Assembly (NCBI GenBank): GCA_018712605.1
Contig: DVGR01000075.1
Span: 1-54,826 of the forward strand
Direction: 5' to 3'
DNA length: 54,826 nt
From: Candidatus Choladousia intestinigallinarum
GTDB taxonomy: Bacteria; Bacillota; Clostridia; Lachnospirales; Lachnospiraceae
Shown: in pieces, positions 1 to 54,826 of the stretch
Position numbering within the stretch: position 1 is the stretch's first letter
Layout: each line of letters opens with the position of its first letter
Translations under genes and position numbers: made by a program
The notes under the pieces: generated by a model
What the model saw: only the letters and a program-made list of their open reading frames with translations
Databases searched by the model: none
What the model was told of the DNA's origin: nothing

Positions 1-1233
1 CCGCTTGGCAAGTATGGGAAGAACACATCCTACCATCTTTGCCACAAGCACTGTAAAAATCACCGTCATGCAGACAATCAAGGCCACCTGCAGAGAAACC
101 CGGTCAAACAGAAGCAGCTTGGCGAAATTCAGAACAGACAGCGTCACGCCGCAGAGAATCGCCACTTTAAATTCCTTCCATACTACCCGGAAGATATCAC
201 GGAATTCAAGCTCTCCCAGAGAAATGCTGCGGATCACCGTGGCTGACGCCTGTCCTCCTGCATTTCCGCCGGTGTCCATAAACATGGGGATATAGGCGGT
301 GAGAACCGCATAGGCGGCCAGCGCTTCCTCATAGCCCTGAATAATCTTTCCAGTGAAGGTGGCTGAGATCATAAGGATCAAAAGCCATGGAATTCGCTTC
401 TTCCAGGTCTCAAATACCGTAGTCTTCATATACGGCTTATCCGTAGGCGTGATGGCGGCCATCATCTCAATGTCCTCCGTAGCCTCCTGCTGGATAATAT
501 CCATAACATCGTCTACCGTAATAATTCCCACCAGACGGTTCTCGCTGTCCACCACAGGCATAGCGTCAAAATCGTACTTCTGGAACATCCTGGCTACTTC
601 TTCCTGGTCCGTCATAGTATTGATGGTGATGACCTTTTCCTCCATCAAATCTCCGATCCGGTCTGTCTTCTCCCCCAGAATCAGGGTTCTGAGAGAAACG
701 GTTCCCCGGATTTTCCGGTACGGATCGGTCACATAACAAGTATTGATAGTCTCTTTGTCAATCCCAATCTTTCGGATTTTTTCGATGGCCTGGGCCACGG
801 TCTGATCCTCTTTCAGATCTACAAGCTCCACGGTCATAATGCTTCCGGCAGAGTCCTCGGGATATTGAAGAAGATGATTGATATCCCTTCTGGTTTCCGG
901 GGTCGTCTGGGCCAAAAGCCTTTTTACCACATTGGCAGGCATCTCTTCTACCAGGTCCGCCGCATCATCGGCGAAAAGGTTATCAATAATATTGGCCGCC
1001 TCCCGGTCAGTCAGGGAAGTAATAATCATCTGTTCTGTCTCAAGAGACAGAAAAGAAAAAACGTCCGCCGCAAGGGATTTTGGCAGCATACGAAATACCT
1101 TGACCAGCTCCGCTCCCGGCAGCTCCAGTTCCTCCAGCATGGCGGCAATGTCCGCCTCGTTCATTTCCGCAATCAGAGTGCGGATTTTGGCATACTGACC
1201 GTTCTGAATATATTCACGAATTTTTTCCAACAC
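1..1233 (-). CDS. mgtE: Magnesium transporter MgtE (3' end runs off the window)
   Basis: Not in the ORF track. Manual translation from GTG at 1233 (SD AAGGAGG at 1242-1248): MLEKIREYIQNGQYAKIRTLIAEMNEADIAAML...DDAADLVEEMPANVVKRLL...YPEDSAGSIMT (MgtE N domain/CBS junction)...RIPWLLILMISA...PMFMDTGGNAGGQAS (TM signature). Confidence 0.95.
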   Translation of the reverse strand, partial: MLEKIREYIQNGQYAKIRTLIAEMNEADIAAMLEELELPGAELVKVFRMLPKSLAADVFSFLSLETEQMIITSLTDREAANIIDNLFADDAADLVEEMPANVVKRLLAQTTPETRRDINHLLQYPEDSAGSIMTVELVDLKEDQTVAQAIEKIRKIGIDKETINTCYVTDPYRKIRGTVSLRTLILGEKTDRIGDLMEEKVITINTMTDQEEVARMFQKYDFDAMPVVDSENRLVGIITVDDVMDIIQQEATEDIEMMAAITPTDKPYMKTTVFETWKKRIPWLLILMISATFTGKIIQGYEEALAAYAVLTAYIPMFMDTGGNAGGQASATVIRSISLGELEFRDIFRVVWKEFKVAILCGVTLSVLNFAKLLLFDRVSLQVALIVCMTVIFTVLVAKMVGCVLPILAKR

Positions 1234-1316
1234 AATAAAGCCCTCCTTAGGTGTATTTTTATGCATGGCCAAGGCCCAGGAACATCTGTTGAACCTGTCT
1301 TCGTACTTCGCGACAT
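1173..1316 (-). CDS. Putative 47-aa upstream ORF/leader peptide overlapping the mgtE start
   Basis: ATG at 1316 preceded by AAAGGGGGTGG; MSRSTKTGSTDVPGPWPCIKIHLRRALLCWKKFVNIFRTVSMPKSAL*; different frame from mgtE. Confidence 0.3.
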   Translation of the reverse strand: MSRSTKTGSTDVPGPWPCIKIHLRRALLCWKKFVNIFRTVSMPKSAL

Positions 1317-1360
1317 AAAAACCACCCCCTTTGCTTCATTATGCTGCGCTGCTCATGCCT

Positions 1361-1924
1361 TTACCGGCTTTTGGCAGCCTTAAATTCTTCCAGTTTACTT
1401 TTTGCTTTATTGATCAGTACCCCGGCCGCCAGCCCGCACAGGCTTCCTGTAATCATCCCGCACAGCACATCGGTTGGGTAATGAATCCCGATATACAGCC
1501 TTGAAAAGGCGATAAGAAAGGCCAGCACATAAGCCGCCGCTCCGATTTTTCCCCGAAGGATCCAAAAGAAGGCCGTGGCTGCCGCAAAAGACGACCCGGC
1601 ATGTCCCGATGGAAAGGAAAAATCGCTGGCTTTGTGTACCAGAAGCGTCAGTCCGTCGATCACCTCATAGGGACGTATTCTTTCAAAAAGATTCTTCAGG
1701 AAATAATTGTTAAATGCCAGTGAAAAGAACACTGCCAAAAGCCCTGCCGCCCCGGCCCACCGGGTCTTCCTGAAGCATAAAAAAAGCAGCGACAGAACCA
1801 CCCATATAAAACCCAAATTCCCCAGCTTCGTAATGGTCAGCATCACCGGCGTCAGCCAGTCTGCCCGCAGGAATTCCTGAATCCACAGAAGGATGCTGCC
1901 CTCTGCCATCTGTAAAGCTTCCAT
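1361..1924 (-). CDS. PAP2-family membrane phosphatase
   Basis: Motifs KNLFERIRP, SFPSGH and SRLYIGIHYPTDV; hydrophobic segments. Confidence 0.92.
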   Translation of the reverse strand: MEALQMAEGSILLWIQEFLRADWLTPVMLTITKLGNLGFIWVVLSLLFLCFRKTRWAGAAGLLAVFFSLAFNNYFLKNLFERIRPYEVIDGLTLLVHKASDFSFPSGHAGSSFAAATAFFWILRGKIGAAAYVLAFLIAFSRLYIGIHYPTDVLCGMITGSLCGLAAGVLINKAKSKLEEFKAAKSR

Positions 1925-2022
1925 ATTCTATTGACCTCCAAGTTTTTTACAGACTTCATTCTACTCCATATTGCCCTCTTCTGCAAGGTGAAAAAAGACT
2001 GGAAATTTTTTTTAAAAAACTG

Positions 2023-2051
2023 TTGACAATCCCGGAAACCTATAGTATAGT
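2023..2051 (+). promoter_or_regulatory. Sigma-A promoter of tRNA-Gly
   Basis: TTGACA (2023-2028)-17 nt-TATAGT (2046-2051), with an AT-rich upstream region. Confidence 0.8.
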
Positions 2052-2100
2052 ATTCATTGTTCGCGGGAGCGAAAAACAAAAACAGCAGATAACTGAATAT

Positions 2101-2172
2101 GCGCGAGTGGCTCAGTGGTGGAGTATCGCCTTGCCAAGGCGAGGGTCGCGGGTTCGAATCCCGTCTCGCGCT
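2101..2172 (+). tRNA. tRNA-Gly (GCC)
   Basis: Acceptor stem GCGCGAG/CTCGCGC, anticodon arm TCGCC-TTGCCAA-GGCGA, T loop GGTTCGAATCC; CCA not encoded. Confidence 0.97.
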
Positions 2173-2175
2173 CTT

Positions 2176-2206
2176 AAAAATCGGAAGAGTTTTCTTCCGA
2201 TTTTTT
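2176..2206 (+). terminator. Intrinsic terminator after tRNA-Gly
   Basis: AAAAATCGGAAGA-GTTT-TCTTCCGATTTTTT hairpin plus T tract. Confidence 0.85.
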
Positions 2207-2379
2207 GTATCAAAAAATAAATTCACAGATTCCTTTCCTTTTAATTTTTACAAAAAAATCCCTGCTTCCCTCAAAAATATATCGTAAAACAGAAAAAGAT
2301 GTGGTAGAATAAGGATGTCTGGCAGACATTTAATGAAGTACTGCCAATAATACGTCATAATAAAAGGAGGAAAAGAATT

Positions 2380-3348
2380 ATGGCATTGGTAACAACTACC
2401 GAAATGTTTAAGAAGGCATACGACGGCGGATATGCAATCGGTGCGTTCAACGTAAACAACATGGAGATCGTACAGGGTATCACAGAGGCAGCCGGCGAAC
2501 TGAACAGCCCGGTTATCCTTCAGGTATCCAAGGGAGCTCGTGCTTATGCCAACCACACATACCTGGTAAAACTGGTAGAGGCAGCTGTTGCAGAGAATCC
2601 TCAGATCCCCATCGCTCTTCATCTGGACCACGGCGATACTTTCGAGCTTTGCAAGAGCTGTATTGATGGAGGATTCACTTCAGTCATGATCGATGCTTCT
2701 TCCAAATCTTTTGAGGACAACATCGCCCTGACAAAGCAGGTTGTTGAGTACGCACACGCACACGGCGTTGTAGTTGAGGCTGAGCTTGGTACTCTTGCCG
2801 GCGTAGAGGATGAAGTAGTCGTTGAAGCAGGACAGGAAAGCTATACACGTCCCGAAGAGGTAGAAGAATTTGTTGACAGAACCGGCTGTGATTCTCTTGC
2901 AATCGCCATCGGTACAAGCCACGGCGCATACAAATTCAAAGCTTCCCAGTGTACAAGAAATGAAGAAGGAATCCTTGTTCCGCCGCCACTTCGCTTTGAC
3001 GTTCTTGAAGAGTGCATCAAGCGTCTTCCCGGCTTCCCCATCGTTCTCCACGGTTCTTCTTCCGTTCCGCAGGAGTTTGTAAAGATGGTAAATGACTTTG
3101 GCGGAAACATGCCGGATGCTATCGGTATCCCGGAGAATGAGCTTCGCCATGCAGCAGAGCTGGCTGTTTGCAAGATCAACATCGACTCCGATATCCGTCT
3201 TGCTATGACAGGAACCATCCGCAAGTATTTCGCAGAGCATCCGGATCACTTCGATCCCCGTCAGTATCTGAAACCTGCCCGTCAGGCAGTTAAGGATATG
3301 GTTGCTCACAAGATTAAAAACGTTCTTGGAAGCGCTGGCAAGGCTTGA
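2380..3348 (+). CDS. fba: Class II fructose-1,6-bisphosphate aldolase
   Basis: AIGAFNVNN, ALHLDHG, VEAELG, AIGTSHGAYK, VLHGSS and KINIDSD motifs; SD AAAGGAGG. Confidence 0.97.
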   Translation: MALVTTTEMFKKAYDGGYAIGAFNVNNMEIVQGITEAAGELNSPVILQVSKGARAYANHTYLVKLVEAAVAENPQIPIALHLDHGDTFELCKSCIDGGFTSVMIDASSKSFEDNIALTKQVVEYAHAHGVVVEAELGTLAGVEDEVVVEAGQESYTRPEEVEEFVDRTGCDSLAIAIGTSHGAYKFKASQCTRNEEGILVPPPLRFDVLEECIKRLPGFPIVLHGSSSVPQEFVKMVNDFGGNMPDAIGIPENELRHAAELAVCKINIDSDIRLAMTGTIRKYFAEHPDHFDPRQYLKPARQAVKDMVAHKIKNVLGSAGKA

Positions 3349-3376
3349 TGCTTCACAGACCATCCTAAAACATTTC

Positions 3377-3406
3377 AGGCAGAGGAAGTTTTTTCCTCTG
3401 CCTTTT
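3377..3406 (+). terminator. Intrinsic terminator after fba
   Basis: AGGCAGAGGAA/TTCCTCTGCCT stem followed by Ts. Confidence 0.8.
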
Positions 3407-3472
3407 AGGTTGAACATTTTCTCTATTTAACTCTTATTTTTCCGTCTGCTCTCCTTAGAGCATTTTGCTCTT

Positions 3473-4099
3473 TCAGATGTGAAGTCCCAGGATTCTCTCT
3501 TCCCATTCTCTGTGGGGATGCAGAGGATCCGCCTGATATACCGCAATATGATCGGAATCTGCGCTTCGGTCCGTAAAGGCCGGAAACAAAAATCCGCACA
3601 CAGGATTCCCCGGCTCATACTCCCCTGTCAGGGGACAGAGAGCGCAGATCAGATATTCAAACACCTCTTCCGACTCTCCCAACCGCTCCTTATCCGCCGC
3701 CTTCACCGGAACATCGTAGCGGTCATGAAACACAAATACCGCATACTCTGCATTCCCCTTATACTGCTCCATCACCAGGTCGTAGAAAGTATCCATCAAT
3801 GCGTCATTTTTCAGCCCGCAGTCCTTAATAGCCATCAAAAGCTGCCAAACGCTTCCTGCTCCCTGGTCCGAGGGGGAAAAGGCATATTTTTTAAGCTGTA
3901 CATTCGTCTCCGAGAAAGGAATCGCCTTCGCCAACTTTAGGTTCTTCGTCTTTTCCTGAGGGGTAAGCTTTAAAAAATTCGTATTAAAGCTTCCGTCAAA
4001 CTCTCCCTCCCGGTCTACGTAGCATCCTGCGATTCTAGTAAAAGAGGTTCTGGAGGGAGTCATCCTTCTGGTCAGCTCCAGCATATCCTCCCGGTTCAT
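3473..4099 (-). CDS. DUF4317-family protein
   Basis: N-terminus MNREDMLELTRRMT...RIAGCYVD, plus HDRYDVP and GFLFPAFTDR, recognised as DUF4317-like; start set at ATG 4099 (SD GGAG). Confidence 0.75.
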   Translation of the reverse strand: MNREDMLELTRRMTPSRTSFTRIAGCYVDREGEFDGSFNTNFLKLTPQEKTKNLKLAKAIPFSETNVQLKKYAFSPSDQGAGSVWQLLMAIKDCGLKNDALMDTFYDLVMEQYKGNAEYAVFVFHDRYDVPVKAADKERLGESEEVFEYLICALCPLTGEYEPGNPVCGFLFPAFTDRSADSDHIAVYQADPLHPHREWEERILGLHI

Positions 4100-5051
4100 T
4101 TGTTTTGCTCCTGGTTTCATACTGTATCTCCTTTACACTGCTCCTTAATACCTGTCTCAGATCCTCCGGCAGGGGAATATAAAAAGAAAGCTTCTCATTT
4201 CCAAAAGGCTTCAAAAAAGTCACCTGGGCCGCATGGAGAGCCGCCCGGTAAGGCGCTGCAGGTTCTTCCCTCCCGTAGATCGTATCTCCCAGAAGAGGAT
4301 GCCCCAGAGCTGCCATATGTACCCGGATCTGGTGTGTCCGTCCGGTCTCCAGCCAAAGGTGAAGGAGACTGCAGTCCCTTCCGTCTCCTAAAACCTCATA
4401 GTGGGTAACCGCTTCCATTCCCTGGGAACTGATCTTCATCCGCTCTCTCATCCCCTCTTTTGCCGCATTGGACATAGCCAGACGAACCGTCTGACGCTTC
4501 TCCTTAAAAATCCCCTCTGCCAGAGCCAGATATTCCTTCCTGAATATCCCCTGCTGCCGCTGTCTCTGGAGCCTGGCCGCCGCCATCTGGTTTTTTGCAA
4601 ATACTACGGCTCCAGAGGTTTCTTTGTCAAGTCTCCCGATACTTCTGGGGATCTGGGGAATCCCCTGCCTACCCAGGTATTCTCTTAGCTGATCCGCCAG
4701 GGTGTCTCCCTGATGGCATCCTACGGGATGCATCAGCACTCCCGCCGGTTTATTGACCACCAGCACATCCTGATCCTCATAGCAGATTTCAGGCTTAATA
4801 TAAGTAAAGACAGACCGGCAATCTTCTTCATAGGAGGTCCGATCCGGCTTTTCCCCTGACACCTCCAGACAGTCTCCTTTTGCCAGCACCTGGGTGACCC
4901 GGCATCTGGCTCCATTTACAAGGATTCCATCCTCCTGAAATTTGGCACGTCCCCTCTCTCTTCTGGACATATGAAAGCAGTGTTCCATCACCCAGCCAGC
5001 CGTGCGGCCGGCCTGAACTTCTGAAATCGTTATCTTCAGTTTCCTGGCCAT
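4035..5051 (-). CDS. RluA/RluD-family pseudouridine synthase
   Basis: VVNKPAG, GRLDKETSG (catalytic Asp), TGRTHQIRVH, GHPLLGDTIYG and LHAA motifs. Confidence 0.93.
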   Translation of the reverse strand: MARKLKITISEVQAGRTAGWVMEHCFHMSRRERGRAKFQEDGILVNGARCRVTQVLAKGDCLEVSGEKPDRTSYEEDCRSVFTYIKPEICYEDQDVLVVNKPAGVLMHPVGCHQGDTLADQLREYLGRQGIPQIPRSIGRLDKETSGAVVFAKNQMAAARLQRQRQQGIFRKEYLALAEGIFKEKRQTVRLAMSNAAKEGMRERMKISSQGMEAVTHYEVLGDGRDCSLLHLWLETGRTHQIRVHMAALGHPLLGDTIYGREEPAAPYRAALHAAQVTFLKPFGNEKLSFYIPLPEDLRQVLRSSVKEIQYETRSKTNEPGGYAGADQKDDSLQNLFY

Positions 5052-5078
5052 TTCCTTCTAATCTCTTCCTTCGCAAAT

Positions 5079-5606
5079 TTAGTCATTCTTCTCATTTAAA
5101 TTATTCCAGCCGTATCTTTGAATTGAAATAATTCCTGATACCATACTTGCAAGTTCATCTATGGCGCCTGCCCATGAGCCAATGATGAGATCATAAAGAA
5201 TCCATAGCGGCGAATTGATAAATATACCGGCAATTCTGATCTTCTGCGGGTTATGCGTATAGCCTCCAACTGTCAATGCTATATTGGCACATATCGGGAG
5301 GAATGATATACACCCCGCCCAAGTCGTAACTAAAACAACTACCTGAATAGAACATAGAATTGCACACATTTTTCTGCTCCGCCCAAATTTCCATCTGCCA
5401 GCAAGGAATAGGGATCTTGCCAGATTTAATATATAGCTAAACCCACCTGTCATTGCTCCTAAAAGGATAAAATGTACAGTATAAAACAAGTATGAGAAAA
5501 ACTGTGTTGTATAAAGTTTGCGATTCTCTCTGCATTGATAGGAAAGGAAATATAAAACTGCCCCCAAAACTGCTAAAAATTGTGTAAATAAAAATTTTAC
5601 TTCCAA
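5079..5606 (-). CDS. YgjV-family inner membrane protein
   Basis: Multi-TM 175 aa with LSYQ..HFILLGAMTG..NSPLWILYD pattern; TTG start; AT-rich relative to its neighbours. Confidence 0.7.
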   Translation of the reverse strand: MEVKFLFTQFLAVLGAVLYFLSYQCRENRKLYTTQFFSYLFYTVHFILLGAMTGGFSYILNLARSLFLAGRWKFGRSRKMCAILCSIQVVVLVTTWAGCISFLPICANIALTVGGYTHNPQKIRIAGIFINSPLWILYDLIIGSWAGAIDELASMVSGIISIQRYGWNNLNEKND

Positions 5607-5607
5607 G

Positions 5608-6132
5608 CTATGCTTTTCTCCTATAAAAATCTTTTGAGGACCGGAACCTGATTCTCATACTGTACCACTTCTCCCCGCCGTGGGAAGACTCTGAAAGGCC
5701 TTCCTGCACAAAGCCAAATTTCTCATAGAAAGGAATCATCCGCTCCTTGCACAGAAGTACGATTCCCTCTCTTCCCATCGCCTTGGTTTCCCGGATCATC
5801 TCTTTTATAAGTATCCCTCCAAAGCCTCTGCCCTGGTACATAGGATGGACATCCACACCGAAAACCATAAGCCATTCTCCGTCCTCTCTGTACAGCCGGA
5901 TTCCATGGTACATCTCATCGGTCAATTTCTCCTGCCGGGCAGGCATTGCACTTATGAATCCAAAAATCTTCTGCTCATCCTCCAAAACCCAGCAGGTGTG
6001 GGGAAATGTGTGAAGCCTCTGTTCCATACTCTCCCTGCCTGCCGCCTCCTGGGGCGGAAAACAATCTTTCTCAATTCTCATAATCTCGTCCAGATCTCCG
6101 GCCCCGGCTTTTCTGATCTTAATCTTCTCCAT
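5608..6132 (-). CDS. GNAT-family N-acetyltransferase
   Basis: VDVHPMYQGRGFG acetyl-CoA motif A; FYEKFGF. Confidence 0.9.
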   Translation of the reverse strand: MEKIKIRKAGAGDLDEIMRIEKDCFPPQEAAGRESMEQRLHTFPHTCWVLEDEQKIFGFISAMPARQEKLTDEMYHGIRLYREDGEWLMVFGVDVHPMYQGRGFGGILIKEMIRETKAMGREGIVLLCKERMIPFYEKFGFVQEGLSESSHGGEKWYSMRIRFRSSKDFYRRKA

Positions 6133-6155
6133 AACGATTCTCCCTGGCTTTCCAG

Positions 6156-7538
6156 CTAAAATACGGATTCTTTTACAAGCTGATACATTTTCGCAAAAGG
6201 CATCCCAGCCTTCCTGGCCAACTGTGCCACACTCTCATATTCCGGGTAGACCCACTCCCTGTCTTTTGTGCCGCAGACTTTCAGCGAGGCCTTCCCCCAG
6301 GGAAGTTCCACCTGCACCATCCGGCGGCTGAGAGTCGTTCTCTCTATCGGTATCCTGCGGATGCCGATGGAGGTAGTCTCCTGAAAAATAATGTTCTCCA
6401 GCTCTTCCCGCCTGTCTTCCGTGCAGATCACGCTCAGCTCATAAGCCGGACGGTTTTTTTTCATAAACACAGGCGTATAATGGACATCCCTGGCTCCTGC
6501 CTCAAACAAGCGCTCCATAGTATATCCCAGCGCCTCCCCTGCGCAGTCGTCTATATTTGTCTCAAGCTTGCAGATCCGCTCTTTCTCTTCTTCCTCACCC
6601 AGGATCATGACCCTGAGGATGCTGGGACGTTTGTAGGTCCTTTTTCCTGCTCCCATCCCTGTTCTGAGAATTTTAAATTTTTCTGGAAGCCGTTCTGAGG
6701 TCTTTAAAGCAGCCGCAATGGCAGCGCCCGTGGGAGTCACAAACTCCCCCTCCAGATCCATAAATCGAACAGAGAGACCCTCTGCCTCTAGGATATTGGC
6801 TACAGCAGGAACCGGAACCGGCAGAATTCCATGCTGACAGCGGACCGTTCCGCATCCCTCGTACAGGCATGGGATAATGACCTCCTGGATTCCCAGACTG
6901 TCCGCGCACACGGCCGCAGCCACAATATCCACGATAGAATCCACGGCTCCCACCTCATGGAAATGCACGTGTTCCAGATCCACGCCGTGAGCCTTCGCCT
7001 CAGCTTCCCCTAAAATCCTGAAAATTTTCTTAGCTGTGTTTCTGGCTCCTTCTGTCATATGGCCCTGATCCAGTATCTCCAAAATCTCATTCAGCCCCCG
7101 GTGCGCATGGGAGTGCCTGTGTCCCTGCTCATGGGGCGGCTCCGGCCTATGAGCATGTTCATGGGGCAGCTCCGGACTGTGAACATGTTCATGAGGCAGC
7201 TCTGGCCTGTTGACATGTTCATGGGGCAGCTCCGGACTGTGAACATGTTCGTGGAGCGGATCGTGTCCATGTTCCTGATGTTCCTCAGGGCCGTGTCCAT
7301 GGAGAAATTCCATATCATGGTCATGATTTTCTATCTGCGGATCCAGAATCACATTAAAGTCACACACATTCAGCCCGGCTTTTTTCACCCGGGTGATTTC
7401 ATAGCGGAACCCTTCTACCGGCAGGCTCTTCAAAGCCCGGTCCAGCGCTTCCTGGTCTGCCCCCAGATCCAGCAAAGCCGCCACCGCCATATCGCCGCTG
7501 ATGCCGCTGCGGCACTCAAAGTACAGTTTTTTATTCAT
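6156..7538 (-). CDS. larC: Nickel-pincer cofactor nickel insertase LarC
   Basis: SGISGDM, AEAKAHG..HFHEVGAVDSIVDI, HGILPVPVPA, TPTGAA, ETNIDD, MKKNRP and PEYE motifs; His-rich insert; start set at MNKKLY overlapping the larB stop. Confidence 0.95.
   Translation of the reverse strand: MNKKLYFECRSGISGDMAVAALLDLGADQEALDRALKSLPVEGFRYEITRVKKAGLNVCDFNVILDPQIENHDHDMEFLHGHGPEEHQEHGHDPLHEHVHSPELPHEHVNRPELPHEHVHSPELPHEHAHRPEPPHEQGHRHSHAHRGLNEILEILDQGHMTEGARNTAKKIFRILGEAEAKAHGVDLEHVHFHEVGAVDSIVDIVAAAVCADSLGIQEVIIPCLYEGCGTVRCQHGILPVPVPAVANILEAEGLSVRFMDLEGEFVTPTGAAIAAALKTSERLPEKFKILRTGMGAGKRTYKRPSILRVMILGEEEEKERICKLETNIDDCAGEALGYTMERLFEAGARDVHYTPVFMKKNRPAYELSVICTEDRREELENIIFQETTSIGIRRIPIERTTLSRRMVQVELPWGKASLKVCGTKDREWVYPEYESVAQLARKAGMPFAKMYQLVKESVF
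7131..7250. repeat. Four tandem 30-bp units in larC encoding HEHVHSPELP-like decapeptides
   Basis: Units start at 7131, 7161, 7191 and 7221; units 2 and 4 are identical (atggggcagctccggactgtgaacatgttc). Confidence 0.95.
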
Positions 7539-8280
7539 GGTGTACCCCCATTCTGTTAATCTGCGTGGATATATACCCTGCTCCATACCCGTTATCTATA
7601 TTTACCACGGCAATCCCGTTGGCGCAGGAATTAATCATAGTCAGAAGCGCAGAAAGACCGTTCATATTCGCCCCATATCCTACAGAGGTAGGAACAGCGA
7701 TTACCGGCTTATCTACCAGTCCGCCCAGAACGCTGGCAAGGGCTCCCTCCATACCTGCCACGGCTACCACACAGTTGGCTGACTGAATCAGCTCCACCCG
7801 ATCCAGCAGACGGTGAATTCCTGACACACCCACATCATAAATCCTTTCCACCCGGCTTCCAAAGAACTCCGCTGTCTGAGCCGCTTCCTCAGCCACAGGG
7901 ATATCCGCCGTCCCTGCGGTACACACCGCTATCTTCCCAATGCGTTCTTTGTCCTTTTTCTCTATCTTTAAAATTCTTGAGAGAGGATCGTACTCCGCCT
8001 GGGGGAGCTGTGCTTTTACATACTCATACTGCTGAGCGGTAGCTCTGGTTCCCAACACTTCCCCTTCCTCTTCATACAATTTTTTATAAATCCCCAGCAG
8101 ATGCTCCAGGGACTTTCCGCTGCAGAAAACCACTTCGCCAAAACCTGATCTGAGTTTTCTGTGAGTGTCCAGCTTGGCATAGCCCAGTTCCTCAAAGGGC
8201 TGTCTGCGCAGGTACTCTCTGGCTTCCTCCGGTGATAACTCTTTTTGCCGGACTTTGTTCAATATTTCTAAAACTTCCAT
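7531..8280 (-). CDS. larB: Nickel-pincer cofactor biosynthesis carboxylase LarB
   Basis: PurE-like motifs TAGTADIPVAEEA, DVGVSGIHRL, AGMEGALASV, AVPTSVGYGA and VVNIDNGYGA. Confidence 0.95.
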   Translation of the reverse strand: MEVLEILNKVRQKELSPEEAREYLRRQPFEELGYAKLDTHRKLRSGFGEVVFCSGKSLEHLLGIYKKLYEEEGEVLGTRATAQQYEYVKAQLPQAEYDPLSRILKIEKKDKERIGKIAVCTAGTADIPVAEEAAQTAEFFGSRVERIYDVGVSGIHRLLDRVELIQSANCVVAVAGMEGALASVLGGLVDKPVIAVPTSVGYGANMNGLSALLTMINSCANGIAVVNIDNGYGAGYISTQINRMGVHHE

Positions 8281-8327
8281 TTTTTATCCTTTCTGTCAAT
8301 ACAAGATCCAAATCCATCCTGGATTCC

Positions 8328-8490
8328 TCCGTGGCTTTTATGCGTGGCGGTGCCTGCGCCAGCAGGCATGTAAGTTTACTATGGGAAAACAGCCCAAAGG
8401 ACGTTCCATAGGAACAAAAGTGCGCATCGCCGCGCGAAGCGCTTTTTATGATATAGGAAAGTGAGAACTTTCCTATATCATAAAAAAAAC
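8328..8490. repeat. Palindromic REP-like intergenic element
   Basis: The 40-bp segment 8328-8367 matches the reverse complement of 39053-39092 at 38/40; perfect 20-bp inverted repeat 8443-8462/8467-8486 with loop GAGA. Confidence 0.75.
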
Positions 8491-8512
8491 TGCCGCAAAT
8501 TGATGCAGCAGT
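8481..8512 (-). terminator. Intrinsic terminator downstream of the small ORF
   Basis: Minus strand ACTGCTGCA-TCAATT-TGCGGCAGT-TTTTTTT; the G-U pair works only on the minus strand. Confidence 0.75.
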
Positions 8513-8552
8513 CCTGATTTCTCTTTTACCTTTCCCAGCACGGAAATTCTGG

Positions 8553-8672
8553 CTATCTGTCCGCTCTTACCCGCACAGGCTTCAATACTCCAAGCCTTAC
8601 GAAAAGCTTCTGCAGCAGGATACCTGCCGTGCTGTTGCTGGTTGCGATTCTATATAATATATCACTACTCAT
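8553..8672 (-). CDS. Unannotated small protein (39 aa; 45 aa if started at ATG 8690)
   Basis: SD AAAGGAG before the ATG; MSSDILYRIATSNSTAGILLQKLFVRLGVLKPVRVRADR*; upstream TACACA-17-TATAAT promoter (8741-8713) and downstream terminator. Confidence 0.6.
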   Translation of the reverse strand: MSSDILYRIATSNSTAGILLQKLFVRLGVLKPVRVRADR

Positions 8673-8924
8673 GGTTATACTCCTTTCCATACACATCTCC
8701 TGTGACAAGGATATTATAACCGACTCTCCCTAATCTGTGTAGTGAAACTTTTGTGAATTTTATAAATTGAATGTACGATTATAAAAATACTATAAACTTT
8801 CCAGGAAAAATTTCTGCGGCTCAATCTGCAATCTTTTCTATCATACTACCTGAACCGTAAAAAATCCAGCTTTTTCTGCTGTATCAAAGCCGCAGAAGCA
8901 ACTATTCGTGAATCACGTTCTTAC

Positions 8925-8983
8925 GCTGCCCGACAGCAAGTGTCGGGCAGCTGTGTGAACAGTAACCTATTCGTTACTGTTCA
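8925..8983. repeat. Double hairpin at the 3' end of the GH13 gene (REP-like or terminator)
   Basis: GCTGCCCGACA/TGTCGGGCAGC (8925-8951) and TGAACAGTAAC/GTTACTGTTCA (8956-8983). Confidence 0.6.
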
Positions 8984-10674
8984 GCCTGCAGTGACAGAAC
9001 TGCTCCCTGGCAGCTTCCCAGAGTCAGCTTTCTCTTCTCCTGAATCTCCTTCTCAAGGCATGTCTCTTTCTCCTCATTGGAAAGGAGAACTCGATCCAGC
9101 GATTCCTTGATCTCCAAAGTCACAGGCTCTTTTCCATAATTGGCTGCCACCAGGACTTTTTTCCCTGATTCTGCTATACGGTAGTAAGCAAACACCGTCT
9201 CTGTGTCCTCATAAGCCGGCACAAATTCTCCATATGTAAAGGTCTCCCGATACTCTTCCGACTTCCGCAGAGAGATCAGCTTTCTGTAATAGGCCAGGAC
9301 GGAATCCTCTCTTCCTTCCTGTTCTTCTACATTGATCTCCTTATAGTTGGGGTTCACTGTAAGCCAGGGAGTGCCGGAAGTAAAGCCTGCATTAGCACCG
9401 CCGCTCCACTGCATGGGGGTCCTGGCGTTGTCCCGGCTGTTGTCATAGCACACCTTCATTGCCTGTTCCCTGGTAAGCCCCGCCTGCAATGCCTTCTGGT
9501 ACTGATCCTTCGTGTTGATATCGTCATACAGGGAGACGTCGGGACATTCCCAGTTTGTCATCCCAATCTCCTGTCCCTGATACAGGAAAGGAAGGCCCCG
9601 AAGCAGAAGAGTCGTAGTCGCTAAAAGCTTTTTCCCTGCTTCGTTCCGGGCATAATCCGGCAGATAGCGGCTGGCGCCTCTTGCCTCATCGTGATTCTCA
9701 ATAATATTTGCCTTAAATCCCACTTTCTGCCCTTCGATCTGGGAAGCAAAGAGGGTCTGGCGCCACTCTTTAAATTCTACAGGCCTGCTGTCATACCAGC
9801 CATGCTCCCCGCTGCCCAGCTCGTGGGCGCTGAAATCAAAGATCGTGGAAAAATGCCCGTTCTCTCCGATAAATTCATCCAGAGCGCCTTTCTTCATGTT
9901 AAAAACCTCTCCCACTGTAAAAGCATGGTGCTTTTGGAAGGTCTCTCTTTTCATTTCCTCCAGGAATTCATCTACCCCTTCTACACTTTCCACCATTTTT
10001 GTACAGTGAACCAGTCCGTCTTCCCCGTCAGGGGCATAGCTGGGGAAGTTTATGTCCTTTTTAATATTGATAATGGCATCAATTCTGAACCCTGCCAGCC
10101 CTTTATCCAGCCACCAGTTTATCATTTTATAAATTTCCTGGCGAACCTCTGGGTTCTCCCAGTTCAGATCCGGCTGCTCCTTGGCAAAGAAGTGCAGGTA
10201 ATAAAGATCCGTTCCAGGAACCGGCTCCCAGGTACTTCCGCCAAAATAAGAGCGGTAATTGCTTGGAGCTTTTCCATCCTTGCCTTTTCTGAAATAGAAA
10301 TAATTGCCATAGGGACCATAGGGATCCTTCAGGGCCTTTTGAAACCATTCATGCTGGTCTGAGCAGTGGTTCACCACCAGATCCATGACCAGATACATAT
10401 CTCTTTTCTTAGTTTCCTCTAAAAGCCGGTCGAATTCTTCCATGGTGCCGAATTCTTCCCCGATTTTATAATAATCTGAAATATCGTAGCCCTGGTCTAC
10501 AAAAGGCGATTGGTAAATAGGCGAAAGCCAAAGGATGTCAATCCCCAGGTCTTTTAAATAATCCAGCTTTGAAAGAATTCCCTGAATATCTCCGATGCCG
10601 TCGCCATTCGCATCCATAAAGCTCTTGGGGTAAATCTGATAGGCCACCTTGTCATGCCACCACTGTTTTTTCAT
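8974..10674 (-). CDS. GH13 alpha-glucosidase / oligo-1,6-glucosidase
   Basis: YQIYPKSFMD, GYDISDY, DLVVNH, GFRIDA (nucleophile), VGE, ENHD and SRDNARTPMQW motifs. Confidence 0.95.
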   Translation of the reverse strand: MKKQWWHDKVAYQIYPKSFMDANGDGIGDIQGILSKLDYLKDLGIDILWLSPIYQSPFVDQGYDISDYYKIGEEFGTMEEFDRLLEETKKRDMYLVMDLVVNHCSDQHEWFQKALKDPYGPYGNYFYFRKGKDGKAPSNYRSYFGGSTWEPVPGTDLYYLHFFAKEQPDLNWENPEVRQEIYKMINWWLDKGLAGFRIDAIINIKKDINFPSYAPDGEDGLVHCTKMVESVEGVDEFLEEMKRETFQKHHAFTVGEVFNMKKGALDEFIGENGHFSTIFDFSAHELGSGEHGWYDSRPVEFKEWRQTLFASQIEGQKVGFKANIIENHDEARGASRYLPDYARNEAGKKLLATTTLLLRGLPFLYQGQEIGMTNWECPDVSLYDDINTKDQYQKALQAGLTREQAMKVCYDNSRDNARTPMQWSGGANAGFTSGTPWLTVNPNYKEINVEEQEGREDSVLAYYRKLISLRKSEEYRETFTYGEFVPAYEDTETVFAYYRIAESGKKVLVAANYGKEPVTLEIKESLDRVLLSNEEKETCLEKEIQEKRKLTLGSCQGAVLSLQAEQ

Positions 10675-10803
10675 GTCTTTTTCGTCCTTTCTGATTGCCT
10701 TTCTTGTAGGATACTGTTATTATATGAGCATATACATAAATTATCTTGCACTATATTTTCATTTTATAGTACAATCCTGCTCTTCCAGAAAGGAGACTTA
10801 AAA

Positions 10804-11721
10804 ATGGGCAAACATTCCCTGGCTTTGGAACAAAAAGAAAATACAAGGCATGGAGAGCAGATGTTTCCCCTGAAAAAATACCTCACAAGACTGAATCTGG
10901 ACTTTCCAGCCGTAATGCCCCACTGGCACGAGGAAGCGGAATTTACCATGATCACCGGAGGAAGCTGCCTGTACCGGATCCACCTGGAAACCTACCATGC
11001 AAACCCCGGAGATCTGCTCTTTATTCCTCCCCTTATGCTGCACTCCATCGAAAATACCAGCTCCCTTTCCATGCGTTCTGAGACGTACGTGTTTCACCTG
11101 AATTTTCTTGGAGCCAATGCCGGGGACATATGCACAGCCAGGTACTTTGCTCCTATGGGAAATCAGGAATTTATTCTCCCCTTTTTGATCTCCAAAGAGC
11201 ATCCGGCTTATCCCTCTCTTATGAAAATTTTCTGTGCGATCAGCCAGACGTACCAAAGCCGCCCTTTTGGATATGAGCTTATGCTCCGCTCCCTGTTTCT
11301 TGAGCTTCTGGTGTCTCTGCTGCCTTATCGGCGTACAGAAAAAAATGTTCCGCCTCTTCAGACGGAACATTCTGAAAAACTGAAAACTGTACTGGAATAC
11401 ATTGGCCGCCATTACAGCGAAGACCTCTCCATAGGCGATCTTGCCTCCCTGTGCTATTTCAGTGAATACCATTTTATGCGTTTTTTCAAAAAGCATGTGG
11501 GGATGACATGCCTGAACTATATTAAGAATCTGCGTCTTGAGAAAGCCGCCGCTCTGCTGCTGGCCGGAGAGGGTTCCCCGCTGGAGGTGTCTCTTGCTGC
11601 AGGTTTCAACAATCTCTCCTACTTTCACAGAGAATTCAAGAAAAAATATGGGATGACTCCCCGGGAATTCATAAATTCTCCCGATACGGCTCACTTTTCC
11701 CCGGATCTTCCCCTCTCTTAG
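10804..11721 (+). CDS. AraC-family transcriptional regulator (cupin + HTH)
   Basis: PHWHEEAE cupin; C-terminal GFNNLSYFHREFKKKYGMTP; SD AAAGGAG before ATG 10804; divergent from the GH13 gene. Confidence 0.93.
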   Translation: MGKHSLALEQKENTRHGEQMFPLKKYLTRLNLDFPAVMPHWHEEAEFTMITGGSCLYRIHLETYHANPGDLLFIPPLMLHSIENTSSLSMRSETYVFHLNFLGANAGDICTARYFAPMGNQEFILPFLISKEHPAYPSLMKIFCAISQTYQSRPFGYELMLRSLFLELLVSLLPYRRTEKNVPPLQTEHSEKLKTVLEYIGRHYSEDLSIGDLASLCYFSEYHFMRFFKKHVGMTCLNYIKNLRLEKAAALLLAGEGSPLEVSLAAGFNNLSYFHREFKKKYGMTPREFINSPDTAHFSPDLPLS

Positions 11722-11745
11722 CTTTTTCTCTGCCCTTTGAGATCA

Positions 11746-13629
11746 TCACTGTCTCTGACGCCAGGTAAGAAGGAAAGCGGAATTTACGATCACCAGCACC
11801 GAGCCGGCGTTATGTACCAGAGCGCCCACCACAGGATTTAAAACTCCGGTAATAGCCAGAACAATAGCCAGAAAATTCAGCCCCATAGAAAAGGTAAGGT
11901 TGCATTTTATGGTCAGCATCATCTTTCGGGACATAGCAATCAGGTGGGGGAGTTCCCGGACTTCGTCGTCCACCAGGGCAATATCTGCTGCCTCCACGGC
12001 AATATCACTTCCTATGCCTCCCATGGCAATCCCCACGTCTGACTTCTTCAGCGCAGGTGCATCGTTGATGCCGTCGCCCATCATGCAGACTGTCTCACCC
12101 ATTTCCTGGTACTTTCCAATCCAATTCAGTTTATCTTCAGGGAGACATCCTGCATGGATCTCCCGAATCTCAATGCTCCCTCCTATGGCCTGCGCCGCCT
12201 TTTCATTGTCTCCTGTCAAAAGGACAGGTTCCACCTTCATTTCCTTCAGCCGCCCAATCATCTCCCTGCTTTCCGCCCGCAGGGTGTCAGACAGCATAAG
12301 ATATCCGGCCATTTGGCCGTTTACAGACAGATAAATCACCGTTCCCCCCTGATTTAAACAGCCCTGAATGTCCTTTTGGGCCTGCTGCGGCACAGCGATC
12401 CCGGCTTCTTCCAGCATCTTACGGCTGCCCGCCATAAGTTTCTTCCCCTTCACCGTGCAGGAAACGCCCCTTCCGGGAAGCATCTGGAAATTTTCCGCTT
12501 CCCCCAGGGCTTTTGAATCCCTCTGCCTGCTGCAGCGCACCACCGCCTTGCCCAGAGGATGTTCTGAGAGCTGCTCGGCAGCGGCGCACAGCCTTAAAAT
12601 CTCCTGGTCGCTGTAATCCTCCAAAACGCTTCTTGTCTCTGTCACCTCCGGGATTCCGCAGGTCAGGGTACCCGTCTTGTCAAAGGTAATCCTGGTCACC
12701 TTCGCCAGCCGCTCCAGGGCATCCCCTTCCCGCACCAAAAATCCATGTTTGGTGGCGTTCCCTATGGCCGCCATGATGGCCGTAGGCGTGGCCAGCACTA
12801 AAGCACAGGGACAGAAGACTACCAGAATCGTAACGCCACGAATCACCTCTCCGGTGGCAAGCCAGGTAAGAAGCGCTGCGGATAAAGCGATGACCACAAT
12901 CCAAGTAGCCCACCGGTCGGCCAGCCCTACAATCTTCGCCTTGCCGGCATCGGCAGACTGAACCAGGCGGATCATCCGCTGAATCGAGCTGTCCTCCCCC
13001 ACCTTTGCGGCTTTCATCTCAAATGCGCCAAACTGGTTGACGGTGCCGCTGGACACCTGGTCTCCCGGCCCCTTGTCCACCGGAAGAGACTCTCCAGTCA
13101 TAACCGCCTGGTTGACAGACGTCTGCCCCAGAAGGATCTCACCGTCTACAGGAACCGTTTCTCCTGGCAGCACCCGGAGGATTTCCCCGACTTTAATCTC
13201 CTGGGCGGGTACGATCTCCTCCCGTCCATTTTTCAGCAGCCTGGCTGTCTGCGGCGTCAAATGAACCAATTTCTCAATCCCGGCTCTGGCCTTGGCAACC
13301 GTAAGATCCTCCAGCAAGGCTCCAAGCTGCATAATGAACGCCACCTCTCCTGCAGCAAAGTCCTCACCGATGCAGACGGAAGCGATCAGAGCCAACGAAA
13401 CCAGAACGTCCGCCTTTATGTCGAAAGCGGTAACCAGTCCCACAAAGGCTTCCAGAATAATGGGAATCCCGCATAAAAGAATAGCAACCCATGCTGCGTT
13501 AAAAGGCAGGGGCAGCAAATCAAAAATACTGATCAGCAGGGCAATGCCTGAAAGAATCAACAGGACAATCTCCCTTTTTGTCCCGCCAATCTCCAAAAAT
13601 TCTTCTATTTTTCCCACGGCTCGCTTCAT
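11746..13629 (-). CDS. Heavy-metal P1B-type ATPase without an N-terminal CxxC domain
   Basis: TGES, CPCALVLATP, DKTGT, SEHPL and GDGINDAP motifs; last TM carries HNAGS. Confidence 0.93.
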   Translation of the reverse strand: MKRAVGKIEEFLEIGGTKREIVLLILSGIALLISIFDLLPLPFNAAWVAILLCGIPIILEAFVGLVTAFDIKADVLVSLALIASVCIGEDFAAGEVAFIMQLGALLEDLTVAKARAGIEKLVHLTPQTARLLKNGREEIVPAQEIKVGEILRVLPGETVPVDGEILLGQTSVNQAVMTGESLPVDKGPGDQVSSGTVNQFGAFEMKAAKVGEDSSIQRMIRLVQSADAGKAKIVGLADRWATWIVVIALSAALLTWLATGEVIRGVTILVVFCPCALVLATPTAIMAAIGNATKHGFLVREGDALERLAKVTRITFDKTGTLTCGIPEVTETRSVLEDYSDQEILRLCAAAEQLSEHPLGKAVVRCSRQRDSKALGEAENFQMLPGRGVSCTVKGKKLMAGSRKMLEEAGIAVPQQAQKDIQGCLNQGGTVIYLSVNGQMAGYLMLSDTLRAESREMIGRLKEMKVEPVLLTGDNEKAAQAIGGSIEIREIHAGCLPEDKLNWIGKYQEMGETVCMMGDGINDAPALKKSDVGIAMGGIGSDIAVEAADIALVDDEVRELPHLIAMSRKMMLTIKCNLTFSMGLNFLAIVLAITGVLNPVVGALVHNAGSVLVIVNSAFLLTWRQRQ

Positions 13630-13671
13630 TCTTCTCCTCCTGCACGAATCTTTCTATAAGCATCTGCAAAA

Positions 13672-13701
13672 ATTATACCTATAGGGGTATAGGTTTGTCA
13701 A
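13672..13701 (-). promoter_or_regulatory. Sigma-A promoter of the P1B-ATPase with overlapping CsoR-type operator
   Basis: Minus strand TTGACA (13701-13696)-18 nt-TATAAT (13677-13672); operator TATACCTATAGGGGTATA at 13674-13691. Confidence 0.8.
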
Positions 13702-13705
13702 GGAG

Positions 13706-13745
13706 AAAAAAACAGCTTAGCGCCAATATTCCCCAACGCTAAGCT
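13706..13745 (-). terminator. Terminator after the CsoR-family gene
   Basis: AGCTTAGCG/CGCTAAGCT stem followed by a T run on the minus strand. Confidence 0.6.
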
Positions 13746-13761
13746 TAAAATCAAATCATTT

Positions 13762-14037
13762 TTATTTCATGTTTGCAAACCGCTCCACGGCCTTTGTGAA
13801 GCTTTCAATGGTTTTGTCTGGATCTCCATGCTCAATACCATCCCTGACGCAATGCTTAATATGTCCTTCCAAAACCACCTGTCCAACTTTATGCAGGGCA
13901 GACTTGGCCGCATTAATCTGCGCAAGAATATCTTCACAGGGAACATCCTCATCCACCATTCTGTCAATGGCCTGCACCTGTCCGATGATTTTTTTCAGCC
14001 TGCGGTGCAGATTATCCGCATCCATACATTGTCTCAT
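13762..14037 (-). CDS. CsoR/RcnR-family metal-sensing repressor
   Basis: RLKKIIGQVQAI..PCEDILAQINAAKSAL..GHIKHC pattern; SD GGAGG 8 nt before ATG 14037. Confidence 0.9.
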   Translation of the reverse strand: MRQCMDADNLHRRLKKIIGQVQAIDRMVDEDVPCEDILAQINAAKSALHKVGQVVLEGHIKHCVRDGIEHGDPDKTIESFTKAVERFANMK

Positions 14038-14079
14038 TTCCATTCCTCCCGTTCTCTGCTGCATTCACTCTTCCTTATG

Positions 14080-15447
14080 TCAAGTTTTGCTTTGTCCCAG
14101 CTTTTTTCTCATCCAGAAATACCCCGGTACCAGAATAAAATCCGCTCCCAGCCAAGCCAGCACCTCTGCGAAAAAAATCCCTTCCGAACCAAAGAGCCAA
14201 GTAAAAAGCAAAGCAGTGCCTGTGCGCATGAAAAATTCAGCAAACCCGGATACCATGGGAAGCAAAGTGTTTCCCATCCCCTGAATACAGCTTTTGGCAA
14301 CATGCAATATGTACAAAATAGGCAGACAGACGCTCATAATAGACAGATAGTGATAGGCGATTTCTAAAGCCTCTGCCCCTTCCTTCCCGCTAGACGTAAT
14401 AAAGCAGCCCAGAATCAGCCGTCCGAAAAGCAGCATAAGGGCCGCAATGATCAAAGATGTAATCATGGAAATCACAGTCCCTGCCTTCGCTCCCTTGGAA
14501 ATCCTCTCATATTCCCCTGCACCCATATTCTGCCCCGTGTAGGTGGTCATGGCATATCCGTAAGAAATAGCGGCGGTCTCCAGAAGCCCGTACAATTTAT
14601 TAGTAGCTGTAAACCCGGCAATAAATACAACCCCCAGTCCGTTTACTACCGTCTGGACAATCATTCCTCCCACAGAGATCACCATATTCTGAAAAGCCAT
14701 AGGCATTCCCAGGTACAGAAGGCGGAAATTTAATTCTCTGCTCATACGGAAATCTTCTTTGGAAAGACGCAGAATCCGTATTTTCCTGATGTGAAAAACA
14801 CAGTACACCACAGATAAAAGCTGTGCAATCACGGTGGCCAGGGCCGCTCCCATAACCCCCATGTCCGTCCCCATAACAAGCACCAGATCCAGCACTACAT
14901 TTGTCACAGCCGCCACGATCATAGCCAGAAGAGGCGTCTTCCCGTCTCCCAGAGCCCTGAGGATGGAAGCGGCCAAATTATACGCCATCACCACCGGAAT
15001 TCCCGCAAACAGCACCCGCAGATAAGCCATGGAGATCGGCTTTATCTCCTTGGGCGTATGAAGAAGGCTCAGGACAAAATCCGCCGTCCCCTGCCCCGCC
15101 GCAGTAAGAATTACAGCTGCCGCCGCTGACAGAACCACAGAAGCCGCCACCGCTTTTCTCAAGGCGTCCTCCTGCCTGGCCCCGTATTTCTGGGCCATGA
15201 AAATCCCAACTCCCTGGGCCAGACCCTGAATCACTCCTAATACCAGCCAGTTCAGCCACTCCACTGCTCCCAGGGCCGCCAGAGCATCCACGCCAAGCAC
15301 CTTTCCCACAATGGCAGTATCCACCACCGTATAGAGCTGCTGAAAAAGATTCCCTGCCATCAGCGGCAGAGAAAAAAGCAGAAGCAGGGAAAAGGGATTC
15401 CCCTCTGTCATTTTTTTCAAACTCTGCTCTCCTTTAACATTCGTCAT
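14080..15447 (-). CDS. MATE-family efflux transporter
   Basis: GNLFQQLYTVVDTAIVG, LRALGDGKTP, GQNMGAG motifs; about 12 hydrophobic segments. Confidence 0.94.
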   Translation of the reverse strand: MTNVKGEQSLKKMTEGNPFSLLLLFSLPLMAGNLFQQLYTVVDTAIVGKVLGVDALAALGAVEWLNWLVLGVIQGLAQGVGIFMAQKYGARQEDALRKAVAASVVLSAAAAVILTAAGQGTADFVLSLLHTPKEIKPISMAYLRVLFAGIPVVMAYNLAASILRALGDGKTPLLAMIVAAVTNVVLDLVLVMGTDMGVMGAALATVIAQLLSVVYCVFHIRKIRILRLSKEDFRMSRELNFRLLYLGMPMAFQNMVISVGGMIVQTVVNGLGVVFIAGFTATNKLYGLLETAAISYGYAMTTYTGQNMGAGEYERISKGAKAGTVISMITSLIIAALMLLFGRLILGCFITSSGKEGAEALEIAYHYLSIMSVCLPILYILHVAKSCIQGMGNTLLPMVSGFAEFFMRTGTALLFTWLFGSEGIFFAEVLAWLGADFILVPGYFWMRKKLGQSKT

Positions 15448-15546
15448 TTTGTATCTTCCCTCTCTTTTTTCCCATGTTCTGCTTATTTTATCACATTCCT
15501 CTAATATTTCAAAAGACTAAAATGTATAAATATTACCAAAAATTTA

Positions 15547-15575
15547 TTTACTTTGCCCCTTTAAACTGTTATAAT
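15547..15575 (+). promoter_or_regulatory. Sigma-A promoter upstream of the phenylacetate-CoA ligase leader
   Basis: TTTACT-17 nt-TATAAT with extended -10 TG at 15567-15568. Confidence 0.7.
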
Positions 15576-15579
15576 TTCT

Positions 15580-15841
15580 TATAAGTCCAGTCTCAAAGCA
15601 GGGACTCATGGACTGCTCGCAGGCCATGAAGGCCATGCTTTCGAGACGACAACAGGGATGAGGAAGGAAGGCGGCAGCCTGGATTCCGAATGCCTGTTAG
15701 GATTTCGGGAGTGCGCAGCACGGAGAAATCCGGGGACTTATATTTAATACTGAAGTCCCCTCAAAAGTCCCCTCAAAGCAGGGACTCATGGACTGCTCGC
15801 AGGCCATGAAGGCCATGCAGTCCATGCTTTCGAGACGACAA
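15580..15841 (+). repeat. Structured, internally duplicated leader element
   Basis: Identical 47-bp direct repeat at 15592-15638 and 15772-15818, each followed by TTTCGAGACGACAA; terminal TATAAGTCC/GGACTTATA inverted repeat; 12-bp tandem duplication at 15753-15776. Confidence 0.9.
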
Positions 15842-15877
15842 TGGGTAGATAAAACATTTGAAAGGATGATGAATACG

Positions 15878-17185
15878 ATGGAACATTATTACCAGCCGGA
15901 AATTGAATGTGCCTCCCAGGAGCAGATCAGGGCATGGCAGGATGAACGGCTTGTAAAACAGGTACAGAATGTATGGGACAACGTGCCTTATTACCGAAAA
16001 AAAATGGAAGAAAAGGGAGTCACACCCGCAGATATCAAATCTGCCGCTGATCTGCACAAACTCCCCTTCCTGACCAAGGACGACCTGCGGGAAGCTTATC
16101 CCTATGGCCTCCTGGCAAGGCCTCTTGAGGACTGTGTCCGTATCCAGTCCACCAGCGGCACCACAGGCCGCCGTGTTGTTGCCTTTTACACCCAGCATGA
16201 TATTGATCTCTGGGATGAATGCTGTGCCCGGGCTATTATGGCTGCCGGCGGAACCAATAAGGATGTCTGCCATGTATGCTACGGCTACGGTCTGTTTACC
16301 GGAGGCCCCGGATTGAACGGCGGTTCCCACAAGGTGGGCTGCCTGACGCTTCCTATGTCTTCCGGAAATACTGAGCGACAGATTCAGTTCATGTGCGATC
16401 TGGGTTCCACCATTCTCTGCTGCACTCCTTCTTACGCCGCCTATCTGGCTGAGAGTATCATTGAGAGGGGCGTCCGTGACAAAATCAAGCTGAAAGCCGG
16501 CATTTTCGGCGCAGAGGCATGGACGGAAGAGATGCGGCATGATATTGATGAGAAGCTTGGGATCAAGGCATACGATATCTATGGCCTTACAGAGATTTCA
16601 GGGCCTGGTGTTTCCTTTGAATGCAGCGCTCAGACAGGTATGCATATCAATGAGGACCATTTCATTGCGGAAATTATCAATCCCCAGACCGGCGAAGTTC
16701 TTCCCGATGGAGAAAAGGGCGAGCTGGTATTTACCAGTATTACCAAAGAAGCTTTCCCCCTGCTAAGGTACCGCACCAGAGATATCTGCGTGCTGACCCG
16801 GGAAAAATGTTCCTGCGGAAGGACTCACGTAAAAATGAGCAAGCCTATGGGCCGGAGCGATGATATGCTGATCGTGAAGGGCGTCAATGTATTCCCGTCC
16901 CAGATCGAAACAGTTCTTATGAATAAGGGTTATCCTGCAAACTACCAGATCCTGGTAGATCGCGTAAACAACAGCGATACCATTGAAGTTCAGGTGGAAA
17001 TGACACCGGAGATGTTCTCCGACAGCATCAGCCAGGTTACTGCAAAGGAAAGAGAGCTGGTGGCAGATCTCAAGGCAATGCTTGGCATTTACGCCCAGGT
17101 GAAGCTGGTGGCTCCCAAGACGATTACCCGCAGCGAGGGCAAGGCTGTCCGGGTTATTGACAAGCGAAACCTTTATAAAAACTGA
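15878..17185 (+). CDS. paaK: Phenylacetate--CoA ligase family protein
   Basis: STSGTTG, YGYGLFTGG, GAEAW, DIYGLTE, LRYRTRD, GRSDDMLIVKGVNVFPSQIE and GKAVRVID motifs; start set at MEHYYQPE. Confidence 0.92.
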   Translation: MEHYYQPEIECASQEQIRAWQDERLVKQVQNVWDNVPYYRKKMEEKGVTPADIKSAADLHKLPFLTKDDLREAYPYGLLARPLEDCVRIQSTSGTTGRRVVAFYTQHDIDLWDECCARAIMAAGGTNKDVCHVCYGYGLFTGGPGLNGGSHKVGCLTLPMSSGNTERQIQFMCDLGSTILCCTPSYAAYLAESIIERGVRDKIKLKAGIFGAEAWTEEMRHDIDEKLGIKAYDIYGLTEISGPGVSFECSAQTGMHINEDHFIAEIINPQTGEVLPDGEKGELVFTSITKEAFPLLRYRTRDICVLTREKCSCGRTHVKMSKPMGRSDDMLIVKGVNVFPSQIETVLMNKGYPANYQILVDRVNNSDTIEVQVEMTPEMFSDSISQVTAKERELVADLKAMLGIYAQVKLVAPKTITRSEGKAVRVIDKRNLYKN

Positions 17186-17220
17186 TTTAAATTAATTTGA
17201 AACTGGAAAGGAGACTGAAG

Positions 17221-17646
17221 ATGACTGTAAAACAGATTTCTGTCTTTTTGGAAAATAAACCTGGAAAGCTGGCTGATTTTACCAAAATCCTCTCCCAGAA
17301 CGGTATTAATATGCGCGCTCTGTCTCTGGCTGAGACTTCGGATTTCGGTATTCTCCGTCTGATCGTGGATGATACATATAAGGCTTCCACTCTTTTAAAG
17401 GATGAGGGCTTTGTATTTTCCATTACAAAAGTGCTGGCTGTGGCGATTCCTGATCAGCCCGGCAGCCTGAACACCGTAATTGAGATTCTTGGCAGCGCCC
17501 AGATCAATATTGAATATATGTACGCCGTGACCACCCATGCAAAGGGTCTGGCCTACATGATCTTCCGTGTTGCAGACAACACGGCGGCCATTGACGCTCT
17601 TACGAAAAACGGCGTCAAAGTAATCTGCCAGGATGAATTTGAATAA
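17221..17646 (+). CDS. Tandem ACT-domain protein
   Basis: KQISVFLENKPGKL..DFGILRLIV..PDQPGSL..INIEYMYA; typical partner of PaaK-family ligases; SD AAAGGAG. Confidence 0.9.
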   Translation: MTVKQISVFLENKPGKLADFTKILSQNGINMRALSLAETSDFGILRLIVDDTYKASTLLKDEGFVFSITKVLAVAIPDQPGSLNTVIEILGSAQINIEYMYAVTTHAKGLAYMIFRVADNTAAIDALTKNGVKVICQDEFE

Positions 17647-17662
17647 ACCGCAGTCCGTGAAG

Positions 17663-17702
17663 GAAGGGGCTGACCGAATCTCTTTAATTCGGCAGCCCCT
17701 TC
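17663..17702. terminator. Hairpin between convergent ACT and GH3 genes
   Basis: GAAGGGGCTG...CAGCCCCTTC stem. Confidence 0.7.
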
Positions 17703-17714
17703 ATAGTTGACACT

Positions 17715-20153
17715 TTATCCAAGTTTGAGAATCAGCTCCAGCACACGTTTCGCGCAGATTTGAATCTCTTCTTCGGAGATCCTTCCTTCTTCATAATCCT
17801 TCAAAACCCGCTTTGGAAAGCCACATCCCATCTTTAAGTCATTTCCCGCTTTCATCTCCAGGTACTGCTCCCCATGATTCCACCAGTCTGTTGTGACAAG
17901 GCCCTTAAAGCCCCACTCTTCACGAAGAATTCCCGTCAGCAGATCCCGGTTCTGGGACGCTCTTGTGCCGTTTATGGCATTGTAGGAGGACATAATCGTC
18001 CAGGGATCCGATTCCTTTACCGTGATCTCAAAACCTTTCAGGTAAATCTCACGGAGGGCCCGCTCCGATACTCTGGAATCACTTTCAAAACGGTTGGTCT
18101 CTTTATTGTTGCAGGCAAAATGCTTTACGGAAGCCGCAATATTCCTGGACTGAATTCCTCTTACCAGAGCGGCGCCCATCTTTCCCGCAATCAGGGGATC
18201 TTCTGAAAAATATTCAAAATTACGGCCGCACAGGGGGCTCCTGTGAATATTCATAGCAGGGGTGAGCCAGACGCCGATGTTATTTTCCTCCACCTCGGCA
18301 GCTCCCGCCGCTCCGACTTTCTCCACCAGATCCGTATTCCAGGTACACGCCAGCAGCGTGGCACATGGAAAGGCTGTGGTGCATACTCCGCACTGAGGCT
18401 GAATGCGCAGCCCTGCCGGCCCGTCAGCCGTAGCTGCGTTGGGTACTCCGTACTCCGGCAGGTTTCCAAGGCCCATGGTGTTGGAGACGCCTGTATTAGG
18501 CTGGCCGCAGGCAAGATGAATCTTTTCCTCCACAGTAAGCTGCTCCAGGAACTCATCCAGAGTCTTTTTCCCTTCTGCCACATCTTTCAGATGAATCTTC
18601 TCATCTGCCGGGCCGCCCCACATAAGACCGCCTTTTCTGCCCAGGACATCTGGTGCGTATGGCCCCAGCTCCTTCTCATTCCAGGCTGTGAGCTCGTCCG
18701 GCTTCTCTGCCACAGGAAGAGCCTCATACGTTCCGTCATGCAGAAGCCGCCGGCTAAGCTGCTTGGGGGTACATCTGGCTGTGAGGCTGCAGATTACCCG
18801 GGTTTCTGGAATCTCCAGGGCTTCCTCCAGGTATGCGCCGTCCCGCACACTGGTTCCCAGGAAGAAGCGGTAAGAGCCTTTTTCCAGCACATAAGAAGAT
18901 TTGCTGATTTTACCTAAATCATCATATGCGGCCAGTTGAGATACCAAAACCGTCAGTTTCAGTGTCTGAGTCTCTCCAGGCTGCAGGCATCTGGTCTTTG
19001 CAAAGGCTTTTAGTTCCCTGGAGGGCCTTCCAAGCTTTCCGGCAGGTGCTGTCACATAAAGCTGCACCACTTCTTTTCCAGAGCGTTCGCCTGTATTGGT
19101 CACAGCCGCCCATACTGTAATTTCTTTATCATTGATGCTGGCCTTTTTCTTCTCCACCTCAAACTCTGTGTAGGAAAGCCCATATCCAAAAGGATAGTTC
19201 ACTTTCCCCGACGCTCCTGGGATGGTCTCAAAATACCGATAGCCCACATAGATATCTTCTGTGTAGTCCACATATTTTTCTGAATCATGGAATCCCTCTG
19301 AGGAAGGATAATCCTCCAGACGCCTGGCAAAGGTGTCTGTCAGCTTACCGGAAGGATTTTCATCTCCGCACAGAACCTCAGCCGCAGCAAGTCCGCCCTC
19401 CATGCCTCCCTGCCATGCCATCAGCGCTGCCTGGATTCTGTCGTCCCCGAAAAACCACTGGGTATCTACCATTCCTCCCACATTCAGCACCGCAATGACT
19501 GTGGAGAATTTCTCTTTTACCTGTTCCAAAAGCCTCTCTTCTGCCTTGGAAAGATAGAAATCCCCTTTTTCAAAGATCAGGTTGGCTCTCTGGATCATTT
19601 CCTGTTCCTGGGGCTGGAAGCTATCGTCTTTCCCTTCCTGCTCCTCGCTGACAATGGTACGGTCCCAGTTTTCTCCCGAGAATCGGCAGAAAGTTACGAC
19701 AGCCGTGGAAGCAAAGGCCGCAGCACCTTCCAAAAGCTCTTGGGGAAGTTCCGGTTCCATGGTCATTCCAGGTACGACTCCCTGATCGTACTGTTTCTTT
19801 ACCTCCGCCTCATAAAATTCTCCCAATTTAGGGTACAAGGTTACCTTTCCCTCCTGCTCTTTGATTTTCAGGCCTTCCAGCAGATTTCTCACATAAGCCA
19901 CAGTCACATCGCCGCTGCCGCCGCCGCCTTTTACATAGTCCACACAGCCTTTCCCGAATACGGCGATCTTCTCTCCTTTAGGCAATGGGAGAGCTCCATC
20001 GTGATTTTTCACCAGAACCATTCCCTCTGCCGCCGCCGCCTTTGAAAGGGCTATGTGTTCTCTGCTTCCAGTTATTCTTCTTCCTTCCTCTCCTATGGGA
20101 AGGCAGGGCTGGTAAAAAAACCGTGTCCATTTTTCCATTGCTTTTTCCTCCAT
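17715..20153 (-). CDS. GH3 beta-glucosidase with inverted domain order
   Basis: C-domain motifs first (EGMVLVKN, NPSGKL, YVGYRY, PFGYGLSY, FnIII LKAFAKT); TIM-barrel motifs last (ADGPAG, GRNFEYFSEDP, KHF, MSSYN, TDW). Confidence 0.93.
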   Translation of the reverse strand: MEEKAMEKWTRFFYQPCLPIGEEGRRITGSREHIALSKAAAAEGMVLVKNHDGALPLPKGEKIAVFGKGCVDYVKGGGGSGDVTVAYVRNLLEGLKIKEQEGKVTLYPKLGEFYEAEVKKQYDQGVVPGMTMEPELPQELLEGAAAFASTAVVTFCRFSGENWDRTIVSEEQEGKDDSFQPQEQEMIQRANLIFEKGDFYLSKAEERLLEQVKEKFSTVIAVLNVGGMVDTQWFFGDDRIQAALMAWQGGMEGGLAAAEVLCGDENPSGKLTDTFARRLEDYPSSEGFHDSEKYVDYTEDIYVGYRYFETIPGASGKVNYPFGYGLSYTEFEVEKKKASINDKEITVWAAVTNTGERSGKEVVQLYVTAPAGKLGRPSRELKAFAKTRCLQPGETQTLKLTVLVSQLAAYDDLGKISKSSYVLEKGSYRFFLGTSVRDGAYLEEALEIPETRVICSLTARCTPKQLSRRLLHDGTYEALPVAEKPDELTAWNEKELGPYAPDVLGRKGGLMWGGPADEKIHLKDVAEGKKTLDEFLEQLTVEEKIHLACGQPNTGVSNTMGLGNLPEYGVPNAATADGPAGLRIQPQCGVCTTAFPCATLLACTWNTDLVEKVGAAGAAEVEENNIGVWLTPAMNIHRSPLCGRNFEYFSEDPLIAGKMGAALVRGIQSRNIAASVKHFACNNKETNRFESDSRVSERALREIYLKGFEITVKESDPWTIMSSYNAINGTRASQNRDLLTGILREEWGFKGLVTTDWWNHGEQYLEMKAGNDLKMGCGFPKRVLKDYEEGRISEEEIQICAKRVLELILKLG

Positions 20154-20178
20154 TTATCTTTCATTCTTAAAAATATCT

Positions 20179-20958
20179 TTATCCCAACGCCACATCCAGA
20201 ATCATCATCAGCACAAATCCTGCCGCAAACCCAAGGGTTCCCAGATTACTGTGCTCTCCTTGGGAGGCCTCAGGAATCAGCTCTTCCACTACCACGTAAA
20301 GCATGGCTCCGGCTGCAAAGGCCAAGAGATAAGGAAGCACAGGAGTAATAAAGCTGGAAAGCAAAATTGTGACCAGAGCTCCCAAAGGTTCCACTACCCC
20401 GGAAAGCACTCCATAGAGAAAGGCCTTTCTCCTGCTCATCCCTTCCTCGCTTCTCAGGGGAAGGCTGATCACCGCACCCTCTGGAAAATTCTGTATGGCA
20501 ATTCCTATGGAAAGGGCGAAGGCTCCTGCCAGACCAATATCCTGGCTGCTCAGCAGGGCTCCGGAAAATACGACTCCTACCGCCATCCCCTCGGGAATAT
20601 TGTGAAGGGTAACAGCCAGGACAAGCATAGTCGTTTTTTTTAGGGAGCATTTAGGCCCCTCAGATTGTTCCGCTCCCATGTGAAGATGGGGTATCACCAT
20701 ATCCATAAGAAACAGGAATCCCATTCCCAAAGCAAATCCTGCCGCCGCAGGAATAAAAGCGAATTTCCCCATCTCCTCTGACATATCCATGGCGGGAATC
20801 AAAAGGGACCAAACAGAGGCCGCCACCATAACGCCGGAGGCAAACCCCAGCAAAGCTTTCTGAATCTTCGGATTCAGCTCATTTTTAAGAAAGAAAACAC
20901 ATGCGGCTCCCAGGGATGTTCCCAGAAAAGGCAAAAGCAGTCCTGCCGCCACTTCCAT
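20179..20958 (-). CDS. ZIP-family (ZupT/GufA-like) metal transporter
   Basis: GFASGVM, LHNIPEG, IQNFPEG, SGVVEP, AAGAMLYVVVEELIPE motifs; HLH loop. Confidence 0.93.
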   Translation of the reverse strand: MEVAAGLLLPFLGTSLGAACVFFLKNELNPKIQKALLGFASGVMVAASVWSLLIPAMDMSEEMGKFAFIPAAAGFALGMGFLFLMDMVIPHLHMGAEQSEGPKCSLKKTTMLVLAVTLHNIPEGMAVGVVFSGALLSSQDIGLAGAFALSIGIAIQNFPEGAVISLPLRSEEGMSRRKAFLYGVLSGVVEPLGALVTILLSSFITPVLPYLLAFAAGAMLYVVVEELIPEASQGEHSNLGTLGFAAGFVLMMILDVALG

Positions 20959-21107
20959 ATTTCTCACTCCTCTCACTGAAGATCATATATTCACACTTTT
21001 TATATTATGTCCAGTACAAGAAATCTGTAAGCTGTCCACGTCTTAAGTATAAAAGAAGCCATACTCGAATGCAAGACGGAAAAATATTTTTCCCATAAAA
21101 AAAGGTA

Positions 21108-21136
21108 TTGACAGTTCTGAAATTGTGAGCTATAAT
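21108..21136 (+). promoter_or_regulatory. Consensus sigma-A promoter of tRNA-Arg
   Basis: TTGACA-17 nt-TATAAT. Confidence 0.9.
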
Positions 21137-21156
21137 TATCAACGCTGATAAGAAAT

Positions 21157-21230
21157 GTGCGTTTAGCTCAGCTGGATAGAGCGTTTGGCTACGGACCAAA
21201 AGGTCGGGGGTTCGAATCCTCTAACGCACG
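21157..21230 (+). tRNA. tRNA-Arg (ACG)
   Basis: Acceptor GTGCGTT/AACGCAC, D arm GCTC..GAGC, anticodon arm TTTGG-CTACGGA-CCAAA, T loop GTTCGAATC. Confidence 0.97.
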
Positions 21231-21232
21231 GT

Positions 21233-21264
21233 AAAAGAGCCTTGGGTTTCCAAGGTTCTTTTTT
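21233..21264 (+). terminator. Intrinsic terminator after tRNA-Arg
   Basis: AAAAGAGCCTTGG-GTTT-CCAAGGTTCTTTTTT. Confidence 0.8.
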
Positions 21265-21360
21265 GTGTCATTTTCCTATGACACAAAAAGCACACTTTTG
21301 CTCTTCTATAGAAAACTCGCCTGCTGCTTACGCAACACGCCGCAGGCGAATTTTTTTATA
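21260..21360. repeat. Palindromic REP-like intergenic element
   Basis: Hairpin TTTTTGTGTCAT/ATGACACAAAAA and an imperfect long hairpin at 21307-21360; shares motifs with 8415-8460 and 45241-45260. Confidence 0.6.
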
Positions 21361-21425
21361 TAAATTTGCGCTGCTGTTTACAGGAATCCCGTAAACAGCA
21401 GCGCATTCTCTCTTTAAAATCTCTT

Positions 21426-22838
21426 TTATTTATACAGCAGAATCGCCGTCCCTGCCTCTATATTATTGTAGATAGTCTCCGCTGCGGCATAGGGCAGATT
21501 CACACAGCCGTGAGATCCGTTCGTCTGATAGATATTTCCTCCAAAGGAGCTGCGCCACGGTGCGTCATGGAGTCCCTGCCCATCGTGGAAAGGCATCCAG
21601 AACGTCACTTCTTCTCTCCAGGTATCCCCCTCTAAGACGGAAGGGCTCTCCTTGAACGCCAGGGGGAAAGCCCCCGTGGCAGTCTCTCTCTCCGCAGTGG
21701 GGAGCCCGGAAACAAAGTCGCTCTCCACGATCATCTCTCCGTCGATGTAGAACCAGAGATGCTGTCTGGTAAGGTTGATCTCCACATACGTACCGCACAA
21801 ATCGTCACGGCCATTTCTCTTATACCCGCTAACCGCATACACCGGCTCTCTGGTCACTGTGGTATTGCTGTAGATATCAGCCAAAAGCTGATCCGTCTCG
21901 CCGTCAATGTCCATCTGATATCCGTAGTCGCTGCTGGGAATCGTAACCTCCGTACCATCGGAAGCCGTGAACGTGCGGGAGTAATACAGAGTATCATACT
22001 TGGCCGCCAGCTCGGTCACGTAGTTATAAACGCTATCCCGGCTGATGCTGGACTCAGCCCCGTCGATGACCAGCCACTGCTGCACTGTATCCCAGTTCAC
22101 TACCTCAGTCACCTCCCCAAAGGTGAGGGTGATATTCGCTTTACAGTAAGCATTGTAGATATCCATGAGTATATTCATGTCATGATCGTCCTGGGTGACA
22201 GCCGGAAGATAGTAGAACTCTTCAGGCACATCTATCTGCAGATCCTCCTGGGGACGGGACTGGGACGTCAATTCATCCATCTTCTCTTTTACCAGCTCCT
22301 GGAGCTGTGCGTCGTCAAATTCATTGCCGTATACTTCCGGCTGTATATAGTATTCCGTTCCGTTATATTCCATCGAAGCGTCCACGCTGGCTGTCCTGGG
22401 CTTGGAAAAATTCGCCGCTGCCACAGCCTGGCTGAACACGGTTTCATCGAATGCAAAGGGAACCTCCACCTCAAAGGTATTCCCTTCAAAGAGACTGATA
22501 ATAAGCCCCAGGTTCTGGGTTCTCATGCACTCCTGAATATTGCTTAGAAGCTGCATCTGGTCCACTGTATATCCCGCTTCTTCCAGCGTAAGGGTCAGCA
22601 CACTCTCTCCGCCCTCATTGATGGTAAGGGTCGGCGAACTGTAATCCTCTTTCAGCATCAGCAGAACCTCTTTACAGGTCTTCCCTGCAACATCATATCC
22701 GTTTATAACCGTATCTTCAAAAAAGAGGCCGCTGTTTACCTTCTGATAGAGGTAAAATCCGACACCTCCCAGCCCTATGGCCAGGCAGATTACAATAACT
22801 AGAACTGCGATCCGTATACCTTTTCTTTTTTTCTTCAC
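21426..22838 (-). CDS. Membrane-anchored L,D-transpeptidase (YkuD domain)
   Basis: N-terminal basic stretch plus TM helix; C-terminal YVEINLTRQHLW..GLHDAPWR..SHGCVN catalytic motif. Confidence 0.92.
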   Translation of the reverse strand: MKKKRKGIRIAVLVIVICLAIGLGGVGFYLYQKVNSGLFFEDTVINGYDVAGKTCKEVLLMLKEDYSSPTLTINEGGESVLTLTLEEAGYTVDQMQLLSNIQECMRTQNLGLIISLFEGNTFEVEVPFAFDETVFSQAVAAANFSKPRTASVDASMEYNGTEYYIQPEVYGNEFDDAQLQELVKEKMDELTSQSRPQEDLQIDVPEEFYYLPAVTQDDHDMNILMDIYNAYCKANITLTFGEVTEVVNWDTVQQWLVIDGAESSISRDSVYNYVTELAAKYDTLYYSRTFTASDGTEVTIPSSDYGYQMDIDGETDQLLADIYSNTTVTREPVYAVSGYKRNGRDDLCGTYVEINLTRQHLWFYIDGEMIVESDFVSGLPTAERETATGAFPLAFKESPSVLEGDTWREEVTFWMPFHDGQGLHDAPWRSSFGGNIYQTNGSHGCVNLPYAAAETIYNNIEAGTAILLYK

Positions 22839-23016
22839 TTTTGTCCCTTACCCTTCTGAATCTTTTTCTTACACTTACATGGAACCGCCTTCTTCCCTGC
22901 CCCCTTCTGCAGTGAAAAACAGCCCCGCTCTCCCTATATTGCACCATCCCTGGAGAATAGTCAAGGGCCGGAATCTTAATTTTCTTCAAAGAACCCCGGC
23001 CCTAATCCTCTACTTT

Positions 23017-24351
23017 TTATGCATGCTGAATTTCATTTTCAAACATGACTGTCACTTCCGTTCCCTGCCCCTCCACGCTGTCCAGCTTGATCTGCGCATG
23101 GTGCTGGGCTACGATATGTTTTACGATAGCCAGGCCAAGGCCTGTGCCTCCGGTCTGCTTGGAACGGCTCTTGTCCACCCGGTAAAATCTCTCGAAAACC
23201 CGCTCCAGGCTGTCTTTTGGTATCCCGATTCCCGTGTCTTTTACCGTCAGATAAGTCACTCCCTGCCTGGGGCATACAGTAACCTCTACCTTCCCTCCCA
23301 GGCGATTGTAACGGATGGCATTGTCGCACAGGTTATAAACCAGCTCCTCCATCATCTGCTTATTGGCCTGGATAACCGCCCGGCTTCCGCTGCAGCTTAT
23401 GCGAATCCCATGGTTCTTCGCATTGAGCTCCAGCATATCCACGCAGGATTTTGAAATCTCATAGAGATCTACCGAAGTGTAGGTAATCTCCACCTGATCA
23501 GAATCCAGCTCAGAAAGCTTAATGATATCATTGATCAGAGTGAGCAGCCTTTTGGCATTTCTGGAAATCTCCCTGGCAAAGCGCCTGGACTCATCTTCCC
23601 CGGCAAGCCCTGTCTCTATCAGCTCCGCATACCCGGAGATGGAGGTCAGGGGGGTCTTCAGCTCATGAGAAACGTTTGCCGTAAACTCCTGGCGCATTTT
23701 TGCGTTTTTCAGAATATCTTTATGCTGCTGACGGATCGTGGTGATAAAAGGGACCAATTCCTCGTAAGTATCTGCCATCTCGATCTGATCGATATGCTTG
23801 GCGAGGTTTTCAATGGGACGCACCAGGCTGGAAGTAACGTATCTGGACAATGCGAAGCACACCAGAAATATAACGACCGCTATAAGAATGATCCCCTGCA
23901 GGGTCGTATAGAATACATTCCAGATGCTGTTTGCAGGCTGGCTGACCCGGAGTATCTGGCCGTTTTCCAACTGCACCGCATAGTAATACATATCTTCATT
24001 GACCGTGTCGGAATGGCGGATGGAGTACCCGCTTCCGTACGTCCTGGCCTGTTCAATCTCCGGCCGGTTACCATGATTCTCCAGCGCCTGGTCTTCCACC
24101 TCATCATCGTAAATCACCTCTCCCTCCTGGGAAATTACGGTGATCCTCAGGTCGCTGTTGTAATCTTTATAATCCCGGCGCATTTCCTCCCCTGAATTTA
24201 CAAGGCCTTTCAGAAGGTTGGCATAGATCTTCATATCGTTAATAACCTGATCCTGGTACATGTTATGAAAAATAGCCACAGAAATCAGAAGGGTAGCTGC
24301 CAGGGTCAGAGTGGCCGTAACCAGCAGATATTTATTGATTTTCTTTTTCAT
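23017..24351 (-). CDS. phoR: PhoR-like sensor histidine kinase
   Basis: ANVSHELKTPLT H-box, NLCDNAIRY, DTGIG, ERFYRVDKSRS, GTGLGL; lies in the pst/phoU cluster. Confidence 0.85.
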   Translation of the reverse strand: MKKKINKYLLVTATLTLAATLLISVAIFHNMYQDQVINDMKIYANLLKGLVNSGEEMRRDYKDYNSDLRITVISQEGEVIYDDEVEDQALENHGNRPEIEQARTYGSGYSIRHSDTVNEDMYYYAVQLENGQILRVSQPANSIWNVFYTTLQGIILIAVVIFLVCFALSRYVTSSLVRPIENLAKHIDQIEMADTYEELVPFITTIRQQHKDILKNAKMRQEFTANVSHELKTPLTSISGYAELIETGLAGEDESRRFAREISRNAKRLLTLINDIIKLSELDSDQVEITYTSVDLYEISKSCVDMLELNAKNHGIRISCSGSRAVIQANKQMMEELVYNLCDNAIRYNRLGGKVEVTVCPRQGVTYLTVKDTGIGIPKDSLERVFERFYRVDKSRSKQTGGTGLGLAIVKHIVAQHHAQIKLDSVEGQGTEVTVMFENEIQHA

Positions 24352-24369
24352 GGAAAAAGAGGAACCTCC

Positions 24370-25056
24370 TTAAGATTGTTCTTCTCCTATAAGCATATAG
24401 CCCACATTGCGGACCGTCCGGATCAAAGTCCCAGCGGAACCCATTTTCTGCCTGAGGGTCTTTATATGCATATCCAAAGTCCTGGATTCTCCCTCGAAAT
24501 CAGTCCCCCAGACCCGGTCAAGGATCATTTCCCGGGTAGAGACGATTCCCGCATTCAGCATAAGCAGCTTCAGCAGCTCATACTCTTTGAAGGTAAGCTC
24601 ACAGAGTTTGTCATTTACAAAAACCTGCCTCTTCTCATCGTCCATGAACACAGGGCCGAAGCGCAGAAGCTTTTCATCGTCCATCCCCTTGCTTCTCCGT
24701 ATGAGAGCTTTCACCCTGGAGATCAGTTCCATAACGCCAAAGGGCTTTGTCAGGTAATCATCCGCCCCCTGATCCAGCCCCTTTACCTTGTCCAGTTCTG
24801 TAGTTTTGGCCGTCACTAAAATAATCGGAACCTTTCTTGTTTCAGAATTTAAACGGAGCTTTTTCACAATGGCCAGTCCGTCTTCATCCGGAAGCATAAT
24901 GTCCAGAAGGATCAGCCCGGGGACTTTTTCTTTGATTTTTTTATAAAAGGTCCCCGCCGTCTCGAATCCCTGTACATCGTAGCCTGCATTTTTCAGGGCA
25001 AACATCTCAATCTCCCGAATGTTCTCGTCGTCTTCCACAATATAAATTAATGCCAT
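24370..25056 (-). CDS. phoP: PhoP/PhoB-like OmpR-family response regulator
   Basis: IVEDD, LLDIMLP, GADDYLTKPF, RTLDMHIKTLRQK, TVRNVGY; Pho context. Confidence 0.85.
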   Translation of the reverse strand: MALIYIVEDDENIREIEMFALKNAGYDVQGFETAGTFYKKIKEKVPGLILLDIMLPDEDGLAIVKKLRLNSETRKVPIILVTAKTTELDKVKGLDQGADDYLTKPFGVMELISRVKALIRRSKGMDDEKLLRFGPVFMDDEKRQVFVNDKLCELTFKEYELLKLLMLNAGIVSTREMILDRVWGTDFEGESRTLDMHIKTLRQKMGSAGTLIRTVRNVGYMLIGEEQS

Positions 25057-25118
25057 TCTGGTCTCCTCCATTTTTCTGTTTCCGCAGGTTCAGAACATCT
25101 GCCCTGCATCTGTTGATG

Positions 25119-26957
25119 TCAATCCGGCAGACCTGCACCCTTCATGTGGGAACGCATATCCACCTTGGGAGTCCCTTTTATCCTTTCGGGAAGGGTGTAC
25201 TTCTGGCTGTATGCCCGATACTGCTCCACAAAATGCTTTCTGTCCTCTGTCTTCAGAGATTTCAGATAAGCGTGGCGCCCGTACTCATCTTTATCTGCCT
25301 GTACAAGACAGACCGCAATATTAGAACAGTGATCTGCGATACGCTCGTAGCTGGTGGTAAGATCAGAGAGGATAAAGCCAAGCTCAATCGTACATCTGCC
25401 CTCCCTGAGCCGTTCGATATGCCGCTGCTTCATGGCATCGCTGAGATCATCTATAACCTCTTCCAGAGGCTCTACCTCTCTTGCCTTGTCCAGGTTTTCT
25501 GTATAGACAGCTTCCATAGTGATGGCCACAATCTCTTTCACGGCTGCGGAGAAAACCTGAAGCTCCTTGACAGCCGCCTGGGAAAAGGCCAGATTTTTGT
25601 CATAGATTTCTTCCGCCGCCTTGGCAATCCCCACCGCATGGTCAGAAATACGTTCCATATCTCCGATGCTGTGAAGAAGCACCGACAGGGTATGACTGTC
25701 CTTAAGGGTCAGCTCATGCTTTGATATCTGAACCAGATACGTTCCCAGGCGGTCCTCATACTGGTCTACCTGCTCTTCCTTACGGCTGACCTCCTGGACT
25801 CCTTCTTCATCATAACGGCTCAGCAGAGAGATTGCCTCGTCCAGAGAGCTGGCAGTCAAATCCGCCATCCTGGAAGCGGCATTTCTGCACTGTTCCACCG
25901 CGAAAGCCGGCGTGTCCAGAAATCTTGCATCCAGTCCCAGAAGCTCCTGTTTTTCAGTCTCATCTTTCCTTCCGCCCTTTTCTGCGTCACGAACGGTCAG
26001 CTTGGCCAGCTTAACCAGTATGCCATGGAAAGGAAGCCACAGACAGGTGGCAAAGATATTAAAGGCTGTATGGGCCACTGCAATCCCCGCAGGCACAGCG
26101 GCGTCATCCAAAAAAGCAAAGTTTACAAAAACATTTACCGTGTAAAACAGAATCAGAAAGACGATGGTTCCAATCAGATTAAAATACAGATGTACAAAGG
26201 CCGCCCTCTTGGCATTCTTCTTGGCCCCGATGGAGGACAGCAGGGCAGTGACGCAGGTACCGATATTTTGACCCATGATAATGGGAAGGGCCGCCCCATA
26301 GGTTACAGAGCCTGTCATACAAAGAGCCTGAAGGATTCCCACGGAAGCGGAGGAACTCTGAATAATAGCCGTCAGAACCGCTCCGGCCAGAAGGCCCAGA
26401 ATAGGATTTCGGAACATTAAAAACAGATTTGTAAACTGCGGAATCTCAGCTAAGGGCTCAACGGCGCCGCTCATGGTTTCCATACCAAACATCAGCACGG
26501 CAAAGCCCAGCAGAATAGAGCCCACATCTTTCTTTCGCTCACTCTTGGCAAACATGTGAAGGCCAATACCGATCACAGCCAGAATGGGCGAAAAAGAAGA
26601 AGGCTTCAAAAGCTGCAACAGAAAACTGTCTCCCTCAATGCCAGAGAGACTTAAAATCCATGATGTAACTGTGGTACCGATGTTGGCTCCCATGATGATT
26701 CCCACAGTTCGTTCCAGGGTCATGATCCCGGAGTTTACAAATCCCACCACCATAACCGTGGTGGCGGATGAGGATTGAATCACCGCTGTGACTGCCATGC
26801 CAAGCAGTACACCCTTTAAGGTACTGCTGGTAAGATTCTCCAGAATCTTCTCGAGACGTCCGCCGGATGCTTTCGCCAGACTGTCTCCCATTACGTTCAT
26901 TCCATAGAGGAACAGCGCCAAACCGCCAAATAGAGTAAAAACATTAAAAATATCCAT
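25119..26957 (-). CDS. Na+/phosphate cotransporter with C-terminal PhoU-like domains
   Basis: Twin QSSS motifs, GANIGT/GQNIGT, and ERISDH/ERIADH PhoU-type repeats. Confidence 0.93.
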   Translation of the reverse strand: MDIFNVFTLFGGLALFLYGMNVMGDSLAKASGGRLEKILENLTSSTLKGVLLGMAVTAVIQSSSATTVMVVGFVNSGIMTLERTVGIIMGANIGTTVTSWILSLSGIEGDSFLLQLLKPSSFSPILAVIGIGLHMFAKSERKKDVGSILLGFAVLMFGMETMSGAVEPLAEIPQFTNLFLMFRNPILGLLAGAVLTAIIQSSSASVGILQALCMTGSVTYGAALPIIMGQNIGTCVTALLSSIGAKKNAKRAAFVHLYFNLIGTIVFLILFYTVNVFVNFAFLDDAAVPAGIAVAHTAFNIFATCLWLPFHGILVKLAKLTVRDAEKGGRKDETEKQELLGLDARFLDTPAFAVEQCRNAASRMADLTASSLDEAISLLSRYDEEGVQEVSRKEEQVDQYEDRLGTYLVQISKHELTLKDSHTLSVLLHSIGDMERISDHAVGIAKAAEEIYDKNLAFSQAAVKELQVFSAAVKEIVAITMEAVYTENLDKAREVEPLEEVIDDLSDAMKQRHIERLREGRCTIELGFILSDLTTSYERIADHCSNIAVCLVQADKDEYGRHAYLKSLKTEDRKHFVEQYRAYSQKYTLPERIKGTPKVDMRSHMKGAGLPD

Positions 26958-27030
26958 TGAAATTCCCTTTCCCTTCTGTATATTCCACTAATTATAAATT
27001 ATACACAAAGTAAGGGAAAAAGGGAATTTT

Positions 27031-27051
27031 TTTATGTAAAATTTATGTAAA
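27031..27051 (-). promoter_or_regulatory. Pho-box-like direct repeat upstream of the Na/Pi cotransporter
   Basis: TTTACATAAA twice with 11-bp period on the minus strand; TATAAT at 27003-26998. Confidence 0.65.
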
Positions 27052-27083
27052 TATCTATTTTATTTTCGTGACCTAAATTTTAC

Positions 27084-27764
27084 TTATACCATGAAAACAT
27101 CGTTGATTTCTTTTCCGCTCCTGTGCTTCCCGGTAATAGAAAACTCTACCCACTCGCCAATATTGGAAGCATGATCCCCGATTCTCTCATAATATTTGGC
27201 TACCATCAAAAGATCAAGGGCCTGGTCGCTGGAAATCTCGCCCGTCTTCATCTCTTCAATGATTTCTCTGCGCACCGCCAGGAAATGCTCATCCACAACG
27301 TCATCGTTGTCAATGACTTCCTGTGCCATGGCAAGGCTGCTCTCCACATAGGACTCAATGCTGTTATTTACCATTTTCATGGTGGCCTCGGCCATCTGGG
27401 TCAGTCTCGATCCGCTGATAGGAAGCTTGATGGCGCCTACCTGGATAATCTCAGCAATATCCGTAGCCTGATCTCCGATCCGCTCCAGATCCGTGATCAT
27501 CTTCAGAGCCGCTGAAATCCTTCTAAGATCCGAGGCAACGGGCTGCTGCTGAAGGAGAAGCTGAATGCAGATGGTCTCCACCTGTCTCTCCTGATGGTCA
27601 ATCTCGTGCTCCAGTTGATCGATTTCTTTCACCATATTCTCCTGCTCATTCTCTTCGGAAAGAAGGAGCTTATAAGTCTTCATAATGGCTTTTTCGCAGA
27701 GCATCCCCATCTCCAGCATTTCTTTGTGAAGGCGCTCCATCTTCTCTATAAACCGATTTCTCAT
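27084..27764 (-). CDS. phoU: Phosphate signalling protein PhoU
   Basis: QQPVASDLR, DLERIGDQA and YERIGDHASNIGEW motifs. Confidence 0.96.
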   Translation of the reverse strand: MRNRFIEKMERLHKEMLEMGMLCEKAIMKTYKLLLSEENEQENMVKEIDQLEHEIDHQERQVETICIQLLLQQQPVASDLRRISAALKMITDLERIGDQATDIAEIIQVGAIKLPISGSRLTQMAEATMKMVNNSIESYVESSLAMAQEVIDNDDVVDEHFLAVRREIIEEMKTGEISSDQALDLLMVAKYYERIGDHASNIGEWVEFSITGKHRSGKEINDVFMV

Positions 27765-27765
27765 A

Positions 27766-28515
27766 TCAGCCGAACCTCCCTGTAATATACTCTTCCGTTT
27801 TCTTATTCTTGGGCATAGAAAACAGCGTCATGGTATCATCGTACTCTATGACTTCTCCCAGAAGGAAGAAAGCAGTCTTATCTGAAATTCTGGCCGCCTG
27901 CTGCATATTGTGGGTTACCATCACGATTGTATATTTTTCTTTCAGTTCCACGGCCAGATCTTCAATTCTGCTGGTAGAAATAGGATCCAGGGCGGAAGTA
28001 GGCTCATCCATCAGAAGTACTTCAGGTTCCACGGCCAGAGCTCTGGCAATACAGAGACGCTGCTGCTGCCCACCGGACATTCCCAGAGCGCTCTTTTTCA
28101 GGCGGTCCTTTACTTCATCCCAGATAGCCGCATCCCTTAACGCCTTCTCTACAATGTCATCCAGCCTGGACTTGGAATGAACTCCATGAGTTCTGGGTCC
28201 ATAGGCAATATTATCATAGATGCTCATAGGAAACGGATTTGGTTTCTGAAATACCATTCCGACTCTTTTGCGCAGCATATTCACATCCATTTTCCCGTAT
28301 ATATCTTCCCCGTCCAGCTTCATTTCACCGGTGATTTTGCACCCTTCCACCAGGTCGTTCATACGATTTAAAGACTTCAAAAGCGTTGACTTTCCGCAGC
28401 CGCTGGGGCCAATGAAAGCTGTAATTTTATTTTCCGGAATGTCAAGATTAATATCCTTCAGCGCATGGAAATCTCCGTAATAGAGATTCGTATTGTGAAT
28501 TGTTATTTTATCCAT
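27766..28515 (-). CDS. pstB: Phosphate ABC transporter ATPase PstB
   Basis: [38 protein letters not shown]. Confidence 0.97.
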
Positions 28516-28518
28516 TTC

Positions 28519-29466
28519 TTAACCTCTTCCCTTTGAAAGTTTCTTGGCCAGCAAGCCTGAAAGTCCATTTAACGCCAGCACCACTACTAGTAAAACCACT
28601 GCCGTGGCATACGCCTCATTCATATGAAGGCCCTCGCTGGAAAGCACATACATATGAACGGCCAGGGTACGTCCGGGCCCAAAAAGATTATTCGGAACCT
28701 GAGCTACAGATCCTGCCGTGTAAAGCAGGGCAGCCGTTTCGCCTACGATTCTTCCTGTGGCCAAAACCACTCCTGAAAGAATTCCCGGTACCGCCGTGGG
28801 CAGGACAATGCGGAAGATCGTCCTCAATTTTCCCGCTCCCAACCCAAAGGAGGCCTCCCTGTAAGAATCCGGCACTGCCAGAAGCGCTTCCTCCGCAGTC
28901 CTCATAATCAACGGCAGAATCATAATAACCAGGGTCAGGGACCCTGCCAAAAGGGAATACCCCCATCTTAAAGCTGTACTGAAAAACAGCATACCGAACA
29001 AGCCGTAGATAATTGAGGGAATTCCTGAAAGGGTCTCCGCCGTAAGCCGGATTACCGTCACAATCTTGCTGCCTTTATTTGCGTACTCCACAAGAAAGAT
29101 AGCCGCAAATACTCCCACAGGAATCGCAATCGCCAAAGAAAGCCCTGTCATCATTACCGTATTGATCATTGCAGGCATCAGTGAAACATTCTCTGAATTA
29201 TATTCCAGTGCGAAGAGACTGGGAGTGATATACCGTACTCCTTTGATTACAATAAAGCCCACCAGGAAAACCATAACCGCCAGAGTTAAAAACCCTGCCA
29301 GCCATACCAACAGGGCCGCTGCCGCCGAACAAGGATGGTTTTTCCACTTCTGGGCAGCCTTTTCCAGCCACATTCCGGCCGTCCGCTTCTTCTGTTCTGG
29401 GATACTGCCGATTGCCACAGTTCCCTCGCCGCCTGCGCTGCCGGACAAATTATTTTCTCTATTCAT
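28519..29466 (-). CDS. pstA: Phosphate ABC transporter permease PstA
   Basis: LSGIPSIIYGLFG, EASFGLGA, GRIVGETAAL; operon position. Confidence 0.95.
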   Translation of the reverse strand: MNRENNLSGSAGGEGTVAIGSIPEQKKRTAGMWLEKAAQKWKNHPCSAAAALLVWLAGFLTLAVMVFLVGFIVIKGVRYITPSLFALEYNSENVSLMPAMINTVMMTGLSLAIAIPVGVFAAIFLVEYANKGSKIVTVIRLTAETLSGIPSIIYGLFGMLFFSTALRWGYSLLAGSLTLVIMILPLIMRTAEEALLAVPDSYREASFGLGAGKLRTIFRIVLPTAVPGILSGVVLATGRIVGETAALLYTAGSVAQVPNNLFGPGRTLAVHMYVLSSEGLHMNEAYATAVVLLVVVLALNGLSGLLAKKLSKGRG

Positions 29467-30313
29467 ATGCCGATCTCCGTTTCAAAGCTGAAATGCAAAG
29501 GTTAATGATCAAAATAAACACAAACAGTACAACACCAGTGGCAATCAAAGCCTCTCTGTGCAGGTTTGCCGCATAACCCATTTCCATTACAATGTTCGCC
29601 GTCATCGTGCGCAGACCTTCAAACACGCCCTGAGGCATCCAGGTCTGGTTTCCCGCAACCATAATTACCGCCATAGTTTCGCCGATGGCACGTCCGATTC
29701 CCAGGACTACCCCTGCCATAACTCCCGATTTTGCCGCCGGAAATACCGTAAAGAAAACACTGCGCTCATGGGTAGCCCCAAGAGCAAGAGCCCCTTCATA
29801 GTATGAGTCCGGGACACTCCTGATCGCCGACTCCGCAACGCCTGTCACTGTGGGCAGAATCATAATTCCAAGAAGGAGGGATGCCGTAAACATTGTAGTT
29901 CCATTTCCGGTAAGCTCTCTTAGCCATGGTACGAATACTACCAGACCAAAGAAACCATATACAACAGAAGGAACTCCCGCCATTAAGTTTACTGTAGCCT
30001 TAAAAAATGGGTACAGCCTTTTGGGGCAATAGTGAACCATGAATATAGCTGTCAGCAGCGCCACGGGCACTCCGATCAAAATAGCGCCGGCAGTTACATA
30101 GATGCTTCCAAGAATAAAAGGGAAAATCCCATATAAATCATTGGAGGGCCTCCATGTCTGACCAAACAGAAAATCGAAAATTCCGATCTCTCCCATAGCA
30201 GGCAGCCCGTTTGCAAACAAAAAAACGCAGATCAGCGCCACCGCCAGGACAGAGGTACAGGCTGCTACCAGAAATATGGCATGCATGACCCGCTCTGATA
30301 ATTTATTTGTCAT
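29459..30313 (-). CDS. pstC: Phosphate ABC transporter permease PstC
   Basis: AGVPSVVYGFFG, EGALALGA, GRAIGETMAV. Confidence 0.95.
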   Translation of the reverse strand: MTNKLSERVMHAIFLVAACTSVLAVALICVFLFANGLPAMGEIGIFDFLFGQTWRPSNDLYGIFPFILGSIYVTAGAILIGVPVALLTAIFMVHYCPKRLYPFFKATVNLMAGVPSVVYGFFGLVVFVPWLRELTGNGTTMFTASLLLGIMILPTVTGVAESAIRSVPDSYYEGALALGATHERSVFFTVFPAAKSGVMAGVVLGIGRAIGETMAVIMVAGNQTWMPQGVFEGLRTMTANIVMEMGYAANLHREALIATGVVLFVFILIINLCISALKRRSAYE

Positions 30314-30413
30314 TCAAACTTCCATTCCTTTCTTCTCGCTCCGGCACAGCCATAATCACAGGCCCAAAGTCTCACTTCGTTTCCGGATGACACTTGTTTA
30401 CCCTATTCACAGC

Positions 30414-30443
30414 TCTTCCCGAACTTTTTACAGTTCGGGAAGA
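30414..30443. other. Stem-loop between pstS and pstC (mRNA stabiliser, partial terminator or REP-like)
   Basis: Perfect 12-bp stem TCTTCCCGAACT/AGTTCGGGAAGA. Confidence 0.6.
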
Positions 30444-30482
30444 ATCAAAAATTATATTTGCAGAATCAATTTTTTACCAGAG

Positions 30483-31421
30483 TTACTCAGCCGCCTCTGT
30501 AGCCTCAGTCTCTTCCACCGCTTCAGTCTCAGCCGCTTCGGTTTCCTCTGCAGCCTCAGCATCCTCAGCTGCTGCAGGTGCTGCAAGGGCATCTTCCCAT
30601 GCGGTGATCTCGCCCACATAGATCTGACGGATCGTCTCGCTGGAAAGCTCCGTTACGCCGCTCTCGTTGTTTACGATTACCGCAATACCATCCTGCGCAA
30701 TCACAGTGGGAGTAAGTCCTGCTGCGATTTCTTCTTCATTTACTTCTCTGGAAGCCATTCCGATGTCGCAAAGTCCGTCAATCGTAGACTGCATACCTGT
30801 GGTAGAATCGCTCTGCTGAACTGCGATATTTACATTTTCATTTACTTCTGCGTATCCCTCTGCCAGCTTCTCCATTACAGGAGTTACAGAGGAAGAACCT
30901 GCTACTGTCACATCCCCTGAAGCATCTGTCGCCTCGTAAGCGCCTGTGCTTTCAACCGGGATATATCCGTTCTCTTCGATGATTGCCTGTCCCTCATCGC
31001 TCATGATGTAGCTTACAAAATCAGCAGCCGCATCGCTGAGATCTTCTTTGGTGGCAATATTGAAGGGACGAACTACCGGGTACGTTCCATTCTCAATATT
31101 TTCTGCAGTTGCCTCAGCTCCGTCAACCTTTACCGCTGTAACTGAATCGTCCAGGGAACCAAGAGATATGTAGCCGATGGCATTGGCGTCCCCTGCCACA
31201 GTGGTCATCATAACAGCCGTGCTGTTAGTAATGTTTGCCGCCTGTGTCGTATTGTCAACATCGTCAGCTTTAATTCCCAGCAGCTCAACAAAAGCGCCTC
31301 TTGTACCAGAACCGTCTTCTCTGGATACTACTGTGATATCTCCCTCGGCTGCCGCCATAGCGGTTACGCCCAGACTTGCTGTCATCATTGCTGCCATACA
31401 TACTGCAATTGCTTTTTTCAT
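30483..31421 (-). CDS. pstS: Phosphate-binding protein PstS (permuted lobe order, acidic tail)
   Basis: SREDGSGTR, GSSSV, DIGMASR and DGIAVIVN motifs; signal peptide MKKAIAV...AMA; SD AAAGGAG. Confidence 0.92.
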   Translation of the reverse strand: MKKAIAVCMAAMMTASLGVTAMAAAEGDITVVSREDGSGTRGAFVELLGIKADDVDNTTQAANITNSTAVMMTTVAGDANAIGYISLGSLDDSVTAVKVDGAEATAENIENGTYPVVRPFNIATKEDLSDAAADFVSYIMSDEGQAIIEENGYIPVESTGAYEATDASGDVTVAGSSSVTPVMEKLAEGYAEVNENVNIAVQQSDSTTGMQSTIDGLCDIGMASREVNEEEIAAGLTPTVIAQDGIAVIVNNESGVTELSSETIRQIYVGEITAWEDALAAPAAAEDAEAAEETEAAETEAVEETEATEAAE

Positions 31422-31519
31422 AATAATTATGTCTCCTTTCACCACAACCAACTCGCTGTGTCTCGTTCATTACGAATTGCATTTTAAAGGAGAAATGTAA
31501 AATATGAAACACGGTTCAA

Positions 31520-31546
31520 GTAAAGAATACGTAAATTCCCGGTAAG
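31520..31546 (-). promoter_or_regulatory. Pho-box-like repeats upstream of pstS
   Basis: Minus strand CTTAC-6-TTTAC-6-TTTAC (11-bp period), with another TTTAC at 31501-31497. Confidence 0.6.
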
Positions 31547-31550
31547 GATT

Positions 31551-33068
31551 TTACTTTTTATTTTCCCGGCAGCGCAGCGCTTCCCTTAAGTACTCGATAT
31601 CCCTGGGGCATTTTTTCACGGTGCCCCTGATTTTCTGATGGTTTTCACACCCTTTCCCCAAAATCAGCACAAGAGTCTTTTCATCCTGGACTTCGGCCAC
31701 CGCTTTCATGATAGCATTTTTCCGGTCTGGGAGCTTCTGGCAGGGGCATCCTGCCAGCTTTACGTAATAGCTGATCTCCTCAGCGATCTTTTCCTGGCTC
31801 TCCATGCCCGGGTCATCCGAAGTGACATACACCTTGTCCGAACACAGCCCCGCCAGCAGTCCCAGCTCTTTTCTTCTGTTCAGGGCTTTTCCTCCCGGAC
31901 ATCCGAAAACCGTTATGATTTTCCGAAACTGGGGATATTCATAAAAGACTGCCTCGTACAGTCTTTCAAAGCTCAGCCTGTTATGAGCGAAATCCACGAT
32001 CCCGCATATTTTCCCATCTCTGCTCATGACAGTTTCCATTCTTCCCGGCACCTGCGTCTTTAAAAGGGCCCTCTTCATACAGTCTACGGGGAGATGATAG
32101 ACGGATGCAGCCGCAATGGCAGCCACGGCATTTTCGATATTAAAGCTCCCTTTCATACCCAGTTCAAATCTCTCGCAGAATTCTTTGCAGATCACCTGAA
32201 AAGAAATCCGTCCCTGTTCCCTGGAAACATTGCAGCAGAAAAAGTCCGCCTCCGGCCTGGTGCCGAAGGTAACAATTCTCCCGGCTTTTCTGGCCGCCTT
32301 CAGGATCTTCCCGCTGTGTTCCGCATCCAGATTCACACATGCCGTTCTGGTCTGCCGGAAGATGGACAGCTTGGAGGTAAAATAATCCTCAAAATCTTTA
32401 TGTTCTCCCGGGCTTATATGATCCTCAGAAATATTCAGAAAGATCCCCACGTCAAAGACCAGTTCCTTTACCCTTCCATACTTCAGCGCCTGGCTTGAAA
32501 CCTCCAAGGCCATGTGGGACAGACCCGCTGTCCTGGCGTTGAAGAGATGCTCATGAAGTACCAGTGCCTCGGGAGTGGTCAGGCTGGAACGCTCCCGCCG
32601 CATACCGTCATAGTTGGTCACGGATGAGAGAAGCCCAGTCTCCTTTCCTCCTTTTTCTTTCTCCCATTCATCAAACATGGCTTTCAGGTACCATGCAGTG
32701 GTGGTTTTCCCCTTCGTCCCCGTAATGCCTGTCAGCAGAAGGCGGTCCGGGGCATAATCAAAAAACAAAGCCGCCAGTACCGCCATAGCCGACCGGATAT
32801 CATTTACCAGCAGGCAGGGAATTCCCTCTTCCCTGACATACTCTTTCTCACTTACATACCCTACGCACCCTTTATGGATGGCTTCTTTTAAATATTCCGG
32901 CTTAAAGGCCTTCCCCTTACAGAAAAAAAGCGTGCCTGGCACCACTCTTTTTGAATCATATGTAATCCAGTAGACTTCCTTTTTATTCATCAGCCACTGG
33001 TTTCTGTCTTCAGACGCCAAAAGTCCCCTGGCCCTCAGCGTCTCTCCCATTTCATTTAATGTCCTCAT
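31551..33068 (-). CDS. murE: MurE-family UDP-MurNAc-peptide ligase
   Basis: GITGTKGKTT P-loop, TTPE, LEVSSQ, NISEDH, VPGRME, VDFAHN, GKG motifs; SD CAGGAGG before ATG 33068. Confidence 0.85.
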   Translation of the reverse strand: MRTLNEMGETLRARGLLASEDRNQWLMNKKEVYWITYDSKRVVPGTLFFCKGKAFKPEYLKEAIHKGCVGYVSEKEYVREEGIPCLLVNDIRSAMAVLAALFFDYAPDRLLLTGITGTKGKTTTAWYLKAMFDEWEKEKGGKETGLLSSVTNYDGMRRERSSLTTPEALVLHEHLFNARTAGLSHMALEVSSQALKYGRVKELVFDVGIFLNISEDHISPGEHKDFEDYFTSKLSIFRQTRTACVNLDAEHSGKILKAARKAGRIVTFGTRPEADFFCCNVSREQGRISFQVICKEFCERFELGMKGSFNIENAVAAIAAASVYHLPVDCMKRALLKTQVPGRMETVMSRDGKICGIVDFAHNRLSFERLYEAVFYEYPQFRKIITVFGCPGGKALNRRKELGLLAGLCSDKVYVTSDDPGMESQEKIAEEISYYVKLAGCPCQKLPDRKNAIMKAVAEVQDEKTLVLILGKGCENHQKIRGTVKKCPRDIEYLREALRCRENKK

Positions 33069-33201
33069 CTTTGCCTCCTGTAATGCAGATTCCACTCTGT
33101 CAATTATTAGACGCCGCAGCCTGCGGAAAGGTTTCATGCATTGTGATTTGGCAGAAAAAGAAATATCCTTCCTGCTTCTGACAGAAAGGATATCCTCTAA
33201 A

Positions 33202-33240
33202 TGTATCGTACTTTTTTCTTTTTTGTATCCAAGTTGTATC
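33202..33240 (-). promoter_or_regulatory. Direct-repeat regulator site upstream of murE
   Basis: GATACA at 33240-33235, 33229-33224 and 33207-33202 (spacings 11 and 22 bp), typical of OmpR-family binding geometry. Confidence 0.55.
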
Positions 33241-33319
33241 ATCTGTTTAAGAATGCCGCCATTCTTGCTGCGTGGTGTACGGACATGGTCCATTTCTAAT
33301 TAAAGACACAGATGGAGCC

Positions 33320-34372
33320 TCAGAAGCTCTGTGCCTCTTCACTGCTCATCATACTATACAGAACCGCAAGCCACTCATCCGCCGGTACTGTCCACTGTTC
33401 CCACCAATAGGTTCCCATTATGGGATAAATATAGTCTGTCCATTCTCTGGTACCGTACATCACCGTGTAGCCGCTGCCCCATGGGCAGCACTCCAGAATC
33501 CGGTAAGCATTTGCCACAGAATCTCCATATTCCAAAGTAATATTCAGTTCCAGTCCATACGGATCCAGAAATTCTGCCCTGTAGCTCTGGGCGAGCCCTG
33601 CCTGGGCGAAATCAGGAATTCCCATAATAATTTTGGATTCTCCGGCTTTCCCTGAGCCAGCCATATAAAACTCTACCATATGTTTTGCCGATTCAAAGTT
33701 TAACTCCCAGGCCAGATGCTCTGCGGCTTCCTGCCCCAGGATGGACACATAATACAGAAATCCCGTATCGGCATCCATGATCAGATGCAAAATCAGACTG
33801 TCATTGTAGTCCGGCGTTTCTTCCCCTGCTTCTCTCAGACCTATAGCCAGCACATATACCGGGATCTGCCCCTCAAGGGTATCTACGTACGTATACCACA
33901 TCATTCCATCCATCTCATACTGGGATGTGTTTTCCTCCCCGTATGCTTCGTCTATTGCCCCATCCCCACTGCGTTCCAGGGCCAATGACAGCATGGAGAG
34001 ATAGCTTTGAGGAATCAGCCCCGCCTCTGTCCAGCCCGAAAGGCTTTCTATACACTGTTCCATCACCCGTTTAGGATCTTCCGGCTCCACCAGTCCGTAT
34101 ACTTCCTCATAATTTCCATTTCCGTAGCTATCGGCATAGCTGCTCTGATTTATCTGGGACACGGCCTGAAGACGCTGGCTTACATCCATCTCCTGGGAAT
34201 CCACAAAAGAAATCTCTTCCCTCTCTTTTGTGACCACTTCCTGGAAGGTTCTGCTGTCCGACCACTCCGAATACCAATCTGGCAGAAACAGCGCCAGCAA
34301 AACGGAAACCGCCAGTCCCACGGCACAGAGCGCATATGTAAATACAGGGGGATATTGCCCTCGTCTCTTCAT
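33320..34372 (-). CDS. Hypothetical membrane-anchored extracellular protein
   Basis: Single N-terminal TM followed by an acidic domain; ATGA overlap with the upstream kinase stop. Confidence 0.75.
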   Translation of the reverse strand: MKRRGQYPPVFTYALCAVGLAVSVLLALFLPDWYSEWSDSRTFQEVVTKEREEISFVDSQEMDVSQRLQAVSQINQSSYADSYGNGNYEEVYGLVEPEDPKRVMEQCIESLSGWTEAGLIPQSYLSMLSLALERSGDGAIDEAYGEENTSQYEMDGMMWYTYVDTLEGQIPVYVLAIGLREAGEETPDYNDSLILHLIMDADTGFLYYVSILGQEAAEHLAWELNFESAKHMVEFYMAGSGKAGESKIIMGIPDFAQAGLAQSYRAEFLDPYGLELNITLEYGDSVANAYRILECCPWGSGYTVMYGTREWTDYIYPIMGTYWWEQWTVPADEWLAVLYSMMSSEEAQSF

Positions 34373-35796
34373 GACTGTTCACTCCTGGAATTTCTTTTTC
34401 TCTTAGGTATTCTGAAAAGAACCGTAATCTTCATTCCCTCCCCCGGCTCGCTCTCCATCTGCCATGCAGCCTTGTGAAGATCCAGGATCTTTTTGCACAG
34501 GGCCAGCCCCAGGCCGGCCCCTCCTTCTTTCCTGGATCTGGATTTATCCACCATATAGAAAGCTTCCGTAAGCCTTGAAAGCTCCTCCTTCTTTACGCCC
34601 ATCCCTTCATCCTGGACACTGGCCAGATAAAAACCCTCCTCTGGATATCCCGTAATCCAGATCCTCTTCCCTGGCTGGGAGGCTTTCGCCGCATTATCCA
34701 GAAGATTAATAAAGACAGAACCCAGAAGCTCCCGGTCTCCATACACGAATCCCGGTTTCACATCTGCGATCAGAGAGAGATTTTTCGCCTCCATGGCTGG
34801 AGCCACGATCTCAGATACTTCCCGTATCAGCTCCGGAAACAGAATTCTCTTAAAGTTTGGTTCTTTCCCCTCCATGGCGGACCACTCCAAAAGCTTATAG
34901 GAAAGAGAGAGAAGACGCTTCCCCTGCCGGTAAATGTAATCTGCGCTCATATCATTCTCTTCCTTGGAAAGCTCCATGGAACGGATGGTGTCCGCATATC
35001 CGATAATGGAGGTGAGGGGCGTTTTCAGCTCATGGGCGAAAGCAGAAGTAAAGGCCTCCTGGCGGGAAACCTCTTCCTTAAGCTGCTCCATCTGGGCATT
35101 CATGATGCCCGCCATCCAGTTAAAATCCGCTGCCAGCCGTCCGATCTCGTCTCTGGAGCGGATGTTGGCCCTGACATCGTATTGACCTGTGGCAAAGCTG
35201 CGGACCGTCCTGGAGAGCTTTCTTGTATTTCCCATAACCAGGTATAAGATCCCCAGCATCAGCCCACCCATGATGAAAGTAATTAAAAATACCCCTGTCT
35301 GATAGACAGACTGTCGTTCATCTCTCTCTTTAAATATGGGCGTCAGATCCCTTACAGTCTCAATATAGACTCCTGTGCCGCTCCTGGAAAGCACCACGAT
35401 ATAGTAGCGGTTTCCCTGGGCCGCAATCTGCGCCCCCACATTCACACTCTCGGTTAGGCTCTCCAGAATCCCGTTTTCGACCCTCTCCTGGGTATCCTGG
35501 TAGAGAACCTCCGCTCCGTCCGCTCCGTAAATCCTGGTATTTCCAGCCTCGGATCCTGCGTTTCTGCGAATGCTTTCCGCTATGGCTTTTACAGAATCCT
35601 CCTGGCTTTGCAGGGAGGCTGAATGCCAGGTCAGTTCATAGGAGACCTGAAACATCTGGTTCTCCATAAAACATCGTTCTCTCTCCCTGTCAAGATTGGA
35701 CTGAAAGCTTTCCTGAAGGATCCACGTCCCCAGAAGCGTCAGTGAAAGAAGAAATACTGGAATGGTCAAAAAGAAAATTTTCCACGCAAGACGCAT
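34369..35796 (-). CDS. HAMP-domain sensor histidine kinase
   Basis: Two TMs, RDEIGRLAADFN HAMP, AHELKTPLT, NLLDNA, GAGLGL. Confidence 0.93.
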   Translation of the reverse strand: MRLAWKIFFLTIPVFLLSLTLLGTWILQESFQSNLDRERERCFMENQMFQVSYELTWHSASLQSQEDSVKAIAESIRRNAGSEAGNTRIYGADGAEVLYQDTQERVENGILESLTESVNVGAQIAAQGNRYYIVVLSRSGTGVYIETVRDLTPIFKERDERQSVYQTGVFLITFIMGGLMLGILYLVMGNTRKLSRTVRSFATGQYDVRANIRSRDEIGRLAADFNWMAGIMNAQMEQLKEEVSRQEAFTSAFAHELKTPLTSIIGYADTIRSMELSKEENDMSADYIYRQGKRLLSLSYKLLEWSAMEGKEPNFKRILFPELIREVSEIVAPAMEAKNLSLIADVKPGFVYGDRELLGSVFINLLDNAAKASQPGKRIWITGYPEEGFYLASVQDEGMGVKKEELSRLTEAFYMVDKSRSRKEGGAGLGLALCKKILDLHKAAWQMESEPGEGMKITVLFRIPKRKRNSRSEQS

Positions 35797-35849
35797 CTCT
35801 TCCTCCTTTCCTCAGGGCTGCTGATCAAAAGGTTTCTTTAGATCCAGAT

Positions 35850-36503
35850 TCAGCCCACCAGCCTGTAGCCTACTTTATAAATTGCCACAATCTCCTTCTC
35901 CAGCCCCAGCTTCTTTTTCAGCCTCTGGACATGGAGATCCACCGTCCTTCCGGTTCCCGGGTACTCTCCCCCCCATACATGCTCATAGATGGTCTCCCTG
36001 TACAGAGCCCGGTTCCGGTTCCGCATAAACAGATATAAAAGGTCGTATTCTTTGGGCGTCAGCTCCACCGGCGCCCCATTTTTCAAAACAGTCCTAGACT
36101 CCGGCCGCAGTTCGATGGCTCCTATGCGCAGGCTCTGATCCAGTTTTCTGCAGCGGCGCAGCACCGTCTCCACTCTGGCCAGAAGCTCCGCTATATCAAA
36201 GGGCTTGGAGATATAGTCCTCCGCCCCCATCTTAAGCCCTCTTACTTTCTGGGCCGTATCTCCCATAGCCGTAAGGAAGATTACCGGTATTTCCTGACTC
36301 TTAGCATACTCCAGCACTTCGTATCCATCCAGTTTGGGAAGCATAATGTCCAGGAGGATCAAGTCAAAATCTTCCTCCTGGATTCTATCCGCCGCTTCCT
36401 CCCCGTCCATGGAAATGCCGCACTGATATCCCGCCTTCACAAGATTCATCCGAATCAGATTCAAAATCGGCTCTTCATCTTCTACAATTAATATCTTAGC
36501 CAT
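35850..36503 (-). CDS. OmpR-family response regulator
   Basis: IVEDE, LLDIMLP, KPF, RTVDLHVQRL, VGYRL. Confidence 0.94.
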   Translation of the reverse strand: MAKILIVEDEEPILNLIRMNLVKAGYQCGISMDGEEAADRIQEEDFDLILLDIMLPKLDGYEVLEYAKSQEIPVIFLTAMGDTAQKVRGLKMGAEDYISKPFDIAELLARVETVLRRCRKLDQSLRIGAIELRPESRTVLKNGAPVELTPKEYDLLYLFMRNRNRALYRETIYEHVWGGEYPGTGRTVDLHVQRLKKKLGLEKEIVAIYKVGYRLVG

Positions 36504-36506
36504 AAC

Positions 36507-37142
36507 TCACACTCCGTATTTCCCGCAGATATCCTCCAGACAGCATTTATCACAATGAGGCTTTGTCCTGGCTGTGCAGACGTCCCGCCCATGCCATACC
36601 AGCCGGTGACAGAAATCGCTTCCTTCTTCAGGAGGAATAATCTTCCACAGAGCCATCTCCACCTTCTTGGGATCCTTTATGCCGTCCACCAGGCCAATCC
36701 GGTTGGAGAGGCGGATGCAGTGGGTATCTGTGACGATAGCCGGTTTATGAAACACATCCCCCATAATCAGGTTCGCACTTTTTCTCCCCACTCCCGGCAG
36801 CTTCAGCAAAGCGTCAAAATCCTCCGGCACTTTTCCATTATATTTCTCATCCAAAATCTTCATGCAGGCGCTGATGTCCCTGGCCTTGCTGTGTCCCAGG
36901 CCGCAGGGCTTTACAATTTCTTCGATCTCTTCCGGCAGGGCATTTGCCAAAGCCTTCACATCCGGAAACTTTTCATACAGCTTCTCAACCACCACATTCA
37001 CCCGGGCATCCGTACACTGGGCAGCCAGGCGCACACTGACCAGCAGCTTCCAGGCCTGATCATAGTCAAGAGTACAGTCCGCATCGGGATATTCTTTCTT
37101 CAGTCTGTCAATCGCCTCTAGGGCAAGGGCTTCTTTCGTCAT
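36507..37142 (-). CDS. nth: Endonuclease III
   Basis: AQCTD, HhH LPGVGRKSAN, DTH and FeS motif C-x7-C-x2-C-x5-C. Confidence 0.95.
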   Translation of the reverse strand: MTKEALALEAIDRLKKEYPDADCTLDYDQAWKLLVSVRLAAQCTDARVNVVVEKLYEKFPDVKALANALPEEIEEIVKPCGLGHSKARDISACMKILDEKYNGKVPEDFDALLKLPGVGRKSANLIMGDVFHKPAIVTDTHCIRLSNRIGLVDGIKDPKKVEMALWKIIPPEEGSDFCHRLVWHGRDVCTARTKPHCDKCCLEDICGKYGV

Positions 37143-37954
37143 CTTTCTCTCTCCTTATGCAGCTCATAGTAAAAAATATACTGCTGAAATATTCCTTCTC
37201 TGCCCCGGCATTTTTCTCTGGGAAACCCCTGGGGATAGTGCTGGGCCAGGGCCTGACGGATATGGGTATCCACGGGAAAAGCCGCCAAATGATGGAGGGC
37301 AAAAAGGCAGATACAGTCCGCCACCTTCTCTCCCACGCCAAAAAGCTTCATAAGCTCCTGCCTGGCCCCCTCATACTCCATGTCCCGCAGCTTTTCTAAA
37401 GAAAAGCCGCCTTCGTATATCTGTCTGGCTGTACGCACCACGTATTTGCTTCGGTAGCCCAGATTGCATGGTTTCAATGCGTCTTCCTCCAGGCCGGCCA
37501 GCACTTCAGGCCCCGGAAAAGTATAAAAAGAAAAACCCTCAGCCTCTTTTCTTTTTCCATATGTACGGCAAAGGTTCTCAATACACCTGCGGATCCTGGG
37601 AATATTATTCTGCTGGGAAATCAAAAAAGAAACGATCATCTCCCACAAATCCTGCCGCAGAATGCGGATTCCCTTAGCTCCGGCGGCTGCCTGCGCCAGA
37701 TATTGATCCATGCTTTCCGCCTGATTCAGACAGGAGGCATAATCCTCATCCAGATCAAAATATCTTCTCCACATCTTCTCAAACTCGTCCTCGCCGCAGA
37801 AAAAAGTAACCGTTTTTCCCCGTTGGGAAAGTCTGAGTCCCCGGCTCCCGGCCGCCACCTGAAACTCTCCTGGTCCCGTCTGCTCCATGCGGAAGCACTG
37901 GCCGGATTCGCAGATCTGTTCCAGGTCAAAGGCCTCTATCTCTTTCGTAATCAT
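37139..37954 (-). CDS. ogg: 8-oxoguanine DNA glycosylase (OGG family)
   Basis: SGQCFR, GIRILRQD, SQQNNIPRI, LGYR, GVGEKVADC, FPVDTH and QQYIF motifs. Confidence 0.88.
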   Translation of the reverse strand: MITKEIEAFDLEQICESGQCFRMEQTGPGEFQVAAGSRGLRLSQRGKTVTFFCGEDEFEKMWRRYFDLDEDYASCLNQAESMDQYLAQAAAGAKGIRILRQDLWEMIVSFLISQQNNIPRIRRCIENLCRTYGKRKEAEGFSFYTFPGPEVLAGLEEDALKPCNLGYRSKYVVRTARQIYEGGFSLEKLRDMEYEGARQELMKLFGVGEKVADCICLFALHHLAAFPVDTHIRQALAQHYPQGFPREKCRGREGIFQQYIFYYELHKERER

Positions 37955-38547
37955 TCTTTCACTGCACCTTTATAAATCACGATATCCTGCAGCCTTCTCT
38001 TAGGCACATAGTGGGTATCTTTCTCATCTCTGTAATAATCTACCGGCTCCCCCGGCCCCGCCTCTGTCAGCACAATCTCCTCATCCGGTTTCCCCACCGC
38101 CACAAGGAGCATAGGCTCTAGATTTTCCGGCAGCTCTAAAGTCTCCTTTACCTGGGAGGGTGAAAAATTTCCGATCATGCATCCTCCAAGACCCATTTCC
38201 ACGGCGCAAAGAAGAATTGACTGGGCGGCAATTCCAATATCCTTCTGAAACCTGGCCTTTGAATCTCCCAGGCTGAGATCCTGGCAGATTACAATATAAG
38301 CTGCAGGATTTTTCCCCGGATGGGGCAGCGTAAGCTGCGGAAGGCCCCTGGCCCACTTCGTCAGACTCTGGATTTGTTCCACTTCCTCCGTCTCCCAGGC
38401 CAGGTAATATTTTAAAGGCTGGCGGTTGACGCTGGAGGCTGACAGCCTGGCACAGTCCGCCATCTCTTCCAGCTCTTCCCTGGTCACTTTTCTGCTGGGA
38501 TCATACCCTCGGTAGCTTCTGTTTTTTATGATTAAATCTTTCAGCAT
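37951..38547 (-). CDS. Nitroreductase family protein
   Basis: NRSYRGY, SASSVNRQP, DIGIAAQ, GLGGCMIG, VPKR; start set at MLKDLII (SD GGAGG). Confidence 0.9.
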   Translation of the reverse strand: MLKDLIIKNRSYRGYDPSRKVTREELEEMADCARLSASSVNRQPLKYYLAWETEEVEQIQSLTKWARGLPQLTLPHPGKNPAAYIVICQDLSLGDSKARFQKDIGIAAQSILLCAVEMGLGGCMIGNFSPSQVKETLELPENLEPMLLVAVGKPDEEIVLTEAGPGEPVDYYRDEKDTHYVPKRRLQDIVIYKGAVKE

Positions 38548-38996
38548 TCTTCTTCCTCCCTCAGTACATCTGCCAGGGACCCGATCCCGGATTCCCCTGT
38601 CACACGGATTCCATGGTTTTTCAAAAGAGCAGCCGTAATCCCGTCTCCCCTGACCTTCTTTCCTGAAAAAGATCCGTCGTATACCACTTCGCTGCCGCAG
38701 GAGGGACTTCTCTCTTTCAGTATGGCCGCCCGGCAGCCAAAAAATCTGGCCAGCTTCAGAGTCTCCTGGGCGCCTTTCACAAAATACACAGTAACCTCCT
38801 GGCCCTGCCTGTCGTAAACTTTGCCCTGCCGTATCTCGGCAGGCTCTCTGGGAGTAGGCAGTCCTCCGAAAACCTCTGGACACACCGGCACCAGATGATG
38901 TTCTTTCTTTAAAAGTTCAAGTCCGTCATTCCAGTTGTTTCCACCGTCATATCTGCAGTTCATCCCCAGCAGGCAGGCACTTACCAAAATATTCAT
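38541..38996 (-). CDS. DUF523 / 2-thiouracil desulfidase (TudS)-family Fe-S protein
   Basis: SACLLG..CRYDG, CPEVFGGLPTPR and KERSPSCG motifs. Confidence 0.88.
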   Translation of the reverse strand: MNILVSACLLGMNCRYDGGNNWNDGLELLKKEHHLVPVCPEVFGGLPTPREPAEIRQGKVYDRQGQEVTVYFVKGAQETLKLARFFGCRAAILKERSPSCGSEVVYDGSFSGKKVRGDGITAALLKNHGIRVTGESGIGSLADVLREEEEC

Positions 38997-39052
38997 ATTC
39001 CGCTCCCTTCTTAAATCCGCCCTTTCTTTCTAATTATCCCCTCTGGTGTCCA

Positions 39053-39092
39053 GCCTGCCGGCGCAGGCACCGTCACGCATAAAAGCCACGGA
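39053..39092 (-). repeat. Second copy of the 40-bp dispersed repeat
   Basis: Reverse complement is 38/40 identical to 8328-8367. Confidence 0.85.
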
Positions 39093-39128
39093 TTGCTCCG
39101 CACTTAGTCTACAACACAATCTCTTTTT

Positions 39129-39998
39129 TTACAATAAGTTTGTATCTCCCGGCAGACGGAACCCTTCCCCGATCACGTCATTGGATTCTACAATAATAAC
39201 GAAAGCATTCTCATCCAGCTCATGCACCTTTCGTTTAATATCGTACATTTCTTTATGATTGCTGGCGCAGAGAACCACCTGCCGCTCCTGGCCCGTATAG
39301 CCTCCCACACCCTGAAGAATGGTGGTGCCGCGGCCGATCTGTTCCTGGATCATCTCCGCCACCTTCTGGGGTGCGGAGGTAATGATCATAGTCAGCTTTC
39401 CGTTGCGCATGCCGTAAACTACCTTATCCACCACTGCGGCATTTAAGTAATTCATCACAATTCCGCAGATCAGGGCATTCATACTTCCAAAGAGCCAGCT
39501 CCCGGCGGCAATGACTGCCGTATCCATAACAAAAGAAATATTTCCCAAAGAAAAATGCGGGTGGTACGCCCGTATGGTCATCATAATGAAATCCACGCCT
39601 CCAGTGGATGAATTTCTCAGGAATACCATCCCGTATCCCAGTCCGCACAGCACCCCTGCTCCCAGAGCCGCCAGAAACATTTCTCCCTGGTAGACCGGAA
39701 ACACCGGCCCCAGAAGATCCATCACCGCCGAGGTAATTAAAATGGTTTTCACAGAATTCAGATAAAAGCGCTTCCCAAGAGTCTTGTAACAGAACAAGGC
39801 AATCGGAATATTCAGCACCACATTCATGGTGCCGATGGGCGTCCCGAAAAGCTGGTACAGAATCATGGCAATTCCAGAAATCCCTGTCATAGGAAATCCC
39901 GCAGGTACCGCAAAGCTGTAAATAGCTGCCGTGAGACAGAATCCGCTGGCCAAATCTATAAGAACATCCACACAAAATTTTTTCATTTTTTCTTTCAT
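39129..39998 (-). CDS. YitT-family membrane protein
   Basis: TGISGIA, LNIP, SSTGGVD, RGTT..GGYTG, DENAF..VIGEGF. Confidence 0.9.
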   Translation of the reverse strand: MKEKMKKFCVDVLIDLASGFCLTAAIYSFAVPAGFPMTGISGIAMILYQLFGTPIGTMNVVLNIPIALFCYKTLGKRFYLNSVKTILITSAVMDLLGPVFPVYQGEMFLAALGAGVLCGLGYGMVFLRNSSTGGVDFIMMTIRAYHPHFSLGNISFVMDTAVIAAGSWLFGSMNALICGIVMNYLNAAVVDKVVYGMRNGKLTMIITSAPQKVAEMIQEQIGRGTTILQGVGGYTGQERQVVLCASNHKEMYDIKRKVHELDENAFVIIVESNDVIGEGFRLPGDTNLL

Positions 39999-40138
39999 TG
40001 CAAAATCCTCCTTTCTTTCTGATTGGACAACTCTATTTTAGCATAGGCGGTCAGGTTTGTCAGGGCCGGTTGAGACTTCTTTTTTCTTGTGATACAATAG
40101 GCTTTGAAAATTTCACTGAAATCTGAGGTATACTATTC

Positions 40139-40816
40139 ATGAAACGAATCGCCATTATTGAAGATGACCGGGGACTGAACATGGGAATTGTCCTGGCACT
40201 GAAATCCCAGCAGTTTGATTTCGCCCAGTATTACTCCCTGAAAGAGGCAGCCCAAGTCTTAGAGCCTCCTTTCCCGGATCTCATTCTTCTTGATATTAAT
40301 TTCCCCGATGGAAACGGCCTGGATTTTCTCCAGAAAATCCGATCCCGCACGCCTGTCCCCGTCATCATCATTACTGCCAATGACCAGGAAATGTCTCAGG
40401 TGGCGGGACTGGAGCTGGGTGCAGACGATTATATTGTCAAACCTTTCAGTCTCATGGTACTGCGGGCCAGAATCTCCAATGTGCTGCGCAAGGCTGGTTC
40501 CTCCTTGGTTTTTTCTTCTGAAAACTTTCTTTTTGACTTTGAAAACATGCAGTTTTTCAAAAAGGGATGCCGGCTGGAGCTGAGCAAAACGGAACAGCGC
40601 CTGCTGCGGCTCCTGGTAGAGAACCGTGGTATGACTCTGTCAAGGGAATTCCTCATGGACCGCATCTGGACAGACGGAGCAGAATATGTGGACGAAAACG
40701 CCCTCTCTGTAACGGTGAAACGGCTTCGTGACAAGCTGGAGGATCACTCCACTGCCCCCAGATACATCCATACCGTATACCGTCAGGGGTATGTCTGGAA
40801 AGAAGAAGAAACGTAA
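40139..40816 (+). CDS. OmpR-family response regulator
   Basis: IIEDD, LLDINFPDG, GADDYIVKPF, ENALSVTVKRLRDKL. Confidence 0.94.
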   Translation: MKRIAIIEDDRGLNMGIVLALKSQQFDFAQYYSLKEAAQVLEPPFPDLILLDINFPDGNGLDFLQKIRSRTPVPVIIITANDQEMSQVAGLELGADDYIVKPFSLMVLRARISNVLRKAGSSLVFSSENFLFDFENMQFFKKGCRLELSKTEQRLLRLLVENRGMTLSREFLMDRIWTDGAEYVDENALSVTVKRLRDKLEDHSTAPRYIHTVYRQGYVWKEEET

Positions 40817-40826
40817 GGAGAATGAA

Positions 40827-41672
40827 ATGGGTTTCTGGAACCGAGAGAAAATAGCGTACGAAAAATTGAATCAGATGCTGGATGAAGCCATGGAGGGCTC
40901 TTTCCAGGAAGAAAATTATACAGAAGACGAGCTCTCTAAGCTTGAGAGCAAGTGGGTGCGCTTTCTGTCCTCTTCCAGCCTCTCTGACAGACAGCTTAAG
41001 GAGGAAAAAGCGAAGATCCAGGAGCTGATCACAGATATCTCCCACCAGACGAAGACGCCCCTCTCTGGCATCCTTCTTTATACACAGCTTCTCCAGGAAG
41101 AAAAGCTGCCCGCCTCCGCCGTTCCCCTGGTGCAGGAGATCGCCAGACAAGCTCAAAAGCTGGAATTTCTTATCCAGGCTCTGGTAAAGACTTCCCGGCT
41201 GGAAACAGGAGTTTTCCAGCTCTCCCCTTCAAAGCAGCTTCTCTCCCCTCTTCTCTCCCAGGCCCGGGAGGAACTTGCCTCCAAGGCGGCTTTAAAGGAG
41301 ATCGAGATCCTTCTGCCGTCCTTCCATGAGGAAGCTGCCTGCTTTGACCTGAAATGGACGAAAGAAGCTTTGTGCAATCTTCTGGATAACAGCATAAAAT
41401 ACAGCCCCGAAGGCAGCCGCATTACCTTATCCCTCCGGCCTTTTGAAATGTTCTGCGCCGTGGATGTCACCGATGAGGGACCTGGGATTCCCCAGGATGA
41501 GCTGCCAAAGCTTTTTGGACGTTTCTGCCGGGGAGAAACGTCTGGAGAAACGGAAGGGGTTGCAATCGGCCTTTACCTGTCCCGGGAAATCCTTTCTAGA
41601 CAGGGCGGCTACCTGACGGCATCCTCTTCTCCAGGCGCCGGAAGTACCTTTTCTATGTTTCTTCCACGGTAA
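40827..41672 (+). CDS. Sensor histidine kinase with no predicted TM segment
   Basis: DISHQTKTPL H-box, NLLDNSIKY, DEGPGI; start ATG 40827 after SD TAAGGAG. Confidence 0.88.
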   Translation: MGFWNREKIAYEKLNQMLDEAMEGSFQEENYTEDELSKLESKWVRFLSSSSLSDRQLKEEKAKIQELITDISHQTKTPLSGILLYTQLLQEEKLPASAVPLVQEIARQAQKLEFLIQALVKTSRLETGVFQLSPSKQLLSPLLSQAREELASKAALKEIEILLPSFHEEAACFDLKWTKEALCNLLDNSIKYSPEGSRITLSLRPFEMFCAVDVTDEGPGIPQDELPKLFGRFCRGETSGETEGVAIGLYLSREILSRQGGYLTASSSPGAGSTFSMFLPR

Positions 41673-41696
41673 GGTGGCGGGCAATTCTTTCAAAAC

Positions 41697-41725
41697 TGTT
41701 AGATTCCTGAAAGAGGGCGGAAAGA
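41697..41725 (+). promoter_or_regulatory. Response-regulator direct repeats upstream of the ABC exporter
   Basis: TGTTAGA, TGAAAGA and GGAAAGA at an 11-bp period. Confidence 0.5.
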
Positions 41726-41777
41726 TTTCTCTGATATCATGTTTCTATAGAGAATTCATCGTAAGAAGGAGGATATT

Positions 41778-42461
41778 ATGGAAATCTTAAAAACTACTGA
41801 TTTAAAAAAATATTACGGGCAGGCCCCCAATCTGGTCCGTGCCCTGGACGGCGTCAGCTTAAGCGTCCGCCCCGGAGAATTTCTGGCTGTAGTGGGTACC
41901 AGCGGCAGCGGAAAATCCACTCTGCTTCACATGCTGGGAGGCTTGGACCGACCCACTTCCGGAAAGGTATTCGTGGAAGGAAAAGATATCTTTTCTCTGA
42001 AAAACGACGCTCTCACCATTTTCCGCCGCCGGAAGATCGGCTTTATCTTTCAGTCCTACAACTTAATCCCCGTGCTGAATGTATATGAAAACATTGTCCT
42101 TCCTCTGGAGCTGGACGGAAACCGCATAGACAAAAAATATATTGACCGGGTTATCCGCACTCTGGGACTTTCCGACAGGATCCAATCTCTGCCAAGCCAG
42201 CTATCCGGCGGACAGCAGCAGAGAGTGGCCATCGCCAGAGCCCTGGCCTCCAAGCCCGCCATTATCCTGGCAGATGAGCCTACGGGAAACCTGGACTCAA
42301 AAACCAGCCAGGATGTTCTCAGTCTCCTGAAAATCACCAGCCAGCAATTTAAGCAGACCATTGTGATGATCACCCACAATGAAAGCATCGCACAGATGGC
42401 TGACCGCATCATCCGCATTGAAGACGGGAAAATCGTGGGAGGCGGTGAGGAAAATGCGTAG
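41778..42461 (+). CDS. ABC transporter ATP-binding protein (LolD/MacB-like)
   Basis: [33 protein letters not shown]. Confidence 0.95.
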
Positions 42462-45003
42462 AGTAAAAAACAGACGAATCATCCGTCTTCTGTCCCTGCG
42501 GCTTCTAAAGGCCAGAAAATGGAAAAATCTAATTGCCATTGCGGCAGTCCTTTTGACCAGCGCCATGTTTACTTCTGTTCTGACCATCGGCGCCAGCATG
42601 ATCCAGCTCTCCCAGGAAAGCACCATGCGCCAGGTGGGCGGAAGCGCCATGGCCGGCCTGAAGTATGTCCTGCCGGAGGATTTTGAAACCTTGCAGAAAG
42701 ATTCTTCTCTTTTAGATCTCACCTATCGGATCACTGCCGGCTTTGTGTCCAATCCAGAGCTCAGGGATCTGACCGCAGAGGTGTGCTATGCTCAGGATGA
42801 GGACGCCAAATTGACCTTCTCTTACCCTGCCAAAGGGCATATGCCCCAGGAACGGCTGGAAATCGCTGTCAGCGATCTGGTTCTGGAGGCTCTGGGCATT
42901 CCCTGCGAACTTGGAACCCCGGTTCCCCTCTCCATACAGGTAGGAGGCAAAACCTTCTCCGAAACGTTTACCCTCAGCGGTTACTGGGAAGGCGATGAAG
43001 TAGCAATGTCGCAGATGTGCTGGATTTCCAGGGAATACTGCGATGAAATCGCCCCCACTCCCCAGGTATCCTATTACGATTCCTCTGTCAAAGCCTCCGA
43101 TTCAGAAGGATACTGGATGGTGGATTTCAATTTTAAAAGCAGCTTTGACATTGAAGGACAGGTAGTGGCGGCCCTGGAGCGCAACGGTTTTGATCCCGAA
43201 GCCATTTCCTACGGCGTCAACTGGGCTTACATGGAATCCAGTATGGATCTGTCCACCATCCTTCTCTATAGCCTGGTGCTTCTGATTATCCTCACTGCGG
43301 GTTATCTGATTATTTACAATATTTTCTATATCACGGTATCCTCAGATATACACAGCTACGGCCTGCTGAAAACCATCGGGACCACAGGAAAACAGCTTCG
43401 GGGCCTTGTATACCGCCAGGCTGCCCTCCTGTCCCTTTTGGGAATTCCCCTGGGACTGGCGGCAGGCTTTATGACGGGAAAACTTCTGCTGCCTTTTATC
43501 CTCAACATTCTTGTCCTCAGCGGGGCAACCCCGGATTTTTCCACTGGGCTTTCCCCCCTGGTCTTTGTGGGAGCTGTCCTTTTCACTTTGCTGACCGTAT
43601 GGATCAGTTGTCTGAGGCCCTGCCGGATCGCCTCCAAGGTATCCGCCACAGAGGCGCTCCGCTATAACGGAACAGCGTCCAAAGGAAAGAAAAAATCCAA
43701 AAGGACCCGCAGAACCACGATGCCGGCCATGGCCTGGTCCAATCTGGCGCGCTCCCGGAAAAAGACCACAGTGGTGGTGCTTTCCCTGTCTCTTTCCCTG
43801 ATGCTGCTGAACACGCTGTACACGGCGGTTCAGGGCATGGACGCTGACAAATTCATCCAGAATTCCATTGTAGGCGACTTTGAGGTGATGGATCTCAGCG
43901 TTCATAATACCACCATTCTGGAGGGAAGAAATACCTGTGCCATAACGCCCCAGATACAGAATTCCCTCTCTTCCATACCGGGAGTGGAGTCCATCAGCAA
44001 CGTCTACTATACCCCCGACTTACTGAAGCTGGATGAAACTGGTTACGAGAATGCCTTGAAGATCCTGGACGCCTTTGCCGATGATCCTTATATAACAGAG
44101 TATGACTCTGCCTCCATCCTGGAAGACCAGGAGCTGCAGGTAAATGTATATGGCATTGATTCTTTTGGCCTGGAGAACGTTACTCGCACCATGGGCACCA
44201 TAGATCCGGAAAAATTTGCCTCCGGCGGCTATGTCATCCTGGATACGTACTGGAGAGCCTACGAGAATTATGAGAGCGGAATTTTTTACCGCCCCGGCGA
44301 CACCCTCACCTATACCTTTGCCGACGGAACCTCCAAGACATATGAGGTAATGGCTCTGGGGGAACTGGGCTATGCCCTCACCACTCAGTCCTACGGAGTG
44401 CTTACTGCTTCCATGCTGATACCAGAGGCAGATTATACTGCCCATAATGACGATACTTCCATGATCACCGTGCTGCACGTCCAGGAGGACTCTATGGCTT
44501 CGGTTACGGAAGCTCTGGAGGATTTTACAGGCAGCCTTCATACCAACCTGAAATATGTCTCCAAGCAGACGTATCTGGATCAGTTCGATACCTTTCTGAC
44601 CACCTTTGTGGTGGTGGGCGGCGTCCTCTGCTTCGTCCTGGCCTTTATTGGAATCCTGAATTTCTTTAACTCCATCATCACCATGATCCTGGAGCAGAAG
44701 CAGGAATTCGCCATGATGGAAGCGGTAGGCATGACCGGAAAGCAGCTCATGCAGATGCTTCGGTGGGAGGGAATCTTCCACACTCTGCTGTCCGTTCTCT
44801 TTTCCAGCGTGATCGGAAGCCTGGTCACCTACCTGCTGGTCTGCCTGGCAGTCTCAGAGGTCTGGTTCTTTTCCTATCATTTTACGGTGCTGCCCATCCT
44901 TGTGTGCCTGCCTATCCTGCTGCTGATCACCTGCCTGATCCCGGTATTCGCCTACCGGCGTCTCTGCCGTGACAGCATCATAGAACGGCTAAGGATTGAA
45001 TAG
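42454..45003 (+). CDS. FtsX/MacB-like ABC permease with two repeats
   Basis: YGLLKTIG and [10 protein letters not shown] FtsX-type motifs; two large extracellular loops; start MRRVKN overlaps the ATPase stop. Confidence 0.9.
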
Positions 45004-45015
45004 CTGAAAATAGGC

Positions 45016-45054
45016 AAAAATTTTGCGGGGCGCATAACGCCCCGCAAAATTTTT
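45016..45054. terminator. Bidirectional intrinsic terminator
   Basis: Perfect 17-bp stem AAAAATTTTGCGGGGCG/CGCCCCGCAAAATTTTT between convergent genes. Confidence 0.88.
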
Positions 45055-45061
45055 TAAGCTT

Positions 45062-45181
45062 TTATTTTGAGCTGAACTTGCTTAAAATCCACACAACCAG
45101 CATGATCAGAATCGTGGCGGCAAAAATCCCCACCATTCCTTTCCACATGATTTCCAATGCCATTAATACATTCTCTGTCAT
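45062..45181 (-). CDS. 39-aa single-TM protein, OadG-like small subunit of a Na+-translocating decarboxylase
   Basis: SD CAGGAGG; MTENVLMALEIMWKGMVGIFAATILIMLVVWILSKFSSK*; GMxxIF TM pattern; directly downstream of the beta subunit. Confidence 0.8.
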   Translation of the reverse strand: MTENVLMALEIMWKGMVGIFAATILIMLVVWILSKFSSK

Positions 45182-45267
45182 ACCTATCCTCCTGACACTT
45201 TTATGTATATCGCCTGTTTCGTCCTTTACTCTATAAGAAACTTGCGCAACCCGCCGCAGGATTCTTT

Positions 45268-46404
45268 TTATAAGAAAGAAGTTACCAGATTGATTACCAT
45301 ACCCCCTGCGATTACAGATGCGATCTGGCCGGATACATTAGCCCCTGCCGCATGCATCAGCAGAATATTTCCTGGATCCTCCTTCAGTGCCATTTTCTGG
45401 ATTACACGGGAGGACATGGGGAATGCTGAGATCCCAGCTCCTCCAATCATAGGATTGATCTTCTCTTTTGAGAAAAGGTTAATCACCTTGGCCAAACAAA
45501 CGCCGCCAATGGTATCAAAGACAAAGGCAAACAGACCGATAAGCATAATCAGAATCGTGTCCACCGCCACAAAAGATTCCGCCTGCATACTGAAGGCAAT
45601 AGTAATTCCCAGCAGCAGAGTGATCAGGTTGGAAAGCATGTTCTGGGCAGCATCGGACATGGTATTCAGAACGCCGCACTCCCGGATCAAGTTTCCGAAC
45701 ATCAAGAATCCTACCAGCGCCACAGAAGTAGGGGCAATCAGCCCTACAATAAAGGTTACGCAGATGGGGAAGGCAATCCTTACGGTCTTGGTTACAGACG
45801 CAGGCTCATACTTCATGCGGATCATTCGCTCTTTCTTTGTAGTAACCAGCTTAATGGCAAAGGGCTGAATAATGGGCACAAGAGCCATATAAGAATAGGC
45901 TGCCACGGCGATGGCGCCGATGTAGTTTGAATCCAGGACCTGGGAAACCAGAATGGAGGTGGGGCCGTCCGCCGCGCCGATAATTCCGGTAGCGGCCGCA
46001 TCCTTGATATCAAATCCCAGCAGCACTGCCAGGAGAATTGCGGCAAAGATTCCAAACTGGGCGCCCGCTCCAAACAAAAACATCTTCGGATTTGACAGAA
46101 GCGGCCCGAAGTCGATCATCGCTCCAATTCCGATAAATAAAAGAATGGGCATGGCCTCCGAAGCCTCAATGCCGGTCTCGAACAGCCACTGAATAATACC
46201 GTGTGTCTCACCTACTCCGTTCAGCACCTGATCCAGAACACCGGTAGAAGGAAGATTTACGAGAATCGCACCAAAGCCCATGGGAAGAAGCAGGGAAGGC
46301 TCATAATCCTTCTTGATGGCAAGCCAAATCAGAACAATGCCGATCACATACATTACAATATGCTTCCAGGTCAGCGCCAGAAAGCCTTCAACAAGAAATT
46401 CCAT
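45268..46404 (-). CDS. oadB: Sodium-translocating decarboxylase beta subunit
   Basis: EPSLLLPMGFG, GIGAMIDFGP, GIIGAADGPT, AAYSYMALVPIIQP, GAGISAFPMSSR. Confidence 0.92.
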   Translation of the reverse strand: MEFLVEGFLALTWKHIVMYVIGIVLIWLAIKKDYEPSLLLPMGFGAILVNLPSTGVLDQVLNGVGETHGIIQWLFETGIEASEAMPILLFIGIGAMIDFGPLLSNPKMFLFGAGAQFGIFAAILLAVLLGFDIKDAAATGIIGAADGPTSILVSQVLDSNYIGAIAVAAYSYMALVPIIQPFAIKLVTTKKERMIRMKYEPASVTKTVRIAFPICVTFIVGLIAPTSVALVGFLMFGNLIRECGVLNTMSDAAQNMLSNLITLLLGITIAFSMQAESFVAVDTILIMLIGLFAFVFDTIGGVCLAKVINLFSKEKINPMIGGAGISAFPMSSRVIQKMALKEDPGNILLMHAAGANVSGQIASVIAGGMVINLVTSFL

Positions 46405-46477
46405 GTTTTTCTCCTTTCTTTTGCACAGAGCTTTCTCCTTCGGTCTTCCTTATGTAAAACTCTCTTTTACATAAAAT

Positions 46478-46515
46478 GGGCTTTTACTACAGCCCCTGCC
46501 GCTGTAGTAAAAGTC
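46478..46515 (-). terminator. Leader hairpin (candidate attenuator terminator) upstream of the beta subunit gene
   Basis: 13-bp stem CTTTTACTACAGC/GCTGTAGTAAAAG followed by CCCATTTTAT on the minus strand. Confidence 0.6.
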
Positions 46516-46523
46516 TCTTTTTT

Positions 46524-46566
46524 CTGCCGTCTGCACCTTATCAATGGCTGCACGCAAGCGGGAAAT
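46524..46566 (-). ncRNA. Candidate Na+-sensing riboswitch aptamer (DUF1646/Na+-I-like)
   Basis: Minus strand TTTCCCG-CTTGCG-TGCAGCC-ATTGATAA-GGTGCA-GA-CGGCAG forms a bulged hairpin between promoter and terminator, upstream of a Na+-pump gene; class assignment rests mainly on context. Confidence 0.45.
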
Positions 46567-46590
46567 ATCTCTGTAAGCCAAATTTCCCTT

Positions 46591-46619
46591 ATTCTATCAT
46601 TCTCCAGATAATTTTGCAA
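46591..46619 (-). promoter_or_regulatory. Sigma-A promoter of the decarboxylase beta-subunit operon
   Basis: TTGCAA-17 nt-TAGAAT with extended -10 TG. Confidence 0.7.
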
Positions 46620-46650
46620 CACTTGTTTTATTCCCTAATACCAGGTGTTT

Positions 46651-46860
46651 TTACTGAATGTTCAGCACTTTATAATCCTGGTCTTCTACGGCTTTTTTCA
46701 GCACCTCATCCGCCGTCTGGCTTTTCAGAGTCACGACTGCGGTTCCTGCCTCATGGCTCACCTCCGCTGCCTCTACCTCTGCCAGGGCTTCCAGAGCTTT
46801 CTTTACCCTTGCCTCACAATGTCCGCACATCATTCCTTCGATTTTCATGGTTTTTTTCAT
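46651..46860 (-). CDS. copZ: CopZ-like HMA copper chaperone (or the detached C-terminal domain of CopA)
   Basis: IEGMMCGHCEARV CxxC HMA motif; SD CAGGAGG before ATG 46860. Confidence 0.8.
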   Translation of the reverse strand: MKKTMKIEGMMCGHCEARVKKALEALAEVEAAEVSHEAGTAVVTLKSQTADEVLKKAVEDQDYKVLNIQ

Positions 46861-46885
46861 TTCAGTTACCTCCTGCACTTTACTT

Positions 46886-49186
46886 TCATGTTTTTTGTGT
46901 TTTTTTTTTATCTTTTCCAGCGTCATGCATGTTGAACCAATTAAGTCTGAGAGCGTTGGTCACCACGCAGAAGCTGGATAAGCTCATAGCTGCCGCCCCG
47001 AACATGGGGTTTAGTTTCCATCCAAAGATAGGATACCACAATCCTGCTGCCAGGGGAATCCCCACAACGTTATAGAAAAAGGCCCAGAACAGATTTTCAT
47101 GGATGTTGCGCAGAGCCGCACGGCTTAGGCGGATGGCTGCCGGCACATCGCTTAAGCGGCTCTTCATAAGAACCACATCGGCCGCATCAATGGCAATGTC
47201 CGTCCCCGCTCCGATGGCAATTCCAATATCTGCCCTTGTGAGGGCCGGCGCGTCATTGATTCCATCTCCTACCATGGCGACCTTTCCCCTGTTCTTCAGG
47301 GAGCGGATCACGCTTTCTTTTCCATCCGGCAGCACACCGGCAATCACCTGATCCACCCCAGCCTGCTTTCCGATGGCCTTTGCCGTCCGTTCATTATCTC
47401 CGGTCAGCATCACCACCTGGATTCCCATATTCTGAAGCTGACGCACTGCCTGGGGGCTGTCCTCTTTCATCACATCCGCCACAGCGATGATACCGGTCAG
47501 CTCGCCGTCTTTGGCAAAAAAGAGAGGTGTCTTTCCTTCCTCTGCCAGTGCTTCCGCTCTCTGCTTTATTTCCGAAGAGACGGCGGCGCTCTTGGTGATA
47601 AAGGCCAGGTTGCCTCCTGTGAGAAGGGCTCCCTTCATTTTCCCTGACAGTCCGTTTCCAGGTACTGCCTGGAATTCCTCTGCCTCTGTTCCATCCTCGA
47701 CGCCATCCTCCTGTCCCCGGAGAAGGATCGCCCGGGCCAGGGGATGCTCGCTTTTTTTCTCCAGCACGTAAGCCATAGTCAGAAGTTCTCTCTCACTGTA
47801 TTTCCCTACAGGAATGAGATCTGTAACTCTGGGTTCTCCGCTGGTGATTGTACCCGTTTTATCCAGCGCTACTACATCCACCTTTCCCGTTTCCTCCAGG
47901 GAAACAGCAGTCTTGAACATGATCCCACGTTTGGCCCCCATGCCGTTTCCTACCATGATGGCCACAGGGGTAGCCAGCCCCAGGGCGCAGGGACAGCTGA
48001 TGACCAGCACGGAGATTCCCCTGGCCAGGGCAAAGCCGATGCTCTGGCCGGCCAGCAGCCATATAAGAATCGTCACAGCCGCAATGGAGATGACAGCGGG
48101 GACAAAGACTCCTGATACACGGTCTGCCACCTTGGCAATGGGAGCCTTTGTGGCCGCAGCATCGCTGACCATCTGGATAATCTGTGAAAGGGTAGTGTCC
48201 TCTCCCACTCTGGTGGCCTCACATTTGATAAACCCTGAATGGTTCAGAGTCGCTGCCGATACCTGGTCTCCGGGATTTTTATCCACGGGGATGCTTTCCC
48301 CGGTGAGGGCCGACTCGTTCACGGCGCTGCTGCCCTCTAAGACAATTCCGTCTACCGGGATGTTCTCTCCAGGACGCACCACAAAAAGATCGCCCTTTCT
48401 CACCTGATCCACGGAAACCTGAATCTCTTTTCCCTCCCGGAGAATATTGGCCGTCTTAGGCGCCAGCTTCATGAGGCTCTTCAGCGCATCTGTGGTCTTC
48501 CCCTTGGATCTTGCCTCCAGCATCTTTCCCACTGTGATCAGGGTGAGGATCATGGCCGCTGACTCAAAGTAAAACTCATGCATGTATGACATAACGGACT
48601 CTGCATCCATCCGCATCTGAGCATCTGTCATGGCAAACAAGGCATAGATGCTGTATACGTACGAGGCTGCCGAGCCAAGAGCCACCAAAGTGTCCATATT
48701 GGGAGCTTTGTGCCAGAGACTTTTAAAACCGCTGATAAAGAATTTCTGGTTCACTACCATAACGATTCCTGACAGAAGAAGCTGGATCAGCCCCATAGCC
48801 ACATGATTTCCCTGAAGAACTGCCGGAACCGGCCAGTTCCACATCATGTGCCCCATCGAGAAATACATCAGAGGCATTAAAAAGCAGAGGGAGACAATCA
48901 GACGGCGCTTCAAAACCGGCGTTTCCTTATCTTTTAGAAAGTCTTCTTCCTTGGCCGTGCCCACAGAAGACTGTGCCTTTTCTCCTGCCTTTTTCAGTGC
49001 GGCTCCGTAGCCGGCCTCCTCCACTGCGGCAATCACCGCTGAGGCCTCCGCGCTGCCCTCCACCCCCATAGAATTTGTCAAAAGGCTGACTGAGCAGGCC
49101 GTCACTCCCGGCACTTTTGAGACTGCTTTCTCCACTCTGGCGCTGCAGGCCGCACAGCTCATGCCTGTAACTGAATATTGTTCCAT
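46886..49186 (-). CDS. copA: Cu(I)-translocating P1B-1 ATPase CopA
   Basis: GMSCAAC, YFES, TGES, CPCALGLATP, DKTGT, SEHPL, GDGINDAP, YN and MSLSS motifs. Confidence 0.95.
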   Translation of the reverse strand: MEQYSVTGMSCAACSARVEKAVSKVPGVTACSVSLLTNSMGVEGSAEASAVIAAVEEAGYGAALKKAGEKAQSSVGTAKEEDFLKDKETPVLKRRLIVSLCFLMPLMYFSMGHMMWNWPVPAVLQGNHVAMGLIQLLLSGIVMVVNQKFFISGFKSLWHKAPNMDTLVALGSAASYVYSIYALFAMTDAQMRMDAESVMSYMHEFYFESAAMILTLITVGKMLEARSKGKTTDALKSLMKLAPKTANILREGKEIQVSVDQVRKGDLFVVRPGENIPVDGIVLEGSSAVNESALTGESIPVDKNPGDQVSAATLNHSGFIKCEATRVGEDTTLSQIIQMVSDAAATKAPIAKVADRVSGVFVPAVISIAAVTILIWLLAGQSIGFALARGISVLVISCPCALGLATPVAIMVGNGMGAKRGIMFKTAVSLEETGKVDVVALDKTGTITSGEPRVTDLIPVGKYSERELLTMAYVLEKKSEHPLARAILLRGQEDGVEDGTEAEEFQAVPGNGLSGKMKGALLTGGNLAFITKSAAVSSEIKQRAEALAEEGKTPLFFAKDGELTGIIAVADVMKEDSPQAVRQLQNMGIQVVMLTGDNERTAKAIGKQAGVDQVIAGVLPDGKESVIRSLKNRGKVAMVGDGINDAPALTRADIGIAIGAGTDIAIDAADVVLMKSRLSDVPAAIRLSRAALRNIHENLFWAFFYNVVGIPLAAGLWYPIFGWKLNPMFGAAAMSLSSFCVVTNALRLNWFNMHDAGKDKKKTQKT

Positions 49187-49235
49187 TTTTCCCTCCTGTT
49201 CTCCCCTGGACAAAGATCCCGAACATGGCCAGCCT

Positions 49236-49544
49236 CTACTTCATCAGTTTCTGAAGAGTGGCCACCAGCTCGTCAATGGTCTCTTCTTTCCCTTCACGGA
49301 TATCCTCCGCCACACAGGTCCGAATGTGATTTGCCAGGAGTACTTTATTGAAACTGTTCAATGCGGCGTTGGCCGCTGATACCTGCACCAGAATCTCCGG
49401 GCAGTATGCATCATTCTCCACCATCCTTCGGATTCCCCGGATCTGCCCCTCTATGCGGCTGAGCCGGTTCAAAAGATCCTTATACTCTTTCTCAGAGCGT
49501 TCTTTCGTCTTATGGTGGCTGCAACAGACTTGTTTCTCTTCCAT
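49236..49544 (-). CDS. csoR: Copper-sensing repressor CsoR
   Basis: RLSRIEGQIRGI..AYC..NHIRTC..DEL: C-H-C ligands plus second-shell Tyr/Glu; directly upstream of copA. Start could be 49568. Confidence 0.92.
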   Translation of the reverse strand: MEEKQVCCSHHKTKERSEKEYKDLLNRLSRIEGQIRGIRRMVENDAYCPEILVQVSAANAALNSFNKVLLANHIRTCVAEDIREGKEETIDELVATLQKLMK

Positions 49545-49579
49545 GATTAATTCTACACTCCTTTTCATCTCCCGTCCTT

Positions 49580-49624
49580 TATACCCTATGGGGGTATTAT
49601 ATACCCCTAAGGGGTATATTGCAA
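49580..49624 (-). promoter_or_regulatory. cso promoter with tandem CsoR operators
   Basis: ATACCCTATGGGGGTAT (49581-49597) and TATACCCCTAAGGGGTATA (49600-49618) overlapping TTGCAA-17 nt-TATAAT. Confidence 0.88.
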
Positions 49625-49652
49625 GAGAAATTTCTCCCTTTTTTAAAAAATT

Positions 49653-50510
49653 TTAGCTCTCTGCCCGTTCTTGATTCTCATATTTCAGGTAATCCCTTTC
49701 TTTTTCCTTTTTTCTGGGAATCAGACGCCAGACCAAGTTTCCTTTGCCTCTATTTTTTACATAGAAGTACCCGAACACGGAAAAAACCACCGCCCCGATG
49801 AAATTAACGATCAAGTCCTCCATGGTATCCAGCAGACCGATATCCAGATATCCGCCCAGACCCAACTCCTGTCCGTTTACCATGACCTCTTCAATTCCGC
49901 CGATGACCACAGGCACATTTTTTCCCTGAGAGTTCAGCATCACGGAAGAGATGGTATGAATCACCGTATCCTTCTGCATATCGAGGCCTCCTAACTGATC
50001 CATGGCAAATTCAAAGAATTCCCACACAACCCCGATGGTCATAGAAAAGCAAAGAGCCACAATGGCTGTGAACAGGGGTGAAAGCTGAAACAGCACTTTA
50101 TCGCTCCGGTTCAGCAGATCCACCATGGAAAAACCAATGGCAGCCGCCAGAAACCCGTTCATAGTATGCAGCATCGTATCCCAGAAGGGAAAAAGCAGAT
50201 AAAATTCCGAGATCTCTCCTAAAATCTCAGCGGCAAAAATAAAGATGAGAATAATACTTTCCAGTACGGTGGGAAGCTCGATCCGCATGGTCACCTGCGC
50301 CGCGCTGGGCAGGATCAGCAGAAAGAGGGTCAGGATGCATAGAAAGACATTTTCATAATTCTGATTCAAAACTTGAATCACTGCCATAATTATTACCAGC
50401 ACCCGGAGGCAGGTATACACTATAAAAGAACTTTTATGCTCCCGAAGCTCCAGCCACAGGGCTTTGCCGAATTTTGTCTTCCAGTGGTGTCTTTTTTTGT
50501 TCTTTTTCAT
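49653..50510 (-). CDS. Conserved hypothetical polytopic membrane protein (DUF2238-like)
   Basis: Multiple TMs with WDTMLH, VWEFFEF and DTMEDL motifs. Confidence 0.7.
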   Translation of the reverse strand: MKKNKKRHHWKTKFGKALWLELREHKSSFIVYTCLRVLVIIMAVIQVLNQNYENVFLCILTLFLLILPSAAQVTMRIELPTVLESIILIFIFAAEILGEISEFYLLFPFWDTMLHTMNGFLAAAIGFSMVDLLNRSDKVLFQLSPLFTAIVALCFSMTIGVVWEFFEFAMDQLGGLDMQKDTVIHTISSVMLNSQGKNVPVVIGGIEEVMVNGQELGLGGYLDIGLLDTMEDLIVNFIGAVVFSVFGYFYVKNRGKGNLVWRLIPRKKEKERDYLKYENQERAES

Positions 50511-50584
50511 ATACTTTTCCTTTCTTTGATTGTATCTTTAAAAACCAGGTGTATAATGGAAGAAAAAATCTGAGGTGTATCATA

Positions 50585-51862
50585 ATGGAATTAAATTCCT
50601 CCAACCATCCCAATTTCTTTCTGCGTCAAAATACCCAGCGTCTTGTTACCGTTGTCAAATGGATCTTCTTTTCCTTGTTTTCCGGCATATGCATCGGCCT
50701 GGCGGGAACGGCTTTTTATCACTGCCTGAATCTCGTAACCCGCACCCGCACAGAATATCCCTGGCTGATTTTTCTGCTTCCCGCCGGAGGTATGCTGATT
50801 GTCTTCCTGTACCGCCTTTTCCGAAACGAAAATGACAGAGGGACAAATCTGGTGCTGACCGCAATCTCCTCCGGTGAGAGAATTCCCCTGCGCATGGCTC
50901 CTTCGATTTTTCTCTCTACCCTGATCACCCATCTTTTTGGCGGTTCTGCCGGCCGTGAGGGCGCTGCCCTGCAGCTTGGCGGGAGTATCGGAAATTTCTT
51001 AGGGAAAACTTTCCGGATGGATGAGAAAGATCAGCATATTATGATCATGTGCGGCATGAGCGCCGCTTTTTCCTCTGTCTTCGGAACTCCTATGGCCGCC
51101 GCCGTCTTTTCTATGGAGGTGGTTACGGTAGGCATCATGCACTATTCCGCCCTGGTTCCCTGCGTGCTGGCTTCTCTGGCCGCCCACCAACTGGCCCTTT
51201 TTCTGGGCGCTGCCCCGGAAGCCTTCGCAGTGACACAGATACCAGAGTTTTCTCTTTCCTCTGCCTGCCTGGCCGCTCTGCTTGCGGCTCTGTGCGCCGT
51301 GATCAGCGTCTGCTTCTGCTGGATGCTCCACAATGCGGAAAAAGGCTACCGGTATTTCTTCAAAAATCCATATGTTCGGGCCGCTGCCGGAGGAGTCCTG
51401 GTGCTTCTTCTGACCCTTCTTGTGGGAAACCAGAATTACAACGGCAGCGGCACCCATCTTCTTCCCCTCTTTTTTTCAGGGGAAGGAGGCGCCATGCCGG
51501 AGGCCGTTCTCTTGAAGATGTGCTTCACGGCTCTCACCATTGGCGCAGGCTTCAAAGGCGGGGAAATCGTTCCCTCCTTCTTCGTAGGCGCCGCCTTCGG
51601 CTCTCTCTTTGCCGCACTGACAGGATGTCCCGCTGATATCTGCACAGCCGTGGGAATGACCTCTGTCTTCTGCGGTGTGACCAACTGCCCCATTACCTCC
51701 CTTCTGATCAGCTTCGAACTTTTTGGATACGAGGGAATGCCGTATTATCTCATCGCCGTAGCCTTCAGTTATATGCTCTCCGGCTATGCGGGACTTTATC
51801 GGGGCCAGAAAATCGCATACTCAAAATTCAAAACCAACTACATAAACAGGCAGGCCGAATAA
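50585..51862 (+). CDS. CLC-family anion transporter (CLC-F-like motifs)
   Basis: GTNLV, GGSAGREGAALQ, FGTP and FKGGEIVP motifs. Confidence 0.88.
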   Translation: MELNSSNHPNFFLRQNTQRLVTVVKWIFFSLFSGICIGLAGTAFYHCLNLVTRTRTEYPWLIFLLPAGGMLIVFLYRLFRNENDRGTNLVLTAISSGERIPLRMAPSIFLSTLITHLFGGSAGREGAALQLGGSIGNFLGKTFRMDEKDQHIMIMCGMSAAFSSVFGTPMAAAVFSMEVVTVGIMHYSALVPCVLASLAAHQLALFLGAAPEAFAVTQIPEFSLSSACLAALLAALCAVISVCFCWMLHNAEKGYRYFFKNPYVRAAAGGVLVLLLTLLVGNQNYNGSGTHLLPLFFSGEGGAMPEAVLLKMCFTALTIGAGFKGGEIVPSFFVGAAFGSLFAALTGCPADICTAVGMTSVFCGVTNCPITSLLISFELFGYEGMPYYLIAVAFSYMLSGYAGLYRGQKIAYSKFKTNYINRQAE

Positions 51863-51867
51863 TAGAA

Positions 51868-51901
51868 AAAGCGTACAGTCTTCTTGAACTCTGTACGCTT
51901 T
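51868..51901. terminator. Hairpin between convergent genes
   Basis: AAAGCGTACAG/CTGTACGCTTT stem. Confidence 0.7.
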
Positions 51902-51915
51902 CTCTTTTGATTTGC

Positions 51916-52875
51916 CTATTCTGACAGCTTCTCATCCAGGGAAAATACAGCTTCCAGAAGATATTCCCGGAATTTATCCGAATCTCCTTTTAAAAGAACC
52001 ATCACCGGCGGCTCCTGACCGTGCGCACTGCTTCTTCTGTCACATACTGTGGCTCCCCGGCTGATCCCCTGGCTGCAGTCCACCTGCACGTACATCTTCT
52101 CTCCCTGGAAAAGCTCCGGGTGAAGCAGATACATAAAGGGCACTGCGTCATGGATGCTGGCTGTCTCTTTATCTCTGTAGCCGGGACTGTCCAGATAAAA
52201 CTGGAGCATCTTTCCCACTTTTTCTGAAACTTTGCCGTCTCTCTCCAGCAGAAACGCCATGGCTTCCCGGTTCAGGCCGCATTTTGCCGTCACATCCAAC
52301 CCGCACATAACGATGGGAAGTCCAGAGAGAAAAACCATGGCTGCCCCTTCCGGATCCTCATAAATATTAAATTCCGCATTAGCTGTCACATTTCCCCCTG
52401 TACAGGCGCCGCCCATAATTACGATTTCCTGAATCCGCTCCCGGACTTCAGGGCACGCCTTCAGCAAAAGTCCCACATTCGTAAGAGGGCCGGTGGCTAT
52501 CAAAGTCACCTTCTCCTGGGCTGGAAGCTCCATGATCTTATTTCTCATGAAGAGAACGGCATTCTCCCCCGCTGGCTCTGCTTCCGCCCTTGGAAACGGC
52601 ACGTCCCCCAATCCGTTTTTTCCATGGATCCCGGAGGCAGTCAGCGGTTCCCGGATCACCGGCGTCCTGGCTCCCTGGGCCACCGGCACATCCAGCTTTA
52701 AAAACTCTGAAAGCCGCAGAGCGTTATCCGTTACTTTCTCAATGGTCTGATTTCCTGCCACCGTGGTAATTCCAAGAAAGCAAAATGCTTCCGTATGGGC
52801 CGCAGCCAGACATAAAGCAATGGCATCATCAATTCCCGGATCACAGTCCAAAAGGATTTTTCGTCTACTGTCCAT
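51916..52875 (-). CDS. Inosine/uridine-preferring nucleoside hydrolase
   Basis: DCDPGIDD, IHGKNGLG, GPLTN, MGG..GN..AEFN..DPE, GLDVT, HD motifs. Confidence 0.94.
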   Translation of the reverse strand: MDSRRKILLDCDPGIDDAIALCLAAAHTEAFCFLGITTVAGNQTIEKVTDNALRLSEFLKLDVPVAQGARTPVIREPLTASGIHGKNGLGDVPFPRAEAEPAGENAVLFMRNKIMELPAQEKVTLIATGPLTNVGLLLKACPEVRERIQEIVIMGGACTGGNVTANAEFNIYEDPEGAAMVFLSGLPIVMCGLDVTAKCGLNREAMAFLLERDGKVSEKVGKMLQFYLDSPGYRDKETASIHDAVPFMYLLHPELFQGEKMYVQVDCSQGISRGATVCDRRSSAHGQEPPVMVLLKGDSDKFREYLLEAVFSLDEKLSE

Positions 52876-53057
52876 CTTCTATATCCCCTTCCGTCTGTCA
52901 GATGTTTTCTTTCCATACTCTTTGTACTTTGAATGTCTCTTATAATACCATGAATAGAATGGGTGTGCAATAGAAATGCATCTGGACGTTTTCTGAAATT
53001 CGTGTATACTGGAACTGACAATACGGTAATTTTTTATAGAACTAAAAGGAGCAGGGT

Positions 53058-53720
53058 ATGATTAAAGCAGTGCTTTTTGATATGGATGGTATTATGTTTG
53101 ACACAGAAAAAATTATGAGCGACGGTTGGCAGGAAGCCGCCCGCCAGCTTGGCTTCGTCCTCACCGACCAGCAGATGAATCAGATGAGAGGCAGCTCAAA
53201 AGCCAGAAACACGGCACTCTTTAAAGAGTGGTACGGAGAAAAGGTAGATTATGAGGAGGGGCGCCGCATCCGCTCAAAGTATCAGGAAGATTATATCGCC
53301 GCCCATTCCCTGCCTGAAAAGCCTGGCCTTCATGAACTCCTGCAGTGGCTGAAGGAACAGGGGATTCCCGCTGCCGTAGCCACATCCACCTCCCGAGAAG
53401 ACGCCCAGCGCTATTGGAAGCTGGCTGGTATCTCTTCCTTACTGTCCGCTTCCATCTGCGGAGATGAAGTCGTTCACAGCAAGCCTGACCCGGAAATTTT
53501 TCTGAAGGCAGCCGCAAAGCTTGGCGTCCCCATTGAAAACTGCCTGGTTTTGGAAGACAGCATCAACGGCCTGCGGGCCGCTAAAAGTGCAGGCGCCCTC
53601 TCCTGCATGGTGCCGGACCTGACACCCTATACACCGGAGCTGGCGCCTGTCTGTGACCACGTGTGCAAAAACCTTCTGGAATGTATTCCTCTGATCCAAA
53701 GGATAAATGGACACCTGTAA
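53058..53720 (+). CDS. HAD-family phosphatase (beta-PGM-like)
   Basis: FDMDG, ATST, KPDPEIF and EDSING motifs. Confidence 0.93.
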   Translation: MIKAVLFDMDGIMFDTEKIMSDGWQEAARQLGFVLTDQQMNQMRGSSKARNTALFKEWYGEKVDYEEGRRIRSKYQEDYIAAHSLPEKPGLHELLQWLKEQGIPAAVATSTSREDAQRYWKLAGISSLLSASICGDEVVHSKPDPEIFLKAAAKLGVPIENCLVLEDSINGLRAAKSAGALSCMVPDLTPYTPELAPVCDHVCKNLLECIPLIQRINGHL

Positions 53721-53735
53721 TGTTGCTTTATACTG

Positions 53736-54650
53736 TCAGGCATTTCTGAATACAGCCTGGAAGACAATCCCCGCCGGATCGGTGAGCTTTCCTTCCAGGC
53801 TTCCTTCCATCTTTTCCATGAGACTCTTGGCAATGGTAAGGCCCAGCCCCGTCCCCTGGCTGCCCCTTGCCTTGTCTTTTACATAGAAGCGGTCAAATAA
53901 GTGGGTAAATTCCTCCTCCGACAAATCTCCTCGGTCATTTTCAAAAAATAAAACCGTTTTATCACCTTCCCTGGCCGCGCGGATATGCAAGTATTCTTTT
54001 CCGTAGCGCTTCACGTTCTGAAGAAGATTGCTGATCACCCGTTCGACAGCTTCAGAATTTCCTCTGACCTCCATGGGAGAATCCGGAATCTCAATGGTAC
54101 AGGCAATGTGCCGCCTCTCCAGCTCTCCGTAAGAGTCCAGAACCGCTTCCCGCAGAATTCTAGCCACGTCGATGGTCTCCATTTGCGGCGTGTAATCTGA
54201 AGAGACAGCTCTGGAAAAATCATAAAATTGTCCGATCAGCCTTTGCAAAACCTCTGCTTTTCTTTGGATAATCTGAAAATCATCCCGCTCTTCCCTGGTC
54301 ATATCCGATTGATTCATCAATTTCAGATAACCAAGAATGGAAGTCAGTGGCGTCCGAAGGTCATGACTGATATCTTCAATCTGACGCTGAAACTCTTTTT
54401 CTCTCCGGTCAAAGTCTGTCTTTTCCCTGCGTATCTCGTAGAGCGTGTCATTCATCTCTTTCAGAAGCCTTTCCAGCTCCCGGTCCGACGTATCCATCTT
54501 TAAAATTCTGTTTTCTTCTATCTCATTCCTGATTTCTCTCAGTTCATCGGCTGTTCGTCCAAGAGCATTCTTCAGCAGGCAAAGGCGTACCAGAAGGCAG
54601 GCGGAAACTGCCAGAAACAAAATCATTCCTCCTAAAGCCATGTAAAACAT
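53736..54650 (-). CDS. Single-TM sensor histidine kinase
   Basis: DISHDLRTPLT, NLLQN, FDRFY, GTGLGL. Confidence 0.92.
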   Translation of the reverse strand: MFYMALGGMILFLAVSACLLVRLCLLKNALGRTADELREIRNEIEENRILKMDTSDRELERLLKEMNDTLYEIRREKTDFDRREKEFQRQIEDISHDLRTPLTSILGYLKLMNQSDMTREERDDFQIIQRKAEVLQRLIGQFYDFSRAVSSDYTPQMETIDVARILREAVLDSYGELERRHIACTIEIPDSPMEVRGNSEAVERVISNLLQNVKRYGKEYLHIRAAREGDKTVLFFENDRGDLSEEEFTHLFDRFYVKDKARGSQGTGLGLTIAKSLMEKMEGSLEGKLTDPAGIVFQAVFRNA

Positions 54651-54680
54651 TCCGGTACGCTCCTTCCTATAAAATCCTTC

Positions 54681-54826
54681 TTATAATTCTTTTCTGTGAT
54701 TCATACAGAACCCAAGGAACAGAAACACTCCTATCCCGACGAAACCTGATATAAGACACTTCGCCATTCCCTGACTATTCATCCAAAGGCAGTCATACTG
54801 GCTCGCACTGGCCTGTACCTCCAACT
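54681..54826 (-). CDS. Partial C-terminus of a membrane protein, probably an ABC permease
   Basis: Manual translation ...GMAKCLISGFVGIGVFLFLGFCMNHRKEL*; a terminal TM followed by RKEL is typical of ABC-2 permeases. Confidence 0.55.
   Translation of the reverse strand, partial: LEVQASASQYDCLWMNSQGMAKCLISGFVGIGVFLFLGFCMNHRKEL

What the first reader, a model, noticed from the sequence alone, without database searches (positions are those of the whole stretch)
15580..15741. Four-way-junction structured RNA candidate starting at the predicted TSS of the phenylacetate-CoA ligase/ACT operon
Seen: directly after an extended -10 promoter the sequence folds by eye into P1 TAAGTCC/GGACTTA enclosing three arms. 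P2 is GTCTC-AAAGCA...TGCTTT-C-GAGAC; P3 is AACAGG..GGAA..AGGC-GGCA-GCCT..TTCC..CCTGTT with purine-rich internal loops; P4 is GGATTTC-GGGA-GTGC-GCA-GCAC-GGA-GAAATCC. The 3' strand GGGGACTT (15732-15739) can instead pair with AAGTCCCC (15753-15760 or 15765-15772), a mutually exclusive switch-like pairing. It matches no riboswitch or T-box I recognise. Inference: an undescribed cis-regulatory RNA for aromatic acid/amino-acid metabolism, or a cruciform MITE/REP composite with TATAAGTCC ends that landed in the leader.
Basis: partly seen in the sequence, partly recalled or inferred. Interest (0 to 1): 0.7.

Follow-up and report, generated by a model that had tools for sequence, protein, structure and literature searches.

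The report
Known Clostridiales-1 repeat in paaK leader
The folded 160-base structure in front of the phenylacetate-CoA-ligase-like gene is real, but it is one of dozens of scattered copies of an already catalogued motif (Rfam Clostridiales-1) and is missing from the same spot in two close relatives, so it is most likely a small jumping-DNA passenger rather than a riboswitch.

Summary
The four-way junction is real (z = -6.8). It is a full-length member of Rfam RF01699, Clostridiales-1 (110 bits, cut-off 48). This genome has 61 matches, 48 over the cut-off, on either strand and beside unrelated genes. Two close relatives keep the same promoter and paaK start with a ~40-bp leader and no element; 0 of 8 other paaK-like loci carry it. 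The 'switch' pairing comes from a head-to-tail partial second copy, found at all 8 full-length loci of this subfamily. Sister subfamily A has terminal inverted repeats and mostly 7-bp target duplications (14 of 34 versus 0.5 expected). 76 of 81 copies carry C(GNA)G or C(GNNA)G DNA mini-hairpins on one strand, suggesting the fold is selected in single-stranded DNA. No mobilising enzyme was found (Y1 transposase and reverse transcriptase tested). The scan has reported this repeat before in at least 8 other genomes. Ordinary as a finding; the family's mechanism stays open.

The parts
15547..15575 (+). Host sigma-70-type promoter candidate (TTTACT-17-TATAAT, extended -10); not part of the element
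   Evidence: conserved in G030 and G078, which lack the element
15580..15742 (+). Full Clostridiales-1 copy (subfamily 'C', my label), four-way junction P1-P4
   Evidence: RF01699 110.4 bits, model 1-166 at 15582-15740; fold
15590..15647 (+). P2 arm; distal part is hypervariable between copies with compensatory changes
15651..15698 (+). P3 arm with tandem GA/GA mismatch; capped by GCGGCAGC (15671-15678), which fits the GCGNNAGC DNA mini-hairpin
   Evidence: motif defined in PMC13037366
15700..15731 (+). P4 arm, capped by GCGCAGC (15713-15719), which fits the GCGNAGC DNA mini-hairpin
15753..15776 (+). 12-bp local duplication (AAGTCCCCTCAA twice) at the start of the second copy; source of the 'alternative pairing'
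   Evidence: families D4, I5, I6
15765..15841 (+). Second, 3'-truncated head-to-tail copy (P1 5' strand plus P2); carries a 9-nt insertion that perfects its hairpin in this allele and is absent in another
   Evidence: I2; L085; X16: 9 left out at 15813
15878..17185 (+). Phenylacetate-CoA-ligase-like gene (TIGR02155 503 bits, below the equivalog cut-off of 646); start codon inferred from the GAAAGGA at 15860-15866
17221..17646 (+). ACT-domain-pair protein
   Evidence: Pfam PF19571
14080..15447 (-). Divergent MATE efflux transporter (left flank)
   Evidence: TIGR00797 above cut-off

Best explanation
15580-15841 is a full copy plus a truncated second copy of the multi-copy Clostridiales-1 repeat (Rfam RF01699), present just downstream of the predicted paaK promoter in this species and absent from two close relatives, and most likely a non-autonomous mobile element that inserted there. 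Shown: family membership, dispersal, lineage-specific presence, tandem partial copy, 7-8-bp target duplications in sister subfamily A. Inferred mechanism (about 50%): the + strand folds as single-stranded DNA, is recognised by an enzyme supplied in trans (not identified), and is copied into T-rich sites, typically just after TTAC/TTAT. Copying starts at the element's left end and can run on into a second round that stops at a variable point, often at a short microhomology. Selection for mobility, not for gene control, would maintain the covarying fold. The copy is probably transcribed passively as the paaK 5' leader; it has no terminator and ends about 20 nt (second copy) to 120 nt (full copy) before the ribosome-binding site.
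For: RF01699 110.4 bits. 61 matches, 48 over cut-off, in a 2.97-Mb, 87%-complete genome. Next downstream ORF is same-strand for 28, opposite for 26, none for 7 of 61 (crude ORF caller). 54 proteins (53 flanking the top 30 loci plus the ACT protein) fall in unrelated families; 7 had no hit at 1e-8. Element absent at 4 of 4 subfamily-C sites tested in G030 and at 3 of 3 syntenic ones in G078. Near-identical dispersed copies in G076. Subfamily A: exact 5-10-bp direct repeat abutting both ends in 14 of 34 (ten 7-bp, three 8-bp, one 5-bp) versus a permutation mean of 0.49, max 4 of 5000; internally deleted copies keep both ends and the duplication (L178-L180). 42 of 56 first copies have TTA[CT] within 12 nt upstream versus 22% of AT-rich controls; at the C30 site the T-run plus TTTACT is host sequence in G030. 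All 8 full-length subfamily-C loci are followed by a second copy; starts fall at element positions -1 to 11 and ends at 34-164. C(GNA)G/C(GNNA)G hairpins occur in 76 of 81 distinct copies on + versus 11 on - and 7.9% of random windows; the triloop N takes all four bases (GCA 28, GAA 21, GGA 17, GTA 14); C(GNYA)G 32 outnumbers C(GNRA)G 16. The RNA versions of these mini-hairpins are considerably less stable (PMC13037366, passages).
Against: No mobilising enzyme found: no PF01797 or PF00078 match in this incomplete genome; no RF01699 near 30 Y1 loci; no element near 25 RT loci; no longer coding version seen in G000, G076 or viral contigs. No target duplication at this copy, and its empty-site leader differs between G030 and G078, so the exact junction and ancestral state are not resolved. 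5'-truncated pieces of subfamilies A and B also exist, so the end asymmetry is clear only for subfamily C. None of 4 same-species DNA runs shows an element-free allele, so there is no evidence of current movement here. Copies are not independent, so loop counts overstate significance; G(CKYG)C loops (51) and non-C-closed GNRA loops (38) are also compatible with RNA. Part of the TTAC motif may belong to the element in subfamily B.
Confidence: 0.85

Rival explanations
1. Mechanistic rival: a classical MITE, moved as double-stranded DNA by a DDE transposase that recognises terminal inverted repeats; internal folding is incidental.
For: Subfamily A has GATG...CATC imperfect terminal inverted repeats, 7-8-bp duplications in 14 of 34, and internal deletions that keep both ends.
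Against: Does not explain strand-specific covarying internal structure, tandem 1.x copies with variable right ends at 8 of 8 subfamily-C loci, or flipped 3' tails (L102, L114). No autonomous partner seen, but DDE families were not searched by profile.
Confidence: 0.25
2. Mechanistic rival: a SINE-like element retro-copied from RNA by a borrowed reverse transcriptase with template jumping.
For: Variable duplication length (5, 7, 8), variable (GAT)n at left junctions, truncations, and tandems of different subfamilies (L096, L098); Rfam curates it as an sRNA; + strand folds better in 31 of 31 with RNA parameters.
Against: + strand also folds better in 31 of 31 with DNA parameters; loops fit DNA mini-hairpins rather than GNRA; several repeat-rich genomes have no RVT_1 match (G000, G008, G035; incomplete MAGs); 0 of 25 RT loci carry the element.
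Confidence: 0.15
3. Mechanistic rival: a REP/BIME- or IS200/IS605-type element moved by an HUH Y1 transposase.
For: TTAC-like 5' target (TTAC as the IS608 target is recalled); P4 preceded by GTAG in many copies, as in REPs (REP definition in 10.1101/279083, passages); ssDNA-type loops.
Against: Peel-and-paste gives no target duplication (recalled), yet subfamily A has them. No Y1 in G000; 0 of 30 Y1 loci with an Rfam match. The one direct adjacency is an IS605 (tnpA-tnpB) interrupting a copy (L165); one partial tail in L077 was not followed up. In this copy the tetranucleotide is TTAG, not GTAG.
Confidence: 0.12
4. A dedicated cis-regulatory RNA or riboswitch controlling the paaK/ACT operon.
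For: Starts 5 nt after a good extended -10; an RNA-library contig runs from 15662 into paaK, while the divergent MATE gene is uncovered in 4 of 4 RNA runs (contigs only, DNA carry-over not excluded); the alternative GGGGACTT/AAGTCCCC helix appears in the full-leader MFE (ensemble frequency 0.0002).
Against: Absent from 8 of 8 other paaK-like loci in the genus, including the orthologues; dispersed beside unrelated genes in both orientations; no terminator-like site; the alternative helix is a by-product of tandem duplication; only 8 of 56 copies follow a -10-like hexamer versus 20% of AT-rich controls (5 of 10 in subfamily C, mostly weak matches); Weinberg 2010 scored it as not cis-regulatory.
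Confidence: 0.02

Closest known systems
Clostridiales-1 RNA motif, Rfam RF01699 (Weinberg et al. 2010, PMC2864571)
   Same: Full-length model match (1-166, 110.4 bits, E 2.8e-24), same four-way junction and conserved internal loops, Clostridiales gut host range.
   Different: Nothing that removes membership. Rfam types it 'Gene; sRNA'; here it behaves as a mobile repeat and extends beyond the model (tandem partial copy; 3' tails in subfamilies A and B).
Bacterial MITEs (RUP, Correia, ERIC; names recalled)
   Same: Short, non-coding, intergenic, multi-copy, lineage-specific; TIRs and target duplications in subfamily A.
   Different: Strand-specific covarying four-way fold; 7-8-bp rather than TA duplication; tandem truncated copies; no TIR or TSD shown for this subfamily-C copy beyond P1; no cognate transposase identified.
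REP/BIME/REPIN elements and TnpA_REP (RAYT) (10.1101/279083, passages read)
   Same: GTAG-like tag before an interrupted hairpin (P4), tandem arrays, ssDNA-type structure.
   Different: Much larger branched unit; P4 not dispersed as inverted doublets; no RAYT or Y1 gene flanked by copies in the loci tested; target duplications present.
Riboswitches / T-boxes
   Same: Position in a 5' leader, purine-rich internal loops.
   Different: No Rfam cis-regulatory match in the window (3 gathering hits: RF01699 and two tRNAs), no gene-class association, no expression platform.

Membership tests
Clostridiales-1 (RF01699) | Covariance-model score above gathering threshold (48 bits), full length | tested here: met
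   110.4 bits, model 1-166
Clostridiales-1 (RF01699) | Four-way junction P1-P4 with covariation | tested here: met
Clostridiales-1 (RF01699) | Exists as a discrete small RNA | not testable with these tools
   RNA runs are contigs only; one spans the element's 3' half into paaK
Riboswitch / cis-regulatory leader | Consistently upstream of one gene class, in sense orientation | tested here: not met
   28 same / 26 opposite / 7 none of 61; unrelated neighbours; 0 of 8 other paaK-like loci
Riboswitch / cis-regulatory leader | Expression platform (terminator or RBS sequestration coupled to the aptamer) | tested here: not met
   0 terminator-like sites; RBS about 120 nt beyond P1; centroid leaves it unpaired
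Riboswitch / cis-regulatory leader | Ligand binding | not testable with these tools
   needs in-line probing
MITE | Dispersed multi-copy, non-coding, with empty orthologous sites | tested here: met
MITE | Terminal inverted repeats and target-site duplication | tested here: inconclusive
   met for subfamily A (14 of 34); not seen at this subfamily-C copy
MITE | Autonomous IS sharing the termini | tested here: inconclusive
   none seen in G000, G076 or viral contigs; DDE profiles not searched
REP/RAYT or IS200/IS605 non-autonomous element | Y1 HUH transposase flanked by or sharing ends with the repeat | tested here: not met
   (only top or selected Y1 loci were examined)
REP/RAYT or IS200/IS605 non-autonomous element | No target duplication; short 5' target motif | tested here: inconclusive
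   TTA[CT] enriched (42 of 56) but duplications present in subfamily A

The most novel reading that the evidence does not exclude
The 'Clostridiales-1 RNA' is not an RNA gene. It is a branched single-stranded-DNA mobile element of gut Lachnospiraceae that spreads by target-primed copying with staggered 7-bp duplications and run-on tandem copies, using a trans-acting enzyme that is neither a Y1 HUH transposase nor a reverse transcriptase. That would be a mode of bacterial repeat amplification distinct from MITEs and REPs.
Probability: 0.25. Interest if true: 0.65.

Novelty: already known. Interest (0 to 1): 0.15.

Why it matters
For this locus, little: it removes a false riboswitch candidate and shows that Clostridiales-1 hits in leaders should be read as insertions. 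For the family, the evidence that an Rfam 'sRNA' is a mobile repeat with DNA-type hairpin caps and 7-bp target duplications gives a testable handle on a motif listed without function in 2010. It also warns against reading its metagenomic abundance as regulatory-RNA signal, as one 2026 preprint does in passing (10.64898/2026.05.24.727482, passages).

Tried and rejected
Y1 transposase as partner: none in G000; 31 of 63 genus genomes have one; Rfam scan of the 30 returned loci gave no RF01699; BLAST of those plus 20 G076 stretches gave one IS605 inserted into a copy, a distant 3' tail in L166 and a partial tail in L077. Reverse transcriptase: none in G000, 39 of 63 genomes have one, 0 of 25 loci carry the element. 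Longer autonomous element: end-pattern searches in G000, G076 (47 left ends, 25 right ends; 7 stretches around right ends fetched) and viral contigs (19 loci, mostly one repeated short remnant) showed only short forms. Plasmids: no match; phages: one 30-bp match. Same-species empty allele: no skipping joint in 4 DNA runs; three bridge the left junction, X11 has no cover there; one metagenome contig (L085) also carries the element. Preferential insertion at transcription starts: not supported family-wide. A strict replication-strand bias looked unlikely from mixed orientations along G076 C1 but was not tested against GC skew. Strand folding energy does not separate RNA from DNA. Literature: 'Clostridiales-1' (5 papers) and 'RF01699' (5 papers), plus searches, showed no paper on the motif's function or mobility among the listings. 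Weinberg's Additional File 1 (.DOC, motif comments) could not be read and may already note the multi-copy nature. No protein structure, complex or homolog searches were run; they were not relevant.

Full report
Observation. The sequence at 15580-15742 folds as described (MFE -77 kcal/mol, z = -6.77, 0 of 200 shuffles). A sigma-70-like promoter with extended -10 ends at 15575. The alternative pairing exists, but its partner AAGTCCCC is the start of a second head-to-tail copy of the element's 5' half (15765-15841), preceded by a 12-bp local duplication.

Identity. A gathering-threshold Rfam scan of the whole window gave three hits: two tRNAs and RF01699 Clostridiales-1 at 15582-15740, full length, 110.4 bits against a cut-off of 48. 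Weinberg et al. 2010 (PMC2864571; I saw the table row and supplement rows, not Additional File 1) list it as RNA y, cis-regulatory n, riboswitch n, with 206 representatives.

Dispersal. The window's genome (2.97 Mb, 279 contigs, 87% complete) has 61 matches, 48 over the cut-off. They fall in three subfamilies that I call A, B and C; this copy is C. With a crude ORF caller that sometimes called ORFs across the elements, the next downstream ORF is on the same strand for 28, the opposite strand for 26 and absent for 7. Pfam on 54 proteins (flanks of the top 30 loci plus the ACT protein) gave unrelated families: ABC transporters, amidase, IMPDH, ThiI, acetate kinase, citrate synthase, ThrRS and others. 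Seven had no hit, and none was a transposase or RT. One other AMP-binding enzyme has a copy behind it, not in front. The subfamily-C pattern also hit 9 loci in 4 named Lachnospiraceae/Blautia MAG records.

Empty sites. G030 (87-88% identical in paaK) and G078 (84%) have the same MATE-paaK arrangement, the same promoter and the same pre-start sequence, with about 40 bp in place of about 265 bp. Those 40 bp differ between the two, so the ancestral junction cannot be fixed. Three more subfamily-C sites are also empty in G030, and two of them in G078 (the third is not syntenic there). At the ackA/yceD site the T-run ending TTTACT is host DNA and the right junction falls on a CTTTC microhomology. 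None of 8 other paaK-like loci in the genus carries the element. Within the species I found no empty allele: four DNA runs show no skipping joint and three bridge the left junction. Two alleles of the second copy exist; the window's has a 9-nt insertion that makes its hairpin perfect, and L085 and run X16 lack it.

Mechanistic clues. (i) Subfamily A has imperfect terminal inverted repeats. 14 of 34 regex-defined complete copies from G000, G003, G004, G017, G027 and G076 have an exact direct repeat abutting both ends (ten 7-bp, three 8-bp, one 5-bp) against 0.49 expected, max 4 in 5000 permutations; at least one right end (C122) was mis-called and was left in the count. (ii) 42 of 56 first copies have TTA[CT] within 12 nt upstream against 22% of AT-rich controls. 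Only 8 of 56 follow a -10-like hexamer against 20%, so sitting at a TSS is not a family trait. (iii) All 8 full-length C loci are followed by a further copy, with near-fixed left ends and variable right ends. 5'-truncated A and B pieces also occur, which limits this argument. (iv) 76 of 81 distinct copies carry a C(GNA)G or C(GNNA)G hairpin on the + strand versus 11 on the - strand and 7.9% of random windows, with N free in the triloop. This copy has GCGCAGC and GCGGCAGC, exact matches to the GCGNAGC/GCGNNAGC DNA mini-hairpins, whose RNA versions are reported as considerably less stable (PMC13037366, abstract and passages). Copies share ancestry, and some loops fit RNA equally well, so this is suggestive only. 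(v) No enzyme was found; the only direct adjacency is an IS605 that interrupts a copy in G076.

How it likely works. Shown: a dispersed, lineage-specific repeat inserted between a conserved promoter and a conserved translation start. Inferred: non-autonomous mobility (about 90%); a folded ssDNA intermediate copied into T-rich sites by an unidentified trans enzyme, with run-on copying making the partial second copy (about 50%). Rivals are a DDE-moved MITE (25%), RT-mediated copying (15%) and Y1 HUH (12%). RNA-library contigs cover paaK and, in one run, the element's 3' half but never the divergent MATE gene. This is consistent with passive transcription as a leader, but contigs cannot show strand, start or level.

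Comparison and novelty. It is a member of RF01699 by the family's own test. It works like a MITE-type non-autonomous repeat; full MITE membership is inconclusive for this copy. It fails the testable riboswitch criteria. Earlier notes of this scan reached the same reading in at least 8 other genomes (unchecked AI notes, consulted after I had formed my reading); none concerns this genome. Searches listed no paper on the motif's mobility, but most subscription papers and Weinberg's Additional File 1 were not visible. Verdict: already known, interest 0.15; the open family-level question of mechanism would merit about 0.65 if the ssDNA target-primed reading proved true.

Noticed in passing
window 8328-8380 (+): 5'-truncated 3' tail of a subfamily-B Clostridiales-1 element, below Rfam detection, followed by further hairpin repeats up to about 8480.
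   Followed up: partly
window 45225-45270 (+); G000 C79, C130, C119, C178, C230, C261: A second small palindromic repeat beginning TTTACTCTATAGGAAAC and often continuing into an ATGGAT-loop hairpin; occurs alone or attached behind subfamily-B copies.
   Followed up: no
window 15813-15826: 9-nt insertion that is an inverted copy of the hairpin's 5' arm, making it perfect; looks like quasi-palindrome template switching and is polymorphic within the species.
   Followed up: partly
window 15788: An ATG inside the second copy is in frame with paaK and makes ORF callers add about 30 probably spurious N-terminal residues.
   Followed up: no
L165 (G076:C20:1-930): IS605-type element (tnpA, which looks frameshifted, plus tnpB) inserted inside P2 of a subfamily-A copy, right after TTTGAA.
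   Followed up: partly
G000 210-nt subfamily-B copies (e.g. C145:12789-12998); L089; L158: An extra ~50-nt GTAG-tagged hairpin module is inserted before P4 in subfamilies A, B and C, suggesting module exchange between subfamilies.
   Followed up: no
L096, L098, L102, L114 (G076): Tandems of two different subfamilies separated by the target-duplication sequence, and copies whose 3' tail hairpin is flipped.
   Followed up: no
subfamily C loci C70, C116, C261 in G000: P1 extends by complementarity into locus-specific flanks (e.g. CCATA/TATGG), and C163 shares C70's spacer without the matching left flank, so composites may be re-copied as units.
   Followed up: no
window 2101-2172 and 21157-21230: Two tRNA genes.
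   Followed up: no
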